Positions 1 through 64,000 of a stretch of DNA of 64,000 nt are shown piece after piece. Each line of letters starts with the position of its first letter. Positions within the stretch are counted from its first letter, which is position 1. Position numbers and translations under genes: made by a program. The DNA lies in IMG/VR virus record IMGVR_UViG_3300032007_000033, positions 1 to 64,000 of that record; one strand, given 5' to 3'. The notes beneath the pieces were generated by a model. It was not told the origin of the DNA. It ran no database searches and was given only the letters and a program-made list of their open reading frames with translations. This stretch comes from an uncultured virus (IMG/VR IMGVR_UViG_3300032007_000033) (taxonomy: Duplodnaviria > Heunggongvirae > Uroviricota > Caudoviricetes).

Positions 1-239
1 AATCTACCGTTATAAAAGCCAAAAGTTTTAATACCTCTTCCTAATAATAAAAGATATTCTTTTTTATCGGTTGGCAAATCTTTTTCATCTTTCACATAAT
101 GCCATTCATTAGCCTTGTTATAGCCGTATTCAATGCCTTTTTGGATGAGTTCACAAACTTTATCAACTTGTATAAAATTTCCGCTATGAGTTCTGCAACC
201 ATTTTGTCGCATTATTTCTTCCGCTTTTTCCTCAAACAT
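1..239 (-). CDS. Hypothetical phage protein of the 'MFEKEAEE...GYNKANEWH' (DUF551-like) family, running off the window edge
   Basis: Manual translation gives MFEEKAEEIMRQ...GIEYGYNKANEWHYVKDEKDLP, with GAGGAG upstream. Paralogous to 52522..52935. Confidence 0.7.
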   Translation of the reverse strand, partial: MFEEKAEEIMRQNGCRTHSGNFIQVDKVCELIQKGIEYGYNKANEWHYVKDEKDLPTDKKEYLLLLGRGIKTFGFYNGR

Positions 240-257
240 AATTCACTCCTCTGCGCG

Positions 258-572
258 TTATGGCATCTCGCACCATTCGATTACATCGTCGATTTTATCG
301 TAATCGCTAGACCACCAACTATTTGAATGCGTGCTATACCAACTCATCTGTTTGCCACCATCCGAAGTCTTAACAATGAATTGCTTCGCGTTTTCCTTCG
401 GCAAGTCGTTTGGGTTTTTCCGCAAGTCGCGCCACTTCGGTCTGCCCTCGTTAAGCCCCGCAAGATAAGCATATTTCAAGTCAGTTTCTGTATATAACTT
501 TTCACCGCTTTCTGTAGTGTCTAAAGGTACTTCATTATTACAGTATTCTTCCGCCATTTCTTTATCTGTCAT
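258..572 (-). CDS. Hypothetical protein, DUF551-like family
   Basis: EMAEEY...KWRDLRKNPNDLP...VIEWCEMP; same family as 52522..52935. Confidence 0.7.
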   Translation of the reverse strand: MTDKEMAEEYCNNEVPLDTTESGEKLYTETDLKYAYLAGLNEGRPKWRDLRKNPNDLPKENAKQFIVKTSDGGKQMSWYSTHSNSWWSSDYDKIDDVIEWCEMP

Positions 573-648
573 TTCACAATCCTTTCTAGTGTAAATCCAA
601 AGAAATATCCAAATATGAATATTGCGCCCATAGTTAATATTGTTTCAT

Positions 649-1038
649 TCATACGCTTTGATACTCCATCGATTCCATTACCGCAATGTTCCGCTCGGTA
701 GGCTCCAAGCCAAGCCTTCTGCACAAGCGAATTCGCAAGTAATGCTTTGCGTAAGCGAAGATAAAGTTCGCTAGCGCGTAACAAACATTATTCACGACCA
801 AAACAACGGCAATCTTGATGAGTTCGTTGACTTTGCATTTGTCAAGCAATAACGTTCCAAAAATGAGAAACACGCCTGACAACGCTTGGTAAGGGAACGA
901 CTCGAATAGAACGGTCTTGGCGCTTCTAATTTCGTTGTAAACAGGCGTCTTTCCCTTTTCGATTCCGTCAAGAACCCTGTCAAATTCCGCCTTGTAATTC
1001 TTCAAGTCTTTCTCTTTTCGCATAAAAAGATAATACAT
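649..1038 (-). CDS. Hypothetical membrane protein
   Basis: Two hydrophobic stretches; start placed at MYYLF behind GGAGG. Confidence 0.6.
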   Translation of the reverse strand: MYYLFMRKEKDLKNYKAEFDRVLDGIEKGKTPVYNEIRSAKTVLFESFPYQALSGVFLIFGTLLLDKCKVNELIKIAVVLVVNNVCYALANFIFAYAKHYLRIRLCRRLGLEPTERNIAVMESMEYQSV

Positions 1039-1222
1039 TTTAACCCTCCGTTCCGCCCATGGCAAACCACATCTTCGTCATTCCTTCGCCTCGCTTTCTG
1101 GCCTATAAATTAAAACGGAATGTCCTTGTTTTAACAACCGAACTATCCGCATTATCCATTTAAAAAATGAATGGTGATGTTCACCGTAGAACCTTCACGC
1201 TCGCCATAACTCAATGCGTATA

Positions 1223-1702
1223 TCATTCTTTCACATCCTCCAAGAATCGCTCCGCTTCTTTTCTAACTTTATAATACGAACTTTTATCCGAACCGTTCAT
1301 TTCCCAATACATATTGTTCTTTTCTTCCTCAAGAAGTTTTGCTAGAATTTCTTTTGCTTTGGCAAGATTTTCGTTAATGTCCATTAAATCTTTTTCGTAC
1401 TGTTCATTTTGCGCAAGAAAAGCGTTTCGTTCATTTCTTAAAGTAAATTGTTGCTTTTTCAGTTCCGCAACTTCCTTTTCCAAACTTTTGAGATGCGCCC
1501 AACTAGTTCCTTCATCTGTTGCTTGCAGATATTTTGTTCTAAGTTCCTCGTTTTCCTTTTCAAGAGAAACTATGCGATTGAATGTTTCTTCAACGTGCTC
1601 CTTCCAATACTCCATGCTTGCGGGGCACATTCCGCTCGCTTGACCTTTCACATAAGCAATCAATTCTTTCGTCGCTAGTCGTTTTAACTCTTCGCCAGTC
1701 AT
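1223..1702 (-). CDS. Coiled-coil hypothetical phage protein
   Basis: Heptad-rich; LAKAKEIL...EAERFLE C-terminal motif is shared with 17010..17669. Confidence 0.7.
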   Translation of the reverse strand: MTGEELKRLATKELIAYVKGQASGMCPASMEYWKEHVEETFNRIVSLEKENEELRTKYLQATDEGTSWAHLKSLEKEVAELKKQQFTLRNERNAFLAQNEQYEKDLMDINENLAKAKEILAKLLEEEKNNMYWEMNGSDKSSYYKVRKEAERFLEDVKE

Positions 1703-2235
1703 TCCTTCACCTCAACAATTTCAAACCCTTTCAATACAAGTTCGTCTAATTCTTTATCTTTTTCGTCATACCAATCTTGTTCATCGCCCAACAAAGAATG
1801 CATCAATTTTCTTGTAAAAGCAAACAACCGAATCCAATCTGAAATTCCACTACAGATATGATAATACGAATCTTTTTCCGTTTCGTCAACTAAAGATTCA
1901 TCATAATCTTCTCCATAGAACCACCAATGCGTGCAGAAATCCCATTTCCAATGCACTTTCGCAATAAATTTCTTTTCATAAATATCCGAATAATCACTTT
2001 CCCAAGAAATCGCTTTATAAATTATAAAATCGCAAAAATATTTGTCCAACTTTTCAATTTTCACCCCAAAAATCGGACATCCGTTAGAATCTTTCAAATG
2101 ATATTTTTTCATTTTATTTTCTTCCGCTTCTGACTTCAGAACTTGTATCAGAGCCTGTTGCTTCCAATGCTTGGACCCGTTCTCTTTCATTTCGTCAATG
2201 GTCATTCCTTTACCTCCACAATTTTGACAAATCAT
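1699..2235 (-). CDS. Hypothetical protein (possible fusion of remnants)
   Basis: ORF track; ATGA coupling to the downstream gene. Confidence 0.6.
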   Translation of the reverse strand: MICQNCGGKGMTIDEMKENGSKHWKQQALIQVLKSEAEENKMKKYHLKDSNGCPIFGVKIEKLDKYFCDFIIYKAISWESDYSDIYEKKFIAKVHWKWDFCTHWWFYGEDYDESLVDETEKDSYYHICSGISDWIRLFAFTRKLMHSLLGDEQDWYDEKDKELDELVLKGFEIVEVKE

Positions 2236-2253
2236 ATCATTCCTCCAATTTTG

Positions 2254-2439
2254 CTAATATTCGCTTAACCCCAATCCAACCGCTCGCCATTTGACCGCAG
2301 TCGGCGACACTTTGAATCGTTCCGCGACCGCTTCCAAGCGTCCACATTTCTCTTTCCATATCTGTCTGAATAACTTTTCCGGCATAAGAAAAGCGGCGGC
2401 AAAAGTATTGGCCTCTTTTTCAAGCTCTTCTTCATTCAT
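2254..2439 (-). CDS. Stand-alone C-terminal part of an ImmA/IrrE-family metallopeptidase
   Basis: EKEANTFAAAFLMP motif followed by an HTH-like tail (AERFKVSPTAVKWR); no HExxH. Confidence 0.65.
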   Translation of the reverse strand: MNEEELEKEANTFAAAFLMPEKLFRQIWKEKCGRLEAVAERFKVSPTAVKWRAVGLGLSEY

Positions 2440-2713
2440 TCCTCAATCTCCTTTCATCGCAGGCTTTCAAATAAATGTCCCACATCTTGTCCGCGTACTT
2501 CTCGTCGTTCTTCCATCTGAAATATCTGATTGCCGACAAGGGAATCCATAGGGGAGACAAGACGAGATGAAAGGCGAAAGCGAACAAGTTCACGAGAAAA
2601 ATCGTCGTTTCCTTAAAGCCGTCCGCGATGTTGCATAAATCCTCTCCGAAAGTTTCAGCAACCATGTTCTTGTTTCTTTTTGTGCAGTATTCTACAAATT
2701 CTTCCTTGGTCAT
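2432..2713 (-). CDS. Hypothetical membrane protein
   Basis: One long hydrophobic segment; overlaps both neighbours. Confidence 0.6.
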   Translation of the reverse strand: MTKEEFVEYCTKRNKNMVAETFGEDLCNIADGFKETTIFLVNLFAFAFHLVLSPLWIPLSAIRYFRWKNDEKYADKMWDIYLKACDERRLRNE

Positions 2714-3549
2714 ACCTTCGCCTCGCTATCTTTCTGTTTCGCTTGTTCAATTTTTTCTTTACTCAATTTTGTAGCATAAGCAAAATCTTCATCACTCATA
2801 GATAAATATTGCCAATCCCATTCATTCATTCCTTCCTTCACCTCCATTCCGCAAGGGCTGTCGTTAAATGCTTTTTCGATAGGCCAGTGATATTTGTTTA
2901 TCCTGTCCTTAACCTTAATATAATTTAATTTTAGTTCTTTACACCATGCTGCTAAATGTTGCGTCTTTCCTTTATAGGTTATCATTTTATAACGAGCGTT
3001 TCCTTTTGTTTCAAACGCTTTTTCAACAGACCAATGAGAATCATTAAGTCTAGATATAACCGTGTAATATTTTAGATTTAATTCTCTGCACCAATCGGCA
3101 AGCGATTGAGTCCGCCCCTTATATGTTATAAGCCTTAGGCTATGATTTCCTTTTGTTTCAAACGCTTTGTCAACAGACCAACGCAAGGAGTTTATTCTGC
3201 ATTTTATTTTATGATAATCAAGCCCAAGTTCCTCACACCATTGACTTAAAGGCTTTGTTTCGCCTTTATATTTTATTAAATGATTCCGTCTTTGGTTATT
3301 ATTCTGTTGTTTTCTTGTCGCCCATCTACAATTCTCAGGACTGTAGCCTTTGTTATTGTCGATACGGTCAATGCTTAAATCATCATTATAACCGTTTGAC
3401 AACGCCCATTCGTAAAATAAATTAGGTTTTTTCAACCACTCATCACATATTGTTATCCCTCTTGCACCATAATCCTTAAAATTTTGGGCTTTAGGGTTGT
3501 AACATCTATTTTTCATTGCTTGATAAATTCTTTTTAATCTTTCATTCAT
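2710..3549 (-). CDS. HNH-type homing endonuclease with three tandem DNA-binding repeats
   Basis: MKNRCYNP, YGARGITIC, IDRIDNNKGYSPENCRWAT; repeats of I.YKG.T..L..WC.EL.L.Y...W...KAF. Confidence 0.85.
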   Translation of the reverse strand: MNERLKRIYQAMKNRCYNPKAQNFKDYGARGITICDEWLKKPNLFYEWALSNGYNDDLSIDRIDNNKGYSPENCRWATRKQQNNNQRRNHLIKYKGETKPLSQWCEELGLDYHKIKCRINSLRWSVDKAFETKGNHSLRLITYKGRTQSLADWCRELNLKYYTVISRLNDSHWSVEKAFETKGNARYKMITYKGKTQHLAAWCKELKLNYIKVKDRINKYHWPIEKAFNDSPCGMEVKEGMNEWDWQYLSMSDEDFAYATKLSKEKIEQAKQKDSEAKV

Positions 3550-4141
3550 CTAAGACTCCTACGGGGCTTCCGTCCAAGTAGGTGTAGTCATCTAACAACT
3601 GCTCAAACCCAATTATGAAAGGATTAAAGTCAATGCTCACACTATCCTCGCGAAAAGAGGATACTAAAGTCTGGCGGTCAACATCCTTGCCCTTGAGCCA
3701 AATCGACGGTTCGCAGTATGGCGGACAGTCGACCTTGAATCGAGCGATAAAGTCCGCAATTATTTCGGTGGAATCCTTATATGGACGGTAACGCTTTTCA
3801 TCTTCTTCAGGCTTGATGCGATACTCAATATTCAAGTCCCAACGTGGATTATATGCAGAACACCAGTCTCCACTTACATCGTCTTTAAATTGTATTTCTT
3901 TGCCCTCGTTGAAAGCCCTCTTGGCCTCGTAGTTTGGGTCGTAGTATGCGAAACGATAGCGAACAAGGTCGTCGCTCTCAAAAGGCATTCCGTTATCTCT
4001 TGACCAACGAACCTTGTAAATTGACGCGCCTTTTTCCACGCGCTCAATCAAAGAGTTTATGTTATCCGCCACAAAGACTTCCTTGCCTTCCAACTCGTCG
4101 TCCCACATGAAGCGGACGAATTTTTTGTCGAATAACTCCAT
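3542..4141 (-). CDS. Conserved hypothetical phage protein
   Basis: GGAGG RBS; 199-aa ORF ending YLDGSPVG. Confidence 0.75.
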   Translation of the reverse strand: MELFDKKFVRFMWDDELEGKEVFVADNINSLIERVEKGASIYKVRWSRDNGMPFESDDLVRYRFAYYDPNYEAKRAFNEGKEIQFKDDVSGDWCSAYNPRWDLNIEYRIKPEEDEKRYRPYKDSTEIIADFIARFKVDCPPYCEPSIWLKGKDVDRQTLVSSFREDSVSIDFNPFIIGFEQLLDDYTYLDGSPVGVLDE

Positions 4142-4285
4142 AAGCCTACCTCCAAATATCGGCCAAACTTTCAGTAATCAAGGCCAAGGGGAAAAGCACG
4201 GCCCCGCAAAGCAAGCCGAATAAAACCGCGAAGGGAAGGAGAATGAGCGAAAGGAGCGTCATCCCCAAATTCTTCAAAATCATCG

Positions 4286-5384
4286 TCATTTACGCTCCTC
4301 TCCTTCCTCGTAGACCGTCAATGTTCCGTCAATCGGATTGTCGACCACCATATTCACCTTTCTGTCGCTCTTGGTGCGATGGAGGAAAGTTCCGCCTTGA
4401 GTCTGAACCTCAAATTTCTTGTCCTTGACTAAATGCGAGCACGCGAGGTCGCCCCAATGTTTTTCCTTCAATTTCTCGTTCTCGTAGATTAAAACCTTCA
4501 TCCTCCCAAACTCCTTTATCTGCAACAATCCCTAATTATTCTGCTTGAATACAAAGGGTCGTCCTTCCTCAACTCCTCCCATTCGACCAAGAATCCGTCC
4601 TTGTTCTCGTAGACTCCGTTGAAGTCGTAGGGAATTCCGTCTATCTCGCAGAGGAAATGCCCTTGAATCTCGTCGTATAGAATCGTTCCGTTGAACGCGT
4701 CCTTTAGAATCAAGGCGAAGAAATAGCAGTTTCCGCTAGTCCACTTGCAGTCGGTCGGAAACCTTCTCTTGATGAAATTCAAGACTTTTTTCTCGGTGTC
4801 CTCTCCGCCGTCTTTTTCCTCGAACAAGTCCGAACCCAAGGCGACCTTTCTCCAATAGCGGAACACTCCCATAGCCACTCCGAACCCTCCGTAAATGAAG
4901 GCGAAGGGGAAGGCCAAAAGGCTCGCCAAGAATGTCAAGGACAAGAACAAAATTCGTTTCATTTCTTTTTCTCCATATGGTTATGATATACCGAAACTCG
5001 CCCTTTTGTCAAGGAAATTCCGATTTTTTTTTATGAAATTGCGAGGCTTTTCCTCGATTTTACGATGAAATCCACCCTTTCCAACACATCCAAGCCGATT
5101 ATTTCGTCCAATTGAGTTAGAATCTCCTCGTCAGAGAGCGAGCACCAATGGGAATCCATCGTCCTCAACATTCCGCCGAAGGAATACAACTTGGGATGCT
5201 CAAGAAACCTCTCGTCGTTCAACATTGGGAAGAACTCGCGGTATGTGGCGGAAAGCATTCGTTCAAGCGCCTTTTGTTGGGCTTCCTTCTTGGAGTCGGC
5301 CTCGACAATCAACTCTCTGTAAGTTTCCTTGCCGTACTTTCCGTGGCTTCCCTTGGCCACGACTCTGACTACGAACTCCTTCAT
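4286..5384 (-). other. Three short hypothetical ORFs (4286..4528, 4516..4962, 5031..5384)
   Basis: ORF track; RBS-like GGAG; sigma70-like promoters near 4983-5012 and 5410-5438. Confidence 0.6.
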
Positions 5385-5409
5385 GAAGTTTTCCTCCGTT
5401 TTCTAGTCA

Positions 5410-5438
5410 ATTATAACCCAAATTATCCAATTTGTCAA
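5410..5438 (-). promoter_or_regulatory. Sigma70-type promoter
   Basis: TTGACA-N17-TATAAT, perfect consensus on the minus strand. Confidence 0.85.
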
Positions 5439-5550
5439 GGGAAATTGTTAAAAAATCGAAAAAAAAAACGGATTGAACATGGCTCTTTATGGAATCGACT
5501 TGGAGGAATGGCCGAAGCGGAGTTGTCTTGAAAGGAAAATTAGGGGGAAG

Positions 5551-5582
5551 AAAAAAGCCCCGCAATTGGATTTTTGCGGGGC
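5551..5582 (-). terminator. Intrinsic terminator
   Basis: GCCCCGCAA/TTGCGGGGC stem followed by a T-run on the minus strand. Confidence 0.8.
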
Positions 5583-5639
5583 GTTCGTATTTATATAAAA
5601 TCCGTAAGAATGATTCCACCCTTTAGGGTGGTGCGTAGT

Positions 5640-6050
5640 TCACTTAATTCTAGCGTCAACTTCTTTAATCAGATTATTGATTTCTTCTTCACTTGCAAGT
5701 TTTCCGCCTTTGATTGAAATTTCATCGTAATCTTCCATAAAAATTTCTTCATCCGCCACTTTATCAAGCGCGTAAGAATTATTCAAAACATAATTAGAAA
5801 CTTGTCTCAAATCTTTTGTAGAAACTTCACATTCTTTTTTATCAAATGTATCTTCAATGATATTTCCATACAAATCCATGCAACAAAATGGTTGATTCTG
5901 CATTTTTTCACCATAATTCATTTGAACCTTGATTCTTTTAGCATGACCGCCGAGCTTATACCAACCGTTTTCATCAATCCAAATGTTGATTGGGAGTCCT
6001 GTCTGTCTTTTTCTTCTGTTGGCCATTTCGTAGATTCTTTCCATAATCAA
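5640..6050 (-). CDS. Phage protein, DUF4160-like
   Basis: EMAN...TGLPINIWID...HAKRIKV motif; own promoter at 6066-6094. Confidence 0.55.
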   Translation of the reverse strand: MIMERIYEMANRRKRQTGLPINIWIDENGWYKLGGHAKRIKVQMNYGEKMQNQPFCCMDLYGNIIEDTFDKKECEVSTKDLRQVSNYVLNNSYALDKVADEEIFMEDYDEISIKGGKLASEEEINNLIKEVDARIK

Positions 6051-6065
6051 ATCACCTCAATAAAA

Positions 6066-6094
6066 AATATAGCATGAAACGCTTGTTTTGTCAA
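6066..6094 (-). promoter_or_regulatory. Sigma70-type promoter
   Basis: TTGACA-N17-TATATT. Confidence 0.75.
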
Positions 6095-6132
6095 GTAAAA
6101 TTATAATCTCAAATCCTTTCAACTTTCATGTA

Positions 6133-6939
6133 TCATTCATTCACCTTTTCCCAATAAGCGGAATCTTCACCCAAAGCCATGTCAATCAACCAAAAATCTC
6201 CGTTATATTCCATTATGTCTACAGACCAAACGCCTTCCAAGTCTGCAATTGATTTCAATTTATCAGACACCAATTCACAAACCTTGCCTTTATTTTCATT
6301 ATAATGTTTCAAAAGGTTGTCATAAACCGATTCATAAATTATTTTATCGGTTTTATTAGAACTGATGGAATCATGGCAATAATCCCAATCCCAATAATTC
6401 ACAACATCTAAAAGTTTATGCTTTGTAAAATCATAGAATATTCTATATTCGTTTCTTAAAGGAAGTCCGTTATAAATGCAAGGCGTTTCGCAAGGATTAT
6501 AAGGAATTCTTTCCCTTATCGCAATTTCATTGTTGCCCATGGTGTCGTAACAGAAAGAATAATACTGAATGTCTTGAATGCATTCGGAAATGCATTCTAC
6601 AGTATTGTTTCTTGGCGCGGCGGTAACAAAATCAAATTTGTTGGAGAAGCATCCGTTTTTAATAAAAAGGTTGGTGTCTTTCAATTCTTGAGGAATGCTA
6701 GGATAGAGTTCGTTTCTCACCCATTCAGTGATTTTATCGGAATCATCTTTGTTGTCATGAAAGAAACATTCCATGATGTCTTTCGGAACTTGATATATGA
6801 AAGTTTTTGGTTGTTTAATTCCGCAATCCTTTATTTTCGGATACCAATAAGATATGTTGTTTTTATTTGAAATCAAATCATTGTAAAATGACTTTCCCAT
6901 TTCTTCTAAGTCTTGATTGTCAAAAATTAATTTTTCCAT
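6133..6939 (-). CDS. ATP-grasp-fold protein (R2K/D123-like)
   Basis: LFIK, IRERIP, NEYRIF, WSVDIM and WLIDM motifs in ATP-grasp order. Confidence 0.6.
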   Translation of the reverse strand: MEKLIFDNQDLEEMGKSFYNDLISNKNNISYWYPKIKDCGIKQPKTFIYQVPKDIMECFFHDNKDDSDKITEWVRNELYPSIPQELKDTNLFIKNGCFSNKFDFVTAAPRNNTVECISECIQDIQYYSFCYDTMGNNEIAIRERIPYNPCETPCIYNGLPLRNEYRIFYDFTKHKLLDVVNYWDWDYCHDSISSNKTDKIIYESVYDNLLKHYNENKGKVCELVSDKLKSIADLEGVWSVDIMEYNGDFWLIDMALGEDSAYWEKVNE

Positions 6940-7395
6940 TTATTCATTCTCCTTTCTAGGCGGTGGAACTTCCACCGAACCTTCCAACCAAGCATAAATA
7001 GGATAATTTTTGTTTTCTCCGTTCCACACGCCGTCGCCTAAATACATGAACTCATCGCATTCATAATCACCGTCACCGCAATCATAAGCGCAAATATAAT
7101 TCAATGGCAGAATGGATTTGCCGTCTTCGCTTTCTTTTGGATTTGGCGGTAATTTATCCGTTACATAACACCATGTTTTAGCGTTTATATGTCCGTTTGA
7201 CTCTCGATTTATATCGCCATAATCTTTTCCAAGATAATAGCCGTGATTTTCTCCCATCTCCCATGAATATTCCGCGATTGAATAATAAGGCTCTAAAGGG
7301 CATTTATCGGAACGCCCAAATTCCTTTCCATAGTTGTCGTCCCAAAACTGCTCAAAGACTTCATATTTTACATTTTCATTATATTCGTCGCTCAT
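6940..7395 (-). CDS. Hypothetical protein with a DUF551-like C-terminus
   Basis: WCYVTDKLPP...IYAWL. Confidence 0.6.
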   Translation of the reverse strand: MSDEYNENVKYEVFEQFWDDNYGKEFGRSDKCPLEPYYSIAEYSWEMGENHGYYLGKDYGDINRESNGHINAKTWCYVTDKLPPNPKESEDGKSILPLNYICAYDCGDGDYECDEFMYLGDGVWNGENKNYPIYAWLEGSVEVPPPRKENE

Positions 7396-7425
7396 TTTTT
7401 ATGTCCTCCTCAACTTTTCCCAAGT

Positions 7426-8055
7426 TCACTGCCTCATCATAGCCAACGCTTTTATAAAATGCTTGAATCCAAATCCGCCACGCTTTTTATAAAAATTCGT
7501 AATGACCAATCGTTTCTCCAAATCTTTATAAAACTCTACATCTAGATAATCATCTTCCAAGATGACATATTTTCCTTCAAAATGATTTCTTTCAATCCAT
7601 TCCATTATTTGAGTTCCACGTGCATACTGCAGAATAAAATCTCGGTTCTTTATATTTTCAAATCCTTGGAATGTTGGTCTATTGCACCAATCAGTTATTT
7701 TATCTTCGTTCATTTCATAATTATTTTCAAGACTTAATTTTCCTTCTCTAGTGACTGAAATAACATTTATTCCATTCTTACGGAATAGAGAATCAGTCTT
7801 CATCATATCATGGCCTTTAATGTCTTTTCTTACAGAACCGTCTTCATTCCACCCATATTTCCAAGTGGAAGATAAAACTACTTTAGATTTTGTCAGTCCG
7901 CATAACAAACTTAACCAAAACAAGTTTCTTTTGCAAATCTGGCTCACCATATCATAGCCATTTTTCTTCACATTTCTTTGGTAATATTTTGATTTATAGA
8001 AATAATGATAGTTGAGAACACCGTCAATGTCTAGAAAAATTATTTTATCTGTCAT
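7426..8055 (-). CDS. HAD-family phosphatase (Swiss-Army-Knife RNA-repair-like HAD domain)
   Basis: IIFLDIDGVLN, VVLSSTW, RG..I..W, YVILEDD. Confidence 0.8.
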   Translation of the reverse strand: MTDKIIFLDIDGVLNYHYFYKSKYYQRNVKKNGYDMVSQICKRNLFWLSLLCGLTKSKVVLSSTWKYGWNEDGSVRKDIKGHDMMKTDSLFRKNGINVISVTREGKLSLENNYEMNEDKITDWCNRPTFQGFENIKNRDFILQYARGTQIMEWIERNHFEGKYVILEDDYLDVEFYKDLEKRLVITNFYKKRGGFGFKHFIKALAMMRQ

Positions 8056-8124
8056 CTGTGTCTGTCTCAATATATTTAAAATTATCGTTATCAAATTCAA
8101 CTTCTACATTCATTTCGGATGTAT

Positions 8125-8591
8125 CTATTTTGCAACAAGAGTAAATGATTCAAAATCATCTATAAAATTTTTCTTATCATAAAGATTCTTAAAATTTACT
8201 CTAATTTCAACCTCATGAGAATCTTCCATATCTCTGACTTCTGTAATTAAAATTTCTTTATCCAATAATTCAGATAAAAGTTTTCTTTGTTCAAATTCAA
8301 AAGAATCCATTACCATAATTTTAATCCTCTTCCCATTCCTTATTGAACTTACTCATCGCGCGACTTAAAGTTTTTTATAAATCTTCAAGGAATTATGCTT
8401 TATTTTAATTTTCTAAAAAATATCGCTCCTTTCATTTTTAGAAAACCTTTCGCGTTAGAATCCAATTCTTCAAGAGTAAAAGAATTTTCATTCAATCCGA
8501 CAAATCGATTTCCAAATCTCGAAAACTTGTATTTGGCTTTTCCGAGATTTACCAATTCAATGACCTCTTTTAATTTCATAGTCATATTCAT
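8125..8591 (-). other. Two small hypothetical ORFs (8125..8316, 8400..8591)
   Basis: ORF track with GAGG/GGAGG RBS. Confidence 0.55.
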
Positions 8592-8737
8592 GCCTCCAAA
8601 TCGTTTTTATAGTCTGTCTGACAGACAGACCGTTATATAGTTTCTTTTTATCTCCTACGAAATAAATTATTGCATTTCAACGATTAGTTTGTCAATATTT
8701 ATGCGCCATATTCATTAAATGAAATGTCGTATTTTAA

Positions 8738-10438
8738 TTAATAATCCATGAAATGTTCCTTGAAATAATCCTCCCTTTCATAAGCCTTGGTCTTAAAGTA
8801 TTTGTAGGCAAGTTTTATTTTCGGCAACATATCAAGATATTTTTCCCTTTCTCGTCTGTCATTCAAATAATACCTCAAGTCTTTTTCCGTGGTCTGACTG
8901 ATGTTGAAGAATTCCGTTTTGTCCAACCAAATCGCGGTTCTTTTCCTCTTGGTGTCGTCATGCCATCTTTCCTCAAAATAAAGGATTTTATATCCCCAAT
9001 CTTCGTCATAATCCTTTATTTCGTAAACTTTGCTTCTATTCGGAATTCCCACCCATCTTCTTCTCCAATCCATATGATGCTCATAGATGAAATCCGAATC
9101 GTCGGTCGCTCTGCCGTAATAATTTTTAGAACCCCACAAGTCGGTGACGATGATTCTGTCGCCTATTTTGCTTCTGTCTCTGTTTTCTTGAAGATAACTT
9201 CTCCAACTAGGCATCGTGTTGTCGCCAATCAAATCTTTTCTTTCCTTATCGCGAACCAACACGATTTTTTCCTTGTCAAAAAGTCCGCATATGAGATTCG
9301 TCTTGAATTGGCAGTCCGTTCCGAGAATGTCGGTTCTGTCAAGAATGCCTTGAATCGCTATGAGAATGTATTTCCAAGGGAGAATGTTTTCCATGAAAGT
9401 TTCTTGGTCGAATTCTTCATCGCCGTTCCATTTCTTTCCCGCTTGAATGCTTTGTTCTTCTGTGGGAAACATCGTGTCGTCTCTTGACTCGACATCGGAG
9501 AAAATTCTATAGAGCCTTTCTCCGTTTCTTATGAGAAAATAACAGTTGGCGTTATATCCGTTGCACACCATGTTTTCCCATCTGTCGCCGTAGTCTTTTC
9601 CCCGCCTTTTGATTCGCCACATCACAATTCCGCGCTCCGACGGAATGAACATCTTGTAATTCTTGACAATCCATTCGTCAAAAAGATTGATGTTCTTGTA
9701 ATCAAAGTCGTCCGTTTCCACATAAGTGGTTTCCGTAATTTGCTCAAGATTCACGATTCCATATTCTTCGTCCATGAATCTAACGGCTTGGTACAAATGA
9801 ATGGGTTCGTCGCTCGTCTTTCCTTCGCCGATAAGTTCGACGACCTCTTCTTTCGCCCCAAGATATGTTTCGTACGCGCAAATCACGCGATATTTTCCTT
9901 TAAGCCATTTTTCCATTTCGGCAACTTGCAACTTCAATTCTTGCCTCTGTTTTTCAAGTTCAAGCATTTTCCTTTCGATTTCATTTCTGCAATCATTGAA
10001 ATCTTTCACCGTTTTGATTTTGCCTTCCTTGAATTCTTGCGGTAGGTTTTCGGAATAGGCTTTGACCGCGTCGTCTTTCAACAACGCTATTTCTTGGGAA
10101 TCCGCTTTCTGCCCTTTGGACGACAGTTTCTTTTCCACATCGTCAAAATTAAAGTTTTCAAATTCCGACACTTTGATTGTTTTCACGAGTTTATAATCTT
10201 CTTCCGTTTCAACATAGATGTTGATTTCGGCTTTATCATAACATCCGTCTTTAATGGCATATTTATTTGAATCATGATTGTATTCAGAAAGGCTATAGTC
10301 CGAGAGATATTTATAGATGTCGTCTTCCGTGTAAACAAATTTATATACGGCGAATTCAAAGGAGTCCGCTTCAATCCAAACGCCCTCAAGTCTCGGATAT
10401 CCGTTCGTTTCTTCTTTTCTGCCGAAAAAATATTTCAT
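8738..10438 (-). CDS. Large hypothetical phage protein with a coiled-coil segment
   Basis: 566-aa ORF with GGGAG RBS; no function recognised. Confidence 0.8.
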   Translation of the reverse strand: MKYFFGRKEETNGYPRLEGVWIEADSFEFAVYKFVYTEDDIYKYLSDYSLSEYNHDSNKYAIKDGCYDKAEINIYVETEEDYKLVKTIKVSEFENFNFDDVEKKLSSKGQKADSQEIALLKDDAVKAYSENLPQEFKEGKIKTVKDFNDCRNEIERKMLELEKQRQELKLQVAEMEKWLKGKYRVICAYETYLGAKEEVVELIGEGKTSDEPIHLYQAVRFMDEEYGIVNLEQITETTYVETDDFDYKNINLFDEWIVKNYKMFIPSERGIVMWRIKRRGKDYGDRWENMVCNGYNANCYFLIRNGERLYRIFSDVESRDDTMFPTEEQSIQAGKKWNGDEEFDQETFMENILPWKYILIAIQGILDRTDILGTDCQFKTNLICGLFDKEKIVLVRDKERKDLIGDNTMPSWRSYLQENRDRSKIGDRIIVTDLWGSKNYYGRATDDSDFIYEHHMDWRRRWVGIPNRSKVYEIKDYDEDWGYKILYFEERWHDDTKRKRTAIWLDKTEFFNISQTTEKDLRYYLNDRREREKYLDMLPKIKLAYKYFKTKAYEREDYFKEHFMDY

Positions 10439-10506
10439 GCGTCAAACTCCCATTTTAGTTGAGCCTTTAATCCATCAATTTCAGTTTTCATTAAAAATTA
10501 TCCCAA

Positions 10507-10890
10507 TTACATATCCAAATAATTCGGCATTTTAATGTCATTCAAACTAATTTCATCATTATTGTTCATATCCCACAACAAGCAAAGAACATCGAAATTA
10601 GTCAAACCTTCGGCAAACATTTTCTGATACTGTTTCTTCGGCTCGGATTTCAAAAATTTCACCAAAAGTTTTCTTTCTTTAGCGTTCAAAGTGTCGGTGT
10701 ACTGTCCATGAAAGAAATATTCATTGGCAAGCAATTTAACGCAACCTTGTTTTCCATTCTGCGGATTTCTGAAATGAAAATGAGGAATCGTGCCTTCTCC
10801 TTCATAGACCATCACTTCGTAATCGTCGAAGTTTCCGAGTCGAGCCATTTCTTCCAATCTGTGAATTTCTTTCATAATGGTTTCCTCCAA
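10507..10890 (-). CDS. DUF4160-like phage protein
   Basis: LEEMAR...VYEGEGTIPHFH motif; likely starts at the ATG near 10875. Confidence 0.6.
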   Translation of the reverse strand: MEETIMKEIHRLEEMARLGNFDDYEVMVYEGEGTIPHFHFRNPQNGKQGCVKLLANEYFFHGQYTDTLNAKERKLLVKFLKSEPKKQYQKMFAEGLTNFDVLCLLWDMNNNDEISLNDIKMPNYLDM

Positions 10891-10901
10891 GTTTCCGCGC
10901 C

Positions 10902-10930
10902 ATTATACACGCTTTCGTTCAATTTGTCAA
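10902..10930 (-). promoter_or_regulatory. Sigma70-type promoter
   Basis: TTGACA-N17-TATAAT, perfect. Confidence 0.85.
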
Positions 10931-11005
10931 TGAAAATTATCAAAAATTTAATGTTTATTTTCTTAGACAAAATTATTCAAAATGTCTAGGAATATCGACA
11001 TTATG

Positions 11006-11043
11006 AAAAACAAAGAGCGGAAAATATAAAACTTTCCGCTCTT
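11006..11043 (-). terminator. Intrinsic terminator
   Basis: AAGAGCGGAAA/TTTCCGCTCTT stem with a T-rich tail. Confidence 0.75.
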
Positions 11044-11077
11044 AGAAACTGTTCTTACTCTCGCAAGTTAGATAATT

Positions 11078-11503
11078 TTATTCGTCGTCTTCGTCAGATT
11101 CAAAATATCCTTGGCCTACACACCAATTATAAAATGATTCTTCCCCATCATCGAGATATTCTACTTTATCTTTAATAAAATCATTTTTGTTATGCTCAGA
11201 CAAAGAATAAAAATTGCCGTAACCGTTCACTACATAATATTCTTCATTTGGGTCAAAAGTATCTTTTGTATGAAAATCACCATTATAATATTGACCGCCA
11301 AAATATATTCGATTTAACAACCAATTCAAATCTTCTTTCTCTAAATAATATTCAAGGTCATCCATATCATGAATGTAATCTTCCCAATCACGACCAACAT
11401 CGTTGAGATATTCTTCTCCATATTCTTCCGCCATTTCATCAAAATCCCAACCTTTCGGGGCGTCGAATTTTTCAGTCATTCTTTTATCGTTCATAGTTTT
11501 CAC
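11078..11503 (-). CDS. Very acidic hypothetical protein
   Basis: D/E-rich; FDPNEEYYVVNGYGNF motif; AGGAG RBS; AACTAT motif upstream. Confidence 0.7.
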   Translation of the reverse strand: MKTMNDKRMTEKFDAPKGWDFDEMAEEYGEEYLNDVGRDWEDYIHDMDDLEYYLEKEDLNWLLNRIYFGGQYYNGDFHTKDTFDPNEEYYVVNGYGNFYSLSEHNKNDFIKDKVEYLDDGEESFYNWCVGQGYFESDEDDE

Positions 11504-11595
11504 TCTCCTTTTTCATTGTGAACTGAATATGATAATATAGTTATTTTTCCGCGTAAAAACGCCTAAGATTGGAAGGAAATCCAACTATCTTTCCC

Positions 11596-11775
11596 ATGAG
11601 CGTAAGCGAAATTTGCGCCTTGGTCGGAACGGTTCTGTCCTTGGCGGTTATTCTGTACAAACTAGGCCGTCTCTCTTCAAAGGTGGACTCCAACACACAT
11701 AGGTTGGACAGACACGAATCCGACTTGCGTGGCCTCAACGACAAGGTTTTCTCCTTGAAGTCAGAGCGGAAGTAG
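11596..11775 (+). CDS. Small single-TM plus coiled-coil protein (XhlA/holin-associated-like)
   Basis: MSVSEICALVGTVLSLAVILYKLGRL followed by an amphipathic helix; AACTAT 7 nt before the ATG. Confidence 0.6.
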   Translation: MSVSEICALVGTVLSLAVILYKLGRLSSKVDSNTHRLDRHESDLRGLNDKVFSLKSERK

Positions 11776-11798
11776 GAAAAAGCCTTGCAAGTTTTTAA

Positions 11799-12200
11799 TC
11801 AAAAAGGCTTTCTGTCCACATTTCCCAACTCGTCCGCCCACTTCTCAGGGTATCCTCGGTGATACCAATTGTATCTTTTTCGATACGCCCACTTTCTGTG
11901 GAACAGTCGGTCAAATATATTGCGAGCGAAGGAAGGAATTCCCACAACAAGAAGATATAGCCAACCCAACCTCTTGGACTGTTCGGAATGCCCCAACTCG
12001 TGCTTTAGGTTGTCTTTCGCCACATACAAATTCCGTTGGATAATCACATGGCTTCCCAAACTCACCGCGGAGTCGAAAAACTTTAGCCTAGTGAACACAT
12101 CCACATCGTTTATGGTCGTTTCGTACTTGCAAAAGAGCGAAACTGCGAATCCGACCAAGTTTTGCGGAAGTTGCCATATATATGAAAGAAATCGTTTCAT
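11799..12200 (-). CDS. Membrane protein with an HExxH (HELGH) zinc-peptidase-like motif
   Basis: WQLPQNLVG, AVSLG, HELGH, GWLYLLVVGIPS, EKWAD. Confidence 0.7.
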   Translation of the reverse strand: MKRFLSYIWQLPQNLVGFAVSLFCKYETTINDVDVFTRLKFFDSAVSLGSHVIIQRNLYVAKDNLKHELGHSEQSKRLGWLYLLVVGIPSFARNIFDRLFHRKWAYRKRYNWYHRGYPEKWADELGNVDRKPF

Positions 12201-12221
12201 TTAATCCTCCCTTGAAAAGCC

Positions 12222-15176
12222 CTACTTCAACATGTAGTCGAAGTAGTCTCCGTCCTCAAATCTGTCGTGTATGTAGAATGTCTTGAAGCCGTCGAAGTCC
12301 TTCATCTTCTTGCAATTTTTGACTTTCAAGTTTTCCAAGATGTAGTTTTTCGTCTTTTTCTCGACCTTCATCGACTCTAGAAATTCCTTGATTATTTCCT
12401 TCGCGTGCTTGGCTATGCTCCGCTTTCCTTTTTCCTTCAAGTATGAGGGAAGGCATAGGCACACGCATTTTATAGCCCAAGTCATGATGAAGTTGTGCTT
12501 GTTGTCGTTTATCGTTATTTCCACCAACATGCTACAACTCCCACTCTATGTCGGATAATATCGCTTCGATTTCACCCTTGTCCTCGAATTCCATTCCGTC
12601 AAGTTGCTTGCGCATTCTCTTGATGTAAGAGCGGATTTCCTCCAATTTACATTCCAATTCTCCGACTTGGGCTTCCAACTGCTCGTTGTCGTCCTCTAGT
12701 TCGAAAAGTTTGTCCGAAGCCCACTCTTGTTCGCCAATCCATTCGGACAACGGCTCGCACAAGTCTTCGACATGACGGCTCACATCCGCGAAGTTAGGCT
12801 CAATCCCTAAACCTCTCAAATAGTCCATCTCCATGTTCTCCATTTTAGGGGATATTGTGTCCCAATTCAACTCATCCATATCGTTTTCCTTCTTACATTT
12901 CCAACGCTTCATAGATTTCCTCGTCCACATCGATTTGGAAACCCTTGTTGGCTCGGTATTCCCAAATCACATCGTCCCAAACATTGAACTTCTTGGGGTC
13001 TTCCCTCAAGAGCCTAGACAAGACGACCTTGCCGTCCTCAATCTTGGCCAAGGCCTCATAGTTCTTTCCTTGCAAACTGAACGAAACGCACTCGCCCATA
13101 CATTCCTCCTACCAATCTCCGTCGTAATCCAACACTGTTATCACTAACTTGTCATGCTTGCTTCTGAACGAATAGGTTAATTTTTTGTTGGACTTGTTGT
13201 CAATCATTATGAAATTCGCTCTTTTCATTATTCTATAGTCGGACGAACTTTTCCATTTCTTGCCCTTCTCCACGATAGGAGTCTTTGTCAAGAAAACCCA
13301 ACCTTCCTTCAATCTTCCCACATTTACATTAGTCAAACTGACATTGACATCCACGCTTCCGTCCAATTCCTCTGGAACATGGACATACACCTTGAACGCG
13401 TCCGCTTCCGAAGACTCGTTGACTACGATGATTTCTTCGTCCGCATCCTCGTTGAATGGAAATTCCATAGGCTCGCAGAAAACTGAAAACGAGAGCAAAA
13501 GCAAGGAAACCGCAAGAATGGCACTTTTCATTGTCAAGCCTCCTCCCTTTTCCAATCCTCGACTTTCATGTCCAAGGCTTGTTTCAAGTCTTTCTTCAAC
13601 GAGTCCATTTTGGATTTCCAATACATTTCACCAGAGCCTCCGACGAAGCGGTTGGGGTATTCCAATCCGTCCTCCGCTCCCTTGATGTAGTTTGAGTTGA
13701 GCGAGATTCTGTAGCCCTTGAATGTCTTGTCGTCTCCGTTTCCGAAATCCAAGTTCAAGTGAACCACATGGCTTTTTCCCAAGCAGATGTTGGCGGAAGA
13801 GTTTAGCGAGAATGAAAATTCCTTCCCTTTTTCAAGACCCACTCTCATGGAGTCGTCCGCAATTTCTTCGAACCCCTCCGCTACCAACATTTCTTTGACC
13901 GCCTCGACGGTCTTTCTAATCTCCGAAACATACTTCACGAACATATTTTTTTTCAATTTCCTCCTATGAAAATCTCGATTAAAATCGCGGAAGCCCCGCA
14001 AGCCAAGCCGAACAGAATCAAAGGCCACTCTGTCCAAAATTCCGCTCACAATCCCACCTCTTCGTAAACTTTCTTGAACGACGCTTCCTTGGCCTTCATC
14101 ACCCTATAGGAATACCTAGCCAACTCGTCGTCCTCGAAAGTCGGTCGGTTTCTCAATGTGCCCCAACCCTTGAAGTTGCCCTTGAATTTCCTTTGTATTG
14201 CGTAGCCTTGGTCGTAGAACTCTTGAAGTTGCTCGGCGGTGTAGCGGTTCTCATAGGACAAGTCCCTTTCCTTGAAGCGGATTTTATTGACCTCATTGAC
14301 CGTCATTTCAATCGCTCGAACCACATTCTCGCATTCCTTGGAAAGGGATGTCGTCTTGGCGTATTCTTTCACGATTTTCTCGACCTTGATTAAAGCCGAG
14401 TTTACTTCGCTCAATTTGCCCATTCCCTAACTCCAATCGAAAAGGGTGGGGAACAAAGAGAAGTCCACTTTCCAAATCTTGCGGAGAATGACCTCGCAGA
14501 AAAGGAAGTTCAAGAGAAAGATTCCGCACAAGACGAAGAACGGAACCGCCGTGGCAATCACCAAAATCTCGCTCGTTCCGAACACATAGCCCACGAACAA
14601 CCCTACCGCCAACAGAGGGAGCGAAACCGCACCCAACGACCAAAACACTTTCTCGAAAATGTTCATTTCCTTCCTCCAAGGCCGACTTTGTCCGCCACGG
14701 CCTTCAACTCCAAGTAACTTTCCTTCAACTTGGCGTAGTCCTCGTCGCCTTGGAACGCCTCTTCGAATTCCTCAATCGACTTCACTTTCATCAGTTTGAG
14801 CGTCTTTTCCTTGGTCTTTTCGTCCATTCCTCTTCTGTCCAAGAATTCCTCGAATGTGGACGGCCATCTCTCTTCCTTCTTCGCCATTTTTTTTCTATCC
14901 CTCCAACAGTTGGGAAAGCAAGAACCTTATGTCCGCGATGTAGGCCACGCTTTCGCCCTTAGAATTTTCCACAATGTATGTTTCCGAGTCGTGCTTGCGG
15001 AATCTGACCGACTCGAATGTCGACTTGTTCATCAAGTTCAATCCGTTTCCCTTGTCCACGAAGACCGCCACCTTGTCGCCTTCGCTCAACTTGATTTTGA
15101 CTCCGTTCCATTCCACTGTCGCTTTTTCCATAAGAAATTCCTCCTTTCCCATCGGATTTCTACCGCATATTACCAT
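12222..15176 (-). other. Operon of about nine short hypothetical ORFs, including a signal-peptide protein at 13109..13531
   Basis: Abutting or overlapping ORFs; MKSAILAVSLLLLSFSVFC leader; promoter TTGACA-N17-TAATAT at 15167-15195. Confidence 0.65.
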
Positions 15177-15249
15177 ATAATGGGGATTTTGTCAAGCGTT
15201 TTTGCCAAAATTCGCAACTATTTTAATCATTCCAAAAACGGAGGAATCT

Positions 15250-16065
15250 ATGAAAACAGGAAAATTGGTCGAAAATTTCAAGAACAGAAAAATTTTCGAA
15301 TGGAACGGAAAGGAATACTCCTACGACGAAATCTACAACTTGATAAAGGACTTGGATTATGTGAAGAGCGGAGAGGACTGCGATTGGCGGATTATAAGGG
15401 TGCGCGACATAAAGGACGGACGAGACTGCTACTGCTTGGCCTTCCAAGACTCGCGCTCGACGACGGATTGGATACACAACTTCATGTTCTTGCCTCGCTC
15501 CACCAAGGCCTACAAAGGATGGAGGAACAGGTTGAAGTTCGTGAAAGGCTTCTTCAAGGAATACCAATCGGCTAGGGACGAGATACACTCGAACCTTTCG
15601 CTCCTTTTGCAAGACATGGCGATTGAGCAAGATTGCGCGATTTCCGCCTTGAAGGTGTATGTGATAGGCTTCTCCTTGGGAGCGTCCATAGCCCCAATCG
15701 CTTGCGAGGACTTGAACTTCACTTACGGAGTGAACCCTGTCCTAATAGGATACGAGGGGGCGGAGTGTTGCTCGAACAACCACACTAGGAATGTGGTGGC
15801 CGACTCTTTGAACCAAGACGAGTCAATCTCTTTCGTGTTCGCCCAAGACATAGTGCCTAGATGCCCCTTCTGCTTCGGAAGGAAACTGAAAGACTTCATC
15901 TACTTCTTGGACGACGGAACGGTGAAATTCCCCTTTAAATTCATAAAGTGGCTAGTTTCCACCATAACGAAGACCCCTTGGTATCACGCCAATGTCGACG
16001 AGGGAATATTGAGATACATGCCTTGGGACGAAAGCGAGTTGGCCAAGGCGGACAGAGGGGAGTAG
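15250..16065 (+). CDS. Class-3 lipase-like alpha/beta hydrolase
   Basis: LAFQDS...DWIHNF, GF motif, GFSLG nucleophile elbow, DIVPRCP, C-terminal His; GGAGG RBS. Confidence 0.85.
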   Translation: MKTGKLVENFKNRKIFEWNGKEYSYDEIYNLIKDLDYVKSGEDCDWRIIRVRDIKDGRDCYCLAFQDSRSTTDWIHNFMFLPRSTKAYKGWRNRLKFVKGFFKEYQSARDEIHSNLSLLLQDMAIEQDCAISALKVYVIGFSLGASIAPIACEDLNFTYGVNPVLIGYEGAECCSNNHTRNVVADSLNQDESISFVFAQDIVPRCPFCFGRKLKDFIYFLDDGTVKFPFKFIKWLVSTITKTPWYHANVDEGILRYMPWDESELAKADRGE

Positions 16066-16071
16066 GGCTTT

Positions 16072-16767
16072 ATGGAAGATTTTTTGTGTTTCGACGACAA
16101 AGACTTGGTTGAAAGAGTCCGAGAGTTGGCCGACGAGTATTTCTACGACTTTCCGCTAATCGTGCACGACGCTTATTTCGGAAAGAAATCCAATTCCATC
16201 ATGGGTCAAGCGATTCCCTTGGACGGAATTCCTTCGCAGAACATCGCGGAGATGAACTTGAAGGAAGTCGAAGGAAACCCCAAGAGCGTGGCTTGCGACA
16301 TCGAAATCAACGGCCATTTCAAGGGCTTGAATGTGGACGAAACCCTTTTGCATGAAATGGTGCATTGCGTGAACTTCGCGGAAGGGGATTGGAATGCCAA
16401 CCACGGAAAGAAGTTCAAGGAAGTGGCGGAGGCCATAGGAAAGAGGAGCGGACATGACTTCTCGTCCACTAGCGGAGACGACTACTTGAACACGCTTCTG
16501 TCGTCAATCAATCTGTTGAAGAAACTCAAGAAAGAGCCGTCGAACATGGTGTTCTCTAGAAAGGTGTTGAAGAGTTACATGAAATTTGAGGACATCTACA
16601 CCAAGACTATTGACGAACTCAACTCAATATACGAGGGTTGCGGAGACTTGATGGCCGATTTGGTTGAGAATGGCGATGTGGACTCTGAAAAGGACTTGAA
16701 CGAGTGCGCGGACGAGATGGACAAAATTTTGCCCAAACCGCAGTTGAGATGGTGGAACTTCAAATAG
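16072..16767 (+). CDS. SprT-like zinc metalloprotease
   Basis: TLLHEMVH...HGKKFK. Confidence 0.8.
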   Translation: MEDFLCFDDKDLVERVRELADEYFYDFPLIVHDAYFGKKSNSIMGQAIPLDGIPSQNIAEMNLKEVEGNPKSVACDIEINGHFKGLNVDETLLHEMVHCVNFAEGDWNANHGKKFKEVAEAIGKRSGHDFSSTSGDDYLNTLLSSINLLKKLKKEPSNMVFSRKVLKSYMKFEDIYTKTIDELNSIYEGCGDLMADLVENGDVDSEKDLNECADEMDKILPKPQLRWWNFK

Positions 16768-16790
16768 GAAACGGTTGATGTGGAATGAAG

Positions 16791-16822
16791 AAAGCCCCGC
16801 AAGTGATTTGCGAGGCTTTTTT
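16791..16822 (+). terminator. Intrinsic terminator (possibly bidirectional)
   Basis: AAAGCCcCGCAA/TTGCGaGGCTTT stem with a T-run. Confidence 0.75.
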
Positions 16823-17009
16823 GTTCTCAATCCACAACATTCACAATTTTATTTTTCTTAAACTTGTTCTTGAGATTTTCGACCACGACTTGAAGAAAAT
16901 TTTTCGTACAATAACAAGCGGTCAGACCAATTATATCTTTGTTTTTGCAGATTCGACAAGGATTAAAAAATCCTTTAGCGTTTCCTAGAATGCATCTGCT
17001 CATAGTTTT

Positions 17010-17669
17010 TTAATCGCTCCATTTCCAAGACAATCTTATGGCGTCATTTATGTTGATTCCATGATAGACCAAAACATCTTCCAAATCGGAAGTTAGAGAA
17101 TTTGAACAAGTTAAATAATCCTCATTGGTGTGATTTATCAAACATTTGTTTATGGCATCGTTTAATGCTTGTGATGAATTCCCATATCCCATTTTTTCCA
17201 ATCGCCATTTAATAGAATCTTTAATCCAAGAAGAAAATTCTATGCACATTGGATTTTTGAGAAAATCGCCTTCGAATGTTTTTAATGTACTACTCATTAT
17301 TTTTTGCTCCTTTAAAAATTGCTCTGCTTGTTTATAAGTATCAAACTTTTCTTGTTCGTAACAGTATATGGCTCGTTCTTTACTTTCTTTGAAGTCTACA
17401 GTATCATCAATCAAATCTCTTACAATTCCTTTTGCAAGGAATAAAGATTTTGACAATTTTTCTATAAGTTCTTTTGCTTCAGTAAGTTGCTCTTTATTAA
17501 AACTGTTGCTTGCATTAAGTACACTTAATCCTTTTTTCAGTTCTGCATTTTCCGCTTCAAGTTCTGAAAGGTTCTTACAGATAATCTCAAATCCTTGTTG
17601 TAGTGTCGAGTCTTTAAGCGCCATAGATATTGCGCCCATAACAGATGAACGCGCTTCGTCTTTAGTCAT
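17010..17669 (-). CDS. Hypothetical coiled-coil protein, probable fusion of two small genes
   Basis: QLTEAKELI...KQAEQFLKE family ending, followed by a new MSSTLK segment. Confidence 0.65.
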   Translation of the reverse strand: MTKDEARSSVMGAISMALKDSTLQQGFEIICKNLSELEAENAELKKGLSVLNASNSFNKEQLTEAKELIEKLSKSLFLAKGIVRDLIDDTVDFKESKERAIYCYEQEKFDTYKQAEQFLKEQKIMSSTLKTFEGDFLKNPMCIEFSSWIKDSIKWRLEKMGYGNSSQALNDAINKCLINHTNEDYLTCSNSLTSDLEDVLVYHGININDAIRLSWKWSD

Positions 17670-17971
17670 TTTCTATTATCTCCCATCTAATGTTAAAATA
17701 ACATCCGCTACCTTATGTATAAACTGTTGAAAATCCATAAGTTAATCCTCTGCCTAATTCAAATTACGCAATGAAAATTCCGAACCACATTTTAAAATAG
17801 GGTCTTTGCATTTATAATATCGAATAAAGCAAGAGTTTCTAATTTTGAAGCGCACATAAATTTTTGTCTTGTGTTAGATGCCTTCACTTCAATCATATTC
17901 AATCTCCTTACAGATATAAATATATCATAAAAGAGATTGAATGTCAAGGAAAATTATTAAAAATGTTAAAT

Positions 17972-18002
17972 AAAAAATCCGCCCAAAAAATGAGCGGATT
18001 TC
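17972..18002 (-). terminator. Intrinsic terminator
   Basis: AAATCCGC/GCGGATTT stem with a T-run. Confidence 0.7.
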
Positions 18003-18018
18003 ATAATATGATGCTAAT

Positions 18019-18615
18019 TTATCGTTTATTTATTTGATACAAAATTTTATTACAAAGGTCTTCGACTTCTTCAATCTTTCTTTTTAATTCTTTCAAACTT
18101 TTATCACTATAATTACTCTGATAATCGTCCATAGCATAAATTAATTGTTTAGTTGAACCTTTACACATCGCAAGCAAATCATCGTTTATCAAATCGTAAT
18201 TAGATTCTTTCAGACTTCTCTTTGTTGTTCCTTTTATAGATTCTTCAAACTTGAAGAAATAATCTTCAATGTTAGAACTGATTACTTTATATGAATAATC
18301 AACATCATATTTTGCAAAATGCCAACTTCCAAGGTGGTCGTCTGTATATGATGCGCCGTCAGTATAATGTCTTATGATGTCTGCCCATCCACCCTCATCA
18401 AATGTAAAGAACAACCTTACAGGGAAATTATGATTCTCTGCTACAATATAACAGTTATCTTGACCATAATCAGCCTTAAACCACCAATCTTTCTTGAACT
18501 CTTTTGTAAGATATTCAACCATTCTCTTGAGATTAATATGAATCAAGAAATAAGCATATGTATCATCAGACCAATCGTCATCTCTCGGTTCAACTTTCCA
18601 ATCGTATCTTGCCAT
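18019..18615 (-). CDS. Hypothetical protein
   Basis: AGGAG RBS; AACTAT motif at 18657-18662. Confidence 0.75.
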   Translation of the reverse strand: MARYDWKVEPRDDDWSDDTYAYFLIHINLKRMVEYLTKEFKKDWWFKADYGQDNCYIVAENHNFPVRLFFTFDEGGWADIIRHYTDGASYTDDHLGSWHFAKYDVDYSYKVISSNIEDYFFKFEESIKGTTKRSLKESNYDLINDDLLAMCKGSTKQLIYAMDDYQSNYSDKSLKELKRKIEEVEDLCNKILYQINKR

Positions 18616-18693
18616 AAATTTATCTCCTAAATTAATTTTCAGTTTTTATATGTTAAATAGTTAATTTTCAAAATACATATTTAAAAAAAATTA

Positions 18694-18762
18694 AAGAGGT
18701 GTGGTCGAACGAGATTAGCGATTCAACCAATGTTTAGGGTAACGACCTAAACTTCACCTCTT
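18694..18762 (-). ncRNA. Candidate small three-way-junction RNA
   Basis: Closing stem AAGAGGTG/CACCTCTT; hairpins GTTTAGG/CCTAAAC and GGTTGAA/TTCGACC; AACTAT upstream and T-run downstream. Confidence 0.5.
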
Positions 18763-18776
18763 GTAATTTTCAATAG

Positions 18777-19916
18777 TTAGTTTTCCGTGTCTTGTGAAAC
18801 CGCGTCGTTGTCGTTCGCGGTGACCTTCAAATCCGCCAACTCCGCTTTCTTCGCCTCAAGTTCGTCGGTTTTGTCGTCGTCTTGCATTACAGTCTTTTCG
18901 TCCGCGTTCTTGTAGGCGCTCAATGTTTCCTCATACAACTTGTCCTTGAATTCCTCATGCTCCTTCAAGTAGTTGCAGAAGGCCTCCTCTCCTTGCCATC
19001 TATGGTCGTCGGAACAAGACTCCTTGTTGGGGTAGTAGAACCAAGCCCCTCCTTTATTAACCGTCCCTAGTTGAACCGACGCTCTAGCCAAGTCGGTTAT
19101 TTTGTCAATTCCTTGCCCATAACGACAAACGAGAGTGCACTTGCGGTAAGGAACTCCGACTTTGTTCTTGGTGACCTTGAATGTGATTTCGTTGCTCACC
19201 GCCAATCCGTCCTCTTCCGTAACTTTGGTTTGACGGCGCATTGTCACTTGTTGGGAGAATGTAAACTCCCCTGCTCGTCCGACGGATTTCACTTCGGACG
19301 GGCCCATTCCCATCGTGTTGATTGAGGCTCTGACTTGTTCGATTACAATCAAGGAACAATTGTTGTCCGCGCACACACCAGCCAACTGTTTGTATGCGTT
19401 TCCCAAAATGCGAGCCACCAAAGCCATGCTCACGCTAGTGATTTCCTCGTCGTTCGCCTTTGACGGAGAAAGGGCGGATGTTGAATCCAAAACCGCGATT
19501 CCATAGATTCCGCTAGCGATAGAGTCGCGCAATTTGGTCAATCCTTCCTCCGCGCTCTTCGTTTGGTCGATTACCGTTCTGTCCAAGTCCACACCTAGAG
19601 CCTTCAAATAGGACACATCTGTGCTCTGCTCAGCGTCGTATATGTATGCGTAGAAGGACTCGTCCTTTCTCTGTTGCTCCGCAATCGTCATGTAGGCGAG
19701 AGAGGATTTTGCTGACGAATACGTTCCGTTGATTGCTGCCACACGTCCAACTGCTATACCTCCGTTTAGCGCTAGGTCGATGCCCATGATTCCTGTGCTA
19801 TAGAATTTCACTTTCTCAAGGTTGTTGGCGGTTTTCACCGTTCCTTCCTCGCCGTACTGCTTGGCGAATTTTTTATTCAACTCCGCCAACTTCTTCTTTT
19901 TTTCAGACAAATCCAT
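18777..19916 (-). CDS. recA: RecA/UvsX-family recombinase
   Basis: STG...D.AL.GG...GR, DAEQ, LGVDLD, AVLDS, KNKVGVP, GGAWFY; Walker A is the variant GTYSSAKS. Confidence 0.95.
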   Translation of the reverse strand: MDLSEKKKKLAELNKKFAKQYGEEGTVKTANNLEKVKFYSTGIMGIDLALNGGIAVGRVAAINGTYSSAKSSLAYMTIAEQQRKDESFYAYIYDAEQSTDVSYLKALGVDLDRTVIDQTKSAEEGLTKLRDSIASGIYGIAVLDSTSALSPSKANDEEITSVSMALVARILGNAYKQLAGVCADNNCSLIVIEQVRASINTMGMGPSEVKSVGRAGEFTFSQQVTMRRQTKVTEEDGLAVSNEITFKVTKNKVGVPYRKCTLVCRYGQGIDKITDLARASVQLGTVNKGGAWFYYPNKESCSDDHRWQGEEAFCNYLKEHEEFKDKLYEETLSAYKNADEKTVMQDDDKTDELEAKKAELADLKVTANDNDAVSQDTEN

Positions 19917-20004
19917 GTTCTTTTCTCCTTTCTATATGATTTTTTTTCCAAAGCCCATTCTATTCCAAAACGCCCATTCCAATCAAGCGATTTTAGAAAA
20001 TTTT

Positions 20005-20668
20005 TCATTCTTCCCATTCCTTGTTGAATTTTTTCATCCGCTCATACGTCTCCAAAGCGAACTTCTTGGCGTCCTTGAACTCCTTCTCAACCCTAGGCTT
20101 TCCGTCCGCGCCCTTGACCGAGTATGTTCCGTCGGAATTCCATTTTATCATGGGAACATGCTCGTGGGAAACGCACACTGTATGCCACTTTCCGCATATC
20201 AGTTCCTTCTTCCATCTGTAAGCCTTCATTCGTCAACTCCTCCGAAAATTATTCCGTTTCCGTCCTTTTTCAAGACGAACTCAGTCCACTCACCCCACTT
20301 CATGAACTCTTCTTCGTTTTCAAGAATTCCCTTCAACAACAAAAGGATTCCTTTCTTGTTGAAAAGTTTGTTTCGCTTCAACGACTCCGAGTGCCTTTCA
20401 ATCCAATTCCTTATGTCTAGCAAGCACTTGAAGTAGCCTTGGCGGTAAATCGACTCCTCGACAAAGTTCATTTATAGCCTCCGTTCGATTCCATGTACAA
20501 CACATCCTCGCCCTCAATTCTAATGTCAATCGTCCTAGTGGGCGGAAAGCACTTGATGTAAGACAATGTAATTTTAGGATGGCTATAAGCCTTCGCCACT
20601 CCGTCTTCAATTATCGTGATTGGCTCTCCGTCCTTCCATTCGTCGAAATTTATGACCATTCTTCGCAC
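20005..20668 (-). other. Three small hypothetical ORFs (20005..20229, 20226..20471, 20468..20668)
   Basis: Translationally coupled ORFs. Confidence 0.6.
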
Positions 20669-21994
20669 CTAGTTGTTCGGTTCTTGTCCTTCTTCCTTCA
20701 ACTCAAGGAACACAGGAAATCTCAAAGATTTAACATGAGTTGTAGTATTTTCAGTTTGCTCGAAATACTGTACGGAAATTACTCTACCAATCAATTCATC
20801 TTTCATGTTGTAGAATCTAATTCTTTCCTCTTCACTATATCCGCTTCCCACTTTAGCCTCAATGTGTCCAAGAGTGGGATGGTCTATGTCGCAAATCAAC
20901 GCTCCTAGCCTTCCTTTGTTGGCGTTCGTTCCTTCCTCCACCCCTCGGACAATCAAGTCCATTTCGTCAAAAGCCTTGACCTTTAGCCAATCGTTCGTCC
21001 TTTTCCAAGAATATGTGCTATCCGTAAATTTAATGACCAAACCTTCCCAATCATCCTCGCGGACTATTCCTTTCATCAGTTCCTCGATTTTGGAAACATC
21101 GCTTCCGACATAAATGTCCTCTACGAAATTGAGATGATTGTGCTTGGTCTGTCCGAGAGTTTTTCTCAATATGCCGTGGCGCTCCTTGTATGTTTGAGGG
21201 CACTTCTTCTTGTTCCAACAATCAACATTCATCATGTCGAACACATTGTATGTGACCCCTCGTTTCTCTTCGTCTTTGGTGGAAATGACTTTTGTCGTCA
21301 TTTTGTACACATCTTTTGACGGATATTTCATAAAGTCGTCAATTGTGAGTTCTCCGTCCAACACGAAGTTGTCGAAAGGCAGATTCTTGATTTCTTCCTC
21401 CACTTCAACCAAGCCCACCCAAGGCTTTCCTTGCCGACTAATGAGGCGGACATTGCCTTTTTCCTTCACCGCTATGCAACGGCAACCGTCTATCTTCACT
21501 GAAATTGCGAATTCCCTAGTTCCGTCGACGAGTTGCGGTTTGTCATAGTATTTGTTGCACAAGCAACAATCCCAAGTTGGCACGAAGTTGGGGATGGCTT
21601 TGTTCAAAGTTTTGGCATCCACTCCAAGAGGAAGGTCGCGCGTGACAACTCTGTTGAAGAACTCGATGTCATCCTCGCTTTTGCATAGCAAGTTTCTGCA
21701 ATATTGAACCACCGCTATGTCCTTGTCGGTTCCTGTCTTGTGGGATTCCAAGTAATCGAACATGCCGAACAAGTCGGTTATGTTGCTTGTCGCTTGTTCC
21801 CAACCTTCCGCGACATCCACATTCTTGTTGATTTTTTTGGACGAAAGCCCCGTAATGACGGAAGAGTCCAAGAGCCATTTCAAGAATTTCTTGAAGTCCT
21901 CATCATCAATCGTCTTCAAGAACTCCTTCTTTTCGTTTGTCGACGATATTTTCTTCAACTCGTCGCATGTTTTCTTTATTTTTGAAAATGTCAT
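20669..21994 (-). CDS. ATP-dependent DNA ligase
   Basis: KIDGCR (motif I), LDGEL, EGLVIK, WLKVK, VGSGYS, SLRFPVF. Confidence 0.95.
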   Translation of the reverse strand: MTFSKIKKTCDELKKISSTNEKKEFLKTIDDEDFKKFLKWLLDSSVITGLSSKKINKNVDVAEGWEQATSNITDLFGMFDYLESHKTGTDKDIAVVQYCRNLLCKSEDDIEFFNRVVTRDLPLGVDAKTLNKAIPNFVPTWDCCLCNKYYDKPQLVDGTREFAISVKIDGCRCIAVKEKGNVRLISRQGKPWVGLVEVEEEIKNLPFDNFVLDGELTIDDFMKYPSKDVYKMTTKVISTKDEEKRGVTYNVFDMMNVDCWNKKKCPQTYKERHGILRKTLGQTKHNHLNFVEDIYVGSDVSKIEELMKGIVREDDWEGLVIKFTDSTYSWKRTNDWLKVKAFDEMDLIVRGVEEGTNANKGRLGALICDIDHPTLGHIEAKVGSGYSEEERIRFYNMKDELIGRVISVQYFEQTENTTTHVKSLRFPVFLELKEEGQEPNN

Positions 21995-22025
21995 ATCGTT
22001 CCTCGCATATTGTTTTTTTATTAGG

Positions 22026-25000
22026 CTATTCTTCGTCGCCTTCCACGAAAATCGTGAATTCCTTTTCCTCCGACTTTCCGCTCTCGTTCCATTCCCTAGC
22101 GGTCAAGAACGCCTTCTCCCTATTGTTCTTGTACACGCTCATTCCGAGCACCGCCTCGTCGTCCAATTCTTCAAGCCATTTCTTCAAGTCTTTAACTGTG
22201 GTTCTCATTCCATTCCTCCAAAGTCCACGGACTCCACGCCAACCAAGCATTCCGCCCAATCGTAGTTTTCTTGGGAGAATGTCCTTTTGACAACCTTGTA
22301 AATTTTTCCGTTGACTTTCAAATAGTCGCCCCTTCTAGCCTCGCTCAACGCATAGTCGCCTATCTGCAACTTGTCACCGTTCTCGTCTCGGCATTTCCAT
22401 TTGACCATAAATATCTCCTTATTCCAACATTTCTTCCAATCCAACCATAGGCCAAGCCTTCTCCCCTTCATCCAAGCGAAGGTTCATCTCGAATTTCCCT
22501 ATGCATATTAGGCCGAACTTCCGCTTTTCCGCCCAATCTTGCATTGAATTCCAAAAAGCGTCGTCCTTTATGAATTCGCAAGGGTTTTTGGCGAACAAGA
22601 AAATCCGTCCGCTTGGATTTTCCATAATCCACGAAAAGTTTGTCGCCTTCAACAGAGAGCAAGCCTTTTCCTTGCCCTTCAAATTGGCGACTTTCTCGAC
22701 GAATTCCTTCTTGAAGCCATTGACCCAAGAAGGAATTTCGTCGCCAACATTTTTCTCTTGGAATTCATTGTTGGAGCAAGTTTCGCACATCGAATTTCCC
22801 TCGCAATCATAGTCGTCGCCATACCCTCGGCACTCGTAGCACCGCTCCGCCCTATCACGCTCATCTTCGATTTTCTTGATTTCGCTCTCATCTATTTCTT
22901 CAACGAACGAGTCGTTTTCTTTCTTCCAACGAACCGACTTCAACTCTTCGGACACCGTGAAAGTTTCGTCCAACTTCGAATTCTCGCATAGGGAACATAA
23001 CCGTTCCTTCGAAAAGTCGCCCTTAAATTCATTGTCGTCGACCTCAACTTGAAAGCGGATTAATTTCTCGAATTCGACAATCATTCTCCAACCTCCAAAG
23101 CCTTGAGCCAAGCGTCCGTTTTCTTCACCGCTCGCCATATCTCGGTCAAATCCAACTCGTCCACATTATCGAAAAGCCTAGAGCCTACGGAATGGAATTC
23201 ATAGCCTTCGCTCGTCCATTCCCAAGTGGCGATTGAAAAACAGTTGCCTTCGAATCCGTTCTCGAAACAGTTCAATTCAAACGAGGGGTTGTTGGGCTTT
23301 CTTCCCAAATATGAGCACTCGCATATGGAGTAGCATTTTTTGGTTTCATACGACTGCCATTCCCAACGGAGCGAGGGTTTTGTTCTGAACGCGCTTTCGC
23401 CGACATAAGGATGGCTTTCGTAATATTCCTCAGTCATGTCGTAGCATATTGACCCTTCTCCGTCCAACTCTTTTTCGATGAACTTAGACAAGTCTTTAAT
23501 ATTTTTTATGGGAGTCAATTCTCCCCTCCAAAATCCGTCTTTCTGCCAATTCCAATCCTTCGGCTCTTGCGTCGAGTCCTCGAACCAAACATTGTATTTA
23601 TTGGACTCAACTATTCTTTTCAATCTATTCAAGTCCACGCTTCCATGAGGATACATCATTTTCCAACTCCTTGCCATTTGGCTTCCATTTTACGATATTG
23701 ATTTATGGCGAAACACATGTCCATTATGATTGGACTGTATTTTCCTTTCTCCCTCTTGATTTTTCCATTTTCGTCCGTGAATGTGGAGTATCCGTTCTTC
23801 CTCGCGTATTCGACGAATTCCTCCCTAAACCTATTGTGCATTGGGTCGTGAATTCCCCAAAAGTAGTTGGGGATGAGCCAAGTTTCGACGAATCTTGACG
23901 CTTCTCTATAGTCGGAAGACAAGTGCCATTTGGTTATATCGTTGTCTTTCTTTATTCTGTCCACGATTTCGAGCCAAACCAAGTCATAGTCTTCGCCCCA
24001 AAAGAATTTGCTCTTCTTCAAATACTCGATGTTGAATTCCTTCTTCTCCTTCTTCGCCTTTCGGAAGGCCTTTATCGCTTGAATCACTTTCCAAGACAAG
24101 CGCTCCGCCTCCTCCGAGTCGATGAAAGACCTCTTGGACAAGTGGATTACATTCCCCTCATCCTTGCTATAGCAACTCATCGCCTCCAAGTAAGTGTAGT
24201 AGGGAATCAAGTCGGTTTCGTCCTTGATGTCGATTTTGGCCCCGCAAAGATAGACGGCGGATTTCTCAACCATGCTCTTGGGGTCGTGTATCATTTCGCA
24301 AGAATCCGCGAAATCGCATTTGCCAGTCCAACGACTCACATAACCTCCTTTGTCGTTTCAAATGACGACAGTAATGGAATTTATTTTTTTTTATTTAATC
24401 AGAGTTATAATCAAGACCACAACTAAGACGGCCAACACAATCGGAAGCCCGACCCATAGCGGAAGGAACACCATGAACCAACCGTCCCACCAAGCGTCCG
24501 TGCTTTGCAAGAACCTTGGAAAGTATCCGTCCCAAAACGAGCACTTTTCCGTCAACTTCATCGCCAAGAAAAGGACGAACAAAAGGCTTCCTATCGTAAA
24601 GCCTTGACTAGTGGCATTCCTCTTCTCGCGCTCCCATTCGTATTCAGTTTCGCTCATCATCGCTCTCCATTCCCTTGAACCATTCGTCCGCCAACTTTAG
24701 GCAAGTGGAGAACCTTTCAAATTCCCCAAACTTGGTTCCGTTCTTGTCCAACTCGAAGGAAAATGTTGGCAACACAAGATAAATCTCCGCGTAGTTGTCG
24801 CCCAAAGACTTGACCGCCAATGTTTTCTTGTCGTCCTTGTCTCCCTTTATTCCATTGTAGTCGAACAAATTCCATCCGTCTATCACAATTCCCCTCGTCA
24901 TTTCGCTTCCTCTTTTTCGATTTTAATTTTCTTTAGTTTGAGCCAACCGTCGGACTCTTCGTACTCTTTCGTCATTTTGCCGTTTTTGTTCCAACTAGTC

Positions 25001-27217
25001 AAGAGAAATTTGGATTTTTTCAACCTAGATTTCTCGATTTCCTTTTTGGAAAGACCTTCCTTTCTCGCGCATTCCTTGCACAAGGGAAGAACCCAACCTC
25101 CCATTTCCCAAATCAAAAGTTTCCCCTTGGAATCTCTCGAAACCTTTCCACATTTGTAGCAAGTCCATTGGGAGAGCATGCAGAGTATGTCCTCCGCTTC
25201 GTTAGTACGCTCATCTCCGCCATAAATGTCCACTCTCAATGAACCCCATTTTTCCTTGCAATCCATTATGCGGAAAAGGACTTTCCTTTCTTCGCTCCAA
25301 GAGTCGTAGATTTTTAAAATTTCGTCCAAGAACCTTTTCCACAGTCTTTCCCAACCAAGGCCGTCCCAATAAGTCCGCCAATTACTTTCCATAGCGGACT
25401 CTAGGCTCTCGTCGTCCTTGATTTTGAGAAAAGGGTATTTTTCCAAAAGTTCCTTAATTTTCATTCTCCCTAGCCTCGGCTTCGGCGAACAGTCTTTCCA
25501 ACTCTTCCGCTTCGTAGCCGTAGTCGGTCGCCCCTTCGGTCGAAAGCCATTCCCATTCCTCGTAGGTCGGCTCCTTTCCATTAAGCCAACAAAGGCTCTC
25601 GTACTCAGACCAATCCATTCCGAACGAAACCGCTCCAATGGCCAACAAAGCCAAACCAACAAAAATCTTTTTCATTTTTTCTCCTTGACATCCTTCTTAT
25701 ATTGTCGGAATTTTGTCAAGTAACTTTATCATTTTTTATCCTTTTATTGATTTTAATGTCAAAATCTTGGCTTCCGTGATTGTCTTGTATTTGTCCAACA
25801 AGTCCTTGCGTCCGCTAGCCTCAATCGCCTTTTGAGTGACCGTGAATCCCTTTCGGCACTCCTCGTCCGTCAGTTCGTCCATGATTTTGGGGTCTATTGT
25901 CGACGACTTCTTGAACGACATCTCCAAGACCTTTCCGCATTCATCGTTAGTCCAAGATGTCTTCTCGTCGACCTTGAGTTTCAACACTTCATCCAAGCCT
26001 TTAATGTATTCTTCAATCCTTTCCTTCAAGATTGAAGCCCTTATTCTCTTGTCGGCCAAGACGGAAGGCTCCTCCTCCTTGTCCAAGATTTCAGTGTTCC
26101 ACGCTTCCCTCAAGTTTTCCCAAAGTTCACTCGTTTCCATATGTTTCTCCTTATTGGGGAAGAAGGCTCTCGACCAACTTCCGCTCTCTCTTCAATTCCG
26201 ACAAATTCAACTCGCAGTGTCCGATAACCTCTCCGCAGTAGTCCAAAATTTTTCCGAAGTGGGCTTTCAACCGCTCGAACTGCTCCTTCTTGATTGACCT
26301 CTCCTTGAAGTAACAGTCGTAAAGTTCCGTCATGTAGGGCGTGATTTCATTCTTCATGTCCTCGGCCTTTTCCTTCTCCTCAAGCCATTCTTCTTTCTCG
26401 GCTTCCAATCCGAGTAGATGGTCTTGGATTTCATCCTTCATGTACATTAATCTGTCTTCCATGAAAGATGAGAAAATTCCGTATGTTGAATTGAATATTC
26501 GCTTGGCTTCAATTCTCAATTCATTGTCCGTGGCGTCGTCGATGGGAAGACACTTCTCGGCGATTTCCTTGCCTACTTCATGATACCACAATTCGAACAT
26601 TCTCTTTTTCATTCAAAATCTCCTTAAAGTCCGTATTCGCCGTAGATGATTGAAATGACTTCCTTCATCTTATCCATTATGTATTGCACTTGCTCGAAGT
26701 CGAATTCCTCAAAATTCTCGCAGACGATTTTTCCCTTGCACCACGGACGCAAGAACATTTGGTAAAAGTCGGCGAACTTGTCTATCAAGTCATACATCTT
26801 GATGTAGCCGACGCCATCGAATCCGTCCAACAAGTTTCTGAAGGCCACGCAGATGTGGAGGTCATCGTTGTCTAACTTTTCAGAATACAACAAGTCGATT
26901 GCCTTCTCCATCTTCTCCAAATCCTTCAACTTGATTGACGCGCTATATGTGAAATTGTTCTTCATTGTCCGCTTCTCCTATTAGAACACTCGCAAATGTA
27001 TGTTTCTTTCGAACACTTGGCACATTCCCAAGACCAACTTTTGACACTCCAACTCGTTTTCCAAGTCCTTGGGCGAAAGTCTGTCCGAATAGTGCCATTC
27101 TCCGTAAAGGAAGACGATTTCGTAAAATCCGCTTCCGTTCTTCACCGAGATTTTGTAAGGTTTGGTTTCCGCCAACTTTCTCACCCAATTCGTCAATTTG
27201 TCGATTGTCATTTTCAT
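22026..27217 (-). other. Run of about 14 hypothetical ORFs
   Basis: Includes 22419..23138, 23081..23677, 23656..24339, membrane protein 24391..24660, KEKWGSLR/CxxC protein 24898..25464, signal-peptide protein 25454..25675, 25736..26140, 26151..26612 and 26624..26965. Confidence 0.65.
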
Positions 27218-27900
27218 GCCTTTCTTCTCCTTTTCTTGCTCGTCGTTCCGTTCAAACTCTTGTCGATTTCCTTTTGAGCCATCGACGAGTACTTGCTCGT
27301 GATTTTCTGAATCGACTCCATTTTCTCAATTTCGTCCTTTTGGTAGTTATTCAACCGCTCCATGGTCTCCTCATTGTCGAAGTAGAAGTCCTTGCCTCCC
27401 AAGCACTCCTCAATTTCCTTGTCGGTCATGAAGTTCTTGTAGAGTTCCTTGAAATGGCGAACCGCCACCTTCTTGTCGAAGTCGTACTTGGCGACCAACT
27501 CATTCCACTTGCCGTATCCGCAGTCAGTCCAACAATGAACCATGCAATAGGCGTGCTTTGAAATTTCCCAAGCGTTGGCTCCCAACATAATCATCGTCGC
27601 TGCGGAACAACAAGCCCCTTCAATTGAAACCACTACATCCGCGTTCGACGACCTCAACTCGTCGTATATGTTCCAAGCGGTGTCAGCCAACCCTCCGTAG
27701 CAGTTGATGTGGATTGTGACCAAGTCTCCGCTTCGGCAGTTTCCGACCGCTCTCAAGAAATCGATGTAGTTCTCGATTTCGGCGATTTCTCCGCTCAAGT
27801 AAAAGTCGATTTCCTTGCGCTCGCCAGTGTCCTTGATTTGAAGGGGGTTGTTCTGAAATTCCTCCGCTCCGTCAATTACTGTTGAAATTCTTTTCTTCAC
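27214..27900 (-). CDS. ClpP-like serine protease subunit
   Basis: IHINCYGG, GACCSAATMI (Ser), MVH (His), KDFYF (Asp). Confidence 0.85.
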   Translation of the reverse strand: MKKRISTVIDGAEEFQNNPLQIKDTGERKEIDFYLSGEIAEIENYIDFLRAVGNCRSGDLVTIHINCYGGLADTAWNIYDELRSSNADVVVSIEGACCSAATMIMLGANAWEISKHAYCMVHCWTDCGYGKWNELVAKYDFDKKVAVRHFKELYKNFMTDKEIEECLGGKDFYFDNEETMERLNNYQKDEIEKMESIQKITSKYSSMAQKEIDKSLNGTTSKKRRRKA

Positions 27901-28613
27901 TTTAAGTCGTCCTCCTCTCTCGATTTTTTATAATCCTCTATTATTTTATCCTTCAATCCTTCCAAACCCTTGGGCATTCGTCCGCAACACTTGATTTCCT
28001 TGCAGTAACCGATGTCCTCGCACTTGGGGACGAAGTAGTTGTCGCAAATCCACTTCCATTCCTCGGAGTAGGCGGAAAGTTTATCCTTGATTTCCTTGGA
28101 CAATTCCCTAATCTCATTGTAAGCCCTAGAGCAAAGCCTTTCGTTCATGAAGTGAATCAATGCTCGCAAGTTTATCTTCCACACGATTTTCGTGTCCATT
28201 CCCAACGGAAGGATGTTGGCTATGTCCTCTTTCGGCATTCCCAATTCCGCCAATTTTCCGTATGAGTCGGAAATCTCGTCCATCACCGTCTCGTAAATTT
28301 CTAGTTGCTTGGAGGATACTCCTTTGGGAGTATAGTAGTTGAAGTTCTCATAGTCAACATACCTCGTGGACGATTGTAAATAAGTGGTTCCCACTATATG
28401 ACGACCCAATTCTCTGATACATCTTGCGGATTTACAATCTATAATAAATACCACATCCACATATTCCATTATTCGCCCGTGTCCGCTATTGATGCATGAC
28501 TTGGCTCGTTTTATATTTTTATCAACATCGTCAATATTAGAATTCCAACAAACCCCAGCGATTTTTCCAATATAATTCAATGGATTTTTTTGGCAAGACT
28601 CAATCAATATCAT
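27897..28613 (-). CDS. thyX: FAD-dependent thymidylate synthase
   Basis: SGHGRIMEY, RH...QSSTRYV, KEDIANILP, NLRALIHF..ERLCSRA..EIR. Confidence 0.93.
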   Translation of the reverse strand: MILIESCQKNPLNYIGKIAGVCWNSNIDDVDKNIKRAKSCINSGHGRIMEYVDVVFIIDCKSARCIRELGRHIVGTTYLQSSTRYVDYENFNYYTPKGVSSKQLEIYETVMDEISDSYGKLAELGMPKEDIANILPLGMDTKIVWKINLRALIHFMNERLCSRAYNEIRELSKEIKDKLSAYSEEWKWICDNYFVPKCEDIGYCKEIKCCGRMPKGLEGLKDKIIEDYKKSREEDDLK

Positions 28614-29833
28614 TTATCTCTCCTTTCAGATACATAATCATTCAAATCATAAGCGTTTTGTTCAAAATGTTCAAACGCATCAAATAAATCATCTTTCTTT
28701 AAAATTTTGACATTATTGACAATCATACAGTTTTGTTTTTCAATCAACAATTCATTTTTATTATAAGGATTGATTAATTCACCTTTTTCGTTAAAAAAAT
28801 GGTCGCCTTTTATTTCAACCAATTCTCCATTTATCAAAAAATCAGGTTCGTATGAGTGTACTTTTCCATCTATTTCATAAGTTATGTTGGTTTTGGGATG
28901 AAAAATAAAATCAATTTTATTATCTTTCAGATACATATAATAAATTAATTCCCACGAACTATCAAATTTATTATTATCATATTCGAATTTATATTGATTC
29001 CATTGCTTTCCGTATTTTTCGATACATGTTTTTCTTATTTTATCTCTAACCCATTCTAATTTATTAATATTATCTACTCCATATTTCGCTAATGAAGATT
29101 CCGCTTTATGTTGTTTTACAACATCGCTTGAATTTGGACTTTCGACTCCGTATTTCAATAGGCTAGTTTGTTTGGTTTTTTCTTTATAATCTTTCGTTCC
29201 TAAATATTCTTCACTTCCATATTTAATTAGATTTGTTTGTTTTTTCTTTTTTTTAAATTCCTCAACTTGGCTCACATTTTCAATATTGTTGCCATAGCGA
29301 CTTTTTAATGTATTTTTAGTGTGCTCTTTCATAATTTCAGATTGAGTTGTATATTCAACTCCGTATTTTTTAAGATTTGTTTCTTTGGTTTTTTTCATTT
29401 TTAATTCATTGAAATTTTCCAAAGAACCATATTTTTCAATAATGGTTTTATTTCTTTTTTCGGCGGAAATTTTATTAAAATTTTCCAAAGAGCCAAAACG
29501 CTCGATTATTTTATTTTTGCGATTTTTTATATTTTTTTCAGTATTCATTGTACACGAAACCCCATATTTTGTTAAATTTGTTTCTTTTGCTTTATCGGCA
29601 TTTACATAATTTTCATTTCCATATTTTAATAATTTAGTATGTTTTACTGAACAAACCATACATCGAGAAATATTATTTCTATTTTTTATATTTTTTGCAA
29701 ATTTTGAAAATGGTTTTCCACAAACGCAACAAAGACCTTCAAACATTATGTTTGATGATTTTTTAAACAAAATATCATCGTTTACAATATCATTTATATT
29801 CGATGAAGTTATTGTGATAATATTATATTCCAT
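28610..29833 (-). CDS. Free-standing putative homing endonuclease (K.TNL.KYG repeats plus PD-(D/E)XK domain)
   Basis: Repeated TNLxKYG units; FDSSWE...YEPDF...VEIKG; very AT-rich. Confidence 0.8.
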   Translation of the reverse strand: MEYNIITITSSNINDIVNDDILFKKSSNIMFEGLCCVCGKPFSKFAKNIKNRNNISRCMVCSVKHTKLLKYGNENYVNADKAKETNLTKYGVSCTMNTEKNIKNRKNKIIERFGSLENFNKISAEKRNKTIIEKYGSLENFNELKMKKTKETNLKKYGVEYTTQSEIMKEHTKNTLKSRYGNNIENVSQVEEFKKKKKQTNLIKYGSEEYLGTKDYKEKTKQTSLLKYGVESPNSSDVVKQHKAESSLAKYGVDNINKLEWVRDKIRKTCIEKYGKQWNQYKFEYDNNKFDSSWELIYYMYLKDNKIDFIFHPKTNITYEIDGKVHSYEPDFLINGELVEIKGDHFFNEKGELINPYNKNELLIEKQNCMIVNNVKILKKDDLFDAFEHFEQNAYDLNDYVSERRDK

Positions 29834-29845
29834 TCAATCCTCCAA

Positions 29846-30986
29846 TCAAAAGTCGTCGTCGAACATCGAAGGCTCGACATAATCGACCCCGATTTTCCAA
29901 CCGTGAAGTTTGGCCATGTTGAGCAAGGTTTCCTTCTTGTAACCTGTCGCCTTGGACAAGGACGGAATTTTGTTGCTTTCATACAACCTTCGCTCGTCCA
30001 AAATTTCTTGCGGTATGTCGCTAGCCCTAACAGTCACCTCGCATATGTCGAACAAGGTTTCCCTATACTTTTTCAACTCATTGAACTCAATCTTGAAGTC
30101 CAACTCGTTGAGCACTTCGTCTCTCTTGGCTCTCTTCTTGCGATAAACCTTCCATTCCTCGAAGTCCTCCGTCAAGAACTCCACATCCGCGTCCTCTATG
30201 GCGGATAAAAGAATTGCAGAAGCCAACTGCTTTATGTTTTGCAAACTCGCCGACTCTAAGGCGATGTCCATGTATGGCGTTATTTGTTTCGTTCGCTCGC
30301 TCTTTTTCATTCGCCAATCTCCGCGTGGTACTTCACGCTCTCGTCCGTCAATTCGACCAACTTTTTGAAATCCTTTTCGTCCAACTCGTTCTTGGCCTCG
30401 ATGTAGAACCGCCAAAGCCAATGCTCCTTTTCCCTTTGGTTGCTCTCCTTTTCGTTTCTGTCGTACATGTTGACTTTCGCCAAAGAGCGTTTTAGACAAG
30501 CCATGGCGGTCTTGTACTTGGCCATTTGCTTGAAGAAGTTCTTGGAGTTCAACTCCTCTTCGTTCTCCGCTTGGTAGCGCATTCTCTTGGCGGACACCTC
30601 TTCGATGTTGCATTGCAAGTCTTGCTTCAACTGTTTCAGTTGCTCGCGCGTCATTTCAGACAAGTCCTCGTCGGAATAGACGATTTCCTCCCTCCCAATC
30701 CTAACTTTAACCATTTTGTCGTTTCCTCCAAATTTTTTATATTTCATCCGAGCCTCTTGTCGGTTCAAGCGTTCGGATTGTTTCTCATGCAATCGCTGAT
30801 TCTTTTGACTTCCACAATCTTGTTGTTGGGAAACTTCTTCCTAGCCTCTAGTTCCGCGCAATATCCGTCGGCAGTCACACAGACATATTCGGAAGGCTTT
30901 CCGCTTTCGTCAACCATTTCGACTTTATACTTATACATTGGGGTATTTCCTCCAATAATCGGAAGGCACATTGTTAGCCCAAACAT
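29846..30986 (-). other. Hypothetical ORFs 29846..30310, 30307..30792 and 30765..30986
   Basis: Coupled ORFs downstream of the topo IB C-fragment. Confidence 0.6.
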
Positions 30987-31653
30987 TGAATCTTTCGACC
31001 AAAGACTTGGAATAAATCGTCGTAGGCTCGTGGTTCGTATCCTTGCACAATGAATATGCCACTTTCGGATTTGAGTAGTTTGTCATCGCGGTATTCAAAG
31101 CGATGTTTCTGTTTTCCGAATTGGATTTGGCCAATTTCTTAATGTCCTTGAATTTCTGTTCCGCCCCCTTCAACTTGTCGTTCAATTCTTTTCTTTGAGC
31201 GGATATTTCGCTCAATTTCTCCTTGAGAAGTTTTCCGTCAAGGCAAGATTTGTAGTCGGATTCTAGTCCGTCAAGTTTCGCCAATTTTTTCTCTATTGAA
31301 TTTTTGGACTTGTCGAACGAAGCCTTCGCTTTCTTGGTTTTGTTTTTCGTGGATTCGTCAATTTTTTCGTTTTGCTCTTTGGTTAGCGTTTTCTTATGGT
31401 TGAGTTTAATCGTGACCACTTTAGCGCAATCCATGTATTGATTCTTGAACTGTTTGTCGGTCAGATTGCTCCAATCTCTCTTTTGAATTTCTTCCGCAAG
31501 CAAAGATGTGCCGAAATAAGTTCTGAATGTTTTTGCTGTTGCGAACTCATATTTATTTTTTATTGTTTCCAATAACGAATCGTCAATTTCAAATTTATCG
31601 ACCGATAGCAAGTTCTTCAAGCGTTTTGGTAATTTTGTCATAATTATAAGCAT
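30931..31653 (-). CDS. DNA topoisomerase IB, C-terminal piece (second Arg, His, linker, catalytic Tyr)
   Basis: ATAKTFRTY, LNHKK, coiled-coil linker, TAMTNYSNPK; AAGGAGGG RBS upstream of ATG 31653. Confidence 0.88.
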   Translation of the reverse strand: MLIIMTKLPKRLKNLLSVDKFEIDDSLLETIKNKYEFATAKTFRTYFGTSLLAEEIQKRDWSNLTDKQFKNQYMDCAKVVTIKLNHKKTLTKEQNEKIDESTKNKTKKAKASFDKSKNSIEKKLAKLDGLESDYKSCLDGKLLKEKLSEISAQRKELNDKLKGAEQKFKDIKKLAKSNSENRNIALNTAMTNYSNPKVAYSLCKDTNHEPTTIYSKSLVERFNVWANNVPSDYWRKYPNV

Positions 31654-32539
31654 ATTTGCCCTCCTTAATATTATTATATACTGTTTGTGTGTATTCGTCA
31701 AAATAATTTTTATAAACTTTTATAAAATCATTCCAAGCAATATCAATGTTAAATTTATTATATAAAAATTGTTGTAATGCTTTATTTGATTTTATTTTTA
31801 ATTTTACTTTTTCATTTTTAGCGATGTTTTTTTCACCCTTCATGGAATCACTTCGTATTTTTTTACTTTCTTCAGTGATTCCATTTTTGCGTTTTTCAGA
31901 ATAAATTTTTTTATCTCCATCGGATAAAGAATCCCAAAACATTTTATTTTTTTCAGATTTATTTTTCTTTTCTTTTTCATTCCAATGTTTCCCTTTCATT
32001 GGATTGATATAATTTTTTTGTTTTGCTAATTTTTTATGAGTTTTGCTTGATTTTTCTTTCAATTCATTTGTCCACATTTCTTTAACTTTTTGTTTATGAA
32101 AATCTTTAACTTTTTCAAAGCCATCTCTTTGATGTTGTCTTAATGTATCGAATTCTTCTTTTGATAAAGATTTATACCATGATTTTGTAGATTGAGATTT
32201 TTTTAATTTTTGTTCATCAGTTATATATAAATTATAATTAGATTCCCCACCTTCGGTCATGTTGTATCCAAAATTTAAATCATTGGAATGAAAAAGTTTA
32301 ATTAATCTTTTTTCCCAATAATTTAAGTCATAAGTTTCAATTAATATTTCAAAAGAAAAATTTTTAACGCCATATTTTCTTATTGCTTTATGAATATAAC
32401 AATCATCTTTTGAATTTATATGAGAAATCCATCTATTGTGAATATCAATTGATTGACCGATATAAACTTTATGATTTATGAGATTTTCAATTTTATAAAT
32501 TCCACTAATATGATTATTATATATTTTATGTCTACTCAT
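31595..32539 (-). CDS. GIY-YIG homing endonuclease with a NUMOD3-like tail
   Basis: GIYKIENLINHKVYIGQS, NFSFEIL, GYNMTEGG, NPMKGKHW. Confidence 0.92.
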   Translation of the reverse strand: MSRHKIYNNHISGIYKIENLINHKVYIGQSIDIHNRWISHINSKDDCYIHKAIRKYGVKNFSFEILIETYDLNYWEKRLIKLFHSNDLNFGYNMTEGGESNYNLYITDEQKLKKSQSTKSWYKSLSKEEFDTLRQHQRDGFEKVKDFHKQKVKEMWTNELKEKSSKTHKKLAKQKNYINPMKGKHWNEKEKKNKSEKNKMFWDSLSDGDKKIYSEKRKNGITEESKKIRSDSMKGEKNIAKNEKVKLKIKSNKALQQFLYNKFNIDIAWNDFIKVYKNYFDEYTQTVYNNIKEGKYAYNYDKITKTLEELAIGR

Positions 32540-33716
32540 TTAAATAATCCATTACATTATATTTAACAATCAAACCTATCGCTAATTTAATGTCATTTTC
32601 ATTTTTAGATAACAATAGTTCGTCAATTTTTATTTTTAAGCATACATTATTTAAAAATTCGTTCACATCGTTAGACGATATTTTGTCGAACGCTCTGTCT
32701 TTTGGGCTTTTGTCTTTCAAGCATTTTTTCAACGAATCAAAAGCGTCCTCATCAACTTTCATCGTGTTGTCCATTACCATTGAGTCTTTACCCAAGAAAT
32801 GCAAACGGACTTTTTTGCTTTCCAACAAAATGATGTTCTCAACTTTAAGGGTGGACGCTCCGACGACCCCATTGTTCCGTTTGTCCTCGTTGCCCGCTCG
32901 TATACCAAATTTAGAGATTATGTAGGCACAACAACCAATTTGCCGTTTCTTGGCGTTGTCGGACAAGTAAGCGTCTTTTATCGCCTTGGTGACCTTTCTG
33001 ATGTTTTGTTGCAGAAGCCTAGCATTCTCGAATTTTTCCTCGTCGGAATCCGCCTTGAATAAAGACTTGTTGGAAAACCAAATCGCCTTTTGAATCGTGA
33101 CGCTAGGATTTCCAATCAACCGCTCGGTGTAGGTGGCAATTGAAGAGGTGTCCTTGAACGACACATCCTTCCATTTGTGAGTTCCGTAATCGCACGGAAA
33201 CGGATAAGACGAATTGATTGACACATCTTCAGGCATTACATCTTCCACAACAAATCCGCTCCATTCGCAAGCACCGCGCCCTATGAATATTCGGCTAGAC
33301 TCGATTAATGAGTTTCCTATCTCAACCTTCTCTCCGTCAACCAAAGCGTAGCCGTAGGTTTCCTTCCATTTTTTGTTTTCTTCCGCTATTTCCTTTCTAT
33401 GTTCTTTATTGTAAAGTTTCTTTTCTTCCGCGTATTTTTCTTTAATCGCTTTCATTCTTGACAGAACCGTTTCGAAGTCGGACGGAAATTTCAATTCCTT
33501 CTGTTCCTTCGTCAGTTCCGTTTTTAATGACTTATAAAAATTCTTTTGGTAGACATTTTCGCTTTTGTATTTGTCCGCCAAAGTAGACCACATGAAGAGC
33601 CATTTCACCGCTCGATATGACAATCTCATTTTATTCTCGTTGGAATAATATTCGTCAATGTAGGGTAATTCCTTGGGGAATTTCACGCACCCTTCAATTA
33701 ATTTGAGTTCTTTCAT
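32532..33716 (-). CDS. DNA topoisomerase IB, N-terminal piece (core; first Arg and Lys)
   Basis: YGYALVDG...IE...F.GRG, PEDVSIN, HKWKDV, KFENAR, IRAGNE, VGASTL, FLGKDS. Confidence 0.9.
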   Translation of the reverse strand: MKELKLIEGCVKFPKELPYIDEYYSNENKMRLSYRAVKWLFMWSTLADKYKSENVYQKNFYKSLKTELTKEQKELKFPSDFETVLSRMKAIKEKYAEEKKLYNKEHRKEIAEENKKWKETYGYALVDGEKVEIGNSLIESSRIFIGRGACEWSGFVVEDVMPEDVSINSSYPFPCDYGTHKWKDVSFKDTSSIATYTERLIGNPSVTIQKAIWFSNKSLFKADSDEEKFENARLLQQNIRKVTKAIKDAYLSDNAKKRQIGCCAYIISKFGIRAGNEDKRNNGVVGASTLKVENIILLESKKVRLHFLGKDSMVMDNTMKVDEDAFDSLKKCLKDKSPKDRAFDKISSNDVNEFLNNVCLKIKIDELLLSKNENDIKLAIGLIVKYNVMDYLNE

Positions 33717-33725
33717 ATGTTTTCC

Positions 33726-34100
33726 TTAAAATTGATTTCCGTTTTCGTCCAAGAAGTTGGACATGAAGTAAACGACAGGCACCAAATGAACCGAGGCCAC
33801 GCTCTTCCATTCCGACAACTCGACATTCCAACAGTCCGCGAACCGCAAGCCTCTGAACACCCACTTCGTTCCGTTGGCGTCTATGGCGAAGACCTCTCCG
33901 TTCGACGAGTATAGCCTAGAGAACAACCTCTGAACCAACTCTTCCTTGGGGCACTCGTCATGGTAACGTTTGTGCTCGATTCTGTCCTTTCCGTTGAAAA
34001 TCACTCTGTCCAAGTAGTCCGTTCCGCTCTTTATCAAGTTTCCGCACTTTAGGCACACATAGTCCTTCTTGGCAGTCCTTACGATGATGGAATCGCTCAT
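33726..34100 (-). CDS. Hypothetical protein with a CxxC...HxxC zinc finger
   Basis: TAKKDYVCLKC...HDEC. Confidence 0.65.
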   Translation of the reverse strand: MSDSIIVRTAKKDYVCLKCGNLIKSGTDYLDRVIFNGKDRIEHKRYHDECPKEELVQRLFSRLYSSNGEVFAIDANGTKWVFRGLRFADCWNVELSEWKSVASVHLVPVVYFMSNFLDENGNQF

Positions 34101-34136
34101 AATTCTTCCCTCGTTTTTTCTTTGTTCGTTTTAAGA

Positions 34137-34165
34137 ATTATAGCATGTATTGCTCGCTTTGTCAA
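34137..34165 (-). promoter_or_regulatory. Sigma70-type promoter of the topo IB operon
   Basis: TTGACA-N17-TATAAT with extended -10 TG. Confidence 0.88.
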
Positions 34166-34175
34166 GGAAAAAATG

Positions 34176-34205
34176 AAAAAAAAATCCACCCATGTTGTGG
34201 GTGGA
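34176..34205 (-). terminator. Intrinsic terminator closing the candidate ncRNA
   Basis: TCCACCCA/TGGGTGGA stem followed by T9. Confidence 0.85.
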
Positions 34206-34465
34206 GTCCGATGTGATTGCGTCACTTTGAGCGTTCGTTTTACACACACTCGCTTGCAAGAAACTAGGTTCTTGGTGGTTCTCCTTTTGTTCAAAGGCAT
34301 ACTTTTGGTAACTACCACTTATGTTTTCTCTTTTGTTCTTATCGCCACCACATCCCACAATGCTTGTGATGGCTAAGTCAGAACACACTTCCGCTTTTTC
34401 AAGAGCAGTAACTCAGACAAACCCACTTGGGTTAGAACAATGTGAATTTGTTATTTCCGACCGTT
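34176..34465 (-). ncRNA. Candidate ~290-nt structured non-coding RNA, family not recognised
   Basis: Bounded by the AACTAT motif (34472-34477) and a terminator; at least six hairpins with G-U pairs; no credible ORF or RBS. Confidence 0.65.
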
Positions 34466-34479
34466 TCTTAAATAGTTAG

Positions 34480-35007
34480 GGTTGGAAACATCGGTTAGTT
34501 TATCACGATGGTTTTTATAGAGAATATCAATCGGCAAGAGATGAAATAAAATCCTATTTATCTCCATTGCTTCAAGATTTAGCAATAGAACAAAGTTGCC
34601 GCATAGATGAATTAAAACTTTATGTGATTGGCTTTTCTTTGGGTGGTTCAATTGCACCTATCGCTATGGAAGATTTTTATGAAGTTTATGCTATAAAACC
34701 AACATCGATTGCTTTTGAAGGTGCGAATCCGTGTGAAAGTTTACATACTAGAAATTATCTGATGAATTGTATGAATCTTGATGAATCTATAGCATTTGTA
34801 TATTCAAACGATTTTGTTCCAAGATGTGCCCCATTCTTCGGTAAAAAATTAAAAGATATTATTTATTATTTAGACGACCATAAATGTAAGTTTCCGTTTT
34901 ATTTTATAAAGAAGATAATCTCATTCATAAAAGATACAGAGTATTATCATACTAGTGTGGATGAGGGTATAAGAAAATATATGCCTACAGAATGGGGATT
35001 AAATTAA
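34480..35007 (+). pseudogene. 5'-truncated paralogue of the class-3 lipase at 15250
   Basis: GWKHRLVYHDGFYREYQSARDE...GFSLG...DFVPRC...VDEGIRKYMP aligns to the C-terminal two-thirds of the first copy; in-frame TAG immediately upstream. Confidence 0.75.
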
Positions 35008-35158
35008 AAAAAATGTACTCTATTTAATAGGGTACAAATTTTATATAAATTTGATTTGATTTTTTTATATTTTAACTTATATATTCCAACGCAACGTATG
35101 TGCATAAAGGATTGGTTTCTCCCACCCTCTAAAGAGTAGGGAGATTAATTTGGTGTGA

Positions 35159-37207
35159 TTACATAGGGTCAATCATCTGTGCCATTGCACAAACAAATCC
35201 ACCATCATGCAGGAGCGTTCCATATTCTGTTATGCCTTGGATATCTATAGTGCCTCCACACTTTACAAATGTAGTAGTAACGTTATTAAATGTTCCAGCT
35301 TGTGAAACAGCATTAAATGCATAAACGCCCATCCACGCACCATGGCTACTAGATAAGGTCAGTTGTACTCTATAGCGTGTTCCCGCAACACAACCAAACT
35401 TCTGTTGAGCGTACCATAACAGACTATCACTCTGTGCAGTCTTAAAGACTTTTATTTCATTCTCAGTGACAAGTTTATATATAGGTAGAACAATGCCAGT
35501 AGGTTCTACTGTGGTTTTAATTCCCATACCAGTCCATCTACCATACACCTTGACATGAGCATAACAATATGACTGCATACCTAGCCATATATGTTTATTA
35601 TTATCCAACCTAAGTTGTTCAGTAGCCGATGTTTGAGTATCGTTTAAATTTACTGCTTTAATATAATTTAAGTCAGCCATAGTTCCACTACAAGAAACTA
35701 ATATCTTTGACTGACCCCCATCTACTCTACCGTAAGTTATTTCATAGAATAAAAATGCTTGCGAATTACTTGTAGATGTCGATGTTCCCAAATCAAACCA
35801 AGCATAATTATCACCACCAACTGATAATTGATAGTCGCTTAAAGTTATATTTGTCAAATTCTCTGTTGTAGTAAGTTTCTGTATAGTCCATGAATCTGAT
35901 AATGAATAAGTCTTGTATACATAGTATTCTGCTCCTGCTTCAGAACGTAAATTCCCAATACCATACCAATAGCCTTCTATGCCTATATTAATGCAGATGT
36001 CGTAGTCATGCCACAATGCCGTACTTGATAAATAAGCCTTTCCTTTATAAAAACCTGTTCCTCTTGTTTTTAAGTCTGCTAAGAGAGCATTCATATCAGT
36101 AAAAGTATCTGACGAAAGTATCTTAACACTATTATCCTCTGTAGCAAGTTTCTTCCAACTAGACCATGTTCCGTTTACCCTTACACGATAATATTGCTCT
36201 CCTTCCGTATTAACTGTGTATTGAGCAATGTCGTCAGAAATAGAAGTTGTGTTTTTACTTTGTACTTGTAAGATGCAGTATGCACTAGGAATGTTAGTAC
36301 ATCCCGTAGTGAGATAATACAATCCTGTAGTGGTGAGTGTATTTGCATCAGTATTTGATACTGCGGTGTATGCTTTAATTTTTTCAATATCACTTGTGTT
36401 CTGTGCAATAGCACCTTCAACAGTAGAAGCACCTGCAATTGGAGAAGATAAATCTTTTTTCTGATAATCAGTAAGGTCAAATGCGTTACCCATGTAGTTG
36501 AACAGATAAGTGTCCGCACCTGCCTTGATGATTCCAACGTTATCACCTATATTGATTGTAAGTCCTGCTCCGTTGATAAACAAAGCACTTGTAGTTCCGC
36601 TATCACTCATCGTGTATATATTTCCTACATTATCCTCAATCAATAAACTTGATGTAAGTTCTGCACAAGTCAATTCTCCACGAGGAGTGTAGATTGAACT
36701 TAAAGCATTATTAATGGCACTGTAAACAGAACCGCTTTCGACCAACTCATGTGAATTTGGTCTAACCAAGTCAGTAAAATTTTTTCCGCTTGCAGTTCCT
36801 AATCCACCTTTAATCTCATCTATAGCATCTTGTACATTAGTTGCAATAAGTTCACTTGTAGTGTTATCATAAGAAACATCAGTCGCAGTTGCATTGCTAG
36901 GTTGTACGTTCTTTTGAACCCAAGAATATGTCGGTGTAGATTCTCCGTCAGAAACACATTCATAGAAATAACCATTAACATAAGTTCCCGTACTTCCAAT
37001 GAATTCGACTATCATGTTTTCATTTTCTGCACTAGCAATAGGCATTGTGTCAACTTGAATGGAAGAACCACCACTCGAAAGGTCACCATCTTCATAGGCT
37101 TGCTGAATGGATTTTGAAGTTCCGTCTATATCTATACCCACATTTTCTGATTCTACTGCATAGAAATCGTTTGACATGGGTGCGAGAGTGTCTGCAAGTT
37201 TAATCAT
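35159..37207 (-). CDS. Fibre/receptor-binding-like virion protein with a pyocin-knob-like segment
   Basis: S/T/G-rich; DVSYDN...TNVQDAIDE; DANTLTTTGLYY...WSSWKKL. Confidence 0.65.
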   Translation of the reverse strand: MIKLADTLAPMSNDFYAVESENVGIDIDGTSKSIQQAYEDGDLSSGGSSIQVDTMPIASAENENMIVEFIGSTGTYVNGYFYECVSDGESTPTYSWVQKNVQPSNATATDVSYDNTTSELIATNVQDAIDEIKGGLGTASGKNFTDLVRPNSHELVESGSVYSAINNALSSIYTPRGELTCAELTSSLLIEDNVGNIYTMSDSGTTSALFINGAGLTINIGDNVGIIKAGADTYLFNYMGNAFDLTDYQKKDLSSPIAGASTVEGAIAQNTSDIEKIKAYTAVSNTDANTLTTTGLYYLTTGCTNIPSAYCILQVQSKNTTSISDDIAQYTVNTEGEQYYRVRVNGTWSSWKKLATEDNSVKILSSDTFTDMNALLADLKTRGTGFYKGKAYLSSTALWHDYDICINIGIEGYWYGIGNLRSEAGAEYYVYKTYSLSDSWTIQKLTTTENLTNITLSDYQLSVGGDNYAWFDLGTSTSTSNSQAFLFYEITYGRVDGGQSKILVSCSGTMADLNYIKAVNLNDTQTSATEQLRLDNNKHIWLGMQSYCYAHVKVYGRWTGMGIKTTVEPTGIVLPIYKLVTENEIKVFKTAQSDSLLWYAQQKFGCVAGTRYRVQLTLSSSHGAWMGVYAFNAVSQAGTFNNVTTTFVKCGGTIDIQGITEYGTLLHDGGFVCAMAQMIDPM

Positions 37208-37270
37208 TGTTATTCTCCTATCTATTCAAAATTAAAACAAATCATAAATATATCTTATGTAAATAGTTAA

Positions 37271-38452
37271 TTAGTCCGCATATTCAAATCTATATCCAAA
37301 ATATGTTTTTCTTTTCAAATCACCTCTACATATATTACGAATTGCATCTTTTATACTTCTATCTTTAGAATTTGAAATAGTATTTTTTCTTAAATATTCC
37401 AACAAATCTTCCATTATGAAAATTCCTACAAATTCATTATGATAAAAAACTTTAATTTTATGTGCTTTTGCTCTATGTGTTTTGGTTGTTTGTTCGATTC
37501 TTAATTTATTTGCTAATTCTTTATCGTAAAAACACAATCCGTATTCCGTTCCAATATTCAAATATTTTTCAACTGTACTTCTATCTAAATCAAATATTTT
37601 AGATATATTTAATGTACTTTTATTTTCATCTTTTGCGTTTTTATAATATTCACAAACTTTAATTAAGAGGTTACTCAACGCCCATTTTCCACAATCTTCC
37701 CAATTAACTTTAGATAAATCAAGTATTTCGGATAATTGTGATTTCAAAATACTTTCTTTTATAAAATCAACAGATGATACATCACAATTTATTCTTATCA
37801 CTTCAATGTCATGTTCTTTTGCTAATATATCTTTATATCTATCTCGTTCTAATCCTTCAACATCTTTTTCTTTAGAATTAAATTTCAATTTACCATGACC
37901 AATCCCACCATCCATCTCAATTATGTATTTTTGTTCATTAAATTCAAAATAGCAATCGTATTTATACGGTTTTATCCACGAAGGATGATATTCATATTCT
38001 AAATTATTTACATCAAAATGTTTCATAAACGCTCGAAGAAATTTATTAGGATAACTTAACGAATCGTTAGGGCAATTATAACATTTATATTTAATCACAT
38101 ATCTACCTTGTTCATATTTTTCATCTCCACAGACAGGACATTTGAACAAAAATTTATGTCTTGTTCCATAACTGTATGTTTTTGCCAAATCTTTATTTAC
38201 AATTAAATACATTAAATTAGAATAAGTACTATATAAATCATTCACACCTTGAGTTACTTTAAGATTAGTACGAGGATAATTAAGTCTGACAATTTCATAT
38301 TCTTCTTCATCGTAATTTCTTAAACAATCACCACAAAAAGTATATTGCCAATTTTTACAAGATTCTGTATTACATATAAAATCTTTATGACAATAATCAC
38401 ACTCACAAACAAATCTGTTTTTATCGTTTCTTAATTGATGTTTAAATCCCAT
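37271..38452 (-). CDS. Zinc-ribbon plus Vsr/DUF559-like putative homing endonuclease
   Basis: CxxC motifs; YDCYF...IEMDGGIGH...D.YKD.LA; NUMOD1-like end KTYFGYRFEY. Confidence 0.75.
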   Translation of the reverse strand: MGFKHQLRNDKNRFVCECDYCHKDFICNTESCKNWQYTFCGDCLRNYDEEEYEIVRLNYPRTNLKVTQGVNDLYSTYSNLMYLIVNKDLAKTYSYGTRHKFLFKCPVCGDEKYEQGRYVIKYKCYNCPNDSLSYPNKFLRAFMKHFDVNNLEYEYHPSWIKPYKYDCYFEFNEQKYIIEMDGGIGHGKLKFNSKEKDVEGLERDRYKDILAKEHDIEVIRINCDVSSVDFIKESILKSQLSEILDLSKVNWEDCGKWALSNLLIKVCEYYKNAKDENKSTLNISKIFDLDRSTVEKYLNIGTEYGLCFYDKELANKLRIEQTTKTHRAKAHKIKVFYHNEFVGIFIMEDLLEYLRKNTISNSKDRSIKDAIRNICRGDLKRKTYFGYRFEYAD

Positions 38453-38590
38453 AATTGCTTTTCTGACAAAATAACTATATAATCATCTTGTCATTCGATA
38501 ACCTCTTTATCGTTTGATGTTTCAAAAAGGTTGGAATTCACAGTTCTGACCTTTTTCATTGCATACCGCAACACTAGAATAAATAGTTAC

Positions 38591-38624
38591 AAAAAAAAAC
38601 GACACTGATAAAAAGTGTCGTTTT
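38591..38624. terminator. Intrinsic terminator (T-runs on both sides)
   Basis: AAAAACGACACT/AGTGTCGTTTTT. Confidence 0.8.
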
Positions 38625-38649
38625 TCAATTAAAATCAGATTATAATGAA

Positions 38650-48147: not shown

Positions 48148-48516
48148 TTATGCAAAATATTTTTCATATTCAGGGTGACTACTAAGAATCTCTTCCTTTG
48201 AAGGATTAGATTCCATAAAATCACGTTCTTCGTATTCTTCCATCCAATCGTTTTCGTCTTCGATGAAATCATCGTATTCTTTATCCAAGTCAACCAAAGG
48301 ATTAAAACCCTCTTTAAGAAGATTACGAAATTCTTCAATGTTTGGATTTCCACTGTAAGCGTTCACACACATTGTACGCTCATCTCTTGGACGAAAACCA
48401 TGAATATCCTTGTACATATCTGAATAATTAGCACAAAGATTTTCAAACTTTTCAACATTTTCCGATGTATAAGTTCCATTCAAGATTCTGTTATAAAATT
48501 CTGTGTTATTTGCCAT
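48148..48516 (-). CDS. Acidic phage protein with YSDMYKDIHGFRPR motif
   Basis: Promoter TTGACA-N17-TATATT at 48541-48569; AAGGAG RBS. Confidence 0.7.
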   Translation of the reverse strand: MANNTEFYNRILNGTYTSENVEKFENLCANYSDMYKDIHGFRPRDERTMCVNAYSGNPNIEEFRNLLKEGFNPLVDLDKEYDDFIEDENDWMEEYEERDFMESNPSKEEILSSHPEYEKYFA

Positions 48517-48604
48517 AAGATTTAATCTCCTTACTCTTATAATATACTACGAATAAAATAATTTGTCAAGTAAAATTATCAAAAAATTCAACTATTTTTA
48601 ATAC

Positions 48605-49084
48605 ATGAGTCTACAAAATTATGCGAATAAAATGCGGAATCATTCTCATGAAATGGAATCCAAGTTAGCCTTTTTGAAGGCCAAGAAAAAGAGAGGTAGC
48701 AAGGGCGAACAAATCACTAGAGATTTCTTGAAGCGATATGAATTGCCGTTCAAGGAGCAAGTTTCTTTCAACAACCTTTACTACAAGAGCAAGGACTTTC
48801 CACTCCGCTTTGATTTTCAAATATTTTTTAAAGATTCTTGGTTTCTTCTTGAAGTCCAAGGAGGACAACATTACAAGCCCACCAATTTCGGAGGCCATTT
48901 GACCGAAGAAGAAATTCAACAAAACTTCGAGGAAGGCCAAGAGCGCGACAGAATGAAAAAAGAATACTGCGAAAAACACAATATCCTTTTAAAATGCGTG
49001 GATTGGAACGGCAACAAAAAGAAACTAATCGAGGATTTGGGGAAATTGTTCAGAAATCAGTTGAGGGATTCCACAGTGTCGTAG
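48605..49084 (+). CDS. Small Vsr/DUF559-like endonuclease
   Basis: SKGE...LRFDF...EVQGGQHY...RD..K..YC. Confidence 0.8.
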   Translation: MSLQNYANKMRNHSHEMESKLAFLKAKKKRGSKGEQITRDFLKRYELPFKEQVSFNNLYYKSKDFPLRFDFQIFFKDSWFLLEVQGGQHYKPTNFGGHLTEEEIQQNFEEGQERDRMKKEYCEKHNILLKCVDWNGNKKKLIEDLGKLFRNQLRDSTVS

Positions 49085-52000
49085 AAAGTTTCCGACGCAA
49101 AATACTTTTCCGTAAGGTTAATCAAGTCTTTCTTGAATTCTTCCTTTGTTTTCTGCCCTTCCATCAATTCCGCCATTTCGTCCGAAATCGCCAAATCGAC
49201 CGCCAACGAACTTTGAAGGCCTACCGAAGGGTCTCCAACATCAACCACTAAAAAATGTTTCATAAAGATTTCCCATTCTAACGGAATTTATCCCAAAGCA
49301 TTGAATAGACTTGGTCACTAGTTTCGTTCACGAAGCCCATGTAGTCAAAACTTTCCCCATCCTCATCTTTCCATTGAACGCAAAAAGATTCCTCTTCAAT
49401 TCTTTCCGTCACTTCTCGCATAGTCGGCATATAGTCGAAACTGTCGGCTATTCTTTGCGTGTCTGAATCATTCCAATTTCCAATCATTTCAAACCTCGTT
49501 CTTTTTTTTTCATTCATCTCTCGTTTTCTTGCTTAATTTGTCAGAAATCACATTGATTAAGATTTCGTCGAGAATGAATTCCGCAATCAAAATCGGAAGC
49601 GCCACACGAACAAACTCTCCCCACGAAATGCTCGCCATTTTGATTACGCAAATTATTGAACTAATCATTTATTTCCTCCTTTAGTTGAACTGAATTATTT
49701 TCCAACGACTTCCGCTCATGTGAAGCGTATCTATCCGTCGTTTTATTATTATAATAGAAATCCTTAAAAATCTTTACCTTTGGTCATTTTCAACATTCCT
49801 CTTGATTCTTTCCCTAACTTCTTCAACCGTCGTGCCATCATTCGCTTTGTTAAACACTTCTCGGCAAACAATAGGAAAACATCTGTCGCATAAATCTTGT
49901 TCCTCATAAGGGAATATTTCCATTTCTTTTCCGCAACAGAGACATTTCTTTTTAATCTTTGTTATCGGCATAATCATTGAATCGCTTGCCATTTCCCCTC
50001 CTTCCGTCTTCGCAAGAACTCTTGGTACAAAGGATACCAAGGCTCTTTCTGCCCCAGCCTTACGTCCTCGAAGCACTCGTCCACAAAACGCTCGCTCTTT
50101 ATGTTGAACGCCTTTTCCATTTGTGCCAAGAAAGACTTGAGGGCGATGTCATCGTCTTTCATTTCGGCCAACCGCATTATTGAAAGTTTGACGGAGGATG
50201 TCATCAAGTCGGAAGAGCAGAAAACGAAAGCCTCATAAGGGTCGTCCGCGACTGTTTTAAGCCAAAACTCGTATTTCTTGTGGGACTGCCAATAGGCGCA
50301 GAACAAAATCCATTCCAAGAAACTCATTCCTTCTCCTCCGTTTCATAAACCGCGTCAAGACACGCTACGCAATCCTTGTCATAGTGGCCGCAAGTTTTCC
50401 AATCTTTCAAACAACCTTCGCAAACATGCTCTTGGTGCCAATTCGGATGCTCGTTTCTGTATTGGACTACCCATCTGTCCCACTTGACCAAAGGAACATA
50501 CTTCAAAGAGCCATAATTCAAATGAAAGTCAATATCTGGTTCCGTGAAAACCGGCGCCCCGCAGTTGCAAGTCAAACAACCGACAGTATGCTTTCCTGTA
50601 GTGGCATCGGTCGTGCAAAGGCTGGGTCGGACTAGACAAAGAGGACATCTATAGGGTGATTCATTGTCGTCATACATGTTAAATCTTGCCCTCCCTCCAA
50701 TCCTTATCGTAGCGCCTCATCTCCAACTCTTGCCTCACTTCATAAACTATTGTTCCGGGAAGGACGATGAGCCAAGCGAGGAAGAACGGAAGGATGAACT
50801 GGAAATAGCCGTCGTCGTCCCAACCGAACTTATTATAATAGCGCAACTCCTTCCAAGTCTTGCGGTGGCTTGTCCACCAATAGTCGAATCCGTAGTCTCC
50901 GTCGCCTGCGTAACTGTCGTAGGTTTCCCACAACATTCCGAGTTTTGGGCGTTTGTCGTAGAACCCCTTTCCTACACCCATTATGCACCAAAATCCGTAT
51001 TTGAAAGGGTGGATTATGTGGTTGATTTTGTCTTTAAGAAACCAAGTCATTTCTCTTCCTCCACCTTCTCAAACCACTCGCAACCGTAACCGTCGCAAGT
51101 CCAATCAATCCAATCCCAACCTTGCTCGGTTTTGTTGAACAATATCTGGAAACTTTTTGATTCATGGTTGAAACTGATGAAGCCTTCCGCAAGCCTTGGC
51201 AAGTTCTTCATCTTCCAATTATCCTTGTATCCTTTCTCCTCAAAGTAGAACCGCACTTTGTCGCCTTGGCAACAAGGCGTGTTGTTGCGGTCGAAGATGT
51301 AGCCTCCGTGTTGCAACTTCTTTTCGATGTCAGGAATGGAGCGGAGAAAGGCTTGGACTTTGTCTTGGAGTTCGTTGTATTTCTCCGCTTTTCTAAACTC
51401 ACTTGCAGGCATATCGTCGTAAATCGCATCTCTTTTATCAAACTTTGAGATGATATAGTCCAATAATTCTTTCGTCTCTTGCTTCATTTCCGCTCACTCC
51501 TTCATCAAGAATGTTTTCGCGACAAATCCGAACTTCTCAAGTTGGTCTACAGGAATCGCAAGCGTGTCAGCCTTGCTGCAGCTCAAGTCGCCCCAAGACA
51601 CATTCCCTTTGGGAAACTCCAGCCAAGAAGGGAGTCCTTTCCAATGCTCCTTCATTTCTGAAAGAGTGTACCGTCCCGCTTTGTTGAAGTCGGTGGTGTA
51701 GCCGGAATACTCGTCTTGCCACATAACGAAGTTTGGCATCCAAGACAAGTCCGTGTGCTTTAAGCTGACTAGAATATATTCTTCTTCCATAGTTTCAATC
51801 CTCCTTGCTCGCAATTTCGCCGATTTTGCTTCTCAACAACGAATAAGCCTTGTTCGCGTCCTCTCTGTAAAGGACAACTTTTTGCCCTTCCTTGATGAAT
51901 AACTTCAAGCAAGGCAAGTAGTCGCCGTAGCCGTTCGGATAGTCGTGCTTATATTCCATTCGCTCCAAATAGTCCAAGTTAATTGTATGTTCTACGCATT

Positions 52001-55000
52001 TTCTTTCATCGAGATGTAGATAAGCACCTGTTATTTCATGCTCATAGATTACGCCAAACATTCTAGTCCTCCTTTATTTTATGGCAACATTTCATATCTG
52101 CCACCTTTTCTTATATTCTCTAATAACTTCACATTCTTCATGACAATAGAGTTCATCTTTCTCTGTGATTTTCAACCAATCAAGAAAGTCCTTGAAAGAA
52201 CCGTTATAACATTCACCCCAATCAAGATATGCTTGATATCTTCTTTTACTTCTGCTTGGTTTGTTTTCTTTCTTTTTCTTGAGCCACAAATCAACTACAT
52301 AATCTTTTCCAACATCTGTTACAGAATAAACTTCTTCGTTCCAATCAGTCGTTCCGTCTTTTTGCATATATCCTTTTTCAACAAGAGATTTAATTGCTTT
52401 ATAATCTCCGTTATCTTCACTTGGATATATGCCGAACCAATTTCTATAACCACCTCTATCATCATTCCAACTCGGCTGATATTCATAACCTAATGTATGA
52501 AACATTACCTTTTCTTCTTTTTCAGTAATTTCTGTCATACTCATTCCTTGTCGGTAAAACTATTCTTCTCCAATAATCAGGTTCATCTACTTTGTTCCAA
52601 TAATCTCTGTCACCATATACACTATTTTCATCAGCACCAAACCAACGAACTAATTTTTCGTCTAACTCACCAATTTCGTGATACCAACGAACTTTGAAAA
52701 CATCCCAATGAACTTTATCTTTATAATAATAAAGATATAAACCTTCTATCCATTCACCTTCGTTAGGCAAATCATTTGGATTTTCATTTAAATTATGCCA
52801 TTCATTAGCCTTGTTATATCCAAACTCCGCACCGTTTCTCCAATCAGTTTCTTTCGCATATCGTTCATGGTCTGTTGGCTCATACATTCCAAAATCTTTA
52901 TCTGCATATTCTTCCGCTTCTTTCTCAAACATCATTCAATTTCTCCTATGTGGACTTCCAACTTCCAATCATTGAAATTCCCTTGCCTTGAATCTTTCAA
53001 GTGAGGCAAGAACTCCCTTGCAATAGTGTCAGCAAGAGAAATGAGCAGTTCTTTTGTGATGTATTGGAAGTGAAACTTCGACAAGTAGTTGCGAAACCGC
53101 ATCGCAACTTCACTTGGAAATTCAGGCTCCTCAATTTCAATTCCGTCAATGAAGAAGCGAACGAACGCTTGGTCGCCGATGTTATGAATTCTCACTTCTT
53201 TATTTTCATTTACCGCGGAATACACTTGAACGGTTTTCATAACATTTTCGCAACACTTCATTGTCCATTCTCTGTAATTCATTTCAAAGCCTCTGCCAAA
53301 GCGACCAACCCATTCTTCAGGTATTCTATTTGCATTCTCGCCATAGCGGACGAAAATGAAAATCTAGTTTGCAATTTGGAGTTGTCCCAAATCTTCAACG
53401 CTTTCTCAACCTTGTCCTCTTCGACCAACTTTATGATGTTGTCCGCTCCATAAATGTAGGACAAGTTCACCAACATATTGTGCTTCAAATGCTTGTAAGA
53501 CTTTCTCACGCTTCCTCCAACAAAGTCATTTCAACCCAATCTCCTTCAACAATTCCTCAACCTCGCCCATAAGATTGTGCTTGTCGAGCACCGCTCTCAT
53601 CGCCACCATTCTGTTGTGGTACTTGAAGTTTTCCTCAAGCAAGTTGCAAAGATACTTGTTCTTTTCGTAGGATTCGTCCTTCTCCTCGACTTTTATCTCG
53701 TAGTTTCCAAGATACTTCGACTGGTCTTGCAACTCAATCCTAACCATTCCCTCGCAAGAGCAGTCTTTCTCCAAGCAATACTTCAAGTTCACGGGGTCTA
53801 AACTTACGGCCTCTTCAACAATTTTATAGACGTAATCGATATCCGTCGTTTCTTCAAAAGAAAATCTTCCGTCATATAAAGTGATTATCGCTTTAGTAGC
53901 CCCTTCGCAAGAAATCTCGAAGTCGCCAACCGGTTTGGGAGATTCTTGGGTGAGTTTTGTCTTAATCACATCGCAAGCGTGGGCTAATTTCGGGGTTAGT
54001 TGGTTGACGACATCCTCATAGCCTTTCATCTTATTCCTCCATATGTTCTGAAGCGGTCTTCGCCACGCTCGCCAAATCGCCCATGCATTTCTTGCAAAGA
54101 AGAAGCATGCATTTCGTTTTGCGCGAATCAATGTAAATGTTGTGGAGTTTGCCAAGTTCTCCGCAATTCTCGCAAGCCATAGGATAATCTTTCATGTCGC
54201 TTCCTATCATACTTGTTCCTCCGACAAATAATACTCTTCCAACTTTGAACGGACATAATTCTCGCAATCGTATTTGTCGTTCGAGCCGTAAACCACATCT
54301 CCGCTTATTCCGTTGTTGTCAATTCTATAATCCAAATCTCCAAGCCAATGAACATACCAATTAGGGAAAAGCATAATTCATTCCTCCCACCCTTTCTCAA
54401 CGAAAGTCTTGTAGTAAACCCAAAATCGCCCTCCGCTATATCCGCAAGAAACGATGCTCTCCGGGCGAATCTTTCTCAAGAATTCATTGACAAAGCAAGA
54501 CGCGCTCTCATATCCTCTGGAGCGGCTCATCGCTTCAAAACTTTCGCATTGGACGACTTCCTCAGCCGTTCGCTTGAAGAATTTGTCGCGGTCGGACCTC
54601 TTAATCATATAATACTCGTTGTCCCAATCGTAGCGAGGGTCTTGAACGACCAACTCGACGAAGTCGTTTGCGCCGATGTTCGTCACTCGGTCTCCAATTT
54701 CCACCATCTCGCCTTTATGGAAATCGGCTTCCGCGTTCTCATAGCGGCCGTTTCCTACTTGCTCCATTAAAAACAATTTGCAATCTTCAATACATGTTCC
54801 GTCCATTTCCTATTTCTCATTTGTCGAAAATCAATAAAAGTTTAGCCACCGCTAATACTAGACCCACTGAACCAAAAATCAAGCAACCCCAATACCATTC
54901 CACCAAGAACGACATCGCCACAGGAATCAAGATTGCGAGAAAAACTCCAATCATTGTGAATATCCAAATGAATTTTCTATAACGCCAATTCATATATTTC

Positions 55001-56235
55001 CTCCTACCAATCCTTCATATCGTCATCCATTGCATCGTCCAACTGGTCTTCGTCGCAACCGTAATAGTCCGCCCAATCGCTTCTGTTCCAATGAATCTCC
55101 CTCCAACCGCACTCGAATTCCTCAAGCGCGTCCTCGAAAGAATCGTCGTTTATGTTGGAGAAGAAATATCCGTCCGACGAGCGGACTTCTCCGTTGGGGA
55201 AGCGGTAGATTAAAACCGACTCCTCTCCGTTGGAGATTGTCTTAATCAACTCTCCGTCCATTTCCTCAAAATATTCGTTCATGCGAATCTCCTTTTCTAT
55301 CTTTTGAATAATTCCAATAAAGTGTTCAAGCCGTTGGAATCCCATTCCTCGTTCACTTTCTTCATCTCTCGGACAACTATGCTTCTAATCATTTCGTCCG
55401 CTTGCTCCCTAGTGTTGCCCAAGGACATAAACTCCTTGACTTGTTCCTCGTACACTTCTTGATAAGGGTTCGGTTTGTATCTGTTTTTATAAAAGGACTT
55501 GCAAGCATACATCATGGAGTCAATCATTCCGTAGAATTCCGTCTTGTTGTCCTCCGACTCCCTAACCCAATCCGCTATGGAGTTTGGAATTGAAACGCTA
55601 GTTTCTCCGACAGTAATGACCATTCAATTTTCCTCCCAAAAAAATCAAACATAGTCGCCCCATTCCCAACCTTCGAGAATTCCGAATGTCTTCATCGCGT
55701 CGAGAATGGTGTACAACTTCTTTTGAATTTCCTTCGCGGTTTGAGGGGCGTCGTCGCCTCGGCTCTGAATCATGTATTGAAAGTCGTAGGGTTGAAGCCA
55801 CTCGTCGTCCAACACATCAATCTCTCCGACCTCGTCGTCCAAAATTTTGATGTTCACGCTTACATCGTTCAAGCACTCGCATAGAATCCAAAATCCGTCG
55901 GTATGCTCGAATCCGACTTTTCTCATGATGTCCTTGTCGACGATGTGGAAGCGAAGATTTTTGTTCTGCCCTCGCTCGTCCACTTCCGTGGCCTTGATTT
56001 CCCAAACCTTCATTTAAAATACCCTCATTCCGTAGAAGTCCGCGAACACAGAGCGTTCCGTCTCCAACATGTCGAATTTGATGACCAAGACCGTCTTGCC
56101 CTTGGTTTCGTAAGTTGACAGAACCTTGCCTTTCCCAAAGTTCTTGTGGATTACATTTCGGTCGATGTAGTTCATATTCTTCCTCCATATTTCTCCCACA
56201 TCGACTACTATAACACATTTCCTTGAAAATGTCAA
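49057..56235 (-). other. Long array of about 20 short hypothetical ORFs
   Basis: Coupled ORFs including YopX-like 51047..51487 and DUF551-like 52522..52935; promoter TTGACA-N17-TATAGT at 56207-56235. Confidence 0.65.
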
Positions 56236-56390
56236 GGAAAATTACGATTTTTCTCGATTATTTGAAGGTTGTCCATCATGTCCAAAGATTTCTTCCATTC
56301 TTCATACGACTCTTTGGAAGTGGGCAATCCTTGCGACTTTTCCTTCTTTTCTTCTGTTTCCGCTTTTTCTTCCTTCATATTCATTTCTCC

Positions 56391-57629
56391 TTATTTTTCG
56401 ATTAAATTCCACAAAGGCTCAATTTCTTTTTCCGACATTTCATTCCATCTTTTCTTGCCTCGAATTCCCAATTGAAGGAATATTGCGGAAAGGACAGATG
56501 TCACTATCGAATTTCCGAACTGTCTTTCGATTTGAGTTTTGGTGTTGACGGACTTCATTCTCTCTATGTCGGAGTCCTTCACTCCCATCAACCTTCCCTT
56601 TTCCTTTTCGGTGAGTTTTCTTATTTTCGGCTTGTCGCTTCCCTCCACAAGCATTGACGCTTCGTAGCAAGTCGTTATCGAGTTGGCGGTCGAACAGTTG
56701 CCTATTTCCAAAGTTTGGTTGTAGTTTCCATCGACTTTTCTGCCTCGTATCGCGCAAGAATAAACCTTGGGGTCTTCGCAAATGAGTATGCCATAACCTC
56801 CGCCTTCCGACTTCACCACGGAGGACAACCCGTTGGGGTTCATCACTCTATACCCTTCTCCGTAGCCCTTGCATTCCAAAGTCCCCATTCTTATTATTTT
56901 GTCGGAAACTTCACTGTTCTTGTTTTTAAGCAACAACTTTCTAGTCTTCTCGTTGTCGATGTAATAACTTTCATCGACATGTCTTTCCAAAATGTCCTTC
57001 AAATGGTTTTTCAACTCAATCGGCTTTGGAAATTCATATTCTTCGCTTTCCGAGAGAATGGACACACAGAAGCAACGAATTCTGTTTTGCGGAATTCCAT
57101 AATCCTTGGCATTCAAGTCTTGGCAAAAATTCTTGTATCCTTTGGAGCGAAGAAACGAAAGCCACTTGTCGAATTCCTTGATGTTTTTCTTCGCTCGCAC
57201 TTGGGGGACATTCTCCATTATTAAAAATTTGGGAAGTTCGCTTTCGTTCAACTCTTTCATTATTCTTTTCACTTCCCAAAGCAAAGACGACGATGTTCCG
57301 CTCCCTTCAACCATTCCTTTTTGTTGACCTGCCGATGAAAGCGATTGGCAAGGGAAGGAATAAAACATGATGTAGTCGTATTTATCGGTTTCGATTATCC
57401 TCAAGTCTTTTCCGCGTACATCTCGTATGTCGATGGGCTTGAAGTTGGTTCCGTGCAAGATGTTGTACGACTTCATCGCTTTCTCGTCGAACTCAATCGC
57501 TTTCCAAATCTCAAAGTCCGCACCTATGTTTTTCATAGCCATTTCTTGTGACCCGTATCCGCTAAAGAGAGTGATTAATCTAATCGGCTTGTTTAACTCA
57601 ACCAATTTGTTTCCGAAAAAATCTTCCAT
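56391..57629 (-). CDS. DNA (cytosine-5) methyltransferase
   Basis: LFSGYG, FPCQ, MENV, QNRIR, QFGNS; start placed at MEDFFG. Confidence 0.93.
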   Translation of the reverse strand: MEDFFGNKLVELNKPIRLITLFSGYGSQEMAMKNIGADFEIWKAIEFDEKAMKSYNILHGTNFKPIDIRDVRGKDLRIIETDKYDYIMFYSFPCQSLSSAGQQKGMVEGSGTSSSLLWEVKRIMKELNESELPKFLIMENVPQVRAKKNIKEFDKWLSFLRSKGYKNFCQDLNAKDYGIPQNRIRCFCVSILSESEEYEFPKPIELKNHLKDILERHVDESYYIDNEKTRKLLLKNKNSEVSDKIIRMGTLECKGYGEGYRVMNPNGLSSVVKSEGGGYGILICEDPKVYSCAIRGRKVDGNYNQTLEIGNCSTANSITTCYEASMLVEGSDKPKIRKLTEKEKGRLMGVKDSDIERMKSVNTKTQIERQFGNSIVTSVLSAIFLQLGIRGKKRWNEMSEKEIEPLWNLIEK

Positions 57630-57643
57630 ATCAAATCGTTTCC

Positions 57644-58072
57644 TTAATCGAAGAATCCGTTTTCCTTTAGCCAAAAGTGCCAATTCTTCCACAACCTTTC
57701 TATTCCGCCGTTCAAGCCTTCCCATGATTTGTCGTCTATGTACACATCCGCGCTAACTTTTCGGCAATTCAATCCGAACTTTTTCAAGTTTCTTTCGCAG
57801 TTTTCGTTCACATAGTCAAACTTGACTCCGTAAGCGGAGCAGAAATTCAAGGCTTCCTCCAATTCCTTCCCTTCTCGGCAACTCCACAAAATCAATGTGC
57901 AGTTTGGGTCTTCCGACAAATTCCGCAAGACTTCCATAGCGTAAGGAATCGGCTTTATTATGGTCGGCCATTTGGTGTAGGCTATCGTGTTGTCGAAGTC
58001 AATGGCGTAGACTCGTTCTTGGTGGACTTTTTTGGGAATGACGATTTCCCCTTCAATGAAAGCGGACAACAT
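57644..58072 (-). CDS. HAD-superfamily hydrolase
   Basis: AIDFDNTI, LWSCREG, VNEN, RKVSADVYIDD. Confidence 0.85.
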   Translation of the reverse strand: MLSAFIEGEIVIPKKVHQERVYAIDFDNTIAYTKWPTIIKPIPYAMEVLRNLSEDPNCTLILWSCREGKELEEALNFCSAYGVKFDYVNENCERNLKKFGLNCRKVSADVYIDDKSWEGLNGGIERLWKNWHFWLKENGFFD

Positions 58073-58198
58073 TTTACGCTCCTTGTTTTTCTCGTGGCAC
58101 CACATCAAAAGAAAATAATAGGCCACTAGCAGAAACTTCAACATCAATTTCCTCCGAATTCAATATATCTCAATTTTTATTTTCAATCAACAATTTTC

Positions 58199-58235
58199 AA
58201 AAAAAATCGGCCGAAATTCAATCCGACCGATTTTT
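58199..58235. terminator. Intrinsic terminator
   Basis: AAAAATCGG/CCGATTTTT stem. Confidence 0.7.
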
Positions 58236-58254
58236 CGCTTGATTTTACGAAAGC

Positions 58255-58506
58255 CTACTTCTTGTCTTCGTTCAGTTGAACCAAGAACACATGACCGTAA
58301 CAACAACGATATGTGGCGTAGGCGTTTCCGTTCTTTAGTTTTACCGAAGTCTCGAAATCCCTATGGGCGATTCCAATCGAGACCATTCTGTCCTTTCTCT
58401 TGGTTCTGTCCTCCAAGCATTTGGGGCATTTCATGGCATAGGAATATCCGAATCCCAAGGCACATAAAATCAAGGCGACAAATCCTATCAAAACAATCTT
58501 TCTCAT
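58255..58506 (-). CDS. Small signal-peptide protein with a CxxC...CxxxH motif
   Basis: MRKIVLIGFVALILCALG; AACTAT and AGAGG upstream. Confidence 0.65.
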   Translation of the reverse strand: MRKIVLIGFVALILCALGFGYSYAMKCPKCLEDRTKRKDRMVSIGIAHRDFETSVKLKNGNAYATYRCCYGHVFLVQLNEDKK

Positions 58507-58532
58507 TTCTTTAAAACCTCTAATTAAATAGT

Positions 58533-58679
58533 TCAAAAGAAAACGGATTTTTTGCGGATTATTCTACTAACAACCTCAACCGCACACATTCCCAAAGCCA
58601 CGATTCCCAAGACCGTGAACTCGACCCAACAATTCTCTCCGCTTTCCGATTGAAAGAACTCAACATATTTTTCAAACAT
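58533..58679 (-). CDS. 48-aa single-TM protein (not in the ORF track)
   Basis: AGGAG RBS; MFEKYVEFFQSESGENCWVEFTVLGIVALGMCAVEVVSRIIRKKSVFF. Confidence 0.5.
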   Translation of the reverse strand: MFEKYVEFFQSESGENCWVEFTVLGIVALGMCAVEVVSRIIRKKSVFF

Positions 58680-58734
58680 ATAATATCTCCTTGCTTTAAT
58701 TCTCGGATTTTAAGGAAAAAACTTTAGGATTTTT

Positions 58735-60975
58735 TTAGAGCGTGATTATATTACAATCCGTATCATTTGCTTGAATATACGCAACCATATCTTTTGAATG
58801 AGTTACAACAATCATCTGTTCAAACACATCTTTCATTTCTAACAAAGATGAGTAGAACATTTCTTTTCTAGTCGCGCTTAACGGAGCGTCAGGTTCATCA
58901 AGCAAAATCATATTCAAATTCAAATTCTTATTGAAACTTTCACAGAATCCGATATTTGTAATAGCCTTTTCCGCGCCACTCAATCGTTCAACTTTAATGT
59001 CATCTCCAAATCTCATTGAAATTCCACCACGAGTCATGTCGAATTTGATGTTCAACGGTTTGTAATAAACTTGGTCAATAAACTCATTTATGTCATTTTC
59101 GATATTCTTCAAGTTTTGTAGTATTGCCCAAGACGGATAATCGGTTGTGAGAATCTTCTTACTGTTTTCCAAATCAAACTTTTCTTTCTCAAACTTTTGT
59201 TTTCTTTCCTTAAACTTTTCAAGTTCCTTCTTGTCCGCTTTCTTCGTTTCTTCAAGTCGCTCGTTGTATTCTTTCACGACTTTGTTTTCTACAACAACAG
59301 AATTATAAGATTTAAGTTCTTCTTCAAGTTCATTAATTTTATTTTCATCAAAAGTTCCGATAGAGAATAATTCAATTTTCTTTGAAAGTTCTTCCATTTC
59401 TTTTAATTTAGAACTATGTTGATTTTCCAAATCATTTATCTCTTTTTTCAAACTTTCAATCTGTGAAGAATATAAATCTGCTTTTTCTTTAATGGAATTT
59501 AATTTAGATTCTTTTTCACTATCAACCGATTCGAGAATTCTTTTTTCACTTTCAATCTGATTAATATAATTTTCTTTCTTCTGTGAAAGAGAATCATTTA
59601 ACGATTTCTGTTCGGTTCGTTTGTTTTCAATTAAAGACTGTTTTTTCAAAAGTTCATTGGAAAGATTGTTTTTCTTTTCTTTCAATTCTTCATTCTTTTT
59701 TGATTTCTCTTCAATGTCTTTTTTCTTAGTAAGCAAATCGTCAATCACACCTTCGCATTCTATAATTTGTTTATCATAAGAAATCGCTTCATCTACAAAT
59801 TCTTGATATTTATGTTTACAACTATCACCGCTAGAACCACATGTAGGGCAAACTCCGCTTTCCAAAGTTTTTGAATTTTTCCATGCAATTGAAGACTTTG
59901 TTTTGAGTTCTGTCAAATTATTCCTTGCTTTTGTCAAAGAATCCTCATCAAACTTAATCAACTTCATCAAACGAATGGAATCAATCTCTTTCACAAGTTC
60001 GTTTCCTTCATCTTCAATTTTTTTAATTTCACAATCGAGATTAAGGGATTTCTCGCTTACGGTTTTATCAAGGCTTTCCTTCTGCTCTTCCAACAACTTG
60101 ATTTTGTTTTCAGATTCAAGTTTCTTGTCTGCGAATTCTTTTTCAATCTTTTCTTTTTCACTATCAAAATTAAACTGTTTGGCGTTTATAATTGAAACTT
60201 TTTTAGTTGAAATTTTAGAATCAATATTTATACATTCATTATTTAATGAAGTTTTTCTTTCTTCCAAATCTTTCAACTGATTCTTCTTTTCTTCTACTAA
60301 AGATTTTTCCGCATTTAATTTATCTAACTGTGATTTTTTTAATTTATATTCATCTTCTGTAAACGGAAATTCACTGTATGATTTCATCTCATACTTTTTA
60401 TTTTCGAGAGCAAAAATATTCTTATCTACTTCAATAATTTTTTCTTTAGTTTGCTCAATTTTTGGCTCAATAAGAGTCTTGATTTCTTTTGTATAATCGA
60501 GGTCTTGAATTTTTTTAAATAAATCTCGTCTTTCACTATCCGAACAATGAATGATATCCATATCGGAATTCTGTCTTACAAAAAGAGCATACTTTGATGT
60601 TGCAACAGGAAGTCTTTCATTCAACCATTCTTTTACACCCTCACCATTAGCAAGGTCTGTATCGATATCAACATCTTTAAGGTTTCGTGTGGTTATGTAA
60701 GTTTTTCCTTTTTTACAAGTTAATGTTTCAAGAAGATGTTTACCATCGAGCATGAATTCCAAAGAGATTGTAAACTCATTGCATTCTCTGTTCATATAAT
60801 CGGCAAAACTACCCTCATATTCTGACAATAAAAGAATTGAAATTGCATTTATTTGTGTAGTTTTTCCACTTCCATTTTCCGCACGGATTATATTGACACC
60901 GCTTTCGTACTCGAAAATCTTTTCATCTTTAAAACAACCGAATCCTTTTAACGAAAGTTTTATAAGTTTAAGCAT
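58735..60975 (-). CDS. SbcC/Rad50/gp46-like SMC-family ATPase
   Basis: NGSGKTT, coiled coils with CPTC zinc hook, LSGAE signature, LLDEPD, VVTH; promoter at 61004-61032. Confidence 0.92.
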   Translation of the reverse strand: MLKLIKLSLKGFGCFKDEKIFEYESGVNIIRAENGSGKTTQINAISILLLSEYEGSFADYMNRECNEFTISLEFMLDGKHLLETLTCKKGKTYITTRNLKDVDIDTDLANGEGVKEWLNERLPVATSKYALFVRQNSDMDIIHCSDSERRDLFKKIQDLDYTKEIKTLIEPKIEQTKEKIIEVDKNIFALENKKYEMKSYSEFPFTEDEYKLKKSQLDKLNAEKSLVEEKKNQLKDLEERKTSLNNECINIDSKISTKKVSIINAKQFNFDSEKEKIEKEFADKKLESENKIKLLEEQKESLDKTVSEKSLNLDCEIKKIEDEGNELVKEIDSIRLMKLIKFDEDSLTKARNNLTELKTKSSIAWKNSKTLESGVCPTCGSSGDSCKHKYQEFVDEAISYDKQIIECEGVIDDLLTKKKDIEEKSKKNEELKEKKNNLSNELLKKQSLIENKRTEQKSLNDSLSQKKENYINQIESEKRILESVDSEKESKLNSIKEKADLYSSQIESLKKEINDLENQHSSKLKEMEELSKKIELFSIGTFDENKINELEEELKSYNSVVVENKVVKEYNERLEETKKADKKELEKFKERKQKFEKEKFDLENSKKILTTDYPSWAILQNLKNIENDINEFIDQVYYKPLNIKFDMTRGGISMRFGDDIKVERLSGAEKAITNIGFCESFNKNLNLNMILLDEPDAPLSATRKEMFYSSLLEMKDVFEQMIVVTHSKDMVAYIQANDTDCNIITL

Positions 60976-64000: not shown

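Follow-up and report, generated by a model that had tools for sequence, protein, structure and literature searches.

A eukaryote-type topoisomerase IB gene in a myovirus-like cattle-gut phage is interrupted by a mobile cassette at positions 31531-32651 of the window (the whole 64,000-nucleotide stretch analysed here). By analogy with MobA in topoisomerase II and MobE in nrdA, we think it probable that the two resulting chains reassemble with help from tails encoded by the element. Such tail-aided rescue is an already known mechanism, but we did not find it described for topoisomerase IB; open-licence PubMed Central and bioRxiv yielded no paper on a nuclease-split topoisomerase IB or on the phage topoisomerase IB of the window. 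The features of the locus are collected in Table 1.

Table 1. Features of the interrupted topoisomerase IB locus (window coordinates)
Feature	Position	Strand	Description
Topoisomerase IB C-piece	30931..31653	(-)	240 aa from ATG 31653; Arg44, His86, coiled-coil linker, Tyr193
N-terminal head of C-piece	31531..31653	(-)	41 aa, aa 1-41
Mobile cassette	31531..32651	(-)	1,121 nt, 22.9% GC; boundaries from empty-allele joint 31530-32652
GIY-YIG homing endonuclease gene	31595..32539	(-)	314 aa, free-standing; Pfam above cut-off, PHROGs
Ribosome-binding site AAGGAGGG	31659..31666	(-)	within nuclease frame, 5 nt before C-piece ATG
Promoter-like site TTGACG-17-TATAAT	31673..31701	(-)	inside nuclease gene, 20 nt before C-piece ATG
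Topoisomerase IB N-piece	32532..33716	(-)	394 aa; DNA-binding N domain and first half of catalytic core, then cassette tail
C-terminal tail of N-piece	32535..32651	(-)	39 aa, aa 356-394 (vs nearest empty allele)
Consensus promoter, 12/12	34137..34165	(-)	upstream of gene run containing N-piece

The flanking topoisomerase halves have a GC content of 41% and 40%, compared with 22.9% in the cassette, which stands in place of 39 nt (13 codons, GSICKDIPHLSNK) of the nearest empty allele. A short host stretch has been swapped for homologous element sequence, as the cassette ends resemble alleles P0044 and P0186, and a repeat search found no target duplication or terminal repeats at these ends. None of the 1,121 bases is non-coding. 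The cassette contains, in order, the tail of the N-piece, the intact GIY-YIG gene, the promoter-like site with its ribosome-binding site, and the head of the C-piece. The nuclease ORF overlaps the N-piece stop by 8 nt and the C-piece start by 59 nt, in line with the overlap with both pieces described in a sequence-only reading of this DNA. The nuclease also scores above the cut-off for TIGR01453 (group I intron endonuclease family), and its GIY (13), YIG (26), Arg36, Glu76 and Asn93 are all present; by analogy with I-TevI we take these to have catalytic roles. Over the nuclease start, no hairpin beyond chance was found (z -1.29).

Across both pieces, the long, eukaryote-type topoisomerase IB is complete, with an N-terminal DNA-binding domain, core, linker, C-terminal Tyr domain and the R-K-R-H-Y pentad, which is divided 2+3. 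The N-piece matches Topoisom_I_N and positions 2-143 of the Topoisom_I profile, and its motifs IRAGN (272) and GKDS (309) contain the catalytic Arg273 and Lys310. The C-piece matches profile positions 140-225 and Topo_C_assoc and carries AKTFRT (40), KLNHK (83) and TNYS (191), with the second Arg, the His and the Tyr, so that every catalytic motif lies on the piece to which it had been assigned from the letters. We presume that IRAGNE and GKDS are equivalent to human R488 and K532, and AKTFRTY, NH and TNY to R590, H632 and Y723; the motifs of both pieces align with human Top1 chains. The predicted fold of the N-piece matched human Top1 with a Z of 23.8 and an rmsd of 2.5 Å (350 residues aligned to 1rr8 217-583) and that of the C-piece with a Z of 13.7 and an rmsd of 1.8 Å (103 residues aligned to 586-765). 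All catalytic residues are intact in both N-pieces and all five C-piece-containing proteins seen. A second topoisomerase IB was not found in the record, which is 64% complete.

Measured against the nearest empty allele, the two tails are 39 and 41 residues long; the first falls within the 35-40 residues initially estimated, and the second is longer than the estimate of about 30. The first eight or so residues of the N-piece tail (about 356-363) are host-like and resemble other alleles, and the remainder is foreign. The same is true at the end of the C-piece head, where the last three to four residues (ATAK, including the conserved Lys41) are host-like. Divergence of this head from a copy of the native helix that precedes the break was considered and rejected, as the head scored like its shuffles (15-75% as high) against a profile of 99 homologous segments. 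In 20,000 base shuffles, the tail frame stayed open for 39 codons in 0.65% and the head frame for 41 codons in 2.0%. No alternative genetic code reads the N-piece through. A phmmer search of 1.84 billion representatives with the N-piece tail returned no match at E 0.001, and in an Atlas search its leads were all below 0.9 and the head had no usable match; queries this short are weak, and these results do not imply absence.

The sequence-only reading had proposed docking helices on both pieces. For the N-piece tail the prediction is helical with good confidence: the native helix is prolonged to residue 369 and followed by helices at 373-385 and 389-393, with block pLDDT values of 85, 85, 76 and 58 over residues 361-394, in a model that is confident from two alignment rows only. 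The C-piece head predicted alone has low confidence (pLDDT 33-66) and is not confidently helical. A complex prediction with the tails only (residues 356-394 with residues 1-41) scored 0.02, below the mark of 0.32, a value that speaks neither for nor against their contact. In amphipathicity, no tail helix exceeded its own shuffles. Some structural alignments of the N-piece model continue into the tail, which may be an artefact of single-chain folding; these were left out of the evidence.

The C-piece is preceded by candidate restart signals. The ribosome-binding site that had been noted before it is indeed present, and AGGAG at this distance occurred in 0.1% of cases when the cassette was dinucleotide-shuffled 2,000 times. 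The encoding residues, KEG, are retained in six of six nucleases of a second cassette type (type B, see below). The promoter-like site was missed in the earlier reading. A site of at least 11/12 ending within 60 nt of the ATG arose in 0.45% of the 2,000 shuffles; the 135-kb record contains 27 sites at this level, of which this is one, and it resembles in type the other sigma-70-like sites of the phage. Its encoding residues are retained with the same spacing in five of six type-B nucleases. In the ORF list the C-piece begins earlier, at a TTG whose position, 31701, coincides with the first base of the -35 box; of the two forms, only the 240-aa one occurs in the sequence collection.

An empty allele was found both as DNA, in one contig of run X4 from another study that carries the joint 31530-32652, and as a protein, P0048 (567 aa), which matches both halves. 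N-piece residues 1-355 agree with P0048 at 354 of 355 positions (99.7%), and C-piece residues 41-240 are identical to P0048 368-567 (100%), a single amino acid difference in all. Because the insertion is so recent, purifying selection after the split is unreadable in the window. The tails belong to the cassette and are lacking in the uninterrupted alleles, and they recur in the type-B cassette. Its nuclease is 84% identical, its N-piece tail is identical at 36/39 positions in P0001, and its head at 35/41 in each of P0057, P0058 and P0060. The latter three proteins pair with the intact P0051-P0062 group (97.5-99%) and P0001 pairs with P0044 (92.7%), and the host backgrounds of the two cassette types are about 79-81% identical. 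Contigs of matching length (5129, 5027, 18256 and 20476) carry the type-B nucleases and the split pieces. Since the second type sits in a host lineage only about 80% identical, the sequences show that the cassette is mobile between phage lineages. A single clade for the two split N-cores was rejected (p-AU 4e-69, 32 rows); for the C-cores, with identical rows left free, one clade was not rejected (p-AU 0.34).

Among other sequences, P0065 fits P0057, P0058 and P0060 exactly in two frames, and in P0193 (one record) a frameshift fuses the nuclease and the C-piece. P0184, P0185, P0204 and P0206 were rejected as further split forms, as they lack tails. Among 91 loci, the only other split topoisomerase IB genes were in records of the same phage (L001, L003, L005 and L011); L088 gave a second short match, and no terminase was found in the L001 and L002 records. 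Comparison of 26 close intact alleles as proteins showed no unusual variability at the insertion site, with 22% of windows scoring as high. The cassette gave no blastn match in cultured phages.

Whether the tails are under selection was assessed from the two cassette types. The N-piece tail is conserved at 36/39 positions and the nuclease at 266/315, which is not a significant difference (Fisher p 0.24; range 0.15-0.24), and the tail differences are three hydrophobic-type swaps. The first 19 codons of the head are dual-coding with the nuclease; here, 5 of the 8-10 inferred differences change the nuclease and are silent in the head frame, with 26% expected (p 0.03-0.09). Four of the 20 read runs listed were compared. 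Variants in runs X3 and X4, classified within the three ORFs among the variants listed, are mostly silent in the topoisomerase; two of them are common to the empty allele, and the set was therefore not used for post-split selection.

These observations bear on an alternative explanation, namely that the chains reassemble through the native interface alone and that the tails, set by the distance to the next stop and by the restart signal, have no structural job. We regard this as unlikely. It fits with a tail identity not significantly above that of the nuclease and, in the available text of the reports, with two precedents: the pieces of Aeh1, the precedent studied in most detail, did not need their tails to bind each other and still formed an a/b heterodimer without them (PMC3045599), and the T4 insertion had little effect on the activity of the fused enzyme (PMC11461880). 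It accounts less well for swaps that are all of hydrophobic type in an N-piece tail that folds confidently from two rows, for dual-frame changes that tend to spare the head, and for MobA tails that are reported, in the text available, to be always retained (bioRxiv 10.1101/2022.08.31.505936).

It is improbable that topoisomerase IB is dispensable, was killed by the insertion, and that the cassette spreads by homing alone with a promoter serving downstream genes. Phages can live without this enzyme, given that tblastn found no topoisomerase IB match in 50,697 cultured-phage records, the insertions look recent, and split alleles are a minority (240-aa C-pieces are 3 of the 15 listed members of a 416-member cluster). 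Against this reading, an in-frame ribosome-binding site and ATG and a 41-codon open head are retained across cassette types that are 16% apart, and neither a stop nor a catalytic loss occurs in any split piece seen.

Restoration of one chain by an unrecognised group I-like intron, with a core overlapping the reading frames, or by ribosomal bypass is very unlikely. Intron cores can overlap their ORF, the nuclease belongs by score with group I intron endonucleases, and the single contig of one RNA run covers the topoisomerase at 32707-32945 only, short of both junctions. However, a search of 30500-34000 against Rfam (E up to 5) returned two chance matches and no intron, the insert has 23% GC with no non-coding base, four stretches that flank the junctions gave folds no better than those of shuffles (z -1.3 to 1.5), and dedicated restart signals would be superfluous. 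The initial view that there is no room for an intron core, and that intein motifs are lacking, agrees with the model searches. An intein domain needs more than 80 residues and ends in Asn or Gln before Cys, Ser or Thr. That the tails are split-intein halves joining the chains is hardly credible: fractured genes are known in which a free-standing GIY-YIG gene lies between split inteins (PMC2677866, from the text available) and a Cys lies near the start of the N-piece tail, but no Pfam or NCBIfam intein model matches either tail at E up to 10, the tails total 80 residues, and the head has no terminal Asn or Gln of this kind.

We return to tail-aided reassembly. The free-standing cassette would spread among related cattle-gut phages when its nuclease cuts uninterrupted topoisomerase IB genes at the conserved codons that directly precede the K-x-F-R-T helix, after which repair copies the element in. 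The insert would not be spliced out. Instead, the cassette would supply the first half with a 39-aa tail and a stop codon, and the second half would be restarted from the cassette's promoter, ribosome-binding site and ATG with the 41-aa head; the signals are present, and their use is presumed. The break probably falls in a catalytic-domain loop that joins two helices (human ~583/586), and both new ends would thus begin at the same spot. The chains could then fold together via the native core interface, bringing Arg273 and Lys310 to Arg44, His86 and Tyr193 in one active site. The tails would sit outside as a small bracket and stabilise or chaperone the junction, a role reported for the T4 topoisomerase II insertion. 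A bolder version is possible but doubtful: the tails would be a self-sufficient, portable 39+41-aa clip by which a topoisomerase IB that is normally a single chain could work despite a break in its catalytic domain, and the cassette would be in a running arms race with its target in which insertion-site codons are swapped as blocks among uninterrupted alleles as nuclease escape.

The closest known system, in the text available, is MobA in the topoisomerase II large subunit (T4 genes 39/60; bioRxiv 10.1101/2022.08.31.505936; structure PMC11461880). It shares a cassette of ~1.1 kb without intron or intein inside a topoisomerase catalytic domain, in-frame tails of ~40 aa on both pieces overlapped by the nuclease ORF, replacement of a short host stretch by homologous sequence, and near-identical empty alleles in several lineages. 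MobA is an HNH nuclease with a bypass cassette, whereas here a GIY-YIG nuclease splits an unrelated, normally single-chain type IB enzyme, and the C-piece is one open frame behind an internal promoter-like site, known from sequence alone. Supplementary alignments of VSR and GIY-YIG replacements of MobA in the bioRxiv report may bear on how rare the GIY-YIG version is.

In Aeromonas phage Aeh1 (nrdA-a/mobE/nrdA-b; PMC3045599, text available in part), a free-standing endonuclease in an AT-rich insert likewise divides active-site residues over two genes and contributes tails of opposite net charge; the contrast is much weaker here (pI 5.2 and 9.2). The nuclease there is HNH, the host is ribonucleotide reductase, and the tails serve a higher-order assembly that monomeric topoisomerase IB does not need. 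The kinetoplastid bi-subunit topoisomerase IB (PMC2063514, partly available) is also a type IB enzyme of two chains with a composite active site, which we infer here from sequence. In that enzyme, Arg, Lys, Arg and His all lie on the large subunit and Tyr alone on the small one, with the break in the linker; the second Arg and His on the C-piece here bear out the suggestion of a different split point, in the core, and the break is caused by a mobile element that is still present. Split-intein fractured genes and the split gp43 of Aeromonas phage 25 (PMC2677866, as far as its available text describes them) also have a host enzyme gene split in two with a GIY-YIG gene between the parts, but the present case lacks intein halves, and its empty alleles and cassette boundaries are defined.

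Two cases of rescue by tails from an element, without splicing, have been characterised so far, both involving HNH nucleases and multi-subunit host enzymes. Such a rescue in a monomeric enzyme split by a GIY-YIG cassette that has empty alleles, two types and a promoter of its own would show that this strategy arose again, and the monomeric host would allow a clean test of tail function that higher-order assembly does not confound. For work on topoisomerases, the locus suggests that type IB enzymes can tolerate a break within the catalytic domain, at a place other than the linker break of kinetoplastids. If the clip and arms-race reading is true, the transition from a one-chain to a two-chain enzyme could be followed in nature with the element still mobile, in a clade of phages whose topoisomerase IB, of eukaryote type, matches no cultured phage.

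The split of the topoisomerase IB gene is real. Re-examination bore out every motif of the sequence-only reading, as well as its three ORFs and the way they overlap, and both halves match human Top1 by sequence and by predicted fold. In the predicted structures of the two pieces this fold match stops at about human residue 583 and restarts at about 586, so that the break would lie in the loop between two catalytic-domain helices. The first chain carries Arg273 and Lys310, and the second carries Lys41, Arg44, His86 and Tyr193. With Arg44 and His86 on the second chain, the split is, as had been claimed, unlike that described for kinetoplastid topoisomerase IB (PMC2063514). Neither the kinetoplastid arrangement nor an intron nor a split intein appears to apply to this locus. 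In line with the first reading, an Rfam search over 30500–34000 yielded two chance matches and no intron, and no Pfam or NCBIfam intein model matched either tail. RNA folds flanking the cassette were not out of the ordinary, and the stop stays closed under other genetic codes. The RNA data consist of one 239-nt contig inside the N-piece, informative on neither splicing nor its absence.

The boundaries of the cassette were defined by alleles that lack it. In the alignment with P0048, an intact 567-amino acid protein, 354 of 355 N-piece residues and all 200 C-piece residues are identical. In a contig from another study, position 31530 is joined to 32652 via 39 different bases that translate into the 13 residues P0048 has there; hence a 1,121-nt insert replaces 39 nt. 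The insert has a GC content of 23% (flanks, 40–41%), and all of its bases are coding. A filled allele was present at ~99% in a run from a third study (contigs 31214–32326 and 32334–32600), and genes with the same neighbors but without the interruption were found in the related loci L002 and L006–L009. Intact alleles, P0044 and P0186 among them, have residues similar to those at the cassette ends (NNVC..IK at the start, TAK at the finish). The ancestral insertion was therefore probably nearly clean, with flanking codons that now move with the cassette, comparable to MobA's homologous replacement region.

Of 1,704 bases, 95 differ between the intact alleles L002 and L006 (94% identical); a 45-base stretch at the insertion site accounts for 17 of these differences and ranks highest of all windows in the gene. 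The site types TGKL, SNKT and TAKT are scattered, requiring seven changes on a 33-row tree (minimum, two). The pattern fits block exchange at a putative nuclease target, but at the protein level the insertion site was no outlier among 26 close alleles.

A second cassette type (type B) occurs in another host lineage. P0001 is a 395-amino acid N-piece with a tail identical to that of the window at 36 of 39 residues; P0057, P0058 and P0060 are 240-amino acid C-pieces with heads identical at 35 of 41. The type-B nucleases (P0065, P0189–P0192 and P0194) share ~84% identity with the window's nuclease. Their linkage to the split pieces was deduced from protein records, using same-sized source contigs and the exact two-frame fit of P0065 to the type-B heads, a fit not seen with the window's head. 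The nearest intact allele differs for each split piece, and a tree test rejected a single clade for the two split N-cores. In C-core trees the split label requires four to five changes, and the formal one-clade test was non-rejecting (p-AU 0.34, identical rows free). Homing between lineages would be the simplest reading.

Restart signals for the C-piece lie within the nuclease gene, in a layout similar to other promoter-like sites of the record. Of 2,000 cassette shuffles, 0.45% produced a comparable promoter ≤60 nt from the ATG and 0.1% produced the RBS core. The spacing of the residues spelling the −35, −10 and RBS is kept in five of six type-B nucleases, and P0191 has a single change in the −35 box. 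We infer that these signals are used. In P0193 (537 amino acids) the nuclease is in-frame with the whole C-piece via a frameshift at or near the A-run preceding the promoter-like site (corresponding to ~31705–31712 of the window); this fusion, seen in one contig only, may be an assembly error.

Features of the window and of the compared intact alleles
Feature	Position	Strand	Context
Promoter-like site TTGACG-17-TATAAT	31701–31673	−	within nuclease gene
AAGGAGGG and ATG of C-piece	ATG at 31653	−	within nuclease gene
Compared insertion-site stretches	L002 ~6054–6098 vs L006 ~1467–1511		intact alleles
AT-rich 407-aa DUF7487/homing-endonuclease-like gene	28610–29833	−	directly upstream of thyX; missing there in L002 and L006
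AT-rich 393-aa gene, weak homing/HNH endonuclease PHROG matches	37271–38452	−	flanked by two tail-fibre-like genes
ATP-cone-like ORF, AT-rich 444-aa ORF, reductase-like ORF	42487–46911	+	consecutive

The window covers the first 64 kb of a virus record of 135 kb (64% complete). Its tail sheath and tail tube genes, with bacterial-type promoters and RBSs, identify it as a myovirus-like phage, and the runs containing the stretch, four of which were compared with it, are mostly bovine gut metagenomes. Of its promoter-like sites, 27 score 11/12 or better, most with an AATTTT-like stretch directly ahead of TTGACA. The long eukaryote-type topoisomerase IB (30931–33716; compare P0002–P0023, L012, L014, L015, L034 and L089) belongs to a tailed phage clade. 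Versions at 32–35% identity occur on other uncultured viral contigs, while a tblastn search of 50,697 cultured-phage records returned no match. The ORF starts at 42487–46911 suggest, as a guess, a second interrupted gene, for anaerobic ribonucleotide reductase. Upstream of its topoisomerase, L002 (177–4780) has a four-gene run with CxxxCxxC motifs (radical-SAM-like, by eye) and one glycosyltransferase-like gene; the window has different genes at that place.

AlphaFold2 predicted that a native helix continues into the N-tail, followed by two further helices (pLDDT 76–85 over most of the tail); the C-head modelled alone gave 33–66. The charges of the two are weakly opposite. Tail conservation tends towards selection without reaching significance, and no relatives were detected (N-tail phmmer against 1.84 billion representatives, E 0.001, a search in which short queries are weak; Atlas gave leads below 0.9 for the N-tail and no usable hit for the C-head). 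In view of the low C-head pLDDT, the conservation result and the lack of detected relatives, the docking role proposed for the tails is put forward as a hypothesis. The T4 topoisomerase II tails are reported to form a pendant outside the catalytic domain, called an assembly bracket (PMC11461880), and the Aeh1 tails are reported to be required for activity and higher assembly but dispensable for binding of the two pieces (PMC3045599). By analogy, we lean towards the tails being structural parts of the rebuilt enzyme.

The cassette probably works like the MobA and MobE inserts and shares sequence-level features with them (uninterrupted alleles in close relatives, in-frame tails on both pieces that overlap the nuclease ORF, replacement of a short host stretch, and recurrence of the tails in different host lineages). 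It is neither of the two elements, differing in its GIY-YIG nuclease, the lack of a bypass and a type IB host; no paper on this split topoisomerase IB arrangement was found in the open-licence literature. The insert is very likely a mobile, splicing-free cassette, and, taking reassembly with the tails and reassembly without a role for them together, it is likely to leave the phage with an active two-chain enzyme.
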